A DNA stretch of 63,833 nt, counting the filler, from Guillardia theta CCMP2712 (taxonomy: Eukaryota; Protista; Cryptophyta): NCBI RefSeq assembly GCF_000315625.1. It is 5 parts of 5 records of this genome, joined end to end, with 100 filler letters (N's around TTAATTAATTAA, not from the genome) between each part and the next. Parts side by side here need not be neighbours in the genome. Positions count along the whole stretch, not along the records: positions 47,623 to 60,738 come from NW_005434305.1; 4 more parts are not named here. One strand, given 5' to 3'. This document shows, piece after piece, positions 1 through 63,833 of the stretch (the stretch's first letter is position 1; each line of letters begins with the position of its first letter). Position numbers and translations under genes: made by a program. The notes beneath the pieces are model-generated. The model was not told where the DNA came from. It was given only the letters and a program-made list of their open reading frames with translations, and did no database searches.

Positions 1-116
1 TCCTCCCTCCTCCTCCTCCTCCCTCGTCTTCCTCCTCTTCCTCCGCCTCTCCCTCCGCCTCCTCTCCTCTTCTTCCTCTTTCTCCTCTTTCTCCTCTTTC
101 TCCTCCTCCTGTCTAC

Positions 117-249
117 CTGTACAAGTGCTCCACTCTCAAGCTCATTGAACAGCACCAGCGTCGCTGTTGCCTCTTGCTCGGCTGCCGTCGCTTTCACCAC
201 TTCCATCGACGTTGAAAGCTGAAGGTGCCGTGAGCTTGTGAAGGTAACC

Positions 250-280
<31 letters not shown>

Positions 281-3200
281 TCCATCATCATCATCATCAT
301 CTCCATCATCATCGCCATCATCATCATCACCATCATCATCATTATTATCTCCAACAATCTCCATCCTCCCTCCACACATTCATCTCCCTTTTCCTTCTTG
401 TTTTCTCTTCCTCTCCTTCTCTTTCCTCGTCACTTACCTGGACGGACGCGACGTAGTGCAGGGGAGGAGCAGGGAGGGAGGGAGATCGCTGCGTGCTGGT
501 CACCTCAAGCGCTAGAGGAGCAGGAGAACCTGACGGCGAAGCTGCGCGAGGAGCATCATGGACGTCACGATCCTGCGACGAGTGAGAGGAGGAGGGAGAG
601 ACTGCGAGACAAGAGGAGGAGCGAAGGTGCAGGTGGAGGAAGAATTGGGGGAGGAGGGAGGAGGAGAGAGTAGCGGGGAGGGAGGAGGAGGAGGAGGAGA
701 GGGTGAAGACCTGGCGTCGCTTTCAGCGAGGATAGCGTCGTTGACATGATACTCGAGGATGACGACAGTTGTCAACTTGTCGATGGGGATGCGAGCCTGA
801 GGGAGGAGAAGAGAGGAAGAGGAGGAGGAGGAGGAGGAGGGAGGAGGAGGAGAGGGAGGAGGAGGATGATGAAGAGGGAGGGAGGAAGATGAGGAGGAAG
901 AGGAANNNNNNNNNNNNNNNNNNNNNNNNNNNNNNNNNNNNNNNNNNNNNNNNNNNNNNNNNNNNNNNNNNNNNNNNNNNNNNNNNNNNNNNNNNNNNNN
1001 NNNNNTCCTCCCTCCCTCCCTCCCTCCCCTCCCCTCCCCTCCCTCCCTCCCTCCCTCCCTTCCTTCCTCCTCCTCCTCCTCCTCATTGTTGTCTTGTCGT
1101 GTTGTCACCTCGAGTTTTTCGGGAAAGGAGGAGGCGATTGAGTCAGGAAGACAATCTTGGAACCTGCAAGACGCTAAAGACTGTGAGAGAAAAGAAACGA
1201 GGAAGAGAAGAGGAAACGAGGAGAGGGAAGGAAGAGGGAGAAACAAGTAAGAGGGGGGGAGCGGCTAGAACAGAAAAGATTACTGGGGTATCGAAGAGGA
1301 GGAAAAGATCATTTTGGTTGTAGAAGTTGAGAACAAGGATATGATGTACTGATTTGTTGCTATCCTGCACACATTTCAGCCTCCGCTCTCCCTCATCCAC
1401 ATGTTGAGCATTTCCCTCCTCCTCCCCATCACCTCCACTTGTCGAGGCCAGTCATGCTCGACCTCAGCTCTGCTTCAGCGTCAGTTCGCGCTTGGGAGGA
1501 GGGAGGAGGAGACGCGTTCTGGTGGATTGAGAGAAAGGAAGGGATCGGCTTCCGAAGACAAAAGATCGACCTAAAGCAGCAGTAAAAGGAGGGTGGAACC
1601 AGGAGCAAAGAAGAGGAGGAGAGGAGGAGAGGAGGGAGGAGAGCGATTAAGGGAAACGAGTGGAAAAATTCCACAGGATACAAGAGAACAGGGCGGAACG
1701 GCAGAAGCAAGAGAAGGAGGAGAGAGGATGGAGCAGGAGCAGGAGAGGAAAGGAGTGAAGATGCAGCCGACGATTCCATCACTTGTTGTGGGTGAGGAGG
1801 ATGACGCGAGCGTTGAGAGGAAGAGTCGCGTCAGAGTTGAGCAGCATGGGGTCCATCGACACGCGCTGCTCCTTCCCCTCCTCTTCCATCACCCATCCCA
1901 GCATGACGCCATCGGAGAAGTACTTGTCAAGCTCCCGGACTGCCGCCTCCTCGTTACATCCCTCCTGCTCCAGCTGCCGCTACTCACTAGGAACCTCTTG
2001 CAACCAGGGGCACCGCCACATGCTGTGCAAGTAGATCTCTGCTCCTGTCGCCTGCGGGTACATGACAACCAGACATGAGACAAGGATGGAGGGGGGAGAG
2101 AGAGGAGAGGAGAGAGGAAGGGAGAGGAGAGGAGAGGAGAGGAGAGGAGAGGAGAGAGGAAGGGAGAGGAGAGGAAGGGAGAGGAGAGGAGAGGAGAGGA
2201 GAGGAAGGGAGAGGGAGGGGAAGGGAGAGGAATGAACTACTTGATCAAGAATCTCCTGATACACCTGATTCAGGAGGTCATACGCGAAAGGGAGGAGCAC
2301 AAGGAGGGAGCAGCAAAACAGAAACACCAGCAACACCAGCAACACCAGCAACACCAGCAACACCAGCAACACCAGCAACACCAGCAACACCAGCAACACC
2401 AGCAACACCAGCAACACCAGCAACACCAGCAACACCAGCAACACCAGCAACACCAGCAACACCAGCAACACCAGCAACACCAGCAACACCAGCAACACCA
2501 GCAACACCAGCAACACCAGCAACACCAGCAACACCAGCAACACCAGCAACACCAGCAACACCAGCAACACCAGCAACACCAGCAACACCAGCAACACCAG
2601 CAACACCAGCAACACCAGCAACACCAGCAACACCAGCAACACCAGCAACACCAGCAACACCAGCAACACCAGCAACACCAGCAACACCAGCAACACCAGC
2701 AACACCAGCAACACCAGCAACACCAGCAACACCAGCAACACCAGCAACACCAGCAACACCAGCAACACCAGCACCAGCAAGTCAGACCTCTGCTATCCCT
2801 GGCTGCATGGCGGACATGGTGAGGACTCGATCTTCGAAGGACTTGGAGGAAAGGAAAGTGAAGCCCAGGACAGGGTCAGGAGCCTGCGCCTGCGCCACCT
2901 GCACAATCCCATGCACATCCTCGCGGTTCTTCCCCAGCTTCCTCCCTCCCTGCTCGATCTCTACCAGCGCCTGCACGCATGCCACTTGCGTGCTGACGTA
3001 GTTGCGCACCTCCTCCACAGAGAAGTTCATGGAGGAGGTCCAAGTTGGAGAGGAGGAGGAGGAGGAGGAGGAGGAAGAGAGGGCAGTGGAGTTGTCGGGC
3101 TGTGGCTGTAGGATGAGGATGTGACGAGCTTGCCCTGCTGAAACTTTGATGAGATCCCGGAGGGAGGACGGATTTCCCGTGCGCACTATCACTCTCCTCG

Positions 3201-4038
3201 AGACTGGCCCGAGCTCTTCCTCCAGCTGCTGCCGGACTTTCGCTTGTTCCCTCGCTGTAAGGACTACGATGGGTCGCCGCTGGATGCCGTCCTTGTAGGC
3301 AGAGAGGATCTGCCGGAGGACAGGCAGGAGAGAAGAGCTCCAGTTGAGCACTAGGATATGCCCTTCCTCTATCACCCGATGGTTCGCGGCGAGCACTCGG
3401 AACAACGCTACCTGCATGCCGGAGGAGACGACGCCGAGGGCGACGGCGAAGGTGAAGATGCCGGTGATGAAGAGGCTGTTGGCGATAAGGAGAGCTCCGG
3501 CTGTCTCTCCCTCCACCACCGACACGCCGGGAGCATTGTTGAGCAGCGTGTACGCGCGGAAGAAAGCGTGAGGCCAAGACAAGGAGGAGGAGCCGTGCCA
3601 CTTCACCAGCACGCCTCCGAGCATGACGAGGACCCATGAGAAAGCGACTAGCGAGCTGAGCTTCATGAAGATAGAAGCTTCTAGAAGCTGATCGAGCTTG
3701 TAGCTCAACACGTCCTTCACTCGCTGTACCACTGGCGTCACTCTCCTCCTTATCGCTTTCCGCATCTTGGTCAAGGAGTTGTCCTCTAAGACAGAAGATG
3801 TCTTCCTGCTTGTGGTCGTTCGATTTCCCTTCCTCCATGTCTCCTGCACAGCGTAAGAGTTCATCAGCGTCAGAGCAGCGTACCGAAGGTAAACCTCCGG
3901 CTTGAGGGCAGACCACAAGGCACAAGACCATGAAGATGAGTGGAAGGAGAACGCGAGACGTTCGCATCCATCCTTGCCATCTCGATGAACAAACAGGAAG
4001 AGAGCTTTCACATGTTCCATGACTTTGACCACTACCAT
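117..4038 (-). CDS. CASTOR/POLLUX (DMI1)-like ion channel with RCK domains, multi-exon; 3' end runs off the window start
   Basis: ORF 2782..4038 has TM segments and a pore region ([10 protein letters not shown]...[13 protein letters not shown]), then RCK-type GHILVLNWS and [28 protein letters not shown]. Downstream exons encode [26 protein letters not shown] and [13 protein letters not shown] before a GT donor at ~116. True start uncertain. Confidence 0.8.
250..346. repeat. (CAT)n microsatellite, intronic
   Basis: Direct inspection; explains the poly-H/M/D ORFs. Confidence 0.95.
2325..2778. repeat. (CACCAGCAA)n 9-bp tandem repeat, about 50 copies, inside a POLLUX-like intron
   Basis: Near-perfect 9-bp unit between the MQPGIAE exon and the VYQEILDQ exon. 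Confidence 0.95.
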
Positions 4039-4532
4039 CCCTTCCTCCTCCTCCTCCTCCTCCTCCTCCTCCTCTTCCGCACATTGAACTTCGGAACAGT
4101 CCCTTTCCTGTACTTGATCCTTGTCCTGGTCCTCATCCCCCGCAGAAACCGTTGCAGACCGTTACTGTCACCGTTGCTACTGCCGTTGAAGACTACGGGT
4201 AGCAACTGACGAACAGATTGTTTGATGTAACCGATGATAACGGACAAGGAATGCCAATGGCCTGCGCCCTGGAGAGAAGAGGAGAGGGTAGGAGAGGGTA
4301 GGAAGAGGGTAGGAAGAGGGGAGGGGAGGAGAGGAGAGGAGAGGAGAGGAGAGGAGAGGAGAGGAGAGGAGAGGAGAGGAGAGGAGAGGAGAGGAGAGCC
4401 AGGGCAGGAAGGCACATTCTGCAGCTGAGGACTCGAAGCTGCGACAAGGGCGAGAAGGGGACGGATGATAAATCAGGTTGTACTCGTCAGGCAGGCAGAG
4501 GTTTGATCCCCAGGAGCCCGTGAGAGCTCAAC

Positions 4533-7500
4533 ATGGCGGTTCGAAGTCGAGAGTCCAAGGAGACGATCCAGACGAGCTCTTCGACCCTGCGCATCCTCTA
4601 CTGGATTGTTCAAGTTCTCATCGCGCGAGTGAACCCGCTGCTCGACTCCTTCATCTTCCTCGCGCTCGCCTTCATCCTTTCCCTCGCTGGCCACACCTAC
4701 CAGGACGTGTACGGGACCAGGCAGCTCTTGAGCACCTTCCAGACAAGAATCATGGGGCGCTCGCAGCCCTCCTCCAGATGGAACAAGACGAGCGGGGTGA
4801 GGATGGAGGCGAGGAAGAGGAGCGAGGAGGAGGAGGAGGAGGAGGAGACGGGGTTGTGCTGACACCTGCTGGTGTAGTTTGTATTCTTCGACGACATCAC
4901 GCAGGAGGAGAACTTCTGGGATTACTTGGAGAATTATCTACCGGACGCTCTCTACCCTCCTGTCCCAGCTCTCGGCCCGCAGAGCATGAGTAAGACGGCA
5001 AGGAGGGGAGGAGCTGTAAACTCATTCTCGCTGCTCGCGCAGAAAGGCTCTACGACTTCAACGTGATAGTCCAGCGAGTTCGCATGCGGCAGAAGCGCGT
5101 GCTGCCGTCTCCCTGCGGTGACATCCCCCCACGCCTCGACTCCTCCGCCATGCCCGGCATCAAAGGTCAGAGTCGCTCCCTCCCGCCTCTTCTAAGCTTC
5201 AACGCAGGCAGCTTGTGCTACCCGCCTTACTCGCCAGGAGCGGAGGACAAGGGGGTGTGGCAGGGGGTGCAGTGGCAGTCAGCTTCTGCCCTGGGGCTCT
5301 CGTACAGGAACCCCTTGCAGTACAAGTACCAGGGGGGCAGCTTCGCCATCGAGATGCAGCAGAACTTCACGTCCTTCAAGCAGCAGGTGCGGACGCTGAG
5401 AGCCGCTCGCTGGACTGACGCGGGCACGCGCGTTGTGTTCATCGACCTGGTGGCTCTGAATCCCGCAGGAGATCAGTTTGTGTCTGCTCGCTACCAGTTC
5501 GACTTCGGAGTGTTCGGAGGAGTGAGCGCGAGCGTGCGACTCCGAGCCTTCCGAGATCGCTTCACTCATGCCTTCGTCATCGACGCCTTGAACATCGGGG
5601 CTGAGTCGATGCTGTACGCTGTCCTCTTCGTCAACATCTTCCGCGAGTTTGGCCGACTGAGAGCGTTCGGAGTGTGGCAGTACCTCGGGAACTTCTGGAA
5701 CTTGCTCGTCACCCTCTGTCTTGTCTTCCTCCTCGTCTCCATGACCTTTCGGGTCTTCGTCGTCCGTCCGGCATGGAACAACGCTGAGATGAGCGTGAGC
5801 TCGTGGCAGTGGGATGCCTTCGATCAGTTCAACCTCGTGTGGGACTGGGACCTGCTGGGAGAGAACGAGTCGTTCATTGTGAGGTTTCAAGCCCTCGCGC
5901 TCGTCACGGCATACATCAGAATCTTCGGGTTCATGCAGTTCTTTAGCAGAAAGCTCGACGACTTCATCACCTCCTTGTCTCATGCCAAGAGCAACTTGCT
6001 CGCCTTCCTGGTCATGATGACCATCCTGGTCATGACCTTCTCTGTTGGGTTCATGGTTGCCTTTGGGGATGAGAACGCCAACTTCTCCTCCTTTGCTGGC
6101 ACCTTGCTCTCCCTCTCGGAGATTCAGTTCGGGAATTGGAATCCGGCCTCCTTGTCCACCAAGACCTCTCTGCTCACGGCCTCGCTCATGCTCTCCTTCT
6201 ACTCCCTCCTGATGCTCCTCTCCGCCAGCGCCATCCTTGCGCTCATCAACTGGGCGACGCGCGAGGTGACTCACGGCAACGTGGAGCGAGAGACTGCCGA
6301 TGAGGAGGGAAACCTCAAGATTCAGATTCGCATCGGGCTGGCCCGTGTCCTCAACACCAGATTCTTCTCCTTCCTGTGCGGGCGGTCGTTGCTGATCCAC
6401 TACCTGCTGAGCTTCCAACACAAGAAGGCTCAGAGGATTGTAGGCGAAGAGACTGACGAGTGGGACGAGGAGCCCGTCCTCAACCGAGCCAAGAAGGCCT
6501 TCCGATCGCTCGTGCAAGAGACGCAGGACTTCAACGATGGGGTAGACAAGCTCTGCTCCTGCTTCGGCGTTGAGCACCTGGAGATCGCCAATCGCTGGCA
6601 GAAAGAGAACCTCTGGCGGAAGATCAGGAACGAGCAGCAGCAGCGAGTGTTCGAGCAGATGCTGGAAGGGCTGGTGGAGGGTCGAATCGATGCCGTGGTT
6701 CAGCAGTGCAAGCGATGGCGACAAGACTCGAGGGAGTCTGAGTCCAAGGGGAACCTGCACGAGCAGGACTGGAGGGACCAGGACGGGTTCTCCCTCCTCC
6801 ACGTGGCCTCCCTGCAGGGCAACCCAGACGCCGTCCTGAAGCTCCTCGACCTCGGCGCAGACCCCAACGCGAGGAACGACGAGGGCAACTCGTGTCTGCA
6901 CATCGCGGCGCTGAGCGGACAGCTGAACGCCTGTCGGGTGCTGACGGAAGGAGGAGCAGACTGCAACGTCGTCAACGCCAACTCTCTGACCCCCCTGCAC
7001 ATCGCAGCCTACGCGGGTCAAACTCCCGTGCTGAAGTTCCTCGTGGAAGAGTGCCGGGCTGACGCGAGCAAGGTGACGAGCGAGGGCCTCAGCGCCCTCC
7101 ACCTCGCGGTGCTGCAGGGCCACGCGAGTGCCTGCCGCCTGCTCGCGGAGTCATGCGACCTGCTCAACGTGCGGTCAAACGGAGGAGAGACTCCGCTGCA
7201 CTGCGCGGTGCTGAGCAGGCAGAACATCGAGATCGTGCGGATCCTCCTCAAGGCCGGGGCGAAGGTGGCGGGTAAGATGTACGACGGGAACAACGCGTAC
7301 CAGGCAGCTGTGGAGCATGAGAGCCCGCCAGCTATCCGACGGATGCTGCTCAAGGTGCTGCAGATGGGAGATGACTACCTGAGGGCGATGGGAAGCCTGG
7401 AAGAGAAGGCGGTGGGGATCAGCATGATCAAGTTCGTGGTGAGTGGAAGGACGAAGGAGCTCTTGGACCTGATCAACGAAGGTGCTGACGTGGACGCTGT

Positions 7501-8210
7501 CTTCCCGGGTTGGCTGCGCTCTGCATGCAGCGGTCGCCAACCGAAAGCTTGAGAGCATCTCGACCCTGGTGGAGAACGGGGCAGATCTAAACGTCAGGAA
7601 CGAGGAGGGAGACACGCCGATCCAGCTCGCGGTCCGCCTCGGCCTCTTCGAAGAGTTCCAGCTCATCGCGGACAAGATGACTCTTGACACGTTCCCGCTG
7701 GACGGCAAGGGTAACTCGCTGCTGCACATCGCCTCCAAGAGCTGCAGCAGCATGCAGATCGTCAAGTACCTCATCCGTCACTTCAAGATGGACCCTGCAT
7801 GGAGGAACTTCGAAGGAGCGTCGAGCGTAGATCTTGCCATACAGTCACTGGAGGAAGCAAAGCTCGGGGCCTCTCCTCCCCAGCGAGTCTCGGAGCTCCA
7901 GGCCTTGGTGGAGCATCTTGAGAAGGAGCACGAGGCGTTGGCGGGGGATCTCGTGACGGTGACGCTGCCTGGGCAAGCGGAGGAGGGGCAGGTGCGGGTC
8001 TACTCCAAGAAGATGGTGAAGTTCTTCGAGCGGATTGGGTTGACGAGCATGGCGATCTCATACGCGCAGAAGCTGGCGGAGAACGACGTGGACATGGAGG
8101 GGCTGGGGCTGGTGACGGACGTGCAGCTCAAGGAGCTGGGAATCAACAAGATCGGAGTGAGAAACAAGATCCTGCAAGGCATCCGCGACTGGAAGAAGTA
8201 CCCCGACTAG
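4533..8210 (+). CDS. Polycystin-2 (TRPP/PKD2)-like cation channel with C-terminal ankyrin repeats and SAM domain; apparent frameshift at ~7510
   Basis: VRMRQKRV, LRAARWTDAGTRVVFIDLVALNP and YLGNFWNLL are PKD-channel motifs, followed by the pore ANFSSFAGTLLSLSEIQFGNW. Multiple ankyrin repeats (GNSCLHIAA, TPLHIAAYAG, GETPLHCAV). C-terminal YAQKLAENDVDMEGLGLVTDVQLKELGINKIGVRNKIL is a SAM domain. Confidence 0.85.
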
Positions 8211-8324
8211 CTGTGTGCCATGGCACTGCCCCGTCTCCTCTCTCCCCCTATAGTTTACTAATAAACCATCAAGTGTCAATACCTCAAAGTCTTTTTGGCC
8301 TCAAATGAAAGGGAAGGTAAACCC

Positions 8325-8340
8325 TTTACTCAAAGTTAAG
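8325..8340 (+). repeat. Dispersed TTTACTCAAAGTTAAG motif (short copy)
   Basis: Exact match to the first 16 nt of the copies at 8540, 26234, 50001 and 53391(rc). Confidence 0.9.
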
Positions 8341-8539
8341 GTGTTCCGATCCGCCGGGCCCCGTGGCAATGCATTGAAACCCAGAAGAAGGGTCAGGACA
8401 AACAGCAGCAGCTTCTTCTAGAAGAAGGATCAGGACAAAGAGCGGCAAGGACGGCAAGACCCACTGCGAGATCTATATGCCGAAACAGACGATGTGCCAA
8501 CGGAAAGTGCAGGGCCCCACTACCAACACATTAGAGGCC

Positions 8540-8580
8540 TTTACTCAAAGTTAAGTTAAAAATCAGTACGAGGACAATCA
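8540..8580 (+). repeat. Dispersed 41-bp motif TTTACTCAAAGTTAAGTTAAAAATCAGTACGAGGACAATCA (putative transposon end)
   Basis: Identical to the reverse complement of 53351-53391. Confidence 0.9.
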
Positions 8581-10510
8581 TGTGACTAGAGGAGGCTTTG
8601 CAACTGCTGTATTGACAGAGCAGTACGGTAGCGCAAGGCTCCTGCGAGGAGGACGGCAAGACCCATGCGAGAGCGATACTGCCGAAACAGACGAGCACGC
8701 AAACGATGAAAGCCGGGCCGGTCCCCATACACCGTGACCCCGGGCCGCCCGGTCCCGGACCGGGAGTCCGACTCGGTCCGACTCCGCCGGCCAAGAGAGT
8801 CCAGAGAGAGTCAGGTTGAGTAGTGGTCAGCCAGTTTCGCGGATCCACTGTCTCTTCGCTGCAATGCTGTTGATTTGAGACGATGGTGGAAGGGAAGGGA
8901 ACGAGGAAGGAGCTGCTTGTGCGTGGTGCTGAGACAAGGAGTGAGGGGAAGAGGTGGGGGTGGGAGGGGAGGATTTCAAGCAGAGTCGATTAGGAGGGAG
9001 ACAGAGGAGGGGTCGTAGGAAGTGAATGGGAGTTTTGGAGGGAAGGAGTGAGAAAGAGAACGAGCAGGGTTTAAAGTAGGCAGACGAGGTGGAAGGGAGG
9101 GGAGTAGAAGGGGAGATTGCAGTAACGTAGAGGAAGAGATTCGAGGAGATTGAGGGAATCTCAGTGTTGCTGCCTTGTCTTGAAACCTTCATAAGACTTT
9201 CGTCATGGACAGGTGAACGTCGCCAGATCGATCCGATCTCATGATGCCGCAGAAGAAGCTGCATGAGGCTAGTTTGGTATGTCTCAGACTTCACTCCTTT
9301 GGATAATCCCTTCCCTTCTAGGTTTGCGGGTTTCTGCTCATCATCGCTTGTACCATGTTTGCTCTTGTTGGATATCGGTCATGCGACAAATACCTTTAAA
9401 GTCGAATTGAAATGTGAATCTTCAGGGGTCGGACTGCAAGCAAGCTGCAGACATCTCAGGTGAACCAGAATCTGACTGTGTAGCGTCGCTTACCATGAGC
9501 TGAAGACCTCTCAGATCGCGCAGCTACTCAAGGTAATTTGATTCCTGGTGAAGGTGAAACATGATCGTCCACCTCTCCTCCCAGGCACAGGCCTTGTTCA
9601 ATTCCGAAGCACACCTCGATGAGGTGTTGGCGAAGCGTGAGAGAGCAGCAGACATGCACCTTCTTGTAGTGAATCAACTTGTTGGTTAGCGTTGCATCGA
9701 ACTCTCAAGCTCGATAACGCACAGATTTCTTCGCTGGCAAACAAGGCAAGGCCTCAAGGTTTAGCGCCGGCGTGTGTCTGATGAGCCTGGCAGGTAGCGA
9801 AGGACCGCAAGCGGCTTTCCAGTCTCAACGATCGGATTCGGTGACGGCCGACGTGGAGGGTCAACGCTGAGACTGAGGCAGGAGGGTCAACGAGGGCATG
9901 CGAGACATCGTGCGAGCGGGTGAGCTTCGCGTGGCGTAGCAGCTTCGACTCTGCGAGATGCTGACGACTTGCTTGCAAGGCTATCGGGTGGACGTGCGGC
10001 AGGGGCACGTAGAGGAGGTCGCTGCTCCTTCAGTCGCCGGTGCCTGCGTGACGCTTGACAGCTTCATCCTTCCTACGCGAGCCTGAGGTGGACCCGAGGC
10101 TTCAGGTCCCCCGGCTCTCTCCGTCTCGTCGGCTGAAACTTCTCGTTTGCAGCGCCGGCGCTTTCGATTTCGCCAACAAGGAACAAGGTGGGGGAAAAAG
10201 ACGGGAAACGAGGAAGTGAAGTGACCGATGGAGACCAGGAGGGCATCTGATCATGCAGGCGCTTTCTTCGCAAGGAAAGGCCTCAGGCTTAAGCCAGCGG
10301 GTCATCTCTTGTTGAATTGCTTCGACCTCCTCTCACCTTCTCTCATACAGCAAAGGATTGCGCTAGCAGATCTTGCCAATTAACACTCTTGTAGTCATGA
10401 AGTGAAGAATTGTAGTTGACATGCCCGTATCAAAGTTATCACCCTCCAAGGTCACTTGCTTGACGCGTTTGTCTCTTTCAGTATCGGGGAGCGTCCGATG
10501 CCCTCAGGAT

Positions 10511-10738
10511 GTTGTGCGAGTGATGGGAAGTTGTGCGAGTGATCGGATGTTGTGCGAGTGATCGGAAGTTGTGCGAGTGATCGGAAGTTGTGCGAGTGAT
10601 CGGAAGTTGTGCGAGTGATCGGAAGTTGTGCGAGTGATCGGAAGTTGTGCGAGTGATCGGATGTTGTGCGAGTGATCGGAAGTTGTGCGAGTGATCGGAT
10701 GTTGTGCGAGTGATCGGATGTTGTGCGATGATCGGATG
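10511..10738. repeat. 19-bp minisatellite GTTGTGCGAGTGATCGGA(A/T), about 12 copies
   Basis: Head-to-tail units with no spacers. Confidence 0.95.
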
Positions 10739-11110
10739 TGATCAGCTCTACCGTAGTGATTATTTCACCTGTTTCGCTGTTTCCGAATCCCTTCACATTT
10801 AAAAACAGTTAACTACAAACTGAATACTAATTTAAAAATACCCTCGCTCTTTGTCTTATAACTTTTCGTAATTTTTTAAAAGTATTTGTACCAAGGAAAT
10901 TTAAAATGGTTGACTTTTACATTGTTGGAAGCGCCAGAAATAGATCATGGCAGCGCTGGAGGTGGGGGAGCGAGAAAAAATGGTGAGAAGAGGAGGAGAG
11001 ATGACGACAGGATATCATGTTGTTGTTGATGTCTCCTCACCAAATCTTCCTTACCATCCTGTCTCCTCTCTATCTCCGTCTGCACAACGAGAATCTTCCT
11101 GACTCCTTTC

Positions 11111-13334
11111 ATGAAGATGTACTCTGGGCAAGATCTGGTCATGCCCAACAAGAGCATGAGGTCAGCTGTGAGGAGGACGAAGGCTGTCTTGTCTGCTGTT
11201 GTTGTCGGAGTAGCCATGACTGCTCTCATCACGTTGCTCTACTCCTCCGCGAAGGTGGGTCGGTACCTCTCCTCCGGCTCTTCTGACACTCAACAGGATG
11301 GTCTCTCGCAGAGCTTCATGCTCGACGAGACCTCGACAGACGCGTCAGGGAACGAGGTTTGAGCTCCATCCTTGCGCAGCAAGATCCTTTTACCGAGATG
11401 TGTGAGCAGGCTGCACCTGCCACCCAGGTGGTTGAGAAGGGCCGAGGACAAGGAGGGATGTGGGATGTGCCCCTCCCTCCCGTCGAGAAGAAGATTCTGC
11501 AGCCTCAGTTCGCTGCCAAGTATGGAGAAGCTGCTGCTGCTGCCTCTCAGAGGATGTTCAACCCTGTAAGCCAACCCTCCCCCTGCTCACTGTTCGCTTC
11601 CCCGTATTGATCCATGTGCAGGTCGCTACTGATAAGAATGGCGATCGGGTTTCGGAAGCAGATGCTCGGTCCATCAAGGCGCGATATGGTCTAGTGGTAC
11701 CTGGGAGCGAGGTAGATGACGTGTAACCGCTGTCACACACACTGACATGAGGTTGCAAGGATGTGTTCCACGACACCAAGAGCGAGGGCGACGCAACGGC
11801 TGAACCCAAGGTCTACACCGCAGAAGAGAGCGATGCTCAGACTGTAGAAGCCCCAACCTGGTTCTCTTCGTCCTCCTTCTTCCCCGTCAGTTCGGTCAGT
11901 TTGCAGCAACGAAATGCATTGCGAGTAATCGTGACCAAGCAGAAGGCTCCCCGATTCGTTGCTGTTCCTTCGCCGCTTCGGGTTGTTCCGCAGACCGTCG
12001 GTACATGCAGAGCTGTTTGTGAAGAGCTGTCGATGAGAGAGCACAGGTGTAGAGGGAGCCCAGATGCAGCCTGTGGCCATCAGGCAGCAGAGGATCGCAT
12101 ACCCTCAGTTCAACTACCAGACTTCCAGCAGCTTCTCCTCCCCACGTTTGCTTCCTGTGTCCTACTCCGGCCCGGTGGTCATGACGAAGCCTTACGGACC
12201 CGTGGTACGTCTCTTCTCTCGCTTGCTCTTCTCATGCAGAACCAGGTGGCAAGAGCTATCCCCAACCCCATGTCGTCGGTCTACAGATTTTCCTCCACCG
12301 GCCCGGCCTATGGAGTTTCCGCTCTTCCTTCTGGCGAGGGGCCCGTGGCTGTCCGTGGCATCAACGGGGTCGGTTCAGAATTCTACGTGGGCAACGGGCA
12401 GGTGAGAGCGCGACGGCTAGTGGTGGCAGTCAGTCAGTCACCCGCTGCAGGTTCGAGGGATAGGGCTCTATGGGGCCAGCGGCATCGCGAGTGGTCGAGG
12501 AGTCAACGCAGCTAAGGTATGAAGAAGCTTCAGCTGCTTGTGCTCACAGGGTGCAGGGACAAGCTGATGGGAAGCGACTCAACGTAGGTTCCGGGGAGGA
12601 AGCTGGTTTTGGACTGAGTGGCCAGGTGAAGGAGGTGGCAGATGCAGCTGCCTGATCTGATGTCACGATGGCAGGCGGGTACAGCAGCTGGGGATGGAAT
12701 CGTGGTGGAGGAAGGCATTGCTCAGGGAAGGGACATCACTGTTCGGCAAGGGACAGTGGCAGGCCAGGTGAGAAGAGGAGAAGAAGTGGGGAAATGCTCC
12801 TGATCCTCTTACAGGGCATCCTCATTGGCGACGACGGCACGGGGCATGGTGAGTTCATCGGATCGGGTAAGCGACTGAGACGAGGAGGACGAGGAGGCTG
12901 AGACTCTCAAAGGGACCGGGTCGGGGCGAGACCTCTCAGTGAGCAAGGGAACGGCTGTTGGCGCAGGAATCAGCGTGGCGGAAGGACAAGCGAGTGGTCA
13001 GACCCTGAGCGCGTGGTGGGTGAGATGTGTGACGTTGCGACAGGGAAAGGCATCACAGTGAACGATGGCGAGCTGCAAGGAAGAGACTTGAGCGCGAGGA
13101 AGGGGAGGTGAAGGAGGACTGGGAACCTTGTGCGACCTGACGAGGGTTGACAGCGGAGAGGGAATAGGCATCTCTGTGGACCATGGTACTGCTGAGGGAG
13201 TCGGAGTCAAGGTGGAGCAGGTGAGTTTGGAGGGAGAGAGAGCGCAGTGGTCAGTCTGCTGACTCAAGATTCAGGGGACGATCGCTGGGAATGGGATTTA
13301 CGTGCAGCACGGACAACTTGCACGATCTGTGTGA
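11111..13334 (+). CDS. Multi-exon membrane-anchored hypothetical protein with a C-terminal 12-residue Gly-rich repeat (G-x-x-x-G-x-[GD]-I-x-V-x-x)
   Basis: N-terminal TM segment AVLSAVVVGVAMTALITLLY. Spliced exons at 12330-13334 read GTAAGDGIVVEE GIAQGRDITVRQ GTVAGQGILIGDD ... GTAVGAGISVAE GQASGKGITVND ... GTAEGVGVKVEQ GTIAGNGIYVQH, stop TGA 13332-13334. That all exons belong to one gene is inferred. Confidence 0.6.
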
Positions 13335-13409
13335 GGGAGAAAATTAGTGGTAGTAAGCTGTATCTTTACTTGTGGTCATGTCATACATCAAGGTTGTTGT
13401 TCTTGTCGT

Positions 13410-14029
13410 TTACACGTATAGCTGTAGCTCCCCTGCCTCGTTTTGCTGTTCCAGAGAGTCAGAGGAGGAGAGAGTGGGGAAGGAACGCACCTGGACCCTG
13501 GAGGCTCCACCTGCCTCCTCCTTTGACCTGAGGCTGCTCTTTCTCCCCTTGGGCTCTTTCTTCTCCTTGTCTGCTGACTTCGTTCGAGCCTCCTCCTTTG
13601 CTTCCTTGTTCATATCCACGTGCACCACACGTCGCTCTGGGAACGGGTCCCTCGCTTCCCTGTGCGACGGGCCATCCAAGTCGATGATCTCAGTCGCATG
13701 CTGCATGTTCCTTCGCTTCCCCAGCACTGTCGACATGTCACCTCCTCCTCTCAGTCACTCGCACGTCACCTGAGTTGAGCATGGAGTAGGACGCTCTACC
13801 CCACGACCACTCGCTGGCCGGGTTAGCTGCGGTGACGTCAGACCGTGAGGCTGCCAGGAGCTCTTGCCTGCTGAGATCTCGTTGCGGAGTCTGCACCAGC
13901 AGTAGATGACACAGCCGACTGAGACGACGGAAGCTGCGGGCAGTCAGAGGGAGGAGGGGGTGGGGGTCCAACCTCACCGCAGCCTGCGATGGAAGCGATC
14001 ACGGGCAACAAGATGTCCCAGCTCAACAT
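13410..14029 (-). CDS. Small hypothetical protein (hydrophobic N-terminus, charged C-terminus), multi-exon
   Basis: MLSWDILLPVIASIAGCGE start and ORF 13410..13736, separated by GT-AG introns; no family recognised. Confidence 0.35.
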
Positions 14030-14796
14030 GGCTCAAGGGCTCCAAAGGTTGCGAGGATGAGGAGGGTGAAGACAGTTCATGAAGAATTCAAGAGAGATCC
14101 AAAACTGGCAAGAGTCAGAGTCACAGCTCCTCCCCTCCTCTTCTCGTCCTCCTCGTTCTCATCTTCCTTCCTGACCTCACCCACTTTGAACTTCAGGGAT
14201 CCTCACAACATGTCAAGCTTCTCTTCAATTCGCGTTCCCTTCATTTCCGTTTGCTGCTGCCCCTGCCTCTGTCTCTGCCCTGTCTCCTAGACAATTTCTG
14301 TCTCTGCCTCCCTCTCGGCCTGCAGCATCCAGCAGTAACTGTCCGATCAGTGTCCCTGTCCTCCTCTCCCTGTCCTCCTCTCCTCCTCTCTCCTCCTCTC
14401 TTCTTCTCCTCCTCCTCTCTCTCTCTCTCCCTCTCCTCTTTCGTCTCTGCCATTGTCTCTTGTCTTCGATTCGGCATCTCTTTATTAGGCCCGGGGGAGG
14501 GTAATGAGAGTCGAGGGTGGGGTCCGGGCCTTTGACTTTGCCAATGCGCATGTAGAATGACTAGAGAGACTCAGACGAGGAGGTGAAGGAGGAGGAGGAG
14601 GAGGAGGAGGAGGAGGAGGAGGAGGAGGAGGAGAGAGTTGTAGGAAGAGACGGATGAGAGTTCGATCTCACTGTCTTTTCGTTCTCTCAACTTCTTGTCT
14701 GGACACATTCAAGAGCGGCAGCTTTCCAGGTGAGCAGAGTTATCCTCGACTTGGGGATGGGCAGTAGAAGTCAGTCACCTCCCATGACTCTCGAAG

Positions 14797-15680
14797 CTAT
14801 ACGTGTAGATATTCAAATTTGTTCGAACATGAAGCGAGCAAGTTACAAGAGGAATGAGGAATGGTGTCAATGAATGCAAGGTACAAGTCATGGCTTGGAG
14901 GGGTCAAGTTGTCGCAGCCAGGCAGGAGGACGCGAGGGCCCGTCAGGCGTCAAGGCTCGCGACCTCATCGACTCAGTGGGTTTGGCATCCAGCAAGCTCC
15001 CTGCCCCGAGAACCTGCACCACCCGTCCTTAGCAGCGAGCTGGGTAGGGGTGAAGCCATCCATGTTGACGGGCCCTTTAGCGCCGTTGCAGTACATCTCC
15101 CAGAAGTCACAGCAGGGGAAGTAGTCAGCGAGGATGCGAAAGCCTGTCTGGTTGTTGGCGATGGGCCAGGTGGAGTTCGAGTCGGGAGCCACTCCTTCCT
15201 TCACGCTCGAGATCCCGACGCAATCGTCATCACTCACGCAGTTGGAGAAGAAGCTGCTCTGGTCGCAGATGACGCTCCGGCACGAGATAGCTTTGGGAAC
15301 AACGACAAAGCTTCCGTAGAAGTTGGCACAAGCCTTGAGCCACATCTGCTTGCACTCGTCTGCATTCAAGTTGCTGTCTAGACTCTGACCCTGCACGCGC
15401 GCGTCAGGAGCAGGAGCAGCCGCTTGACTCACCTTGAGGTAGCTCGCCAGCTCTGCCTGCGACGTGGCACATCGCTTCACATGAAAGTTTTTGGGTCGAG
15501 CTTGACCGCATTCCGAGGCATCGCTGTAGGTGTACGTCTCTTGAAAGCACTGAGTCCCTGCCCCCCTTCTCCTTCAGTCCCCTGCAGCTGCCAAGCCTTC
15601 TACCCCTCACCTGCAACGCAGACATCCGGACATAGCCCGCAGAGCACAACCAGCAACGCGAAGGCACGAAAGTACACCAT
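14797..15680 (-). CDS. Secreted cysteine-rich hypothetical protein
   Basis: Signal peptide MVYFRAFALLVVLCGLCPDVCVA followed by a GT donor; exons ETYTYSDASECGQARPKNFHVKRC and the Cys-rich ORF 14965..15391. 3' end approximate. Confidence 0.55.
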
Positions 15681-17135
15681 CCCGCAGCACAGGCGACAAC
15701 AAGACTATGAATGCAAGCAACCAGTTTGACGGTCTGTTGTCCCTACAGCCAGCACGGAGTGAGCAGTTGTTTGCATTGCTCATTCGTCTCTATCATTCCC
15801 TCCTTTACTTGGACGTCACATAATGTGAAAGAAGACTCTCTGGCTGTCTGGCTACATTGTCATGTTTCTGCTCTTCTCTGTCATCCCTCACACCTCATGC
15901 TCCTTTGCCAACCGCCTCTTTCAGCATGAATCATATCTTGTCTACGTCTCTTCATGACATACTCCCAGATCTGCATGTTCTGAATATTGTTAGTTTCTCA
16001 CTCTGACACCGGATCATACTATATGCTCATCGTTCCTTTTCGTCTCGCGCTACACTAGCGTCCCAGAGACTTGAATTTGAAACAGCGATCTGTCCCTCTA
16101 CCTCGTCTATTTTCCATCGATCTGTTCCTCATGTCTCTAAATTTCCTCTTCTTGTCTACATCCCTTGTTCTCTCTCCCTCCTCTCTCTCCCTCCTCTCCC
16201 CCCATCTCTCTCTCCCTCCTTCCCTCCCTCCCTCCTCTCTCTCCCTAGATGACACCCACCCCAGCCGACTCGGCCTGNNNNNNNNNNNNNNNNNNNNNNN
16301 NNNNNNNNNNNNNNNNNNNNNNNNNNNNNNNNNNNNNNNNNNNNNNNNNNNNNNNNNNNNNNNNNNNNNNNNNNNNNNNNNNNNNNNNNNNNNNNNNNNN
16401 NNNNNNNNNNNNNNNNNNNNNNNNNNNNNNNNNNNNNNNNNNNNNNNNNNNNNNNNNNNNNNNNNNNNNNNNNNNNNNNNNNNNNNNNNNNNNNNNNNNN
16501 NNNNNNNNNNNNNNNNNNNNNNNNNNNNNNNNNNNNNNNNNNNNNNNNNNNNNNNNNNNNNNNNNNNNNNNNNNNNNNNNNNNNNNNNNNNNNNNNNNNN
16601 NNNNNNNNNNNNNNNNNNNNNNNNNNNNNNNNNNNNNNNNNNNNNNNNNNNNNNNNNNNNNNNNNNNNNNNNNNNNNNNNNNNNNNNNNNNNNNNNNNNN
16701 NNNNNNNNNNNNNNNNNNNNNNNNNNNNNNNNNNNNNNNNNNNNNNNNNNNNNNNNNNNNNNNNNNNNNNNNNNNNNNNNNNNNNNNNNNNNNNNNNNNN
16801 NNNNNNNNNNNNNNNNNNNNNNNNNNNNNNNNNNNNNNNNNNNNNNNNNNNNNNNNNNNNNNNNNNNNNNNNNNNNNNNNNNNNNNNNNNNNNNNNNNNN
16901 NNNNNNNNNNNNNNNNNNNNNNNNNNNNNNNNNNNNNNNNNNNNNNNNNNNNNNNNNNNNNNNNNNNNNNNNNNNNNNNNNNNNNNNNNNNNNNNNNNNN
17001 NNNNNNNNNNNNNNNNNNNNNNNNNNNNNNNNNNNNNNNNNNNNNNNNNNNNNNNNNNNNNNNNNNNNNNNNNNNNNNNNNNNNNNNNNNNNNNNNNNNN
17101 NNNNNNNNNNNNNNNNNNNNNNNNNNNNNNNNNNA

Positions 17136-17290
17136 AGAAGCAGAAGGAGCAGAAGGAGCAGAAGGAGCAGAAGGAGCAGAAGGAGCAGGAGGAGCAGAAG
17201 GAGCAGAAGGAGCAGAAGGAGCAGAAGGAGCAGAAGGAGATCGAGCAGGAGCATCAAGAGCAGGAGCAGATAGAGCAGGAGCAGGAGGGA
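17136..17290. repeat. (GAAGGAGCA)n 9-bp repeat adjoining a gap
   Basis: Direct inspection. Confidence 0.9.
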
Positions 17291-17335
17291 GATGAGAACC
17301 GACGTGCACAGACATGAGCCAATTGCGAGGAGAGA

Positions 17336-17371
<36 letters not shown>

Positions 17372-17785
17372 AGACGGCGAGCGAGCGGGCAAGCAAGCAG
17401 TCAAATACTGAAGTATAGTCCAACCACATACGTGAAGTGTTTTGAAGAAGACAGCAATGCGACAGAAATATGCAGACAGATAGACAGACAGAAAGGAAGG
17501 GAGATGTGGCAGGGTGGAATAAGAAAAGGGACCAGAGGGGAAACGAGGGGTACGTGGGATGAGATGTAAGATCGAGGTGCGGCAGGGAGACTAGCACAAA
17601 GGGCGCCAGACAGAGAAGACGAGGATGATGGCGAGAAAGACGAGATTGACAAGAACAATGACGCAAGAGCATGAGACTCATGGAAAGAGCTTGTAAAGGC
17701 TGAGGATGAGGCAGGTGTTGTGAGTCGGAGGGAGGCGAATGATGACTTCCAGCTCTCTTGCAAGCGTGGTGATACTGTTGCAGGC

Positions 17786-20351
17786 ATGTCCGACGCCGAC
17801 TCAGACACTTCCACTGTTGTCTCCCTCCCCCCTGAGAAGCCCGAGCCAACGCCAGAGCAGCTCGCAAAATCGGAGGAGATCAAAGCACAAGCAAACAAGA
17901 AATTCCAAGAGAGTCACCTCAAGGAAGCTATCGACCTCTACACCGAAGCCATCGAGCTCAACCAGCGCAATCACGTTCTCTACGCAAACCGCGCCTTCTG
18001 CCATGTCAAACTTGAGAACTACGGTCTCCCCTTGCCCTCCTTCTCAGCTATGCCTTCCCGCTTGCCTCCTTCCTTCACATCATCTCCTTTCCCTCCGCTT
18101 GCTCCTCTTCGCCTATTCTTTCACTCTCATTCGCAACTGACGCATGTTGTGATCAGGAAGTGCCATCATCGACGCTACCGAGGCAATCACGTTGGATCCC
18201 ACGTACATCAAGGTGAGAGGGCAGCCTCTGAACGTAGCTGCAGCCTCTGATCTACTTGGAAGGGCTACTACAGGAGAGGAACGGCTTACCTCGCCCTTCA
18301 CAAACTGAAGCAGGCTAGAGCTGACTTCCGGTGTCTTCTCCTCCTCACCCCCTCCTTGACTTTTCTTTTGGCCTCAACTGCCGTCTTTCCATTTCCTCCC
18401 TCTCTATCTCTTTCACGACTGACCATCTGCTTGCAGAGAGGCCGTGAAAATTGAGCCGGCGAACAAAGACGCTCGCAGCAAGCTGAATGAGTGTGAGAAG
18501 GTGAGCGGTAGGAGTGGAGAGAAGATCGGGACTGAGTGTGAGGGCTCAGGCGATCCGGAAGGAGAAGTTCGAAGCAGCCATCGGGGTGGATCACGGGGCT
18601 CCAGCCACTCAGATTGACCCGGTGAGGGGAGGGGAAGCGGGAGACGCTGAGCGTGACGAGATCGCAGGACACGATCGAAGTCGAGTCGACGTACACGGGG
18701 CCCCGTCTTGAGGATGGGATAGTGACGGAGAAATTCATGGATGAGCTTCTTCTCTGGCTTAAGGTACCTCCCACCTCCCACCTTCCTCTGGTCCTTACCC
18801 ATCCTCTACCTGCTTGTGCTCCTCCTGCGAGTCTCGCTACTCCTCTCCCTGTCGTGCGCTGGCTAATCCACGTGTAGGCGGAAAAGAAGTTGCACAAGAA
18901 GTACGTCTATCAGATCCTGTACCAGGTGCTGCGGAGCAGTGGAAGGAGGACAGGTGGGGAGGAGCAGGCGACGAGCTGGTGACTCGTGCGACTTGTGGCA
19001 GGTTCGCAACATTCTCAAGCAAGAGAAGACAGTGGTGGATGTTCCTGTGGTTGCGGGAGAGAGCATCACAGTATGCGGCGACGTCCATGGACAGGTGGGA
19101 AGGAGGATGTTGGAAAGAGGAGGAAGAGGAGAAGGAACGAGATACGCAGAGAAGGCTTGGATGGGGGAGGAGGAGATGAAGGGATCGTGTGGGTCTGTGA
19201 CTTGGCTGCAGTACTACGACCTGCTGAACATCTTTGAGATGAACGGAAAACCCTCCAAGGCGAATCCCTACCTGTTCAACGGAGACTTTGTCGATCGGTC
19301 TCTTGCTTTGTCGCCCCTTCCTCCCATGCTCACCGTCCAGCAGCGGCTCCTTCGGGCTGGAGGTCGTGCTCGCCCTGTTTGGCTACAAGTGTCTACTGCC
19401 CAACCACATGCATCTCAACCGCGGCAATCATGAGAGCGTCAACATGAACAAGATCTATGGGTTTGAGGTAGTGGGGGGGGAGGAGGAGGCGGAGAGATAA
19501 ACTAATCAGAGGCTGCAGGGAGAGGTGGCAAGCAAATACAGCACGTAAGGAGGATGGGGAGAGAGTTTGATGGATCGAGGGGAGGGGAGGGAGGAGGAGC
19601 GGGGGGGGAGGAGAGCGGGGAGGGAGGAGGAGCGGGGAGGGGAGGAGTGTGATGGAGTGATGGGGTACGAGGACGNNNNNNNNNNNNNNNNNNNNNNNNN
19701 NNNNNNNNNNNNNNNNNNNNNNNNNNNNNNNNNNNNNNNNNNNNNNNNNNNNNNNNNNNNNNNNNNNNNNNNNNNNNNNNNNNNNNNNNNNNNNNNNNNN
19801 NNNNNNNNNNNNNNNNNNNNNNNNNNNNNNNNNNNNNNNNNNNNNNNNNNNNNNNNNNNNNNNNNNNNNNNNNNNNNNNNNNNNNNNNNNNNNNNNNNNN
19901 NNNNNNNNNNNNNNNNNNNNNNNNNNNNNNNNNNNNNNNNNNNNNNNNNNNNNNNNNNNNNNNNNNNNNNNNNNNNNNNNNNNNNNNNNNNNNNNNNNNN
20001 NNNNNNNNNNNNNNNNNNNNNNNNNNNNNNNNNNNNNNNNNNNNNNNNNNNNNNNNNNNNNNNNNNNNNNNNNNNNNNNNNNNNNNNNNNNNNNNNNNNN
20101 NNNNNNNNNNNNNNNNNNNNNNNNNNNNNNNNNNNNNNNNNNNNNNNNNNNNNNNNNNNNNNNNNNNNNNNNNNNNNNNNNNNNNNNNNNNNNNNNNNNN
20201 AGTTACTTCCTTCCTCCTCCTCCTCCTCCTCCTCCTCCTCCTCCTCCTCCTCCTCTCCCTCACTGTCGTTGCTCTGCAGGTACCGCATCCTCAGATTCGC
20301 CCTATGCAGTACTCAGGCTACGGAGGCTTCAACTTCATGAACTTCTTGTGA
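17786..20351 (+). CDS. PP5: Serine/threonine protein phosphatase 5 (TPR + PPP catalytic domain), multi-exon, interrupted by a gap
   Basis: TPRs (EAIDLYTEAIELN...LYANRAFCHVKLENYG, GYYRRGTAYLAL), PPP motifs VCGDVHGQYYDL, YLFNGDFVDRGS and LNRGNHES, and the PP5-type C-terminus VPHPQIRPMQY. Confidence 0.95.
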
Positions 20352-20564
20352 TTTTTGTCCCTCACTTGCACAGGTCCTCTAAACCTCCTCATCTCTCCGC
20401 CCTCCACCCTCTCCTCCCATACACCCTCTCTCCTCCTCCCTCTCCTCCCTCTCCTCCTTCTCCTCCTTCTCCCGCCTTCTCTCCATGCTCTCAAGTTTCC
20501 TCCAGATAGTTCCAACTCAACGTTCGGGTCAGAGATGTTTGCGATTTCTTCACTTGTACATCCT

Positions 20565-22849
20565 TCAGCACATATCCCCTTTGTTCGTCCCAAACTGCTT
20601 CGCCTCCTCATCGTTGATTGCTTCCGGCCGTCTTTGCGTCGCCGCTGCAGTGCGCACCCGATGCCTTTGCATTTCCCGTTCTCCTCCTCTCCCTCCCTCT
20701 CTCCCTCCCTTCCGTCTCTCTTGCTTCTCTCTTCTTCCCTTCCCTTTCTTCACTTGTCTGTCTGCGCGTCCAGGATGGCGTTGATGGTCTCGTCGTAGTT
20801 GAACTTGTTGGCTCGCAGCAGCGCCTTCACTTGTTCCTCTTCCATCTCCTGCATCCCCACCAGTCGCAGCTCAGCCATCAGCCCTTCCACCATGCATCGC
20901 TCCTCCTCCCCCTCCCCTCCTCCTCCTCCTCTTCCCTCTAGTTCACATCCTCCACCAGCTTCCGCCCTAGATACCTCTAACAGCTTATCGACTTGCTCCC
21001 GGTAGCTTGCCTCCTCCTCCTCCTTGAGCCGTGCGCTCTCCTCCAGTGCTCTTCGTAGCTCCTCCTCCTCCTCCATCCCTTCAGTGAACTTTCCCCCTGT
21101 TGTTGACGCTTCGATCGCCTGCTCTATCAGCTTCCGGTAGCTTGCCTCCTCCTCCTCCTTGAGTCGTGCGCTCTCCTCTAGCGCCCTTCGCAGCTCCCCC
21201 TCCCCCTCTTTCTCTTCCTCCATTGCGACCTCTGTCCCCTTTTCTTCCCTTCCCTCCACGGCTCTCGATACCTCCAACAGCTTATCGACTTGCTCCCGGT
21301 AGCTTGCCTCCTCCTCCTCCTTGAGCCGTGCGCTCTCCTCCAGTGCTCTTCGTAGCTCCTCCTCCTCCTCCATCCCTTCAGTGAACTTTCCCCTTGTTGT
21401 TGACGCTTCGATCGCCTGCTCTATCAGCTCCCGGTAGCTTGCCTCCTCCTCCTCCTTGAGTCTTGCGCTCTCCTCTAGCGCCCTGGCCAGCGCTTCCTCA
21501 TCTAGATTCAAATCTCCATGCTCGTTGAGAGAACATTTGGACTCAATCATGGCGCAGTAAAGTTCTAAGTCCAGCTCCTCCTCCTCCTCCTCTTCCTCCC
21601 TCTTCTTCGCCTCCTCCTTCACCTCAAAGACTGATGGGTCGAACACATTGGCTGCCTGCATCGCCTTCCACACGTGCTTGCTGTTCACTCTAGTCTTGGC
21701 TGCCTCCTCTTCCTCCTCCTCTCCTCTGCCGTATCCTCCCAGGGATCGGAGGAGGGCCTTGCTCGCTGTGATGGTCACCGGACTTCCATCAATGACGTGG
21801 CGAATGAGGAGCGCGTTTCTTGAGAGCTGCTGGTCCTCGTCGAAGAAAACCTCTGCATGCCTCTGCTTCAACTCCACGTGCCTCACTCGCCCTATGTGCG
21901 CGAAGTGATTGCGAATGGTGGAAGCATCAACCTGCAAGTTGCGCATAAGGCCAAGACAAGAGAAGCTGGGACGGAGGATGAGAAGTTAAGAATATGAGAG
22001 ATTGCGGACGAGAACAATCAACAAGAGTGAAGAGGACGAGGAAAATGGAGAAGGAGAAAAATGGAAAGAGGAGGAGGAGAGTGGAGGAGGGAGGAGTGGA
22101 GATGGCGATAGCTTTGACCTCGCTTGGTATTCCCTTCACTGAGATAAAATGTCTTCCATGCTCACGACTTGATTTCTTCTTTCCTTGTCTCAGCAGCTCA
22201 ACCTGCACAGACCATTTGAGTCCCTCCTCAACCTCCTTCTCTCCTCCTTGTCCACCTTGAACGGGAGCTTGTCTTGCTCCACAGCTCTCTTCGCCGAAAG
22301 AGTATCGGCAAAGACGAGCATAGCTTCGCTCTCGTCCATCTTTCCCGGCGTGTTCTGCACCTGGGACCTGACGATCAGCACCAGGCAGGCGTCTGACTTT
22401 CCTCCCGTCACCTTGCAGTCTTCCACCTCCCCGTACGCGCTGAACAAAGCCGACAAGGCCGTCGAGTCCACTCCTTCTTCCAGCCCCCTGCACAGCAGCA
22501 CACGAGAGGACATGTTGCTGTCCATTCCTTGTTCCTCCTGTTGCCTGGCCTTGCAGTCGGCGTACTTTCTCACTGAGCTCTTGCCTCCTTCTCGGATGCA
22601 GCCGACGATCGCTTTGCAGCAAAGCTCCCCAGACTCCAGATGAATGTTGGGGCATGGGACAGGAGGAGCGTCGTTATACGGCATGAAAGCTTCCAGCCAT
22701 TTCCTCTGCTTCACTGTCGTTCTCTTCACGACACAAGACCAGTGGCAGACAATGTTGCCGCAACGAGAGCATCGCAGCCATGCCAGCTCCTCAAGTCGTT
22801 TGTCACATGGTTTGAAGCACATCGCACATTCCACATGTCGAGCCTGCAT
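20565..22849 (-). CDS. Zn-finger + two RRM-like domains + tandem UIM-like repeats + UBA/CUE-like domain protein
   Basis: CAMCFKPC...CSRCGNIVCHWSC; RRM-like RVLLCRGL...LSALFSAYGEVEDCKV and IRNHFAHIGRVRHVEL; repeated EEEELRRALEESAR; C-terminal EEQVKALLRANKFNYDETINAIL. Confidence 0.7.
20970..21482. repeat. Intragenic duplication (~215 bp, 297-bp offset) expanding the UIM-like repeats
   Basis: 20970-21185 is nearly identical to 21267-21482. Confidence 0.9.
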
Positions 22850-22914
22850 CCTCAGCCTTTCTTCTCTCTCCTGCTACTCCTCCCCTCCCCTCCCTCCCGC
22901 CTCCTCACCTCATC

Positions 22915-23095
22915 CTGCGCGGCTTCGCGCTTGGGCTGGCGCTGCCGCGTCTGGGTGCCAGCAGTGCTGGTTCTTTTCGGGCTTGTGTTTTGTGAGTGAT
23001 TGTGCAGCTTCTCGCTGTGGACTGTGTACCTGCCGGTTCAGCTTGTTCCTGCTTTGTTTTGCTTGAGGCACTTTTTATCTTCTGCCAGTAAATCC
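22915..23095 (+). mobile_element. 5'-truncated 3'-end fragment of the CRE-like non-LTR retrotransposon family
   Basis: Near-identical to the 3' terminal segment at ~30040-30218, ending ...CTTCTGCCAGTAAATCC. Confidence 0.75.
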
Positions 23096-23712
23096 CGTCT
23101 CCGCTCCTACGCATACCCTCACTCCTTTGGCCCAAATTCCCGCTGACCGGCGGGCCCGGTTGGAGAACATGAGTAAAGATTTCGAATTTCAAGTCGTTTT
23201 CAAATTTCGCTCTTTTTTTCAATATTTTTTGAAATCGTGGTTAGAAATAAAGTCAATATGCCCAAAAGTTCAAATCAGCTTCGTTGCAATATGTACCCCT
23301 ACCCACTCTATAACACAAAAGTACCCCCACTGATTAGCATGGGGTCATTGTACCCCACCCCTCATAAGAGGTTCTTGTACCCTCCATTGTTTCGTAGTTT
23401 CAGTTGCCCTGCTCATCCAAAATGCCACCCATGGCGTTGTCGACGATGGGAGCGACATCAGCCATCAGCACAACCCCGACCAAGGTCCCTCCTTCTCGTT
23501 CCTGATGATCCCTCTGCCTCCTCCCTCCCCTCCTCCTCTCATCCTCCCTCCTTCTGCCCTTCTGCACCTGTATTGACCAAAGTTTGTCTTGATTCCTTGC
23601 ATGGTGTTCTGCATATCGTACTTCCTCAATTTGCATGTAAATCGCTTCGTTAGACTCTTGTTGGCTCGAACTTTCCTGCGTGATCTGTCTCTGGTTCTCA
23701 TGAAAGCGACAG

Positions 23713-24228
23713 ATGAAATCTCTGGAGAGCTCGTCGCGATCAACACTCAATGGCCTAGCACCTGAGTTCACTCCGACCAAGAAGAGCTGTCGATCTGCTC
23801 CAGTGACTCCGTGCAAGAACGATGCAAACGATGCCTGCTGGGAAGAAGCCTGTGCAGCTGCTCGCTGGTGGGCAGAGAAGCTGAGGCAACAGGATCAGTC
23901 GAGCTCCAACGGATTCGAGCATGCTCTTCGAGGGTTGATTCTCAGTCGGTGTCGAGGTCACTGGTACCCTCAAGATCCCCTCCGAGGAAGCGGCTTCAGG
24001 AGCATCGTCAACGACGTCTCTACAGACCCGATTCTCCTCGCTGCAGGAGAAGCGACAAGGATCCGAGATATCAGGAGCCGATTGCCGCAAGGAGTGATGT
24101 GGATCAACCCCAAGACCGTCAAGGTGAAACTGGAGGAGGATAGGTGGGCAGAGACCATCTTCAGCTGCAGCGCTGGCTCTTCCCATAGCTCTGCGAGTGC
24201 GTCGGAGGCCGAGGATGATGACACATAA
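23713..24228 (+). CDS. BTG/Tob family antiproliferative protein
   Basis: Box A HWYPQDPLRGSGFRSI and box B LPQGVMWINPKTVKV; intact single ORF. Confidence 0.9.
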   Translation: MKSLESSSRSTLNGLAPEFTPTKKSCRSAPVTPCKNDANDACWEEACAAARWWAEKLRQQDQSSSNGFEHALRGLILSRCRGHWYPQDPLRGSGFRSIVNDVSTDPILLAAGEATRIRDIRSRLPQGVMWINPKTVKVKLEEDRWAETIFSCSAGSSHSSASASEAEDDDT

Positions 24229-24479
24229 CTCTCAAACAGCAAGTCATTCCTCACTTCATGTATGTTCAAGTAGGCCGGCATGGCGTGTAATGATATCAAA
24301 CTTTGAGTATCAAAAAGTCAAAGAGGAAACTCAGAGGTGAAATTCTTGCAAGGGATCATCTGCATTCGCTTCCTGAGGGAGCCTCTACAACCTTGTGTGG
24401 ATCCGTTTCTAGGCTTCATGTTTAGGGAAGAAAGGGTCCATCTCCCGGATACAGCCTACCCAACACCTGCAGCTCGTCA

Positions 24480-26062
24480 CTAACACACACGTCCAGATGC
24501 CAATTCTCGACCAGCTGAGGGTCGGGGAAGAGCCGAAGAGCCTCGTCGTGATCTTTCTTCGCAACCACTCCGGGCATATCGTGGGTCTACGGCGTCGGCA
24601 TCAAAGTCAAGGAAGGGATCAGGCAAGGCTGACCGTTGGCTGTTGTAAGGAGAGTTGGAAGTGCAGATGGGGCGGCCAACCTCCATTCTCGTCGCTCCCT
24701 GGCACTCTGTCATGTTCCAAGCTTCAATCAGCAAGCCTGCCTCACCTCCCACGAAAGCGAGGAGGTCTCCAGCGCGAACTTCCTTGCCCTCGTACAGGCG
24801 ACTCCTGGTAAGCTCTCAGTCGCCCGACATGCAACTTCCTCAGGGGCGAACATGCTCTTGGCAGATAGATGACCGTAGAGGGCCCAAACCCGATGGCCGT
24901 TTATATTGTGCTCAGTGACAATCACATGCCCTGCTGCTGCTTCAGCTCCAGCACCTCCTAAGCGGAGTCACCATAGTCTCCCGGCGAAGGGTTGAAGCCG
25001 AACTTGTACACACGCCCGTCAAAAAAGCTGCGGATGGGGGTGCCAACAGCAGCTGGCAAGCGACAAGCTCTGTCATACATCGACTCTCTGCTCGACTCTC
25101 CCTCTACCGCCGATGTCGATGCCCACGTGAATGTTGCGCAAGCCGTCGAAACCTTGAACTCTATCGACAGACTGCGAAGTGAGTTACAAGCTTGAGCGAG
25201 AAACCCTGAACCTCTACCTGAAGCAGCCTCTCGTACATGGCTGGCCTCATCTCGTTGTACCTGCAACGCCATCATTCGGGGCGATAGGGACAGGAAGTCT
25301 TTCACCTTCCAATGTCCATCTTTCCTTGTAAGACAGGAAACATCTGCATCCAACACCTGTGTGACCTCGCTGACTGTCAGCCGGCATCATCACCTGGCCG
25401 ATCCATCGCCTGACCCTGCCAGCAGCGTCACTAGCGTCAAGCTTGTCCCGGGCTCACCTCAACAACATTGTTGTCGATGTTTCTCCTCCAGTGAAGTCTC
25501 GCACGAAGTATCCTCGCTCGCTGGTCTCGCTCGCCATCAGGTCCACGCAGAAACCCTTCCTCGCTCACCGGTAGGGCATCACCGGGTAATACTCGTGTCC
25601 CTCAAAGATGCTCGCATGCTCTTCCCGCCTTCCCACCATCAGGCACGTTTTCTTCCTATCATCTCAACAACACCCGCATCTTGCCGAGTCCTCATGCCTG
25701 CTAACGTTCAGCTCCGATCAGTGTAGGGCAGAGCCAACCTGACAGACGTCTTGAGGCGCTCAACCGCCTCAAGCTCCGCTCTGCCTCAACATGTTTGTCA
25801 GCGCGTCCACAGCATGATCCTCGAGGCACCTTAGCGTCTGACACTTTCGCTCGAGCTCATCTAGGCTTGGGGGTCCGTCAGATCTGCATGAGTCCCTCAC
25901 TCCTCACCAGCAAGCCTGGCGACAAAGGGAACAGGGAGCCCGCAGACGAGGCGACGAGGAGAGGGGAGCGAAAGCTACGAGAGCGGATGAGAACCTGGAA
26001 GAGTGTGGGAAGGTGAAGACAAGGAGGAGGAGGAGGAGGAGACGAGGCTTCACTTCCAGCAT
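24480..26062 (-). CDS. Multi-exon hypothetical protein with a putative bipartite plastid-targeting presequence
   Basis: [18 protein letters not shown]...SALVAFAPLSSSPRLR (signal peptide plus AFAP motif and S/R-rich transit peptide); many short GT-AG introns; no domain recognised. Confidence 0.45.
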
Positions 26063-26233
26063 AGGCAGCTGCGCCCACATCTGAAATTTCGATCGATATC
26101 GATTTATTGACTGAAAAAGAAGGGCAAATTTCAGTGCAAACCGTCCAGCCGGGATCGGAGCCGGTGGGCCGGCCGGGCCCGGAAGCTCCGCTGGTGAGTG
26201 CACGCGGCAACACCGGTGACCGTGACCTCATAC

Positions 26234-26312
26234 TTTACTCAAAGTTAAGTTAAAAATCAGTACGAGGACAATAATGAGAGTCGAGGAGGCGTGACCCTGA
26301 CACTACTATAGA
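26234..26312 (+). repeat. Dispersed TTTACTCAAAG motif, long copy extending into AGTCGAGGAGGCGTGACCCT...CTATAG
   Basis: First 39 nt match the copy at 8540; the downstream part matches 50026-50056. Confidence 0.9.
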
Positions 26313-26356
26313 CATTGAACCGATGAAATTGATATAAGCCTGATGAACAGATTTAT

Positions 26357-28096
26357 TCATGAGCCGATCAGTTCTTCTACCACCCTGTCGCTGCAAGTGA
26401 GGTGCGACTCTGATGATGTCCGAGGCTCCCTCCGACTCCTTACCTGTTCACGTCTCCGTTGTGTCTATCCAGCAGGCGCTGAGCAGCAAGTCAGGGGAGG
26501 TAGGAGGCTCCTTTCGTTGCTCACTTGGTTACGCTCGACGTCATGGAATCCCATGCTAGCTAAGTTGGCCATGGCGGCAGCGTCGCTGCGTCGCGGCTCT
26601 AATGGCATAGAGAAGTAACTTAATAGTGACAAGAGTATCTCTCAAGGGACCTGCAGCCCTGCCCGGCTGACGTTGGAGCAGCCCGTGATCCCCTGCCATG
26701 AAGGGCTTAGCAAGACCCAGCCTCTACGCGCATCCTCCTCCTGCCTGACTGTCGATGAGCCCCGTTGTCAGCATGCCTCTGAAAGATCTACAGTCAGCCA
26801 CCGGGCAATGACGACCAGCAGCGTCAAACCTGTTGTACCCGAGGCCTCCCCTGCAGAGGGCGAGCTGCTGCATCAGTTGGACCATCCAGGAAGGGAAGGA
26901 AGAGAGCAGAGGAAAGACGGTAGATCCAAGTCGGCAACATGTACTTCCTCAACCCCAACACATTCCATCTGAACAAAGAATCCATGAGCTGTCACGAAGA
27001 TTTAGAGTGAATGTTTGGAACCTGTACATGATGCCGGTCAAGATACCGGAAGCAGCTGCCAATTGAGATGGTCTAGAGAGCGAGCAAGACAGCTTTTGCA
27101 GTTTTTGTAACTGAGACGAAGAGAAGCAAGTCGGTACAAACCTGCACGGCCAGGAGGTAGATGAATGATTTGTTGCTGAAGTTCAATCCAAACATCTGCA
27201 TTGACTGCGAGACAGGAATCTCGAAGTAATACTTGGGTTTGTTGTTACGCACTCGCTTATGCATAATCTCAAACACCTGAACAAGACTTGCGAAGATCAG
27301 CCCGTAAGGACCAGACGCAACCTGGACATCAAGTGACTCTCATGATTCTTGCTTCTTTCGTTCCTGTGCTACCTGCATCACCAAGCTCTGCCTCCATGAG
27401 CGCTGGAAGAACAACGTTCCAGTCCCCACGATAGCGCTGTCATGCAAGTATATTCATTGAGCCTGCCAGGCAGCTGTTCTCCTTCACCTCAAGGTTTTCG
27501 CTACGACCACGAACGCACCGAACTTCTTCGAGCCCCTTGAAGATCAGGTCAGCTTAGCACAAGTCAGTCTCCCTCCCAGCTCCACTACCAGTGCCGCTCA
27601 AACTGACGGAAGGTATACATCAGAACCATCCCAAGAATCTGCATCAACACCGTCAAAGCTAGTAGACAGCAACGTTGAACGTACAAGCTCGCTTGCTGTG
27701 GAAAAGAAAAATTGGTATGTGATGACTCGCCAGACCTGACGGCGACCAAGCAGCTGGTACGAAGTAACAGCAACTAAGTCAGACAATGAAGGGTTTGATG
27801 AATGTATGCGTACGCACCCCTTCGCTGTCAAGTTCCAATAGCTTTCCGACCTGATGAACACGGATCAAACAATCTCATAGCGTGTCAAAAAGCTTGCCTT
27901 CATGGCCGAACACGTGATGGTCGCAATTGCCGACAAGCCCATGAGGCCCTAGGGCTGATGTCAGAGCTTATTTCGCTTCTTTGAAATGTTCAGCCATAGA
28001 CAACAAGTGAAGAATGGTTCGAGCGAAAAGGAGCGGCGTCACAGGTAACTCGAGATTGATCACCTTCGAAACTGGTGCATTGTGAAATCCTGACAT
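26357..28096 (-). CDS. Rhomboid-like pseudoprotease with C-terminal UBA domain (UBAC2/Dsc2/plant RBL20-like)
   Basis: [11 protein letters not shown] start; [18 protein letters not shown]; [16 protein letters not shown]; [30 protein letters not shown]; UBA-like ANLASMGF near the C-terminus. Confidence 0.85.
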
Positions 28097-28299
28097 GCTG
28101 CACCTTGACAATTTGTCTGTATTGCTATTCACCATGAAGCTGTCAGGAAACAAGCAGAAACAACTTGGGATGATAACCCGCTTGTTCCACGTTACAACGC
28201 AGCGGGTTAAGTTTTGAGCTAAGCGCTTCAAATATCTCAACCTCATCGTATCAGACATGACAGCATCGTACTACCGCCCCCCTTCCCCTTCTCTCACTC

Positions 28300-28400
28300 C
28301 CCTTCCCTTCCCTTCCCTTCCCTTCCCTTCCCTTCCCTTCCCTTCCCTTCCCTTCCCTTCCCTTCCCTTCCCTTCCCTTCCCTTCCCTTCCCTTCCCTTC
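28300..28400. repeat. (CCCTT)n pentanucleotide microsatellite
   Basis: Direct inspection. Confidence 0.95.
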
Positions 28401-28559
28401 TCTCTTCTTCTCTGTTCGCCCTGCAAGCTCATTCCAAGAAACCACATGTCCCCTCTTGCCCAGCCAGCGGCCGGCCCGACCGCCGGCCCGGCAAGACCAC
28501 TGAGCCTCCGACACTGAGTCAAGGCCACATCCGGGCCTGGGATCTGCGATCCGACGGTG

Positions 28560-31500
28560 GGCGGAGAGCTCGACACCACTGGGGTGTCCGAGCTCGCCTG
28601 CCTCCGATGCCGCACAGCCCCGGTCCCTCGGCATTGATGCGGCGTCGCCGCTCCGAGTCCGGTCCGTCACGGGTCACTGGCGGTAGTAGGCGAGATCACC
28701 ACCACCCGTCCGCCGGGCGTGCCCCGAGTACCCGGCTGACTCGGAGGCCCTAGTGAGGAGGCCCCCTGGGGCCAGCCGCTGAGCCTCCCTCTGTCCGCTG
28801 CCCCAGGCGGACACCCGGGCAGCGCCGGCCCCTTCCCAAGTCTCTTGCGGCTCGACACCACTGGGGTGCTTGCTGCTGGTCCGAGCTCGCCTGCTTCCAA
28901 GTTCCTCCCCGGCATCGGTCGGGTCACGCCGGTCCTTGGGCATTGCCGCGGCGTCGCCGCCGTCACGGGCGGCTACCGCTGACTCGGCTACCGCTGACTC
29001 GGAGGCTAGCGAGGAGGACTACCTCGAGCGGTACCGTCACACGGTTCCTGTGTCCAGCCTCCCTCCGTCCGCTGCCCCAGGCGGACCCCCGGGCAGCGCC
29101 GGCTCCTTGTCGGCGGCTGCCCTTTCTCCGTCCGCGGCCGCCCGCTTTGTGGCGGGAGCGGACGTCTCGACTGACAGTGGTCAGTCGGCTGCCTCCGGGT
29201 ATCGCGTCTAAGGGATTTTATTCCTCCTGCATGCTCCTGCTGCTTCTGCCAGTAAATCCTATACAAGCTTGTTGCTTGATTGCTTGACCCTTAGGCTGCT
29301 TGTCTGCGCGGCTTGCGCTTGGGCTGGCGGTGCCGCGTCTGGGTGCCAGCAGTGCTGGTTCTTTTCGGGCTTGTGATTGTGCAGCTTCTCGCTGTGGACT
29401 GTGTGCCTGCCGGTTCAGCTTGTTCCTGCTTTGTTTTGCTTGAGGCACTTTTTACCTTCTGTCAGTAAATCCTGGAGGAAGAAGCGCAGCTTCTGGAGAT
29501 GGCTCGCCCTCACCAGCGTCTTGAACATGAAGCCATGCTGGACGAGCCCGAGCTTCGAGAGCTCTTCGTTGAGGGTAGAAACCTTCGCTCGGAGCTGACT
29601 AGCATGAAATCCATCCGTGCCGATAGGCAGGCCGCCAAGTGTAATCCCGCTGCTTCCTCCCCGGCATCGGTCGGGTCACGCCGGTCCTTGGGCATTGCCG
29701 CGGCGTCGCCGCCGTCACGGGCGGCCCTACCGCTGACTCGGCTACCGCTGACTCGGAGGCTAGCGAGGAGGACTACCTCGAGCGGTACCGTGTTCCTGTG
29801 TCCAGCCTCCCTCCGTCCGCTGCCCCAGGCGGACCCCCGGGCCGCAGCGCCGGCTCCTTGTCGGCGGCTGCCCTTTCTCCGTCCGCGGCCGCCCGATTTG
29901 TGGCGGCAGCGGACGTCTCGACTGACAGTGGTCAGTCGGACGGTCGGCTGCCTCCGGGTATCGCGTCTAAGGGATTTTATTCCTCCTGCATGCTCCTGCT
30001 GCTTGTTGCTTGATTGCTTGACCCTTAGGCTGCTTGTCTGCGCGGCTTCGCGTTTGGGCTGGCGCTGCCGCGTCTGGGTGCCAGCAGTGCTGGTTCTTTT
30101 CGGGCTTGTGTTTTGTGTGTGATTGTGCAGCTTCTCGCTGTGGACTGTGTGCCTGGAGGTTTAGCTTGTTCCTGCTTTGTTTTGCTTGAGGCACTTTTTA
30201 CCTTCTGCCAGTAAATCCTATACATCCGCCAGTGACGACCTCGAAGTGAAGAAGTTGAGTCTTGAGACGGCGCTGCCGCGTCTGGGTGCCAGCAGTGCTG
30301 GTTCTTTTCGGGCTTGTGTTTTGTGTGTGTTTGTGCAGCTTCTCGCTGTGGACTGTGNNNNNNNNNNNNNNNNNNNNNNNNNNNNNNNNNNNNNNNNNNN
30401 NNNNNNNNNNNNNNNNNNNNNNNNNNNNNNNNNNNNNNNNNNNNNNNNNNNNNNNNNTGCTTTGTTTTGCTTGAGGCACTTTTTACCTTCTGCCAGTAAA
30501 TCCTATGCTGGCACCCAGACGCGGCATCGCCAGCCCAAGCGCGAAGCCGCGCAGACAAGCAGCCTAAGGGTCAAGCAATCAAGCAACAAGCAGCAGGAGC
30601 ATGCAGGAGGAATAAAATCCCTTAGACGCGATACCCGGAGGCAGCCGACTGACCACTGTCAGTCGAGACGTCCGCTGCCGCCACAAAGCGGGCGGCCGCG
30701 GACGGAGAAAGGGCAGCCGCCGACAAGGAGCCGGCGTTGCCCGGGGGTCCGCCTGGGGCAGCGGACGGAGGGAGGCTGGACACATGAACAAGAAGGCGCA
30801 CACTTTGGTTGCAGAAGCCATGCCAGTAAATCCTATACATACTCGTCCTCCTCGCTAGCCTCCGAGTCAGCAGTAGCCGAGTCAGCGGTAGCCCTTCACT
30901 TCGAGGTCGTCACTGGCGGGATTACACTTGGCGGCCTGCCTATCGGCACGGATGGATTTCATGCTAGTCAGCTCCGAGCGAAGGTCTCTACCCTCAACGA
31001 CGAGCTCTCGAAGCTCGGGCTCGTCCAGCATGGCTTCATGTTCAAGACGCTGGTGAGGGCGAGCCATCTCCAGAAGCTGCGCTTCTTCCTCCAGGGGTCA
31101 TCTCCGTTTCTCCCGCGGGTCCAGTCACAGATTCGTCGCTTTGACCTCTCTGTCCACCTGGCGCTTGAGAAATACCACCGCTGGCCTTCCTCGCAGTACC
31201 TCGCCGCGCATCCCGACCTGCTAGAGTTTGCGAGGTTCAAGCGGGAGCTTCCGCATAGTCGGGGAGGGGACGAGTTCACGCCCTCTGAGGGTCTACACCC
31301 CGCTGTTTACTATACGGCTATCGCTCGCTTCCTCGCTTGGTACTCTGACCAGCCCATGTCCCGGATGTTGCCCTCTCCTCATAGCCTGGACGTTCACTGC
31401 TCGAGATCTCTCCGTGCCCAGAAGCATCCTCTGGCGACCTTCTTCGTTGAGGCGCACGACTTCGTTCATAATGCTGGAGCGATCCTCTACCGTCGTGTGA

Positions 31501-31894
31501 AGGCTCCTGCACCGGCTGCAGATGGCGCGGCGATCCCACCTGCCCCGGCTGCTGTGCCTGATGACGCAGGACGCCCCCCGGCATCTGTGGTACACATCCC
31601 TGGTGCACTTTTTACCTTCTGCCAGTAAATCCTATGCTTGTTTGCGCGCTCTCGTCGACTCGTCTCATGAGCACTTCATTCCTCCCCCTGCGCAGCGAAA
31701 TGTGACCCCTCTTGTCATGCGCGTCTTCCCTCGCCATGTGCATGCTCGCGCTGCGCTGACCGATCAGCAGCGTGATATCCTCACCTTGCACAGCCGCAGG
31801 ACACACTCGCTCAAGTCGCAGGATAGGGTCTTGTAGAGGATTTACTGGCAGAAGATAAAAAGTGCCTCAAGCAAAACAAAGCAGGAACAAGCTG
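28560..31894. mobile_element. Nested/scrambled cluster of a non-LTR retrotransposon family (CRE-like), fragments in both orientations
   Basis: Recurrent ORF end (...SEEDYLERYRVPVSS...SAASGYRV*) plus a ~270-bp 3' UTR ending AGTAAATCCTATACA. RT-thumb-like ORF segment at 30895-31605: GITLGGLPIGTDGF...LRAKVSTL...LQKLRFFL...IRRFD...LPHSRGG. Confidence 0.7.
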
Positions 31895-31938
31895 NNNNNN
31901 NNNNNNNNNNNNNNNNNNNNNNNNNNNNNNNNNNNNNN

Positions 31939-31950
31939 TTAATTAATTAA
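31939..31950. other. Assembly spacer TTAATTAATTAA within an N gap (also 47567-47578, 60783-60794, 62517-62528)
   Basis: Identical 12-mer embedded in N runs; provides stop codons in all frames. Confidence 0.95.
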
Positions 31951-32700
31951 NNNNNNNNNNNNNNNNNNNNNNNNNNNNNNNNNNNNNNNNNNNNGGATAC
32001 AACTAGAGACACAAGTCAGACGCTGCATGTCATGAATATCCTCATCTCCTTCCCCCCGTTCACAGTTTCGGTTCGTTACCATCATCATCAGTGCAGTCAT
32101 CATCATCATCGTATCATAGTTGTAAGCATGTCGTCATCGTCGTCATAACCATAACTATCATCTCACAGATAGATACAAAGTATCGTGTTAAGACAGCTAC
32201 TTGCCGACAAGGGCTAGATGAAAAACAAAAGCTCTATGATACTTCGAATCTGATCCATCGAACCATGTTTCAAATCCATCTACACTCCCATCTGTTTCCT
32301 GTGCTCACGCACTCACGATGCCTTCCTTCGCTCCTAACAAGTTTGCCCCGCGTCTCCTTGCTGGAAGACTGCTTCCATCTTCATCCCATTAGCTTTTCCA
32401 GGAAACTTCTTTGGAACTGCCCTGATGGCTCAACAAATTTTTTTGACTTCTTTTCATCTTCTACATTCTCATTCTTGTCCTCTCATGACGGGAGATGATT
32501 TCTCTCACCTTCTCCTACCTCTCTCATCTCTTGCACAAGTCTTCTCCCCTATCACTTATGGATTATCTACTGCCACTGCTTCTTACTCGTACTGTTCCTC
32601 TAAATCCTTCCATTCACCATATCTCCCACCCTGTCTCTCTTACTCCTTTGATTCATCCTCCTCGTTCTCCTCTTATCCTTTGCAATATTCTTCGTTCACA

Positions 32701-32752
32701 GCATCATCATCATCATCCTCATCCTCCTCCTCCTCATCATCATCATCATCAT

Positions 32753-32790
<38 letters not shown>

Positions 32791-32811
32791 GCATCATCAG
32801 CATCATCCTCC

Positions 32812-32865
<54 letters not shown>

Positions 32866-32902
32866 GCATCATCAGCATCATCAGCATCATCATCATCATC
32901 AG

Positions 32903-32976
<74 letters not shown>

Positions 32977-33027
32977 CCATCATCATCAGCATCAGCATCA
33001 TCATCATCATCATCATCAGCATCATCC
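32701..33027. repeat. (CAT)n-based compound microsatellite
   Basis: Direct inspection. Confidence 0.95.
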
Positions 33028-33655
33028 ATGCTTTGTCTTACCATGGAGATCATGGTGGCAGGAATGCGAAGAGGCGCCTTCCGTTACAATATCAGTTGCA
33101 TTTGAGGCTGGCCCCTGACAAGCGAGGCGGGCCCTATCACTCTACTTTAACTGACTTTGACTTGGTAGTCACTGACCGTACCGTAGTACCGGGGACTTCA
33201 CGGCGGCCCGGGCCGGCCGACGCCCGTCAGTTGTGACTCAGGCCGGCGGCTGCCTGCGCGGGCTGGCACTCACGGGCCAAGTTGGCGACTAGGCAGAGAC
33301 AGTGCGATCACTACGGAGAGCTCTGCGAGATCAAGTTCAACCCACACATTATTACAATCATCAAGTACCTTCGACCCCCTCCCCCCCACCCCTCCCGGGC
33401 CCCTCCTCCTCCTCCNNNNNNNNNNNNNNNNNNNNNNNNNNNNNNNNNNNNNNNNNNNNNNNNNNNNNNNNNNNNNNNNNNNNNNNNNNNNNNNNNNNNN
33501 NNNNNNNNNNNNNNNNNNNNNNNNNNNNNNNNNNNNNNNNNNNNNNNNNNNNNNNNNNNNNNNNNNNNNNNNNNNNNNNNNNNNNNNNNCCTCCTCCTCC
33601 TCCTCCTCCTCCTCCTCCTCCTCCTGGGCCTCCTATCTGTGATTTTCTTCTGGCC

Positions 33656-36600
33656 CTACGATCTCTCCTGCCCTCCAACGTCTTCCAGGTGGCCTCGGGC
33701 ATCGCGCACGTAGCCGATCACCTCCGCAACCCCATCGAAGAATTCAGGCAGCTTCCTGCAGGACCGACGTTACATTTCGCTCCTCTCCCCTCATACTCTC
33801 CTCCCCTTCTCCTCCTCCCTTTCCTTCCTTCCACGCTCTCCCTTGCTCCCGTACCTTCCGCGGGGAGGGATCGCGATCTTGCTCCTCGGGTAGCAGGTCG
33901 CCATGTCGACGGAGCGGATGGCGTCCGGCATGGAGGAGTTTGCCTGGATGACGATGGACTGAGCCTTGCGGAGGTAGGAGACCGGTTGCTCCTCTTCCCC
34001 GTAGCGGGGGAAGAAGGGGTACTCTCCTATGTGGAGCCAGACGCGGGAGTGATGCGAGTAGGAGGCGTCCTGCATGTCCTCGCGCTCCGCCTGCAGGCCG
34101 ACATGCACGGAGAGCAGGTTGCCAAGGAGCAGCTCCGAGCGCTGTGGGAGGGTCAGGGATGAAGGAGGAAGGCGAGGGGGGAGGAAAGCTGGGGGGGGGG
34201 GGGGGAGTTGGGAGAGGAGGAGGAAGAAAGCAGGGAAGAGGAGAGAATGGAAAGAGGAGGTAATGGGAGGCAGGAGGCAGGAGGCAGGAGGCAGGAGGCA
34301 GGAGGCAGGAGGCAGGAGGCAGGAGAGGAGTTCGCACTTGAAATTCGCTGCTCATTGTGACGTCAAATCCCATCCACTTCACGGTTCCCTTGCCATTGTG
34401 AATGGCCTTGGGCTCGAAGAAACAGTGCTCCTGCTCCATGGCAGACTCCCAACCTGAACTCGTTCACTGAGGACAAGCAAGGAGGAAGGATGACGAGGAG
34501 GGGGGAAGCGGAGGACGAACAGCAGCAAGGGCGGAGAAGATAGCATTGTTGTTGTCGTAGTCGTAGATGCTACTTCAGAAGTGGGAGGAGAGCAAGAGGA
34601 GGAGGAGCAGGAGGGGGGGGAGCAGGAGCAGGAGGAGCAAGAGGAGGAGGATCAGCAGGAGGAGCAAGAGCATCAACAGGAGGAGGAGCAGGAGGAGCAG
34701 GAAGAGTAGGAGGGACCCCACGGGCTTTTCTACTCACCAACCCAGGAAGCTCTTCTGAGGTCCATCAAGCATTCGCCCAACCTGATGGAGGAGTCAAGGA
34801 GGGATGGAAGAGGACTAAGAGGAACGAAGGAGGAGAGAAGGAGAGGAGGAGAGGAGGAGAGGAAGAGAGGAGGAGAGGAGGAGAGCAAGGGTTGGGACCT
34901 CTGCTTGTTCCTGGTGTCGAGGAAGCGAACTACGACCAGGTCGCTCTCCGATCGCTTCAGGAAAGTCTCAAGTCCTGACTTGCTCGTCGGGTTGCGGTTG
35001 CCCAACATGTTGCTCTCAGCCGTCATGTGGTCCTGCGGGGGAAGAGAGGGAGGGAAGAAAAGATGAGATCGAGGAAGAAACAAGTTGAAGAAATGAAGGA
35101 GAGGAAGAGAGGAGGAGAGGAGGAGAGGAGGAGAGGAGGAGAGGAGGAGAGGAGGAGACATGTGGGAAGAAGAAGGGAGGCAGAAGACGGGAGGATGGTA
35201 GGACCAAGGGGAGGAGCAGGAGAGGTTTGAGAGCAAGAGCACCTGGTAGTAGAGTCCTTCCGTCTTCCTGGTGACTTGGATGCTGTGCACGAGCTGGGGA
35301 TGGGATGCCCAGCCCTTGGCCTGGACTCGCTTCATGTCCTGCCTCCTCTTCATGTTGCGCTGCCGATGGAGGACCGCGAACGGCTGCTGCTCCTCCCACT
35401 CCTTGTATTCCTTCTGCTCCTTCAGGATGGGCTTCGCCGCGCCCACGAATCTCGTCGACATCTTCGTCCTCAGGGCCGTGTAGAGCTTGAGCCAGTAGGC
35501 CATCTTGAGCACCTGCTGCAGGGTAAGGTGGAGGAGAGGCGAGGGGAGGCGAGGGGAGGCGAGAGGAGGCGAGGCGAGGAGAGGAGAGGAGACGAGAGGA
35601 GACGAGACGAGACGAGAGGAGACGAGAGGAGACGAGACGAGACGAGACGAGTCAACCTGCTTCATCCTAGCTCTTCGAGAAATCAGTTCGCTCGATGGAA
35701 CGATCTCCGGCTTCCTCCAGTAGACGATGATGCTCATCACATCGTCCCACCTACATGACAGAGGCTCAGAAGAGGCTGGGAGCAGGAGCAAGGAGCAAGG
35801 AGCAAGGAGCAAGGAGCAAGGAGCAAGGAGCAAGGAGCACCTGACAAAGTTGATGTAGGATCGGGTGGTCCTGATCTTGAAGACGTCAAGAAGGGAGTAC
35901 CAGAGCGAGGACCTCCTCTGCTCAACCATGTCGCTGTGCTGCTTCAAGCACAGGTTCAGCTCTGCGCGGATCAGCCACTCGTATGCCCTCTCGTCGCTGC
36001 CGTGCAGGAAGAAGCGCTCCTCCTCCTCCTTCCACCCGTACGCCTTCCCCACCGTCTCCTCCGGGTACAGCTTCAGCGCCTCCCTGTCCTGCAGGCGGAA
36101 GCCAACGGGGTGGTTGATGTTGCAGAGGAAGGTGGAGAGGTGGTAGAGCTGAATGTTCACGCAGCCCCTTGACAGGCGCTGGAAAGTCCCGCCGATCTCT
36201 TCTAGCTGCTCCGCAGTTGCTCCCTTGGTCCAGTCGTCGTCCTGCTTCTGATCGACCTCGTCGGTGATGAAGCTGAAGAAGCGTCAGGGAAAGCAGGAAA
36301 GAGCTTCTTGATGATGATGATGATGATGATGATGACGATGATAAGGAGGGGGACGAGGAGGACGAGGAGGACGAGGAGGAGGACGAGGAGGAGGATGGTG
36401 TGGTGATGATAATGATGATCATGATGATAAAGAAGAAGAAGAAGAAGAAGAAGGCTGGTGATCATTATGATGCGAGTTAAAGGTAGGATGAAGGAGAGGA
36501 GAGGAAAGTAGTAAGGTGGAGAGGAATGAAGCGAAGGAATGAAGAAGGGGAGGAAGAGGAGGAGGGAGAGAAGAAATCATCAACCAACCTGAAGTTCTCT

Positions 36601-39600
36601 AAGATCATTCCAACAAAAAGATTCAGAAGCTGAAAAGAGCTCGTCAGATTTTCTTTCTCCCCCTTCTTTCTCCCACCTCTTCCCATCCCTTTGCGCTCCC
36701 TTCCCCCCCTCCCCGCGCCTCTCCCCCCATCCTGCTCCATCTCGTTTCCTAGCTGAACTCACCATGCACTCGCAGATGATCTTGAAGACGACGAAGTAGA
36801 GGTCGGAGAAGGAGGAGCCGCAGTCGCCGAAGCTGTAGTCGTAGTCGCTCATCCCATGCACCGCTGCTGTGAAGAGCTTCGTGCAGGCCGGCGGCTGCAC
36901 CCGCAGGTCGTACATCATGTCCATCCTGCAGAGCGAGAGTTGAGAGAAGAAAGGGAGCAGAAGAGGCGAGGAGAGAGGAGGAGAGAGAAGGAGAGAGGAG
37001 GAGAGAGGATGAGAGGCTGTGTGGGGAAGGGAAAAGCATTGAAGAAAGAAGGAGTTTGATGGAGGGAGAGGGGAGGGAGGGAGGGAGGGAGGGGAGGGAG
37101 GGATCAGACCATTCATCTCCGGTGACGAGCTGGTAGGCTGTGACGATGGATCTCGAGTAGGTCTCGAAGTTGGCGGTGGGCCCGATCCTGACACCATAGC
37201 GGGTGGTACCGAAGGAGGCGACAGCGAAGAGAGCGAACATGGAGTAGACTATGAAGAGGAGGAAGAGGATGCTGAAGGCGCGGGGGATGCAGGCGAGCAT
37301 GGTCTCGAGAATGATCCTTATGGCCTTCACGCGCGCCATGAGCCGGACCAGTCGCGTCAGACGGAACGACTTGGCGAACTGCGTCAACTTGGGGCTGTTG
37401 CCAGCGTAGCCGGCAAGAGTTCCGAGGAAGACGACTGGAGGAGGAGGAGGTCAGAGGGAGAGCGCGGACTGTAGGAGACGACGGGCAGGAGGAGGGGGTG
37501 AGGAGGGAGCAGGAGATGAAGAATGAGAATAAGAAAAGCGAGGAGGAAGAGCAGAGATAGGATGAGGAGCAAGGGGAGCGAGAGGAGGAGCGAGAGGAGG
37601 AGCGAGAGGAGGAGCGAGAGGAGGAGGAACTTACAGAGGTCGAAGGCCTTCCACTGGTCATCTATGAAAGTTCCCACGCCGTACCCGATGCTGTAAAGAA
37701 GCACCTCCATGCCGAGCTCGAGGAAGAAGAAGGTGTTCTGCACGTAGAGCAGCTGCTTGTACTTCCCGCTAGCGTTGGCGTCCTCGGTGAGCATGAAGAT
37801 CACGTTGACGGTGACGCACAGGACAGAGAAGGTCTGGAAGCTCTTGGACTCCACGAGAGCTCTGACGCGGGTCGACAGCTTGCTGGTTGGGAGGGAGAAG
37901 ACGTTGAACTTGGGGCCGTAGGAGCCGAGCATCCTCCTGTACCGCGAGTAGATCACCTCCACCTCCGACGCTCCTCGCGAGTAGTTGAAGCCATCGACTG
38001 CTCTTGTAGTCAGACACCTCTCTTGTCCTCCTCCTCCTCCTCTTCCTCCTCCTCCTCCCTGAACCTGCCTCCCTTTCTACGGCTCCCTCTTCGTCTTCTC
38101 TCTCCCTCCCCTCCCCTCTTCCCCCTCCCCCGCACCGATGAAGCCGACGAAGAGGTTCATAACGAACAGGCCGCCCACAAGGAGGTACGCGACGAAGAAG
38201 AGGCCGTAGGAAGAGGAGTGCAGGAGGTCGGGGCTTTGACCGACTTGCGTTACGTCCATCCCGTCCTGGATGACCGACACGTACTTGAAGGTCCCAACTC
38301 GGTAGAGAGTGATCATCGAGTCGTAAAAGTCGTCGAAGGAGTATCCTGGTTTCCACCAGACCTTCTGCCTCAGCAGCCCGTCGCCTTCCGACACGCTCAG
38401 CCCCGAGCACTCGACGATGCCAGCCGGATAGTCTGCTCCTCCTGGGAGACACCTGCCAAGCCAACTCATTATCCCCTCTCTCCTCTCCTCTCCTCTCCTC
38501 TCCTCTCCTCTCCTCTCCCCTTCTTTCCTAGTTCACCTGTAGAATTTCCCGCCGAACAAACCCATGCCGATCAAGCAGAACACGACGAGGTTGAAGAACT
38601 GGAAGGCGACCACGTAGAGGGCAGGGATGATGGTGCAGATGAGCGCGTTGATGATCTTCTTCATGGCGGCACTTCGCTTCAGAATGCGGATCGGTCGAAG
38701 GGCTCGGAAGAGACGCGCCTGCTTGGTGAGCGAGGGCTGACCGTTGAGCACGCCGGACGCCTCGAGCCAGGCGAACCAGAGGATGGTGAAGTCGACGATG
38801 TTCCAGCCGTCGCGGAAGTAAGCCGTCTTGGTGAAGAGCATACCCTTGCTCATCACCCTCATGATGAACTCCAGAGTGAAGACCAGAGTGAAGATGAAGT
38901 TGGCTGAGTCGATCTGCTGCTTCGTCATGGGCAGGTCGAGGTGAGGGATGTCGTCGGCAGGAGGAGTGATGGTGAGAATAATGCAGGAGCCGAGAATGCA
39001 GAGGAGGATGAGATAGTCGAAGTAGACGTTCGACTCCAAGCTCGCAAATAGCCTTCGGATGGGATGCCCAGCCTCCAGGCAGTACAGGATCCTCTCAGGC
39101 TTAGCCTCCTCAGCCAAGTCATCCTCCGGGAGCAAACTGAGCTTTTCAAGGACTAGCCTTCCTACCTTGGACTTGACTGTGATCTCTGAATCAAGGTAGA
39201 TCGACCGGGTCCTGGTCAAGGGAACCACAGGGGTCTTGAGCTGAACTTCTAGCACAGGGGAGGAGGAGGAGAAGGGAGCGACGCGCGAGGGCTGGATCGA
39301 GTCAAAGAAACTGACGTAGTAGGACCGAACAACATCCAGGCTTTTCTTAGCGAGCCCCGGCTTCTCGATGTTTGCAATGGTTCTTGCCACCTGGCACAAG
39401 AGGTAAGGAGGAGGAGCAGGAGGGGGGGTGGGGTGGGGGAGCAGGAGCAGGAGGAAGAGGAGGACGAGGGGCAGGGGCAGGGGCAGGGGCAGGAGGAGCG
39501 CAAGGAGCAGGGGCAAGAGGAGCAGGAGCAGGAGGAGGGGGAGGAGCAGGAGCAGGGCCATGAGGAGAGAAGAAATGTGAGACACAAGGGAGAAGCGAGG

Positions 39601-42233
39601 AGAGCAAAGGACGCGGGAGGACCTCGAAGTTCTCGATGATGATTGCGATGAAGAGGTTTGAGATGATGAGCTGAGCGAAGATGAACCATGCCATGATGAG
39701 CAGACAGCCGAAGACGACGCCGAGGGTCGTGTCTTTCGAGGACATGGCGCTGTAGAGGATGCCTGACCAAGAGTCTCCCGTGAAGATCTGGAAGGAGGTC
39801 AACACGGAGATGTAGAAGGAGCCGAAGTTGCTTCGCGTCAGGGAGTCCATCTTGTCTCGGAACACGTACCGTCCTGTCACGCAGAACGCCAACCCCACCA
39901 GGCAGATGAACACGATGAGGTGGGCAAGGGAGGGGGTGGAGGCCAGGGCAGCATAGAGGAGGTCGTAGAGGGTAGGGAAGTATCGCATCAGCCGGTAGAT
40001 TCTGATCGCTCCCACCAGCATCAGCGCGTCGCTGCCCACGAAGATTGCAATCCACATGAGGATGACGAGGGCGAACTCGAAGAAGTAGAACGGGTTTCTG
40101 ATGTACGAGGTGAAGTTGGAGGAGGCGATGGCGTAGCAGAACGACTCTACGGAGTAGATGCAGTTGTAGATGACGTAGCCATACAGCGCCCAGTTCTTGA
40201 TCCCCTGCTCAGCGTCGTGACGGTTCAACGCCATGGTCAGAGCGTGGACTAGGATGACACAGGACATGAAATTCCCGAAATGAGGGTGGCTGGCCACGGC
40301 CCTGGCAAAGTCCTCGATCTTGACGCGCGAGTCAAGCTTCCATCCTGTCGCGTTCACCACCTGCACGCTCTGTATCACCCTGGGGTTCGCAGCGATGGAC
40401 TCTTCGCCGCTCGATAGGCTCGTCAGCTCGTCTTCGTGCTCCTTCCTCTCCCTCCTGATCCTTGCAAACGTCCCTGTCACCACTCCGACAAACACTCCAA
40501 GGAGGATCCAAGTGCAGAAGATCGAGACGGCAAAGAGCATAATCGCCACAATGGCCTTGGCCGCGGGCTCATGCTCGCTGTTCAGCGCGTACCAGAGCAC
40601 GTCGTAGGCCGAGTCAGCTGTCATGTACTGGAACAGTGCCACGAAGGCGCCGGCAAAGTTGTCAAAGTGTTGATATCCATTCTGCGGGTTTCCAACATCG
40701 ACGCAAGTCTGCTTCATGTACTGCCATCCGTAGGTCCTCAGGATCGATGCTTGGCACGTGTGGTAGATGCCCCGGTAGGGATCGAGCGGGTAGATCCCGT
40801 CGTACTCTCCAGCCGTCTTGTTCGTCACGTAGTCACAAGTGGTCTGGTAAGGATAGCCCGCAGTCACAACGACGTCTCCTCCTGCCGCCATGCTGTAGCT
40901 CTGCCGGCTCAATGAGCATGAGGACGAGTTCGCCCAGCCCGTGGAGAAGTCCGACGCACAGTCGGAAACGCGATAAGGAAGCATAACGCACCTCCTGCGG
41001 AACGACTTGGACAGCACGGCCATGGCGAGGATACAAAACCCTATAAGGAAGAAGAGGAGGAGGAGAAACACTGTGGCCAACTCGTCGACTCCCTCGTGCA
41101 GAGACTGCAGGATCTCGGCAAGCTTGCCGAACATCTCCAGCTTCACTAGCGGTCGGAGAATCCTCAGGATACGAAATGGCCTGCAAGCAAACCCCGTCAG
41201 CTTCCTCGCCCCTGACCCTGAAAAGGCAGCACCTGAGAATCAACGCGTTCTCGCCGTAGGCAGAAGCACCGTACTCGAGAGCGACGACAAGGAGCGCTGC
41301 AAAGTCGAGCTTGTGATAGTCCGAGTGGATCCATGCGTGGAAGCCGAAGGCAATGCATCCTGACAGAACCTCACAGAACAAGACGGCGACACAGAAGAAG
41401 TCAAAGGCCTCGGACAGCGGAGTTGACACTTTCGAAGCGCCGGAAGCATCTGTATTGAAGTCGGGGGAGAGGGAAGGGCGGACAGCAATGACCGCAGCAT
41501 TGGCGATAGTGACAAGAACAAAGAAGGATCCCCAGAAAGGGCTCTTATGCACATCGAAGCACTTCTTCCTGACCAGAGACTGGTAGCTGAAACCACCGAA
41601 CAAGAACCTACAGCTGACCGGAGTTGTGTCTTCAATGCGATCGAAAGTTGAATCGTCCTTGGGCTCTTCAAGCTGTTTCTTTACAGGATCTTCGAACGTG
41701 TCTGGCCAGATATGAGCAATGACAGTGTCAGTCTGCGTCCCAAACTCGCAATGATCAGATGTCCAGGCGTGGTTTCCTCCGTTCACATGATGCAAATCCG
41801 ACTTGTCGCCATTCCCGTTGATCGGAGGCTCGACGGCCTCTGCCTTACTCTTCTGTGTGTCCGGCAAGCTCTTCTGCGATCCGTTGGGCTGCACATCCTT
41901 GGATGCACGCGCGTTGGACAAGGAGGAGGCAGGGAACGTCTTGCTCAGCTCCTCTTGTAGCGACTTCCGGATGCTGTCATCCTCGCCATTGTGACCGTTG
42001 GACGAGTAGGAGTCCCGCTTCTTCTTGGCAAGTCGCTCGATGGATTTCTTGGTCTCCAACTTGCATCCAGGACATCTCGGCCAGCCCGGCTTTATGGGAG
42101 AGGCGCATCCCACGCAATCTATCCATTCGCCATGGTCCGAAACATAGTCTTCCTCGTCCTCGCGGCGGCTGATTTCTTCGAGCTGCTCTAGCCTTCTGCT
42201 CTGCTCTTTGAGTTGCGACTGGAGACTTTCCAT
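33656..42233 (-). CDS. Four-domain voltage-gated-type cation channel, NALCN/Cch1-like, multi-exon
   Basis: Four S4 segments (RPFRILRILRPL; IRIYRLMRYF; RLFRALRPIRILKR; KSFRLTRLVRLMAR) and four pore loops (FQYMTADS; FQIFTGDSW; YRVGTFKY; YQLVTGDEW). The domain IV segment MYDLRVQPPACT...GDCG...LLNLFVGMILENF resembles NALCN/Cch1. Confidence 0.9.
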
Positions 42234-43219
42234 GATCTCTACGTCGCAACTTCACCTGGAGTTCAACGCAATACCAGACGTTCAAAATCCTGCTTGGCAA
42301 CCACCAAACGCCGCCAACATCGTGAGAGGCTGAACCAACCTGCAAGACAGTTGTGTAAAAGATCCTTTCAGAGATAGCTATCAGATTGGCTTCCTACTCA
42401 AGCAAGAATGAGGCAGGGAAACATCATAGGTCATGGCTATTCTCTGTGTCTGTACCAGCTCCCCTCGATCGAATCGACTACCTCATCGTTACTCCTGCTT
42501 CTCGGTTCCTTTCCGCCCCCTCGTGGTTCTTTGTGTACTGATCCTTCTCTCGTGTAATCTTTGCCTCCTTCACTCTGTTCATCTTATCCTTCTTCTCCTC
42601 TGATCATCCTCCTCCTGTCTTCCTCCTTCTCCTCCTCGTCGTCGTCCTCGTCCTCCTCCTCCTCCTCCTCCTCCTGGTCTCTTTGTTCATCATGTCGTAC
42701 TAACCAACAAAAAAAAGTCCTAACTTCCTATCCCTACCCCCTACCCTACCCTACTGTCCCTTGGGTACCTCCTTAGTCACAACGGAACCACCCCCTACCT
42801 ACCCCACAAAGTCAACTCTCAGTACCCACCACTCCTTCGAAGATCTGTGTACTTCGATACTACCAGACTACCCATGACTCCTCAACTACCCACCATACTC
42901 CTTTCTCTATCGAGCTTTCCCCGACAGGGTGTAGAGGGGGTGGGGTATTATTACCCCAGTCTTATCTTGGTGAGGGGGTGGGAGTGGGAATAGGAGGGGG
43001 GGTGGGGGTGCAGAACTGAGTGCGAGAGGCCAACCGACGTCATGGAGGGGGGGGGTGGGGGTAGGGTGGGGAAGTAAGAGGGGGAAAGGGGTAGGTGTAC
43101 AGGGCTGGGCAACAAAAATGTTAACGATCAACAATAAAGAAGGTTTGCAGGACACGAAAATTGGAACGCCGGACGGGGACCGGAGCCAGCTCAGATTTGT
43201 ACTGATGGATATTTTAAAG

Positions 43220-43260
43220 TTTACTCAAGGTTAAGTTAATAATCAGTACGAGGACAGTCA
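43220..43260 (+). repeat. Dispersed TTTACTCAA(G/A)G motif, diverged copy
   Basis: TTTACTCAAGGTTAAGTTAATAATCAGTACGAGGACAGTCA has 3 mismatches to the copy at 8540. Confidence 0.85.
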
Positions 43261-43423
43261 GATGTGATGGGAGCTAAAACAATTACACACTTTAAAAAGC
43301 AATAAGCTAAAACAATACTGTTGACCGTTAGACTGGATCCAATATGATCTGCGATCGGAGGCGATGAAGGAGAAGAACGGAAGAACCAGAGTCGTGATGG
43401 TGGCAATATGATACCTCGACCTC

Positions 43424-44248
43424 GTGATGCTCGTGCTTCTTTGCAAGCTCCTCTGCAGACGGCTGGGTGGGGGTGAAGCGCAAGCTGCAAGACTAAATAG
43501 CAGCCCTCCCAGCACCAACAGAAGGTGTCCGCGACTTCCAGCAGCGATTTCGGATCTAGCATGGCGGCTAGACGGCGAGGAAGAGGAGGAGATCCTCGCT
43601 GATGGCGCTTGTAGTCTCAGATTGTTGAATGCTCTGATCCGTCAACGAGCAACATTCGCTCACTGGAAGAGACACGTTGAAGAGAAAGGAGGGGAGATCA
43701 GCGCAGACTCGTCCCATGTCACAAGCCGCTCCAGTCAGTCGACAGGAGCAGAGCTGTCGGCTCAAGCGCTTTTTGATGTACTGAGGCATCTGACAAGAGC
43801 AGCGGATTCAACAGACCCCCATACATCCCATGAGGTTGGGATATCAATCAAGAGCTCCAATGTGAAGGCTGCCGAGGTGGACGAGAACACTTGCGCGCTT
43901 TTGTCCGCGAGGGTAGAATCTCTCCAGAAACAACTCGACGTTGCCAACGACGCGATCGAGATTTTGGAAAAGGAGAAGAGGGACAGATTTGATGACCTCT
44001 GGCACAAAGTATCTCAAACCATGACTTGCTCTTCTCTCATCTCTCCACTGCAGGCGGTTGCACTAGGACAAGAACAGCTCGAAAGCTTTCTCGAGCAGAA
44101 CGAGGTCGAACGAAAGATTCTTCTGCATCGGATTCACTTCCTTGAGAACGTTGTGAGGGAGGTAAATAGTCTCCTTGTGCTCTCACGGCATTAATGTTCA
44201 TCTTGCAGGATACACAAACAGATGGCAAGAGTGGAGTACCGTGTTGAG
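43424..44248 (+). CDS. Hypothetical coiled-coil protein (multi-exon)
   Basis: ORF with LSARVESLQKQLDVANDAIEILEKEK heptads; boundaries uncertain. Confidence 0.4.
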
Positions 44249-44390
44249 GTGACTTTTATGACAGACTCCAATACATGATTGCTGATCGCGATCACGAAAA
44301 GAGCTGCTCGATCTACTTGTAGAGTTGTTGTCTTGCCAGGCAAGCAGATTTCGAGGCTAGCAGATTTTCGAACCTCGCCTCGCCTCTTCA

Positions 44391-45104
44391 TCATACACCC
44401 TGTAACGAGATCCAGTGGGTGACCATGAACCATCGAGACTCCTGCTGCCACTCGATGCCACGGTTGCCTCCCTCCTCCTGTTGCAGCGAGCAAGGAACGT
44501 GACGTCGGCACAGCGGGCAGCTGCAGAGCTGCAGAGCTGCAAGGAAACGAGTCAGGGACGAGGGGGAGGGGATAGCGATCATGAACCGTTGAGACGGGTA
44601 TCGATCCACCTGCGTCCTCATCATCTTCAGGACTTGCTATAGCGAGGCTCACCGGGTTATGCAGCGAGAATGAAAGAAGTGGCCGCAAGGAAGGAAGGTC
44701 ACCGACTCCTGCGGCTCGTACTCCGCCTGGCAGATCTCGCAGATCTTGACTTGATTTTCTTCCTCCCCTCCCTCTTCGGGCTCCCCGTCCTCAAGCGAAC
44801 CGCTCTCGTTCACTGTTCGTACGCAAGCCTGTCGGGCGTTGGTGATCAGGAGTTGTCCTGGCGGGACAGTCATGCCTTGTCCCCTCCTCCTCCCATCTTC
44901 ACCTAGAATCTCCCGTCTTGCTGCTCTCAGCCTCGCCGCCATCTCGCTCGGTGTCACGGGGCAGACCAATCTCTGCAGACTCTGTACGTATGTTGGGACG
45001 TAAACCGGAGAGACTCCCGGGCCAAGAGGGGCTGGCAGGGTACCCTGGGGGACTGCTGGAGTGAATTCGCGGCCAGGCAGCACGTAGACGTCTAGAGGCA
45101 TCAT
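44391..45104 (-). CDS. RING-H2 E3 ubiquitin ligase
   Basis: CEICQAEYE...FLPCGHFFHSRCITR|WID...|CPLCR split across two introns; start uncertain. Confidence 0.85.
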
Positions 45105-45799
45105 TGATCCGTGGGATGAAACCTGAGAGCTGCTGATTCAATGATGACGCTGAGAAACAAAAAGTTTAGTGACGGTTAAGGAAACAAAAATCAGACTCGA
45201 GCCGCACTGCTATAAACCATATGAAATGATGGCTGCTCAGAGGACCGTCCAGGACTCCTGCCAGGAGGAGAGGACCTTCCCGGAGGAAGAGGAGGAAGGG
45301 TACTACTATCCCGCAGTTCCGGGAGAAATCAGTGATGACTCGGCCCAATGACTCGGCCCTGAGAAGTAACTGTGACTGTTCACTGCTCTATCGGACGATT
45401 CATATCGAACTTCCGAACATCATGAATGATCGGGGCCGCCGGGCTGGCCGAGTGAACCGGCGGCGGTACGGGGCCGGGTCCCGGAGTCCGATCAAACTTC
45501 AAAATCAATTTTTTTTCCGAAGTTACAGTTTGAATCGATTCAATCCCGACGAGGTCAGGGGATGAGGGCACTTGGTCGCCATGGAAGGCCTGTCGCCCCT
45601 TGGCGTGGTGATGGGGATGGCGGGGGCGCGCATGCCGTTGTCGGAGGAGGGTGAGTGGAGGAGACCTGAGAGGATGTTCTCTGTTGTGATCAGTCCTGTA
45701 TAATGCATCATGCGGTGCAAGCAGTGTATCACCTTGTTGTCCAAGAAGTGGTCACTCATCATTGCTCGGTACAGTATCGGTAACCATGGCCTTTCAAAG

Positions 45800-46885
45800 G
45801 ATGATGATCTCGAGCTCATACAAACACCTCCGTGCTGTTGTCTGCGTTTCTATCCTCCTCCAATCCGTGAGCAGATGAACAAGACAATCTGAGAACCCTG
45901 ACCTCGATAGTCAGATATTCTTGCTCACCTTTGTGGACCAGTGGACACCGCGCCGCATCGTTCTTCTTGACGTTGGAGTAAGACATTCTAAAGGATATCC
46001 AGGAGGCCAGTGATATAGACTCGTCTTGACGGGATCTGTTCTCAGTTGGGGCTTGGCGGGCTGTTGCGGATAGTTCTTCACCACCTGGAGAGGAGGAAAG
46101 GGGAAATGAAGGAGCAGCCGAACGCTGCGCCCAGAAGCAACAAGGAAACGGAGGAAACGAACATTGAGAGAGCTCTGATAATGTGGAGGTGTGTTTAATC
46201 GATGCCAAGTCCTCTCGTTAAGTTGCTCCCAGCGTTTGCAGTTGGTCTTCCGTCTTGTACATCTCACCAGCCATTTACGCGATGCTCCGGTGCAGTGGCG
46301 CGCTTCATTTCTTGTTTTCTAGCCTAACGGCTTCCTTGCTGCCAGGCAAGGAGGAGGGAGGACGCAGGTTGAGATGATAGTGACATCCCTGGGGCTGAAC
46401 CTTGTCTGGGTCTCGATGGTCGTCCAGGTAACCTTCCCTCTCGGGTCGTCTGTGCGCTGCCCTTCTCACTCTTCTTGTAGATTTTGTTGCCAGCGTCAGT
46501 TTCTCCGCGACACCAGAGGATGGTGCAGGTGAGTTCACTTGTATCCATGCGATAACTGAGAGATGCATTCTCATCCCTCCACGCTGACCTCTGTGCGTTC
46601 ATTCTCAGTGGACGCATTACTTCGGCGGATATCTTGGAGCATACGGCCATTATTACAAAGCGCATGATTGGATCTTAGCATGGGGGCCGCTGCTGGTGAC
46701 TTTGTTTGTGTCCCTTCCTCGCGCTCATTCTGCTTGCTCAGGTCGGAATGCTCTTGTTCTCTGACCGCAGCCCTCTCGTCAAAGTCTGCTACGGTGATGG
46801 GGCCGAAGGGAGCAGGAAGTGGGATGGACGCAGATGGAGAGAGTTTGCCGTTGAGATAGGATACGCTCTGTTGCCCCATGAGCAA
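45800..46885 (-). CDS. Hypothetical protein, multi-exon
   Basis: Run of minus-strand ORF segments separated by GT-AG introns; no family recognised. Confidence 0.25.
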
Positions 46886-47622
46886 CAGAAAGCTCTACCG
46901 TTGCGACGGGACAATCCGTCAACAGTTCGCCCATTGCCCTCTGCTTTCTTACAGTGACACCCATTCCTTCCTTTTCTCTTGAGTTTTGATGTGAACATTA
47001 TGTACATGATTGAATCAGACACATTTTACTGCACCTGTCTGATCATGATCTTACACGCATGCGTTTCTATCACTCGCAAGATGTTTGCTAATACCAAAAG
47101 TTCTTTGTTTCATCACTGCACTCCTCCTTTCGGAATTTGGATAGACCATTCACATAGGCAACACTGATCATTTCAATATCTTCCTCAACTTATAATCTCG
47201 TGAGATGTGGGCTGCTCTTCGTTTTCTTCATGTTATTACACCCGATAGTTTCGATATCCTCTAAAATAACATCACTGCATGTGATTCACCCTCTTTGTTC
47301 ACCATTTCTCACTTTCTTCACCGCTATCATTTCTGTGCTGTTTCTTCGCAAGTGCTTTCATCCTTGCTCCTTGCGAGTCGCCTTCATTACGACTGTGGCG
47401 TTGATCAGTTTTATCCAATACAAACGATACAAACAATAGAAACAATACGTCTTCTATTCTGTTCTCCTTCATCTTCATTGTATCCCTCCCCCCTCCCCCC
47501 CCTCGCCCCCCCCTCGCCCCGTNNNNNNNNNNNNNNNNNNNNNNNNNNNNNNNNNNNNNNNNNNNNTTAATTAATTAANNNNNNNNNNNNNNNNNNNNNN
47601 NNNNNNNNNNNNNNNNNNNNNN

Positions 47623-49738
47623 ACCGCTCCCCGGCCTTGATCGTGTTGTCGCGGTTGTCGGCCGTCATGCTCGCCAGCGCCCTGCATGCTGCCTCCTGTA
47701 CCCCCGCGTGCTCCCCGTGCCTCTCCATCGCCCCGACGGCCGCCCCTACTGCCCCTGCCTCCCCGGCCTTGATCGTGTTGTCGCGGTTGTCGGCCGTCAT
47801 GCTCGCCAGCGCCCTGCATGCTGCCTCCTGTACCCCCGCGTGCTCCCCGTGCCTCTCCATCGCCCCGACGGCCGCCCCTACTGCCCCTGCCTCCCCGGCC
47901 TTGATCGTGTTGTCGCGGTTGTCGGCCGTCATGCTCGCCAGCGCCCTGCATGCTGCCTCCTGTACCCCCGCGTGCTCCCCGTGCCTCTCCATCGCCCCGA
48001 CGGCCGCCCCTACTGCCCCTGCCTCCCCGGCCTTGATCGTGTTGTCGCGGTTGTCGGCCGTCATGCTCGCCAGCGCCCTGCATGCTGCCTCCTGTATCTC
48101 TTGGTCCTCAACATTGTTCTCCATTGCCCCGACGGCCGCCCCTACTGCCCCTGCCTCCCCGGCCTCGATCGTGTTGTCGCGGTTGTCGGCCGTCATGCTC
48201 GCCAGCGCCCTGCATGCTGCCTCCTGTACCCCCGCGTGCTCCCCGTGCGCTGTCATCCCCATTACTACTGCCTGCAGTGCTCTCACGTTTTTTGCTCTCT
48301 GCTGGTTTGGTGTGTTACCATTCGTCAGGCTTCTCAGTAGTTCGTTTCCTTTCTTCTGTATCCCAGCATACTTCGGATGCCTCTCCATCCCTCTCACTAC
48401 CGCCTTCATCCCTCCTGATCTTCCCACTTTGATCTGGTACTTCGCATCGCTTGCAATGATGCTTTTCAGCGCTCCAAATCCTGCCTCCTGTACCCTGACA
48501 TCGTCCTTTCCTATCTTCATCTCGTGGATCACCGTGTCTATCCTTCCATCAATGTCTTCCTCCGACAGATTCGTCACGTTCTCCCCAAGCCTCCTAATGC
48601 TGACGTGCCCCTCCTCATCTGTCCCTTGTTCCCTCCTTTGCTTCTTCTCTTCCTGCCTCCCCGGCTGTTCCTCCCTCACACTCCCAAGAACTATCGCCAG
48701 CTCGGAGAACCGCGGTCGCTCCATGTCGCTCGCCCTCCAGCAGCTCTCCACCATACCCCACAGCCCTTCCTCGCATCCTCCTTCTATCTCCTCTTCTCTC
48801 AGTCTCCCTCCCCCGCACACGTACACGATCACCTGCTCGTCCTCCGTCATCTGGTAGTAGGGGATCTTGCCTGACGTCAGGAGCTCCCAGCACGTGACCC
48901 CGAAGCTCCACACGTCGCTCTTCTCCGAGTACCGTCCTCTCTGCAGTGACTCTGGCGGCATGTACCGCACTGGCCTTGCTTGTCCTGCCGCTACCGTAGC
49001 GTGAGTGCAGTTGGCGAGCTCCTCTGCCAGCCCGTAGTCCGTCACCTTCACCGAGGTCTTCCGCACGTCCTCCTCGTCGAAGCCGAAGAGCAGCACGTTC
49101 CTCGCCGCCAGGTCCCGGTGCACGACCCCGTTCTCTGCCAGATGCTCCATGCCCTGCGCAATCTGCTGCATCATCACCACCTGATGCTCTCTTGTCAGCT
49201 GTCCTTCCAGCCTTTCAAACGCGTCGCTGAGCGATCCGTGCTCGGCAAACTCCGCCAGCAGCATCCGGCAGTCCTCCTCCTGGGTCTGCCCCATGTACCG
49301 CANNNNNNNNNNNNNNNNNNNNNNNNNNNNNNNNNNNNNNNNNNNNNNNNNNNNNNNNNNNNNNNNNNNNNNNNNNNNNNNNNNNNNNNNNNNNNNNNNN
49401 NNNNNNNNNNNNNNNNNNNNNNNNNNNNNNNNNNNNNNNNNNNNNNNNNNNNNNNNNNNNNNNNNNNNNNNNNNNNNNNNNNNNNNNNNNNNNNNNNNNN
49501 NNNNNNNNNNNNNNNNNNNNNNNNNNNCTTGGATGGCGTTGCGAAGAGCGAGGTTGGGAACGAGGTCCCTGCGGGGGAGGCGGGAGCCGGTGAGGGGGCT
49601 TGTGCGATGCTGCTGGAGCCAGGTCTCGATGAAGGATCTCTCGTACGTGTGGCCGTCGCAGGTGTTGACAGGGTCGGACATCAACTCCATGCTGATGGGG
49701 CAGAAGAAGGAGGGAAGCGCTTGCTGCTGCTCTGCCAT
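47623..49738 (-). CDS. U-box + tyrosine-kinase-type domain + ARM repeat protein (3' end in gap)
   Basis: U-box FFCPISMELMSDPVNTCDGHTYERSFIETWL...LVPNLALRNAI; kinase VVHRDLAARNVLL, DYGLA, RPVRYMPPE, SDVWSFGVTCWELL; 44-aa ARM repeats. Confidence 0.9.
47631..48250. repeat. 132-bp near-identical tandem repeats encoding 44-aa ARM units
   Basis: Unit starts at 47631 and 47763 and continues at the same period. Confidence 0.95.
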
Positions 49739-50000
49739 GGCGCCGGGTGGAGTGAGGGGACAAATGCTTTTTGGGGGGTATATTTCTTTTTTTGAGACTG
49801 TCATATGTAAGCTTGAAATATGAGAGAAATACTTTCGGGGTCTTCAAATAAAAATATCATACACCAACTTGTACTCCCAAGGCGATACAATGAAGTATTG
49901 AAAGTTACCCCATCTGGGGGGTACAGGGTATCGAAAAAAAGGTCAAGGGGTATTGCCCAAAATAGCACGTGGGCAATGGAGGGTTCTCTCAGTTTAAAAA

Positions 50001-50098
50001 TTTACTCAAAGTTAAGTTAAAAAGCAGTCGAGGAGGCTTGACCCTCTTATCTATAGGCGCACCCTGGTGGAATTTATGTATACCCTTTTTTGAGTAAA
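50001..50098. mobile_element. 98-bp MITE-like unit with 10-bp terminal inverted repeats (TTTACTCAAA...TTTGAGTAAA)
   Basis: TIRs at 50001-50010 and 50089-50098; the interior is a deleted version of the 26234 copy. Confidence 0.6.
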
Positions 50099-50746
50099 GT
50101 TTTACTCAAGTTTCCTATTTGAGAATTTTTCTAAGTGTAGCGCGATGGCGGGATGTGACAGGTTGATGCTCGCTTTCTCAAGTATATGGACTAAACAGTC
50201 AAGAAATATGCTTGCATATTTGATAATTATGAGTATGTTAATCATTTGGCACCTTATTAGACATTGCTTAAGATCGAAATGTACAGCATTCTTCCTGAGA
50301 AGGCATGTATCATAAGTGATGAAGGGAAGTCGTAGAGAGACAAATGCATGGATAGAGTGCGCAAGTGAGTGAGGGAAGAAGGGACGGATGAAGGGACTGG
50401 GAAAGCGAGATGGCAGGGAGAGATAGAGAGTGGGTGGCTGGAACGGAGGTCATGAAATCAAGCATATTGCAACTTGGTTATATCAAACTGAATGTACTTG
50501 CAGGGAGTGGCCGACGGTGCCTGCCTCAATGCGATTGGGATCAGCCTTGTAGATTGGGATCAGCCTTCCTGTGGCCCTCGAACTTGTTTCAAACACGTGA
50601 CAATGTGATTCACTCTTATTACATTCATCAGTTAACTTAGGTCTCGGATCTCACAGCCTTCCTGCGTTTCAGGCTGATGGCCATCGAACTTGTTTCCAAA
50701 GTTCAAACACGTGACAATGTGATTCACTCTTATCACATTCATTAAC

Positions 50747-52939
50747 TTAGGTCTCGGATCTCACAGCCTTCCGGCGTTTCTTGTTGCCTCTCAGCACACG
50801 TACTACTGTCATCCAACACAGCTGCGAAAATCTTGACATGTCACCATTCGTCTCTGTCTTAGTCACCTTCTCATATTCCTCGAAAAGATAATTTTCGCAT
50901 TGATCAAACATGAAACCTGCCTCAATGCGATTGGGATCAGCCTTGTAGATGTCAAGAGCTTCAGCCTCTTCCTTGATGCGTTTCGACAGATATTTCATAT
51001 CAGAATGCCTCTTTCCGTCATATTTGGTGGGAAAGTCAATCCCTCTAAGGCGCTTGAAAGGACCTTTTCGAGTTTCCGCATGTCCGAAGTGATACAACAT
51101 GTAGGCGCATCTCGTGGTCATCTTTGCCCAAGGGAATGTACCTTTCTGCGGCTTCCTGGTCGCATTCCGTGAACGACGTGCATTACTTACATCCTGTCCC
51201 TGTAATGAACCCAATCCATCGTTCTCCTCATCACGATTTACCAGCCTGCGCACCCCACTGTCCTCGGTTCTGGTAATGATGGTATCCAGTTTGTCACTTA
51301 CACTCACAAACATGTCATAGACACTTCGGCCCGGCACCCTCTCTCCTTGCTGAACGCTAGTGGTAGAACCGCCGGTCACTGATGTGACGGTGCCATCGCC
51401 GTCACCCCCGACGTCGTGACAACGCTGGCATGGCATTCTTGACTGTTCTTCCTGTTTCCGAATCATGCCTTTCATTTCAGCCATTTCGCCTTTGATTTCT
51501 CCCACTTCGCTTTTGATTTCTCCCATTTCTTTCAACAGGCATGTATGCGATGTTATCCCCGTCGCAACTCTTCCGTGCGCCTCAGTTGTAACGAATTTCT
51601 TCAACGTATCTATGAATCCCTCGTGAATAAACAATTCCGTTTGAAACAGAGGATGGTTCATGGGCATTGTATCACGAAGAAATTTTTCGTGGTAGATGAC
51701 AGACGCCAGAGATTGTTCAACAAGCCTCCTAAGCCGTGCATTTCCCTGAATGCATGGATATAATTGGTCCATGATCTCATTAATCTCTCGCCGTGTTTCA
51801 CTGGTCTCACACCAGAACATAGGCGGTAGAGCCGCGAATTCAGGTTTGTCTGTGGGTAACCCACAACATGTTCTTCCTACCTAGTGGGGGTTCAATTGAA
51901 GTCAAATATTGGCCGCAGTATTTTCAACTTACTTGCTGGTCTCCAGCGGCCTCGTATCTGAGATACGTGTCATGTATCGTACCCATTTTCCAACCAGCTC
52001 GCAGAGAAATCGCACTTATGCTTGGTCCGCTGGTAGTTCCTGACGAAGTATATGTCGCTGATCCTTTTCTGATACTATGTGTGCCTGTATGGAGCATCAA
52101 ATCAAGTTGTGAATGACTACGGTGTAATGAGCCCTATTCACCTAAGTCTCCGACGTGCAAACCGTTATTCTCAAGAGCTTAACAGGTACATCGTAAAGAT
52201 GCACGATGTACATTAACGATGATCGGTACGAACTACATGTCGAGAAGGCAAGATCTGGTTTTTCTCTCAACAGAAATGAGATCCAGTGCATGAAATGCTC
52301 TGCTTTGAATCTTACGAAGTCGATGGGAATAATATCCTTCTGGGACAGAATATGTTCTAAGTAATGGGCTGTCGGTAAGCCATTGGGTGTTTTTCGGCCC
52401 TCTGCCGCCTCCAAGTCTTGCAGAAAGGCTGGGGTAATCAGACCATATGTTCGCTGGTTTGCAAATAACCATTCAAGAAACCTAGTCATGTGCTGACGAT
52501 ACATTGTACGTATACTGTCAGCCAGATTATTGTTCAAAATGTCTTCAGTGTCTCGACGTAATTGTTCTATTTCTGAGATCGGCAGTTGCAGCATTTCTAG
52601 CGTGGGACGCCGACGCCGCGGCTGTGACAGTGCTGACCGCTGAGACAGTCCGGGAGACGAGTCACTGGCTACCGAGACTGCGATTGCCGGGACTGCAACT
52701 CGGACTTCCTGGCTTGCCATAGCGGCAGCGGCACTGCGCGCAGCATTGGTGATGATGGAACACTGCGATTGTCCACACCTTCCTGTCTGCTCAAAGTCCT
52801 CCGTGCTACCCACACAGATTGCATGGAAAGCACGTTTACACTGACTACACTCTTCTAGAGGACACACTCCAAGGTGCTCAGGAAGTACCTTGCATCCCTC
52901 AGCAAATAAGCACAATGATTGCGCAGGCCCCCGATCCAT
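50747..52939 (-). pseudogene. Crypton (CryptonS-like) tyrosine recombinase with an N-terminal PHD-like Cys/His finger; frameshifting internal deletion at ~52180
   Basis: Spliced reading: ...GDLG|THSIRKGSATYTSSGTTSGPSISAISLRAGWKMGTIHDTYLRYEAAGDQQ|VGRTCCGLPTDKPEFAALPPMF, with introns at 52141-52085 and 51932-51881. Core-binding-like SIRTMYRQHMTRFLEWL and STCSSYRSSLMY lie upstream. The region that should carry the first catalytic Arg and the Lys is absent. Confidence 0.85.
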
Positions 52940-53350
52940 TGTTGCGGCCCCAACTTTGTACCGAAGAGTTTAGCGGAAATAGCCAGGATGATTAGAGATG
53001 TATCCTGAGGCGGAGAGGTAGTTGTACTGTTAATAATGAATAAGTAATACTTGATTCCAACTTTTTTGAATCTTCGATATCAGATAGGCCTAGCAGCATA
53101 CGATTTTGGTCATATCTATATACCATACTACAAACGTATTTTCCACCTTTCGTGAAGTCTGTACCTACCCCAATGATTGCGTTGGAATTTACAATCTCAT
53201 CGCCCTCCATCACAAGCATCATCGTCCTCATACCCCTCATCATCACCCTCACATACCGTTTCATCACCCTCATGAAATTCCAGCATCGAGTAAAAAACCT
53301 AGTAGTATTATTCCAACAGGGTTCAGGAAATTTTAACTTAACTTCTCTCC

Positions 53351-53391
53351 TGATTGTCCTCGTACTGATTTTTAACTTAACTTTGAGTAAA
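53351..53391 (-). repeat. Dispersed 41-bp motif, reverse orientation; partial copies at 53331-53344 and 53431-53442
   Basis: Exact reverse complement of 8540-8580. Confidence 0.9.
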
Positions 53392-53658
53392 GAGTCCCAA
53401 GTCACAGAGGAAGCTGTAATGTTTGTTTGTACTTTGAGTAAAAGTTTGTGATACGAGTCGGCCTCCGACACCTTGAAGACGCGAGATCGGATCGTGCCAC
53501 GGGCCCGCCGCGCCACTACCGTACGCCGGTACCGTACGGTGATCACTCAGCGGCCCTGCCGGCCCGGCCGGTGAACGAGTCGGATCCGGTGCCCGAACTT
53601 CCCGAAGCTGTCCTAGTCCGTTGAACCCAAGGGATTTTTGTTCATCACTCTGATCACC

Positions 53659-53695
53659 ATGATCAAGAGCAAGGAGGCTGAGGAGCAGAAGCAGC

Positions 53696-53786
<91 letters not shown>

Positions 53787-55890
53787 TGAACGAGAAGAAC
53801 ATAGATATAAATATGACGAGAAGAAAGAGGAGCAGGAGCGAGGGAAGCGGTTGAAGGATTCAATCGTCTGGCCTAGCTTCAACAAAGAAAACTTTCATAA
53901 CACACAAGACAAGAATCTACGAGGCCTGCAGCAGGCGTTGAATGCATCACTCCAGCAGATCAGGAGGAGTGCTCTTCAAGAAATTGAGACCATCAAGAGA
54001 GCGTTCATGAGAGAAAAAGCAAGCACAGTGATGCGCTTGGGAAGAAGGAGAAGAGCTAAATTCTGGGCTGCGGGACTTCATGAATCAAGTCCCTTGACAG
54101 ATATAGAAGATAGCTTTCGAGAGCACAAGCAGCAGAGTCAGAAGAGTCTCTTCATAAAGAAGAAGAAGTACTTGTTGCAGGAGCTGGAGAGGAGAATGGA
54201 GAGAGAGGAAGAGAGGGATTTCAAGCACATGCTGTCACAACTTGATCAAGAAGAACGAATAGAAGATGAACGCTTAAGGCAAGACCACAAGGTGGAATCT
54301 CGATTGCTGTCCCGGGATATCTTTCGCCACTACGAATTCATGTACAGGGAGAACATGCTGGATTGTGGCTTCAACAAGGACGTGTTGCTCATGTTCAGTC
54401 TCAAGTATATGGACGCCGAAAAGGCGATCAGGCTGCGGGAAGATTTCAACTTGGAGAGAAAAGTGAAGATGCGAGATGCGCATCTGAACCTCGGAACACA
54501 TCAGAGCTCAGAGTTGAGCCAGCTAGAGCAAGCGCGGCTGAAGAAGAAGCGGCTTGCGGTGGAAGACAGGTTGAGGCTATGGGACCTCAAGAAGAAGTCC
54601 GCAAGGCTGAACCTCGAATCTCGATTGAAGGAGGAGCAAAGGAATGCTGAATCTTCACTGGCGCAACAGAAACTCTCTGAATTGACTTCAGGGTCGGTGG
54701 CGACACCGCCGACAGTCAAGGTGCAGACTGTTCCAGAACTCCCGGAGAGTCGAGCGTCAGTGCAGCTCCTTGCAAAGACAGTCGGAGGTCAGTCGAACCT
54801 GTCGAGGCTTCCAGCAAAGTTGCAGTTGTCCAAAGTGTCCTTTGTGCGTGAGGAAGCTGTGATTAGGGATTTTGAACAGCAAATCCAGAGGCTGATAGAG
54901 ACAACGAGAAAGGAGATGCAAGCGAAGTTCGAGGAGTCCAACGACAGGTTCTTGCGATTTTGTAAAGCAGCATGGCAGAAGCTCGTGGAGAGAAGAAAGC
55001 ACTACCGGAGATTCCGTGACCTCTCAATGAAGGCAGTGGAGAGGGCGAAGATGACCATTATGTTCGACGAGCCAACGAGAGCGAGGATGAAGCAACTTGT
55101 TCAAGTGATGCCTGCTCCTACAACCAAGGCTGGTGCTGGACATGCCGCTCAGTCCATCCCACATCTCAGGATGCAAGAGGAGCAAGGAGGAGGGTGGGGG
55201 GCGAGGGATTTTTCCTGCAGTGCCATTCACTCCTGGGCGAGGAGCTCGACCTCGTGGCTGCGGGCAGATGCCAAGAACGAGCCCCCAGCTCGTGCGGTGC
55301 TGGGGGTAGGTGATGTGGTCAGAGCACACTGCCGGGTGAAGGGAAAGAGGAGCAGCAAGACGGAGAGAGCGCAGGTGGTGGAGGGAGGAGGGAGAGACGG
55401 TCTTGTGACGTTGCACTTCGACGGGGATGTAGTGCAGCGAGTGCCGGAGGGGTGGGTCGTCCTCGTGGTGCCAAGGGGAGAAGAGGCCCTCCCGAAAGCA
55501 ACGCGGAAGAGAATTTTAGTTGGCTACGTGGCGGTCCTGGAGGAGGAGCTGTCTGTAGAGGAGGGAGAGCTGGTCACCGTGCTGGGAGATAAAGACGCTC
55601 CAGCTGGATGGCTGCTGGTGGAGAGGGAAGGGGGAAGTCCCGTAAGAACCAGAGGGCTGATCCCAGAGGGCTGCATTGACTCGACCTTCCTCCCTTTGGA
55701 CAATCCCACGTTCAAGCTGCGGATGGTTGAGGAGAGAAGCGAAGGGTCCAAGATGATGGAGCGAGGAGAACAACGATTCGAGGATAAAGGGAGTGCCGGA
55801 GGAGAGAATCCGGACGGCGTAAAGTCGTCGCCCTTCCTATGGTCCAACACTCACTTCCAACGGCCCAGCCATCTTGTCAGCCCTCTGTGA
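53659..55890 (+). CDS. Intronless coiled-coil protein with C-terminal Tudor-like and SH3 domains
   Basis: Long charged helical region; LGVGDVVRAH...AQVV...VTLHFDGD (Tudor-like); GYVAVLEEELSVEEGELVTVL...GWLLVE...GLIPEGCI (SH3); (QE)n tract from a GAGCAG repeat. Confidence 0.7.
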
Positions 55891-55974
55891 CGACATGTGC
55901 GCTATAAAGTCTTCTTGTGTTGTGAATATTTACAATATCAAGGAATTCAGCTATAAAAACATACCCGCTCTTCA

Positions 55975-57998
55975 AAGACTGTCGTCATCGCTGGATTCGC
56001 CGTCTTGGAATCCAGAAACCAATAGCAAGAGAAGATCCATCTGGCCCCTCAACACTGACACGTCCTCCACACTCAGCCCTTGAGGAGCCTGTCCCAACCC
56101 TTCAGCTCCTCCCCTCATTCTCCCTGCACGATCTGAACCTTAGTGAGGAGGTCCAGCTTCGGCCGCATACTCAGCACCTGCTCATCCTCGTACAGTCAGA
56201 AGAAAAGGAGGAGGATGGAGTCAGGAGACATTCTCTGGAGACACGGTAGCTGAGAGGAGATAGGACGGGAAGCCCTTCTCCTCCAGCCACTTTGCCAGAC
56301 GCCCCTCGAGTTCCTGGGGAGGACGATGATCAAGACATTCAGTGTTTCGCTCTCAGGCTCCTGTCCAGCACCTTCCTGTCGAAGGAGTCCTTGGTGTAGA
56401 GGTCGGGAGTCTTCAGCGTTCGCAGAGTGTCGACAACCCTTCAATGACGAGATGAGCCTTGCGAACATACAAGGCAGCATCACCTGAGAACGTAGATGTC
56501 GGCAGCTGTTCTTCCCTCATCGTCCTTCATAGTCGCACTGTCACGGAGCTGACAGGGAAGGCACACGGGGGATCTCACGAGGATGTCTCTCTTTGCGCCG
56601 TAGGAGAGCAGGAGAGTCGCCACCTCCCTGTTCTGGTGGATAGAAGCGACCTGCGATCCAGCCATCAACAAGGAAGAAGCGGAGGCATCAGATCCTCGAC
56701 GTGGAGCGGTGTCATGCCCTTGAGGTTCTGTACATTGATGTTCGCTCTCGCTCGAATCAAGATGTCAACTACTGACGCATACCCCCTCCTGCCAACCAAC
56801 CACCTCAGCCTCCATGCACGGCAAGGCTTGCACGTCCTACATGGTCGCCAGGTGGAGCGGAGTGTCCCCTGCCTGACTGCCAGCGTCGATGTCCATCTCA
56901 AACTGCTTCTTGAGAAGTCTGCAGGCACATGAGAACCTTGCAAGGAGAGGGGGGGGGGGACTGGGGTTTCTTACAGCTGCACAATCTCCACGAACGGCCT
57001 CCATCTCCCGTCCTTGAGCTGCTTGCCGTTGCACGCCCAGTGCATCGCATTCCATCCGAACCTGTTTGACCAGGACACGTGAACAAGTCCAGAAAGTCTA
57101 CTGGGACTAGTCACTCAGTCTTGATGTTCGGATCGCATGCCTTCCTCTTCAAGATCAGCTGCAAGGTTCCAACGGATTGTCAGGGTTGGCAACAATACTA
57201 GAGTTCTCTTCACCTGACAGGACTTCAAGTTCCCGTTCCAGATCGTGTGCACTAGTGCAGTGTTGCCTCGCTGTGTCTTGATGGCAGGATTGAAATGTGA
57301 GTTGCAGTCTAAGATCTGAAAGCATGCTTCAACCCAGGCATCGTTTGAGATGAGGCCTCACTAGCTTCAGGATCTGATACTTCCTGTCAACCACCGCAGG
57401 CTCCTCCACCGCTGGATCGCACTCAGTAGCCCAGTGTAGAGCAGTCCAGCCAAACCTTCCGGTGAGAACTATGAGAAAGAGGAGAGGTGCTAAGGCGATT
57501 GCCAGCAAGGGAGGGATGGGGCTAGGAGCAAATGGGAAGAAGCAAGCAAAACGACAACGAGGGAGGAGGCCTGACCGATCTTTGTAAGTCAAGAATCTTC
57601 GGAGATCCTCTGACGACTCGGCAGCTTGAGGCCGCGACTTCTCGTGGATCAGGTCCTAGACGGTTTGTCAGTTGTACGTTCACACCACGTCAAATTCACA
57701 CCATCGCCTTGTGTAAGTCGCCGATTCTCGCGTACTCCATGAGCCTACTCCAGTCTTCGTCCTTCTCCTTGGCGCGAGCCTCCTCGTCGTCCTCTTCTAC
57801 CTCTACTAAGTAATCTGCCAGTTCAGCCTCCACGAGAGCTTCGAGCTCGGGCATAGACAGGCGCGCGCTCTCAATCTCTTCTGCTTTCATCCTCACATAG
57901 TCTCCGTCTTGTGTCTGAGCATATCCTGCGCAACGCCACAACTTATCCCAGAAGTCTGAGTCCGCCTCCTCGTGCAAGTTCCTCGCCGTGCTATGCAT
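55975..57998 (-). CDS. Ankyrin-repeat protein, multi-exon
   Basis: FGWTALHWAT, RGNTALVHTI, FGWNAMHWAC, AGDTPLHLA and KGMTPLHV repeats; ends approximate. Confidence 0.8.
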
Positions 57999-58296
57999 GG
58001 CCAGGTTTCGTTTCTCTCGCCATGCCACTTGCCTCGAGCCGAGATGGACTGGACTATCATAATGCACATGAAGTGCAGATGCTGCCGATGCTCCTCCTCC
58101 TCCTCCTCCTCCTCCTCCTCCTCCTCCTCCTCCTCCTCCTCCTCCTCCTCCTCCTCCTCCTCCTCCTCCCGATGCCCCTCCTCCTGTGGCCCGCCCTCCT
58201 GCTCTCCCATCCTCCTGCATTGTTCGCAAAACTACCCCTCCTTTTTAAATTTTGAGTACCCCACCCCCTGGCATCCCCGTGAAGCACTCCCTGCCC

Positions 58297-59531
58297 ATGT
58301 CCGGGCGCATGCAGCAAACCGCGCGGCTGATGAGGCCTGCACAGCTAGTTCTTCTCCTCCTCCCTCTCCTCTCTTCTCTGATCTCTCCCTCCGGCTCCTG
58401 CCCTCCTCAGCGTGTCTTCCCTCTCCCTCAGCCCTCCTCTTCGTCTTCGTCCCAACTTCCTCCTACGTTCTCAGTCCCTTCCACCCGCCTGTCTCTTCGG
58501 GGAGGGTCAGAACAGCTGATGAAGAAAGCGTGGGAGGAAACTGTACAGGATAGGAAGTACATCTCGATGCAGGAAAAGCAAATCGATGAGGACCTTGTCA
58601 CTCTCAACCAGACTCTGGCGGAGGTGATATGGGATGGCTGGAGAGGAGGGTACAACTCACGAGTGGGACCAGATCGATACGTACTACGAAGAGGACGAGG
58701 AAGCAGAGTACACTGAAAGCAACCCCAAGTGGAAGCTTATCATCCCAAAGCACTTCATGGATCCTGAGAACTTAACTTCGGACTTGGGTAGCTTGTGAGG
58801 AGCAGCAGCATCAGCGCTGACGGGAAGACGCAGGCCCAAAGCATCATCCTCCGTTTCCTGTGGTACCAACAGCTGCCATGATGGACCCCTCGACAAGAAT
58901 GCGCGAGAGCGCATGCCGTGGGCGAACATGGGAAGTGATTGAATTGATTGAACAGCAGGGAGCACAGGTGGAACTCGAGAGGCGGTCTGTGGGCTGTGCT
59001 GACATCCCACCCTTCCACGTGCCAGGTGAACAAGGCAGATGAGTTTGGTCTTTATGCTGCATTGCACTGGGCGAGCTTGATGGGCAAGACAGACACCGTT
59101 CAAAGTTGACAATGCTGCTCCTCTGAAGCTGCAACCTGATGTTGTGCCCAGCGCTGATTGAGAGAGGAGGGAACATCTCGCAGGTGACTAGGCACGGTAG
59201 AACTCCTCTCCACTATGCTGCTGATCAAGGGTGATGGAGGGACTAGCGGATCAGGTCGACTCTCACTTCGTACCCACAGGCATTTGGAGTGTGCAAGAGT
59301 ATTACTCAGTAAGCCCTCATAAACCCTCAGTGATGGCATGACAGTCTTCAGACGCGGGCGCCGATACCAACCTGAGAGATATTGATGACCGTACTCCCTT
59401 GCAGCTTGCTAAGAATGCAGGACACGTCGCAGTCATGGAGGTAGTTTGCTCCCTTCAACCGGTCGCCGAGATGTGAAGATCGTGTGTTGCAGTTGCTGGG
59501 GAGCGTGACCAATAACTCTACAGAGGTTTGA
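58297..59531 (+). CDS. Ankyrin-repeat protein with signal peptide and LRGG motif, multi-exon
   Basis: LVLLLLPLLSSLISPSG signal peptide, then RLSLRGG; repeats AALHWASLMG, GRTPLHYAADQG and DRTPLQLAKNAG; stop at 59529-59531. Confidence 0.75.
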
Positions 59532-59769
59532 TGCGTGCTGTGAGATTCTCGTTCTCCTTACTGACTGTCCTGCGCTTCTCTCGGCATCTTTCAGCCTATT
59601 GCACAACTAACAGGCTCAATAGAGAAACTTTCAGTGCAAAGTGAAGCAGAGTAGATCGCTGAAGGGATTTCTCGGTCTGCGAACATTGATAAAGAAGTTT
59701 CTTCATTTTTACACTCTCCTGCTTGGGATAGATTTGAGGACTTTCGGCGTCTCTGAATTTCTGTAGCAC

Positions 59770-60665
59770 CAGTCAGCTCCTCTCCCTCTGCTTCCTCTCT
59801 CCGCTAACCTCCCCGACTTCTCTCGTGGTTGATCTGCACTTTTGTACATGAAAACTTGACCGGGACCAGAGTCTCGCATCTGTAGCTCTTGTCAACGACA
59901 AAGAGAGGAGGGCTGGGGAGGAGGGTACCGGGGCGAACGAGCCAGCGGCTTGTGCTCCTGAAACTAAACGACAACAGATGTTACTGTGAAGCTCTTGATG
60001 TCTTGAGTGATTTTGACCTGCAACCTTGTATTTGGCTTTGTTGATAAAGACTTCATCTGCATGCTCTTCGCTCAAGCTTGACAAGGCCTTCACCAATCTG
60101 ACGCCTCGTGCGTCAAGAACGGCACACAGGAAGCGACATCTTGCCTGACTTCTTCCGCAAACTTGATTCGCAGGTAAGCGGTGTCCAAAGTTTCGTTGTC
60201 TACAACTTCCTTCAACTTCGCAACTGATCCTGTACAGAAACCTCAGCCTCCATCATCAGCAATGGGCAGGGAAGCTGACTTATATTCATGCTGATGGTCA
60301 ACTTGTTAAAGAGATGTCCTGAACAACAAGATAAGGAGAGATGTCGAAACTTGGTGGTTGGACGACCGAGGCTGTTGTCTTTCAAGAATGACTTGAGCTC
60401 TGTTTCCTCTTCATCCATGTCCTTACTGGGCAGTTTCAGCCGAGACCATCGTGCTCAAACTTTGAAACCTGAAAACTTCTTGAATTCTCTTCAGTTTTAT
60501 CCTGAATTTCTTGACATGCACCAGGGACATGTTCAGAGCTGCAGCCATCTCTTCATCGTTCATGCTAGACAGCAGCTTCCCGTCCACTTCTCTCTCCACA
60601 ATGGTGCGAATGCACTTCTTGTCATTTGTGACGCTACGACGTGGATAAGTCACAAGGGCTAACAA
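59770..60665 (-). CDS. SAM-domain-containing protein fragment (5' part in gap)
   Basis: IVEREVDGKLLSSMNDEEMAAALNMSLVHVKKFRIKL is a SAM domain; further short exons lie downstream. Confidence 0.55.
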
Positions 60666-60838
60666 CTGTAAGCGGTGTTTGATCTGTAGAATTTACGCTG
60701 CCTGGCCGTCTCCCCCACCCTTCAGCCCTCCCCCCCCCNNNNNNNNNNNNNNNNNNNNNNNNNNNNNNNNNNNNNNNNNNNNTTAATTAATTAANNNNNN
60801 NNNNNNNNNNNNNNNNNNNNNNNNNNNNNNNNNNNNNN

Positions 60839-61751
60839 CATCCATCACGTAGGGCACGTTGCCTGCAGTTGCGAATTAGATAAGCGATAACAACGAAGGA
60901 AGCAAACAAAAATAGTAGAAGTAGTAGGAGGAGGATTAGGGGGAGGGGATCCGAGGAGAAGGAGGAGGAGGAGCAGAGAACGAGGAGCAGGAGCAGGAGC
61001 AGGAGAAGGAGCAGGAGAAGGAGCAGAAGAAGGAGCAGGAGGAGGAGGAGGAACAACCTTCTTCTTGTCCGGGCAGGAAGCCCGAGAGCATGGTAGGAAG
61101 ACCGACTATGCTCGCCTCAGCTATGGTGCCAGGACCAGCCTTGGTGACGATACAGTCCGCGGCGATCTGAGAGGAGGTAAGAGAGCGAGGGAGGAGGAGA
61201 AGAAGCAAGCAGAGGACGAGGAAGTGGAGGAAGAGCTGAAGGGGGAGGAGAGAGAGATAGCGAGGGAGGAGGAAGAGGAGGAGTGGTAGGAGAGAAGGAG
61301 GAGGAGGAGGAGGGGTAGGAGGAGGAGGAGGAGGAGGAGGGGAGGAGGAGGAGGAGGAGACCATCCACTCGTCCATGTTGGAAACGAATCCGTTGATAAT
61401 GACGTCAACGTTGGTGGGCCAGAAGCGAGAGGAGAGAGCCTGAAGCTTGAGATCAGCCGGAGAAAAGCAGAGAAGGAGGAGCAGCAGGAGCAGGAGGAGG
61501 ACGAGGACGAGGAAGAGGAGCAGGAGGAGGAGAGGGGGAGGAGGAGGAGGAGGAGGAGTACCTTCTTGACTGCCTCATTCTTGCCACAGATAACAACTAC
61601 TTGCACATTCTCCTTCACATCCTTGAGCTGATCCCCCACAGCCTCCGCGATCTTCTGCAGCCCTCCCACTCCGTCGCCTCCTCCCACCACCAGCACCGTC
61701 GGCACTTGCTGCTGGTCATGTCAGGACCAGACGAGGATAAAACATGATGGA

Positions 61752-61806
<55 letters not shown>

Positions 61807-62133
61807 AACGGAGAAGATGAGCGGTTGAACCTTCAATCCCAGACTTGCTCTTATCTTGGCGTTGTGTCCTCGCTTTGACCCGGCGTCCCAAAAGCCCTGG
61901 AGGACAAGAAAGTGAGTGGAGGAAGCGAGCAGAAGGCGTCAAGAGACAGAAGACAAGAAGAGCATGAGGAACTTATTGCTGTGTCTGTTGCGGAGAAGGA
62001 GAGGGAAGGGGAGCAGGAGAGGAGGATACCTGTCGAACAGGAAGGCCATGTTTCTTGATCTTGGATGGATCCACTCCCTTCCTCTCGGCAATCTTTGCGA
62101 TAGCATCTCCTGGCACACAACACTTGTCCACGT
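60839..62133 (-). CDS. MGD: Monogalactosyldiacylglycerol synthase (GT28), partial between gaps
   Basis: HGLPVRQGF; [11 protein letters not shown]; VVVICGKN; [10 protein letters not shown]; [35 protein letters not shown]|NVPYV. Confidence 0.93.
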
Positions 62134-62579
62134 CCTACCAACCAATCATTCCTCTTCCTCCCCCTCCCTTGCCCAGCCTCCCTCCTCCTCCTCCTCCTCC
62201 TCCTCCTCCTCCTCCTCCTCCTCCTCCTCCTCCTCCTCCGCCTCTTCATTGTCTGTTTCCGTCTACCACTTCTTCTCCCTACTTCATCCTCCTCCGTCTC
62301 CACCTCCATCTCCTGCTCCTCCTCTACCTCCTCCTACAAGACGAATAATGAGGAATAGTGGAGGATGGTGTATATGGAGATGAAGAAGGTCGTGGTGAAC
62401 GAGTTCATGCACTAATGACGACTACGAGGACATGCAGAATGAGCTTTAACTGCGTCCGACTGTTATTGTTATNNNNNNNNNNNNNNNNNNNNNNNNNNNN
62501 NNNNNNNNNNNNNNNNTTAATTAATTAANNNNNNNNNNNNNNNNNNNNNNNNNNNNNNNNNNNNNNNNNNNNATCGCTA

Positions 62580-63833
62580 TGAGCCCGAAAAGAACCAGCA
62601 CTGCTGGTCCGAGCTCGCCTGCTTCCTCCCCGGCATCGGTCGGGTCCCGCCGGTCCTTGGGCATTGCTGCGGCGTCGCCGCCGTCACGGGCGGCTTCTCG
62701 CTGTGGACTGTGTGCCTGCCGGTTCAGCTTGTTCCTGCTTTGTTTTGCTTGAGGCACTTTTTACCTTCTGCCAGTAAATCCTATACTACCGCTGACTCGG
62801 CTACCGCTGACTCGGAGGCTAGCGAGGAGGACTACCTCGAGCGGTACCGTGTTCCTGTGTCCAGCCTCCCTCCGAGGGAGCCTCCTGTGTCCAGCCTCCC
62901 TCCGAGGGAGCAGGAGCATGCAGGAGGCAGAATGGTTATGGATTTACTGGCAGAAGGGAAAAAGTGCCTCAAGCAAAACAAAGCAGGAACAAGCTAAACC
63001 TCCTGGCACAAATGGTCAGTCGGCTGCCTCCGGGTATCGCGTCTAAGGGATTTTATTTCTCCTGCATGCTCCTGCTGCTTGTTGCTTGATTGCTTGACCC
63101 TTAGGCTNNNNNNNNNNNNNNNNNNNNNNNNNNNNNNNNNNNNNNNNNNNNNNNNNNNNNNNNNNNNNNNNNNNNNNNNNNNNNNNNNNNNNNNNNNNNN
63201 NNNNNNNGCGATGCCGCGTCTGGGTGCCAGCAGTGCTGGTTCTTTTCGGGCTTGTGTTTTGTGTGTGATTGTGCAGCTTCTCGCTGTGCGCTGTGTGCCT
63301 GGAGCACGGTTTAGCTTGTTCCTGCTTTGTTTTGCTTGAGGCACTTTTTCCCTTCTGCCAGTAAATCCATAACCAGCCACAAAAGGAGGAATAAAATCCC
63401 TTAGACGCGATGGCCCCGACGATCGGCGCGGAGCTGGCGAGGCGTCTCCGTCCCTCACTGTGACGTCGGGTGCCTCCGGAGAGCTCGACACCACTGGGGT
63501 GCTTGCTGCTGGTCCGAGCTCGCCTGCTTCCTCCCCGGCATCGGTCGGGTCACGCCGGTCCTTGGGCATTGCCGCGGCGTCGCCGCCGTCACGGGCGGCT
63601 ACCACTGACTCGGCTACCGCTGACTCGGAGGCTAGCGAGGAGGACTACCTCGAGCGGTACCGTGTTCCTGTGTCCAGCCTCCCTCCGTCCGCTGCCCCTG
63701 GCGGACACCCCTGGACCCCCGGGCAGCGCCGGCTCCTTGTCGGCGGCTGCCCTTTCTCCGTCCGCGGCCGCCCGCTTTGTGGCGGCTCCGGACGTCTCGA
63801 CTGACTGTGGTCATTCGGCTGCCTCCGGGTATC
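62580..63833. mobile_element. Second nested/scrambled cluster of the CRE-like non-LTR family
   Basis: Same ORF-end and 3' UTR modules as 28850-30830, in both orientations. Confidence 0.75.

What the first reader, a model, noticed from the sequence alone, without database searches (positions are those of the whole stretch)
50001..53391. Crypton-type tyrosine recombinase gene bracketed by inverted copies of a genome-dispersed end motif: a candidate TIR-bearing YR transposon family
Seen: a spliced YR gene (DLG|THSIRKG...RAGW...DTYLRYEAAGDQQ|VGR..GLP...FAALPP) lies between 50001-50023 and its exact inverted copy at 53369-53391. The same motif recurs without the gene at 8325, 8540, 26234, 43220 and 53431. 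Established: these protein motifs match Crypton-type YR transposons of oomycetes and diatoms, which are generally described as lacking long TIRs and TSDs. Inference: the motif may be the recombinase-recognised end of this family, and the solo copies may be non-autonomous derivatives. No TSD is visible at the flanks, which is consistent with YR chemistry.
Basis: partly seen in the sequence, partly recalled or inferred. Interest (0 to 1): 0.8.

Follow-up and report, generated by a model that had tools for sequence, protein, structure and literature searches.

The report
Broken Crypton between two abundant repeats
A damaged copy of a Crypton-type (tyrosine-recombinase) jumping gene in the alga Guillardia theta lies exactly between two inverted copies of a very abundant short repeat, but other copies of the gene lack that bracket, so the inverted repeats are not the ends of the family.

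Summary
50001-50023 and 53369-53391 are exact inverted copies (28 nt with one mismatch). Between them, on the minus strand, lies a spliced tyrosine-recombinase (YR) gene.

The piece is Guillardia theta nuclear DNA. The gene belongs to the oomycete/diatom "CryptonS" family: conserved R-K-HxxR-W-Y, a Cre-like fold and a shared C-terminal region. This copy is dead. About 640 bp (175 codons, including Arg-I and Lys) are deleted at 52178/52179, with a frameshift.

- Five ends of other Crypton copies were examined, four in the G. theta assembly and one in a near-identical metagenome contig. Each stops at or near the inner edge of the repeats (50046, about 53340), and none carries the motif.
- The motif is a separate short repeat, conserved over 23-40 nt. 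It appears in roughly 1,000-2,000 sequence contexts, mostly as solo, intergenic copies.
- No target-site duplication (TSD) flanks the pair.

There is one real link. Two diverged G. theta Crypton families carry a conserved palindrome near the 3' end, built from TTTACTCAA. That 9-mer is also the outer end of the abundant repeat, whose 23-mer matches the family-2 palindrome at 19 of 23 positions.

Best reading: a Crypton integrated between an inverted pair of these repeats, possibly guided by the shared motif.

The parts
50001..50045 (+). Left copy of the abundant short repeat. The outer 23 nt form the inverted-repeat arm. The inner part (GCAG plus an 18-nt segment) is a short variant of the longer unit seen in L010.
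   Evidence: L002 and L011 lose homology to the window at 50046-50053, so this segment is not part of the Crypton.
53345..53391 (-). Right copy of the abundant short repeat, in inverted orientation. It has a sharp outer end at ...GAGTAAA.
   Evidence: One search shows summed depth about 1,400-2,000 times the flanks, with loose ends at 53345/53359 (inner side) and 53391-53394 (outer side). One search aligns the units.
50046..53344 (-). CryptonS-type element (G. theta family 'F1'), an internally deleted copy of 3.3 kb. The intact form would be about 3.9 kb.
   Evidence: Boundaries come from other copies: L002, L011-A and L011-B for the 3' end, L010 for the 5' end. Interior depth is about 3-8 times the flanks.
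52179..52939 (-). First coding part. The start codon is at 52937-52939. It encodes a Cys/His-rich N-terminus and the core-binding (SAM-like) domain, up to the deletion junction.
   Evidence: Over the 109 residues that align (41% of the query), it is 100% identical to P0002, a G. theta transcript product that UniRef names 'Core-binding (CB) domain-containing protein'.
52178..52179 (.). Deletion junction. P0002 residues 110-284 are missing here, including the Arg-I and Lys motifs, together with two small introns (about 640 bp). The frame shifts and a stop follows at 52142-52144.
   Evidence: tblastn of P0002 against the window and L001. Contigs of X1 and X6 break at 52178/52179, and X6 has a loose end there.
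52085..52141 (-). Intron of 57 nt with GT..AG ends.
   Evidence: X6 joint 52083>52141; sequence read.
51933..52084 (-). Exon encoding HxxR (HSIRKG), Trp (RAGW) and the nucleophile Tyr (YLRY).
   Evidence: The same columns are conserved in 30 homologues.
51881..51932 (-). Intron of 52 nt, starting GTAAGT and ending AG.
   Evidence: X6 joint 51877>51930; sequence read.
50747..51880 (-). Last exon, encoding the conserved CryptonS C-terminal region (377 aa) and the stop codon.
   Evidence: 664 cluster representatives match it. No solved fold matches; the Atlas matches are diatom and oomycete relatives.
50090..50110 (.). Palindrome near the 3' end, TTGAGTAAA-gt-TTTACTCAA, 44 nt from the Crypton's 3' end. 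It is conserved in both G. theta Crypton families.
   Evidence: None of 2,000 dinucleotide shuffles gave two exact 9-mers.
53328..53344 (-). Last bases at the Crypton's 5' edge. They contain AGTTAAGTTAAAA, identical to 13 nt of the inner part of the inverted repeat. This may be the Crypton's own 5' end or a partial extra repeat unit.
   Evidence: Read. The alignment to L010 is ambiguous here.
53431..53445 (-). Partial copy of the motif (about 13 nt) outside the pair.

Best explanation
A CryptonS-type tyrosine-recombinase transposon of Guillardia theta occupies 50046-53344. It is now dead because of a 640-bp internal deletion.

It lies between two inverted copies of a separate, very abundant short repeat. 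The 23-28-nt 'TIRs' belong to that repeat, not to the Crypton. The most likely history is that the Crypton integrated into the middle of a pre-existing inverted pair of the repeat, a foldback of about 90 nt.

Both G. theta Crypton families carry a conserved palindrome near the 3' end made of the repeat's terminal 9-mer. The recombinase, or its C-terminal region, probably binds that motif, and this may have steered integration to a site that offers two copies of it.

Shown: the inverted pair, the YR family and fold, the deletion, the element's own ends in other copies, the abundance of the repeat, and the shared 9-mer.

Inferred: the order of events, binding of the motif by the recombinase, and targeting.
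For: Inverted pair: exact.

Family: the profile of 30 full-length homologues hits Phytophthora, Aphanomyces, Lagenidium, Nitzschia and Hanusia proteins, and some carry Peptidase_C48. R199, K214, H299, R302, W328 and Y337 are conserved. The AlphaFold model has pLDDT 83, and its 50 best PDB matches are Cre, Flp, XerH and the Tn1549 integrase, plus two rows for yeast Ndc10.

Deletion.

Ends of other copies without the motif: L002, L011 A and B, L010, L012 and L013.

The repeat: summed depth about 1,400-2,000 times the flanks; 1,637 and 982 contigs laid; some contigs join an inverted pair within 40 nt or less (joints 50022-50046 > 53360-53369). The units in L010, L011, L012 and L014 are solo and intergenic, and only 23-40 nt are conserved.

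Shared motif: all 13 exact hits of the 9-mer in about 103 kb of G. theta DNA lie either in repeat units or in Crypton 3' palindromes. The last 85 nt or so of families F1 and F2 can be aligned. The 23-mer matches the F2 palindrome at 19 of 23 positions, which occurred in 0 of 2,000 shuffles.
Against: No empty-site allele or identical pre-insertion foldback was seen, so the order of events is inferred.

Close inverted pairs of the repeat look rare: a handful of contigs out of about 1,500. A purely random hit on one would be very unlikely, so some targeting or another mechanistic link must be assumed.

The two arms are not symmetrical beyond about 35 nt.

No TSD flanks the pair, so the way the repeat itself moves is unknown.

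The 5' end of a young F1 copy other than this one could not be recovered. L001 is cut by an LTR retrotransposon at the position matching window 53148, so the 5' boundary rests on one older paralogue (L010).

L001-L003 come from metagenome assemblies and are taken to be G. theta copies only because they are 90-98% identical.
Confidence: 0.55

Rival explanations
1. The abundant repeat units are non-autonomous modules that depend on the Crypton recombinase. They carry its binding palindrome and are moved or recombined in trans. The window copy would then be a recombinant in which two such modules cap a Crypton and could act as its ends.
For: The 9-mer and palindromic layout are shared between the unit and the conserved 3' region of two diverged Crypton families. 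No TSD is present, as expected for YR chemistry. Units occur as tandem direct pairs and as close inverted pairs. The junctions of the units with the Crypton are flush on both sides.
Against: Only 23-40 nt are shared, not the subterminal hundreds of bases seen in the one described non-autonomous Crypton (PMC3212892). Five other Crypton ends lack units. No evidence was obtained that units move, such as insertion polymorphism. In the Cryptons the palindrome lies 36-44 nt inside the end, whereas in the unit it is at the very end.
Confidence: 0.2
2. The repeat is the TIR of an ordinary cut-and-paste (DDE) transposon or MITE family. The TIR-Crypton-TIR unit is a composite that its transposase could move in trans, comparable to MarCry-1_FO.
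For: The inverted repeats are exact, copy number is high, and some MITE-like pairs of 70-100 nt appear in read joints. There is a precedent for a Crypton inside Mariner TIRs (PMC3212892).
Against: No TSD flanks the pair. No DDE gene lies inside the pair. The units in the fetched loci are solo, not paired. No transposase was found next to any unit; the 1,054-aa ORF beside the L010 unit has no Pfam hit. This reading does not explain the 9-mer shared with the Crypton palindromes.
Confidence: 0.15
3. One reading: the inverted repeats are the native ends of a TIR-bearing Crypton family, recognised by its recombinase, and other copies have simply lost them.
For: The pair is exact and flush with the element, no TSD is present, and this copy is young (100% identical to the transcript product P0002 over the parts they share: residues 1-109 and 285-298).
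Against: Three independent 3' ends (L002, L011-A, L011-B) stop within 7 nt of 50046, and one 5' end (L010) stops within about 10 nt of 53344. None has the motif. Independent losses at the same base are very unlikely. The second family also has no TIRs. Beyond about 45 nt the repeat family continues with sequence not found in the Crypton.
Confidence: 0.07
4. Pure coincidence: two unrelated insertions of the abundant repeat happened to land at the two edges of the Crypton.
For: The repeat is very abundant and intergenic.
Against: Two independent insertions flush with both ends, in inverted orientation and facing outwards, at about one unit per 40 kb, are extremely improbable.
Confidence: 0.03

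Closest known systems
CryptonS elements of oomycetes and diatoms (Kojima & Jurka 2011, PMC3212892)
   Same: A single YR gene with the catalytic residues and a conserved C-terminal region with no known domain. Homologues occur in Phytophthora, Aphanomyces and diatoms, and some are linked to a C48 peptidase. Copy number is low, there are no TIRs at the element's own ends, and internally deleted derivatives exist.
   Different: The host is a cryptophyte. The termini are not the usual TATGG (F1 ends ...CTATAGATAAG, F2 ends ...TTTCTAT). A conserved palindrome lies near the 3' end. This copy sits inside an inverted pair of another repeat.
MarCry-1_FO of Fusarium oxysporum (a Crypton inside Mariner TIRs; PMC3212892)
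   Same: A Crypton YR gene lies between the inverted repeats of another kind of element.
   Different: MarCry also carries a Mariner DDE transposase and has TA TSDs. Here there is no transposase gene and no demonstrable TSD, and the repeat shares a motif with the Crypton itself.
Starship elements of fungi (DUF3435 'captain' YR; some have TIRs)
   Same: YR-mobilised DNA elements that can have terminal inverted repeats.
   Different: Starships are tens to hundreds of kb and carry cargo. Their YR is of the DUF3435 type, which Pfam did not detect here. They are restricted to fungi.
MITE families and their solo or foldback copies
   Same: A short repeat of very high copy number, intergenic, with a sharp terminal sequence and occasional pairs of 70-100 nt.
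   Different: Most copies seen here are solo. Only 23-40 nt are conserved. No TSD and no autonomous partner were found.

Membership tests
CryptonS (tyrosine-recombinase DNA transposon) | YR catalytic residues R, K, HxxR, H/W and Y | tested here: met
   Conserved in 30 homologues (R199, K214, H299, R302, W328, Y337 of P0015). The window copy keeps HxxR, W and Y but has lost R and K through the deletion. The intact G. theta transcript product P0002 has them.
CryptonS (tyrosine-recombinase DNA transposon) | Two-domain YR fold (core-binding plus catalytic domain) | tested here: met
   The model of P0015 has pLDDT 83. The top PDB matches are Cre, Flp, XerH and the Tn1549 integrase, with probability up to 1.0 and TM by target up to 0.63. 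Sequence methods alone were weak.
CryptonS (tyrosine-recombinase DNA transposon) | Conserved C-terminal region shared with the oomycete and diatom elements; occasional C48 peptidase | tested here: met
   664 cluster representatives match the 377-aa C-terminal part. Named hits are Phytophthora, Aphanomyces, Lagenidium and Nitzschia, and one carries PF02902. Repbase consensus sequences could not be compared directly.
CryptonS (tyrosine-recombinase DNA transposon) | No reverse transcriptase or other transposase (that is, not DIRS, Ngaro or Tec) | tested here: met
   No such ORF or Pfam hit lies between 50001 and 53391.
CryptonS (tyrosine-recombinase DNA transposon) | No TIRs at the element's own ends | tested here: met
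   Five ends of other copies, and both ends of family F2, carry no inverted repeat.
CryptonS (tyrosine-recombinase DNA transposon) | Terminal direct repeats of 4-6 bp (often TATGG) | tested here: inconclusive
   Only a possible 4-nt AGAG at the two junctions of the window copy, and TAT-type bases at the F2 ends. The L010 5' edge has TATATGG. None of this is beyond chance.
CryptonS (tyrosine-recombinase DNA transposon) | Evidence of mobility: dispersed copies, deletion derivatives | tested here: met
   Copies lie on five scaffolds of GCA_000315625.1 (L010-L014). Interior depth is about 3-8 times the flanks. Deletion derivatives are the window copy and L012. Insertion polymorphism was not tested.
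TIR (DDE) DNA transposon or MITE, for the bracketing repeat | Terminal inverted repeats | tested here: met
TIR (DDE) DNA transposon or MITE, for the bracketing repeat | Target-site duplication of fixed length | tested here: not met
   No direct repeat lies at the outer edges (left ...TTTAAAAA, right GAGTCCC...). A TA duplication cannot be told apart from the palindromic TTTA...TAAA ends.
TIR (DDE) DNA transposon or MITE, for the bracketing repeat | An autonomous partner that encodes a DDE transposase and has the same TIRs | tested here: inconclusive
   None was found in the roughly 103 kb of G. theta DNA available or beside any unit. The whole genome could not be searched.
MarCry-type composite | DDE transposase gene together with the YR gene inside the TIRs | tested here: not met
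   Only the YR gene is present.
Starship | DUF3435 captain YR and a large cargo-bearing element | tested here: not met
   No DUF3435 hit. The element is 3.3-3.9 kb.

The most novel reading that the evidence does not exclude
The short repeat, present in roughly 1,000-2,000 contexts, is a miniature element, or 'solo site', that carries the binding palindrome of the G. theta Crypton recombinases and is spread or recombined by them. Pairs of such sites can cap a Crypton and serve as its ends. This would be the first high-copy, MITE-like family driven by a eukaryotic tyrosine-recombinase transposon. It would also show how a YR element can acquire TIRs.
Probability: 0.2. Interest if true: 0.75.

Novelty: new member of a known kind. 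Interest (0 to 1): 0.4.

Why it matters
Cryptons are poorly understood, low-copy elements, and their cis-acting sites have not been defined.

Two diverged Crypton families in one alga share a 20-nt palindrome 36-44 nt from their 3' ends. The same 9-mer forms the tip of the most abundant short repeat seen in the reads laid on this stretch. This gives a concrete, testable candidate for the recombinase's binding site. It also raises the question of whether a YR transposon can drive a high-copy miniature family.

The specific claim of a TIR-bearing Crypton family does not hold. That matters for annotation: TIR-based classifiers would misfile this locus.

Tried and rejected
- Pfam on the window's three coding pieces, and on ten homologues, gave no YR hit. 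Scanning 30 homologues gave only weak SAM-like hits.
- A profile search of PDB sequences gave nothing relevant. The fold search was needed.
- A metagenome scan with a 20-mer of the repeat gave one contig, L004. It has a solo 25-nt match in AT-rich DNA of unknown origin and may be chance.
- A viral scan with a 17-mer gave four chance-level hits that do not extend.
- Rfam found nothing in 49900-53600.
- I tested whether the GC-rich DNA beyond L002's end matches the GC-rich right flank of the window, as a possible longer TIR. It does not.
- I tested whether the 1,054-aa intronless ORF beside the L010 unit is a transposase. It has no Pfam hit and no flanking inverted repeat.
- Contigs L005-L009, carrying a distant homologue, showed no TIRs. 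They look like one locus sampled in several samples, so they are uninformative.
- P0015's contig could not be fetched.
- The C-terminal region has no solved-fold match.
- I considered an introner reading of the repeat and dropped it. All five units seen are intergenic, and the splice-like bases are non-canonical.
Full report
WHAT IS THERE

The 23-mer TTTACTCAAAGTTAAGTTAAAAA occurs at 50001-50023 (+) and 53369-53391 (-) with no mismatch, and nowhere else in the window at up to three mismatches. None of 100 shuffles gave a match. The arms extend to 28 nt with one mismatch, and with one indel to about 35 nt.

The 3.39 kb between the arms has lower G+C (about 0.38-0.54) than most of the flanking DNA. 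It lies in the short spacer between two divergently transcribed host genes: a U-box/kinase/ARM-repeat gene to the left and an SH3-domain gene to the right.

THE GENE AND ITS FAMILY

The minus strand carries a spliced gene. The first coding part runs from the start codon at 52937-52939. Intron 52085-52141 follows, then the exon 51933-52084, then intron 51881-51932, then the last exon down to the stop at 50747.

Both introns have GT..AG ends, and both are spliced out in contigs of run X6.

The first part is 100% identical, over the 109 residues that align (41% of the query), to P0002, a Guillardia theta transcript product that UniRef names 'Core-binding (CB) domain-containing protein'. The piece is therefore G. 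theta nuclear DNA, and paralogues were later fetched from assembly GCA_000315625.1.

The 377-aa C-terminal part matches 664 cluster representatives; full-length relatives are 680-750 aa. A profile of 30 full-length relatives finds proteins of Phytophthora species, Aphanomyces, Lagenidium, the diatom Nitzschia, Phaeothamnion and the cryptophyte Hanusia. One of them is fused to a C48 peptidase domain. That is the host range, the conserved C-terminal region and the peptidase association that Kojima & Jurka (PMC3212892) describe for CryptonS.

The alignment keeps R199, K214, H299, R302, W328 and Y337. Sequence methods barely see the recombinase. An AlphaFold model (pLDDT 83) does better: its 50 best PDB matches are Cre, Flp, XerH and the Tn1549 integrase, apart from two rows for yeast Ndc10.

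The C-terminal region has no solved-fold match. In the ESM Atlas it finds only diatom and oomycete relatives.

THIS COPY IS BROKEN

P0002 aligns to the window over residues 1-109 (52504-52178) and 285-298 (52178-52137). Residues 110-284 are absent. They include the Arg-I motif (WNLMSRSSN) and the Lys motif (HQKNDQ).

In L001 the same stretch is present, with two introns of about 50 nt each, so roughly 640 bp are deleted. The junction shifts the frame into a stop at 52142-52144. Contigs of X1 and X6 break at 52178/52179, which shows that the transcripts come from an intact paralogue.

The window copy is therefore non-autonomous.

WHERE THE ELEMENT'S OWN ENDS ARE

- L002 is a 98% identical copy. 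It matches the window down to 50046 and then continues into unrelated GC-rich DNA without the motif.
- In L011 (scaffold JH992983) a 97% identical copy ends at the position matching window 50053. It abuts, tail to tail, an older copy whose 3' end matches 50047. No motif lies between them.
- In L010 (JH992977, GUITHDRAFT_151100) an older paralogue is homologous up to about window 53335-53340. Unrelated DNA follows.
- A second family (F2; L012, L013 and L014; about 35-40% protein identity to F1) has clear ends, 5'-GTATCTGTAATATA ... ATTCTTTCTAT-3'. It has no inverted repeats and no motif at the ends.
- L001's copy is cut at the position matching window 53148 by a Ty3-type LTR retrotransposon, so it says nothing about the 5' end.

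The Crypton proper is therefore 50046 to about 53344. The 45-47-nt units outside it are not part of the family.

WHAT THE MOTIF IS

Logan contigs of two DNA runs were laid on 49600-54600. The bin holding the right unit has summed depth 128,742 against about 60-80 in the flanks (run X1), and 7,890 against 5.7 (run X2). In all, 1,637 and 982 contigs were laid. The interior of the element is only about 3-8 times the flanks. Summed contig depth is not a copy number, but the order of magnitude is a thousand or more contexts.

Loose ends pile up at 53391-53394, which marks a sharp outer end, and at 53345/53359, where this locus departs from the family. Some contigs join a left-type arm to a right-type arm within 40 nt or less. 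These are foldbacks of 70-100 nt, and they are few. Other contigs show direct tandem units.

The units found in the fetched G. theta loci (L010 14332, L011 7695, L012 6410, L014 14908) are solo and intergenic. They are alike only over the outer 23-40 nt.

No TSD flanks the window pair. No transposase was found near any unit.

A REAL LINK BETWEEN MOTIF AND CRYPTON

In about 103 kb of G. theta DNA, all 13 exact occurrences of TTTACTCAA or its complement fall into two classes: repeat units, and a palindrome near the 3' end of Crypton copies.

- F1 has TTGAGTAAA-nn-TTTACTCAA, 44 nt from its end (window 50090-50110; also in L002, L011-A and L011-B).
- F2 has TTTACTCAA-ct-TTAAGTAAA, about 36 nt from its end (L012, L013).

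The last 85 nt or so of F1 and F2 can be aligned, although the rest of their non-coding DNA cannot.

The repeat's 23-mer is identical to the F2 palindrome at 19 of 23 positions. None of 2,000 dinucleotide shuffles of F2 gave such a match, and none of 2,000 shuffles of F1 gave two exact 9-mers.

The 13 nt at the window Crypton's 5' edge (AGTTAAGTTAAAA) also repeat the inner half of the 23-mer. It is unclear whether they belong to the Crypton or are a partial extra unit.

EXPLANATION

The best-supported reading has three parts.
- The inverted repeats belong to the abundant repeat.
- A Crypton, later deleted internally, integrated between an inverted pair of units.
- The shared palindrome reflects one DNA-binding specificity, which may have steered the integration.

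The first part is well supported. The order of events and the targeting are inferred.

A random hit on one of the rare foldbacks would be very unlikely. That keeps alive the more novel reading, in which the units are recombinase-dependent modules. The DDE-composite reading lacks a TSD and a transposase.

COMPARISON AND NOVELTY

Cryptons are described as lacking TIRs and having 4-6-bp terminal direct repeats (PMC3212892, PMC13465315). The G. theta elements fit that description at their own ends. The direct repeats could not be established here: only a 4-nt AGAG is present at the two junctions.

The closest precedent for a Crypton inside foreign TIRs is MarCry-1_FO, which differs in carrying a Mariner transposase and TA TSDs.

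The locus is best filed as a new member (cryptophyte host) of a known kind, sitting in an unusual nested position. The conserved 3' palindrome and its match to a high-copy repeat are the part worth following up.

LIMITS

- The whole G. theta genome could not be searched.
- Only one reads call was allowed, and it used contigs, not raw DNA reads.
- L001-L003 are metagenome contigs, assigned to G. theta copies by identity only.
- Repbase could not be consulted.

Noticed in passing
L011:10228-13363: Two F1-type Crypton copies sit tail to tail, with their 3' ends meeting at 11208/11209 (...GCGCCTAT|TTATCTATAGG...). Together they form a large imperfect palindrome. This may be a footprint of recombination at or near the element's 3' end.
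   Followed up: partly
L012:9390-11650 compared with L013:8028-12009: The second G. theta Crypton family (F2) has a full copy of about 3.98 kb (L013) and a derivative with a 1.7-kb internal deletion (L012). This is a second case of a non-autonomous Crypton in this genome.
   Followed up: partly
L001:1-5802: A Ty3/chromovirus-type LTR retrotransposon (RT, RNase H, integrase, chromodomain; LTR 5705-5791 matches 1-89) is inserted into an F1 Crypton copy at the position matching window 53148. An inverted LTR fragment lies at 7428-7513.
   Followed up: partly
window 50520-50554 / 50916-50950 and 50588-50670 / 50702-80: There are internal duplications in the 3' untranslated part of the Crypton: a 35-nt exact repeat 396 nt apart, and a segment of about 80 nt repeated 110-114 nt apart at 97-98% identity.
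   Followed up: no
window 47627-48418: A 132-bp tandem repeat (five or more copies, the first ones identical) encodes repeated 44-residue ARM-like units at the C-terminal end of the neighbouring U-box/kinase gene.
   Followed up: no
window about 49300-49520: A run of N, probably an assembly gap, lies inside the neighbouring U-box/kinase gene and shows as X in every frame.
   Followed up: no
L004:987-1009: A JGI metagenome contig (Ga0065711_1027012, 55.7 kb, AT-rich, origin unknown) holds a solo 25-nt exact match to the repeat's outer end. It could be chance or a relative's copy.
   Followed up: partly
L010:11291-13778: Three annotated genes of 126 aa each lie about 1 kb apart on alternating strands, just downstream of the old Crypton paralogue. 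They have no Pfam hit and look like another repeat family.
   Followed up: no
window 50750-51880 (residues 9-103 of the C-terminal part): The first 100 residues or so after the catalytic Tyr match (TM 0.57 over 91 residues) an oomycete ESM Atlas cluster in which 12% of members carry the NDC10_II domain. Yeast Ndc10 also appears among the fold matches of the recombinase part.
   Followed up: no
window 53673-53796 and 58082-58165: Long GAGCAG and CTC microsatellites encode poly(EQ) and poly(E)-type tracts in the neighbouring genes. They account for the longest 'inverted repeats' that the repeat finder reported.
   Followed up: no
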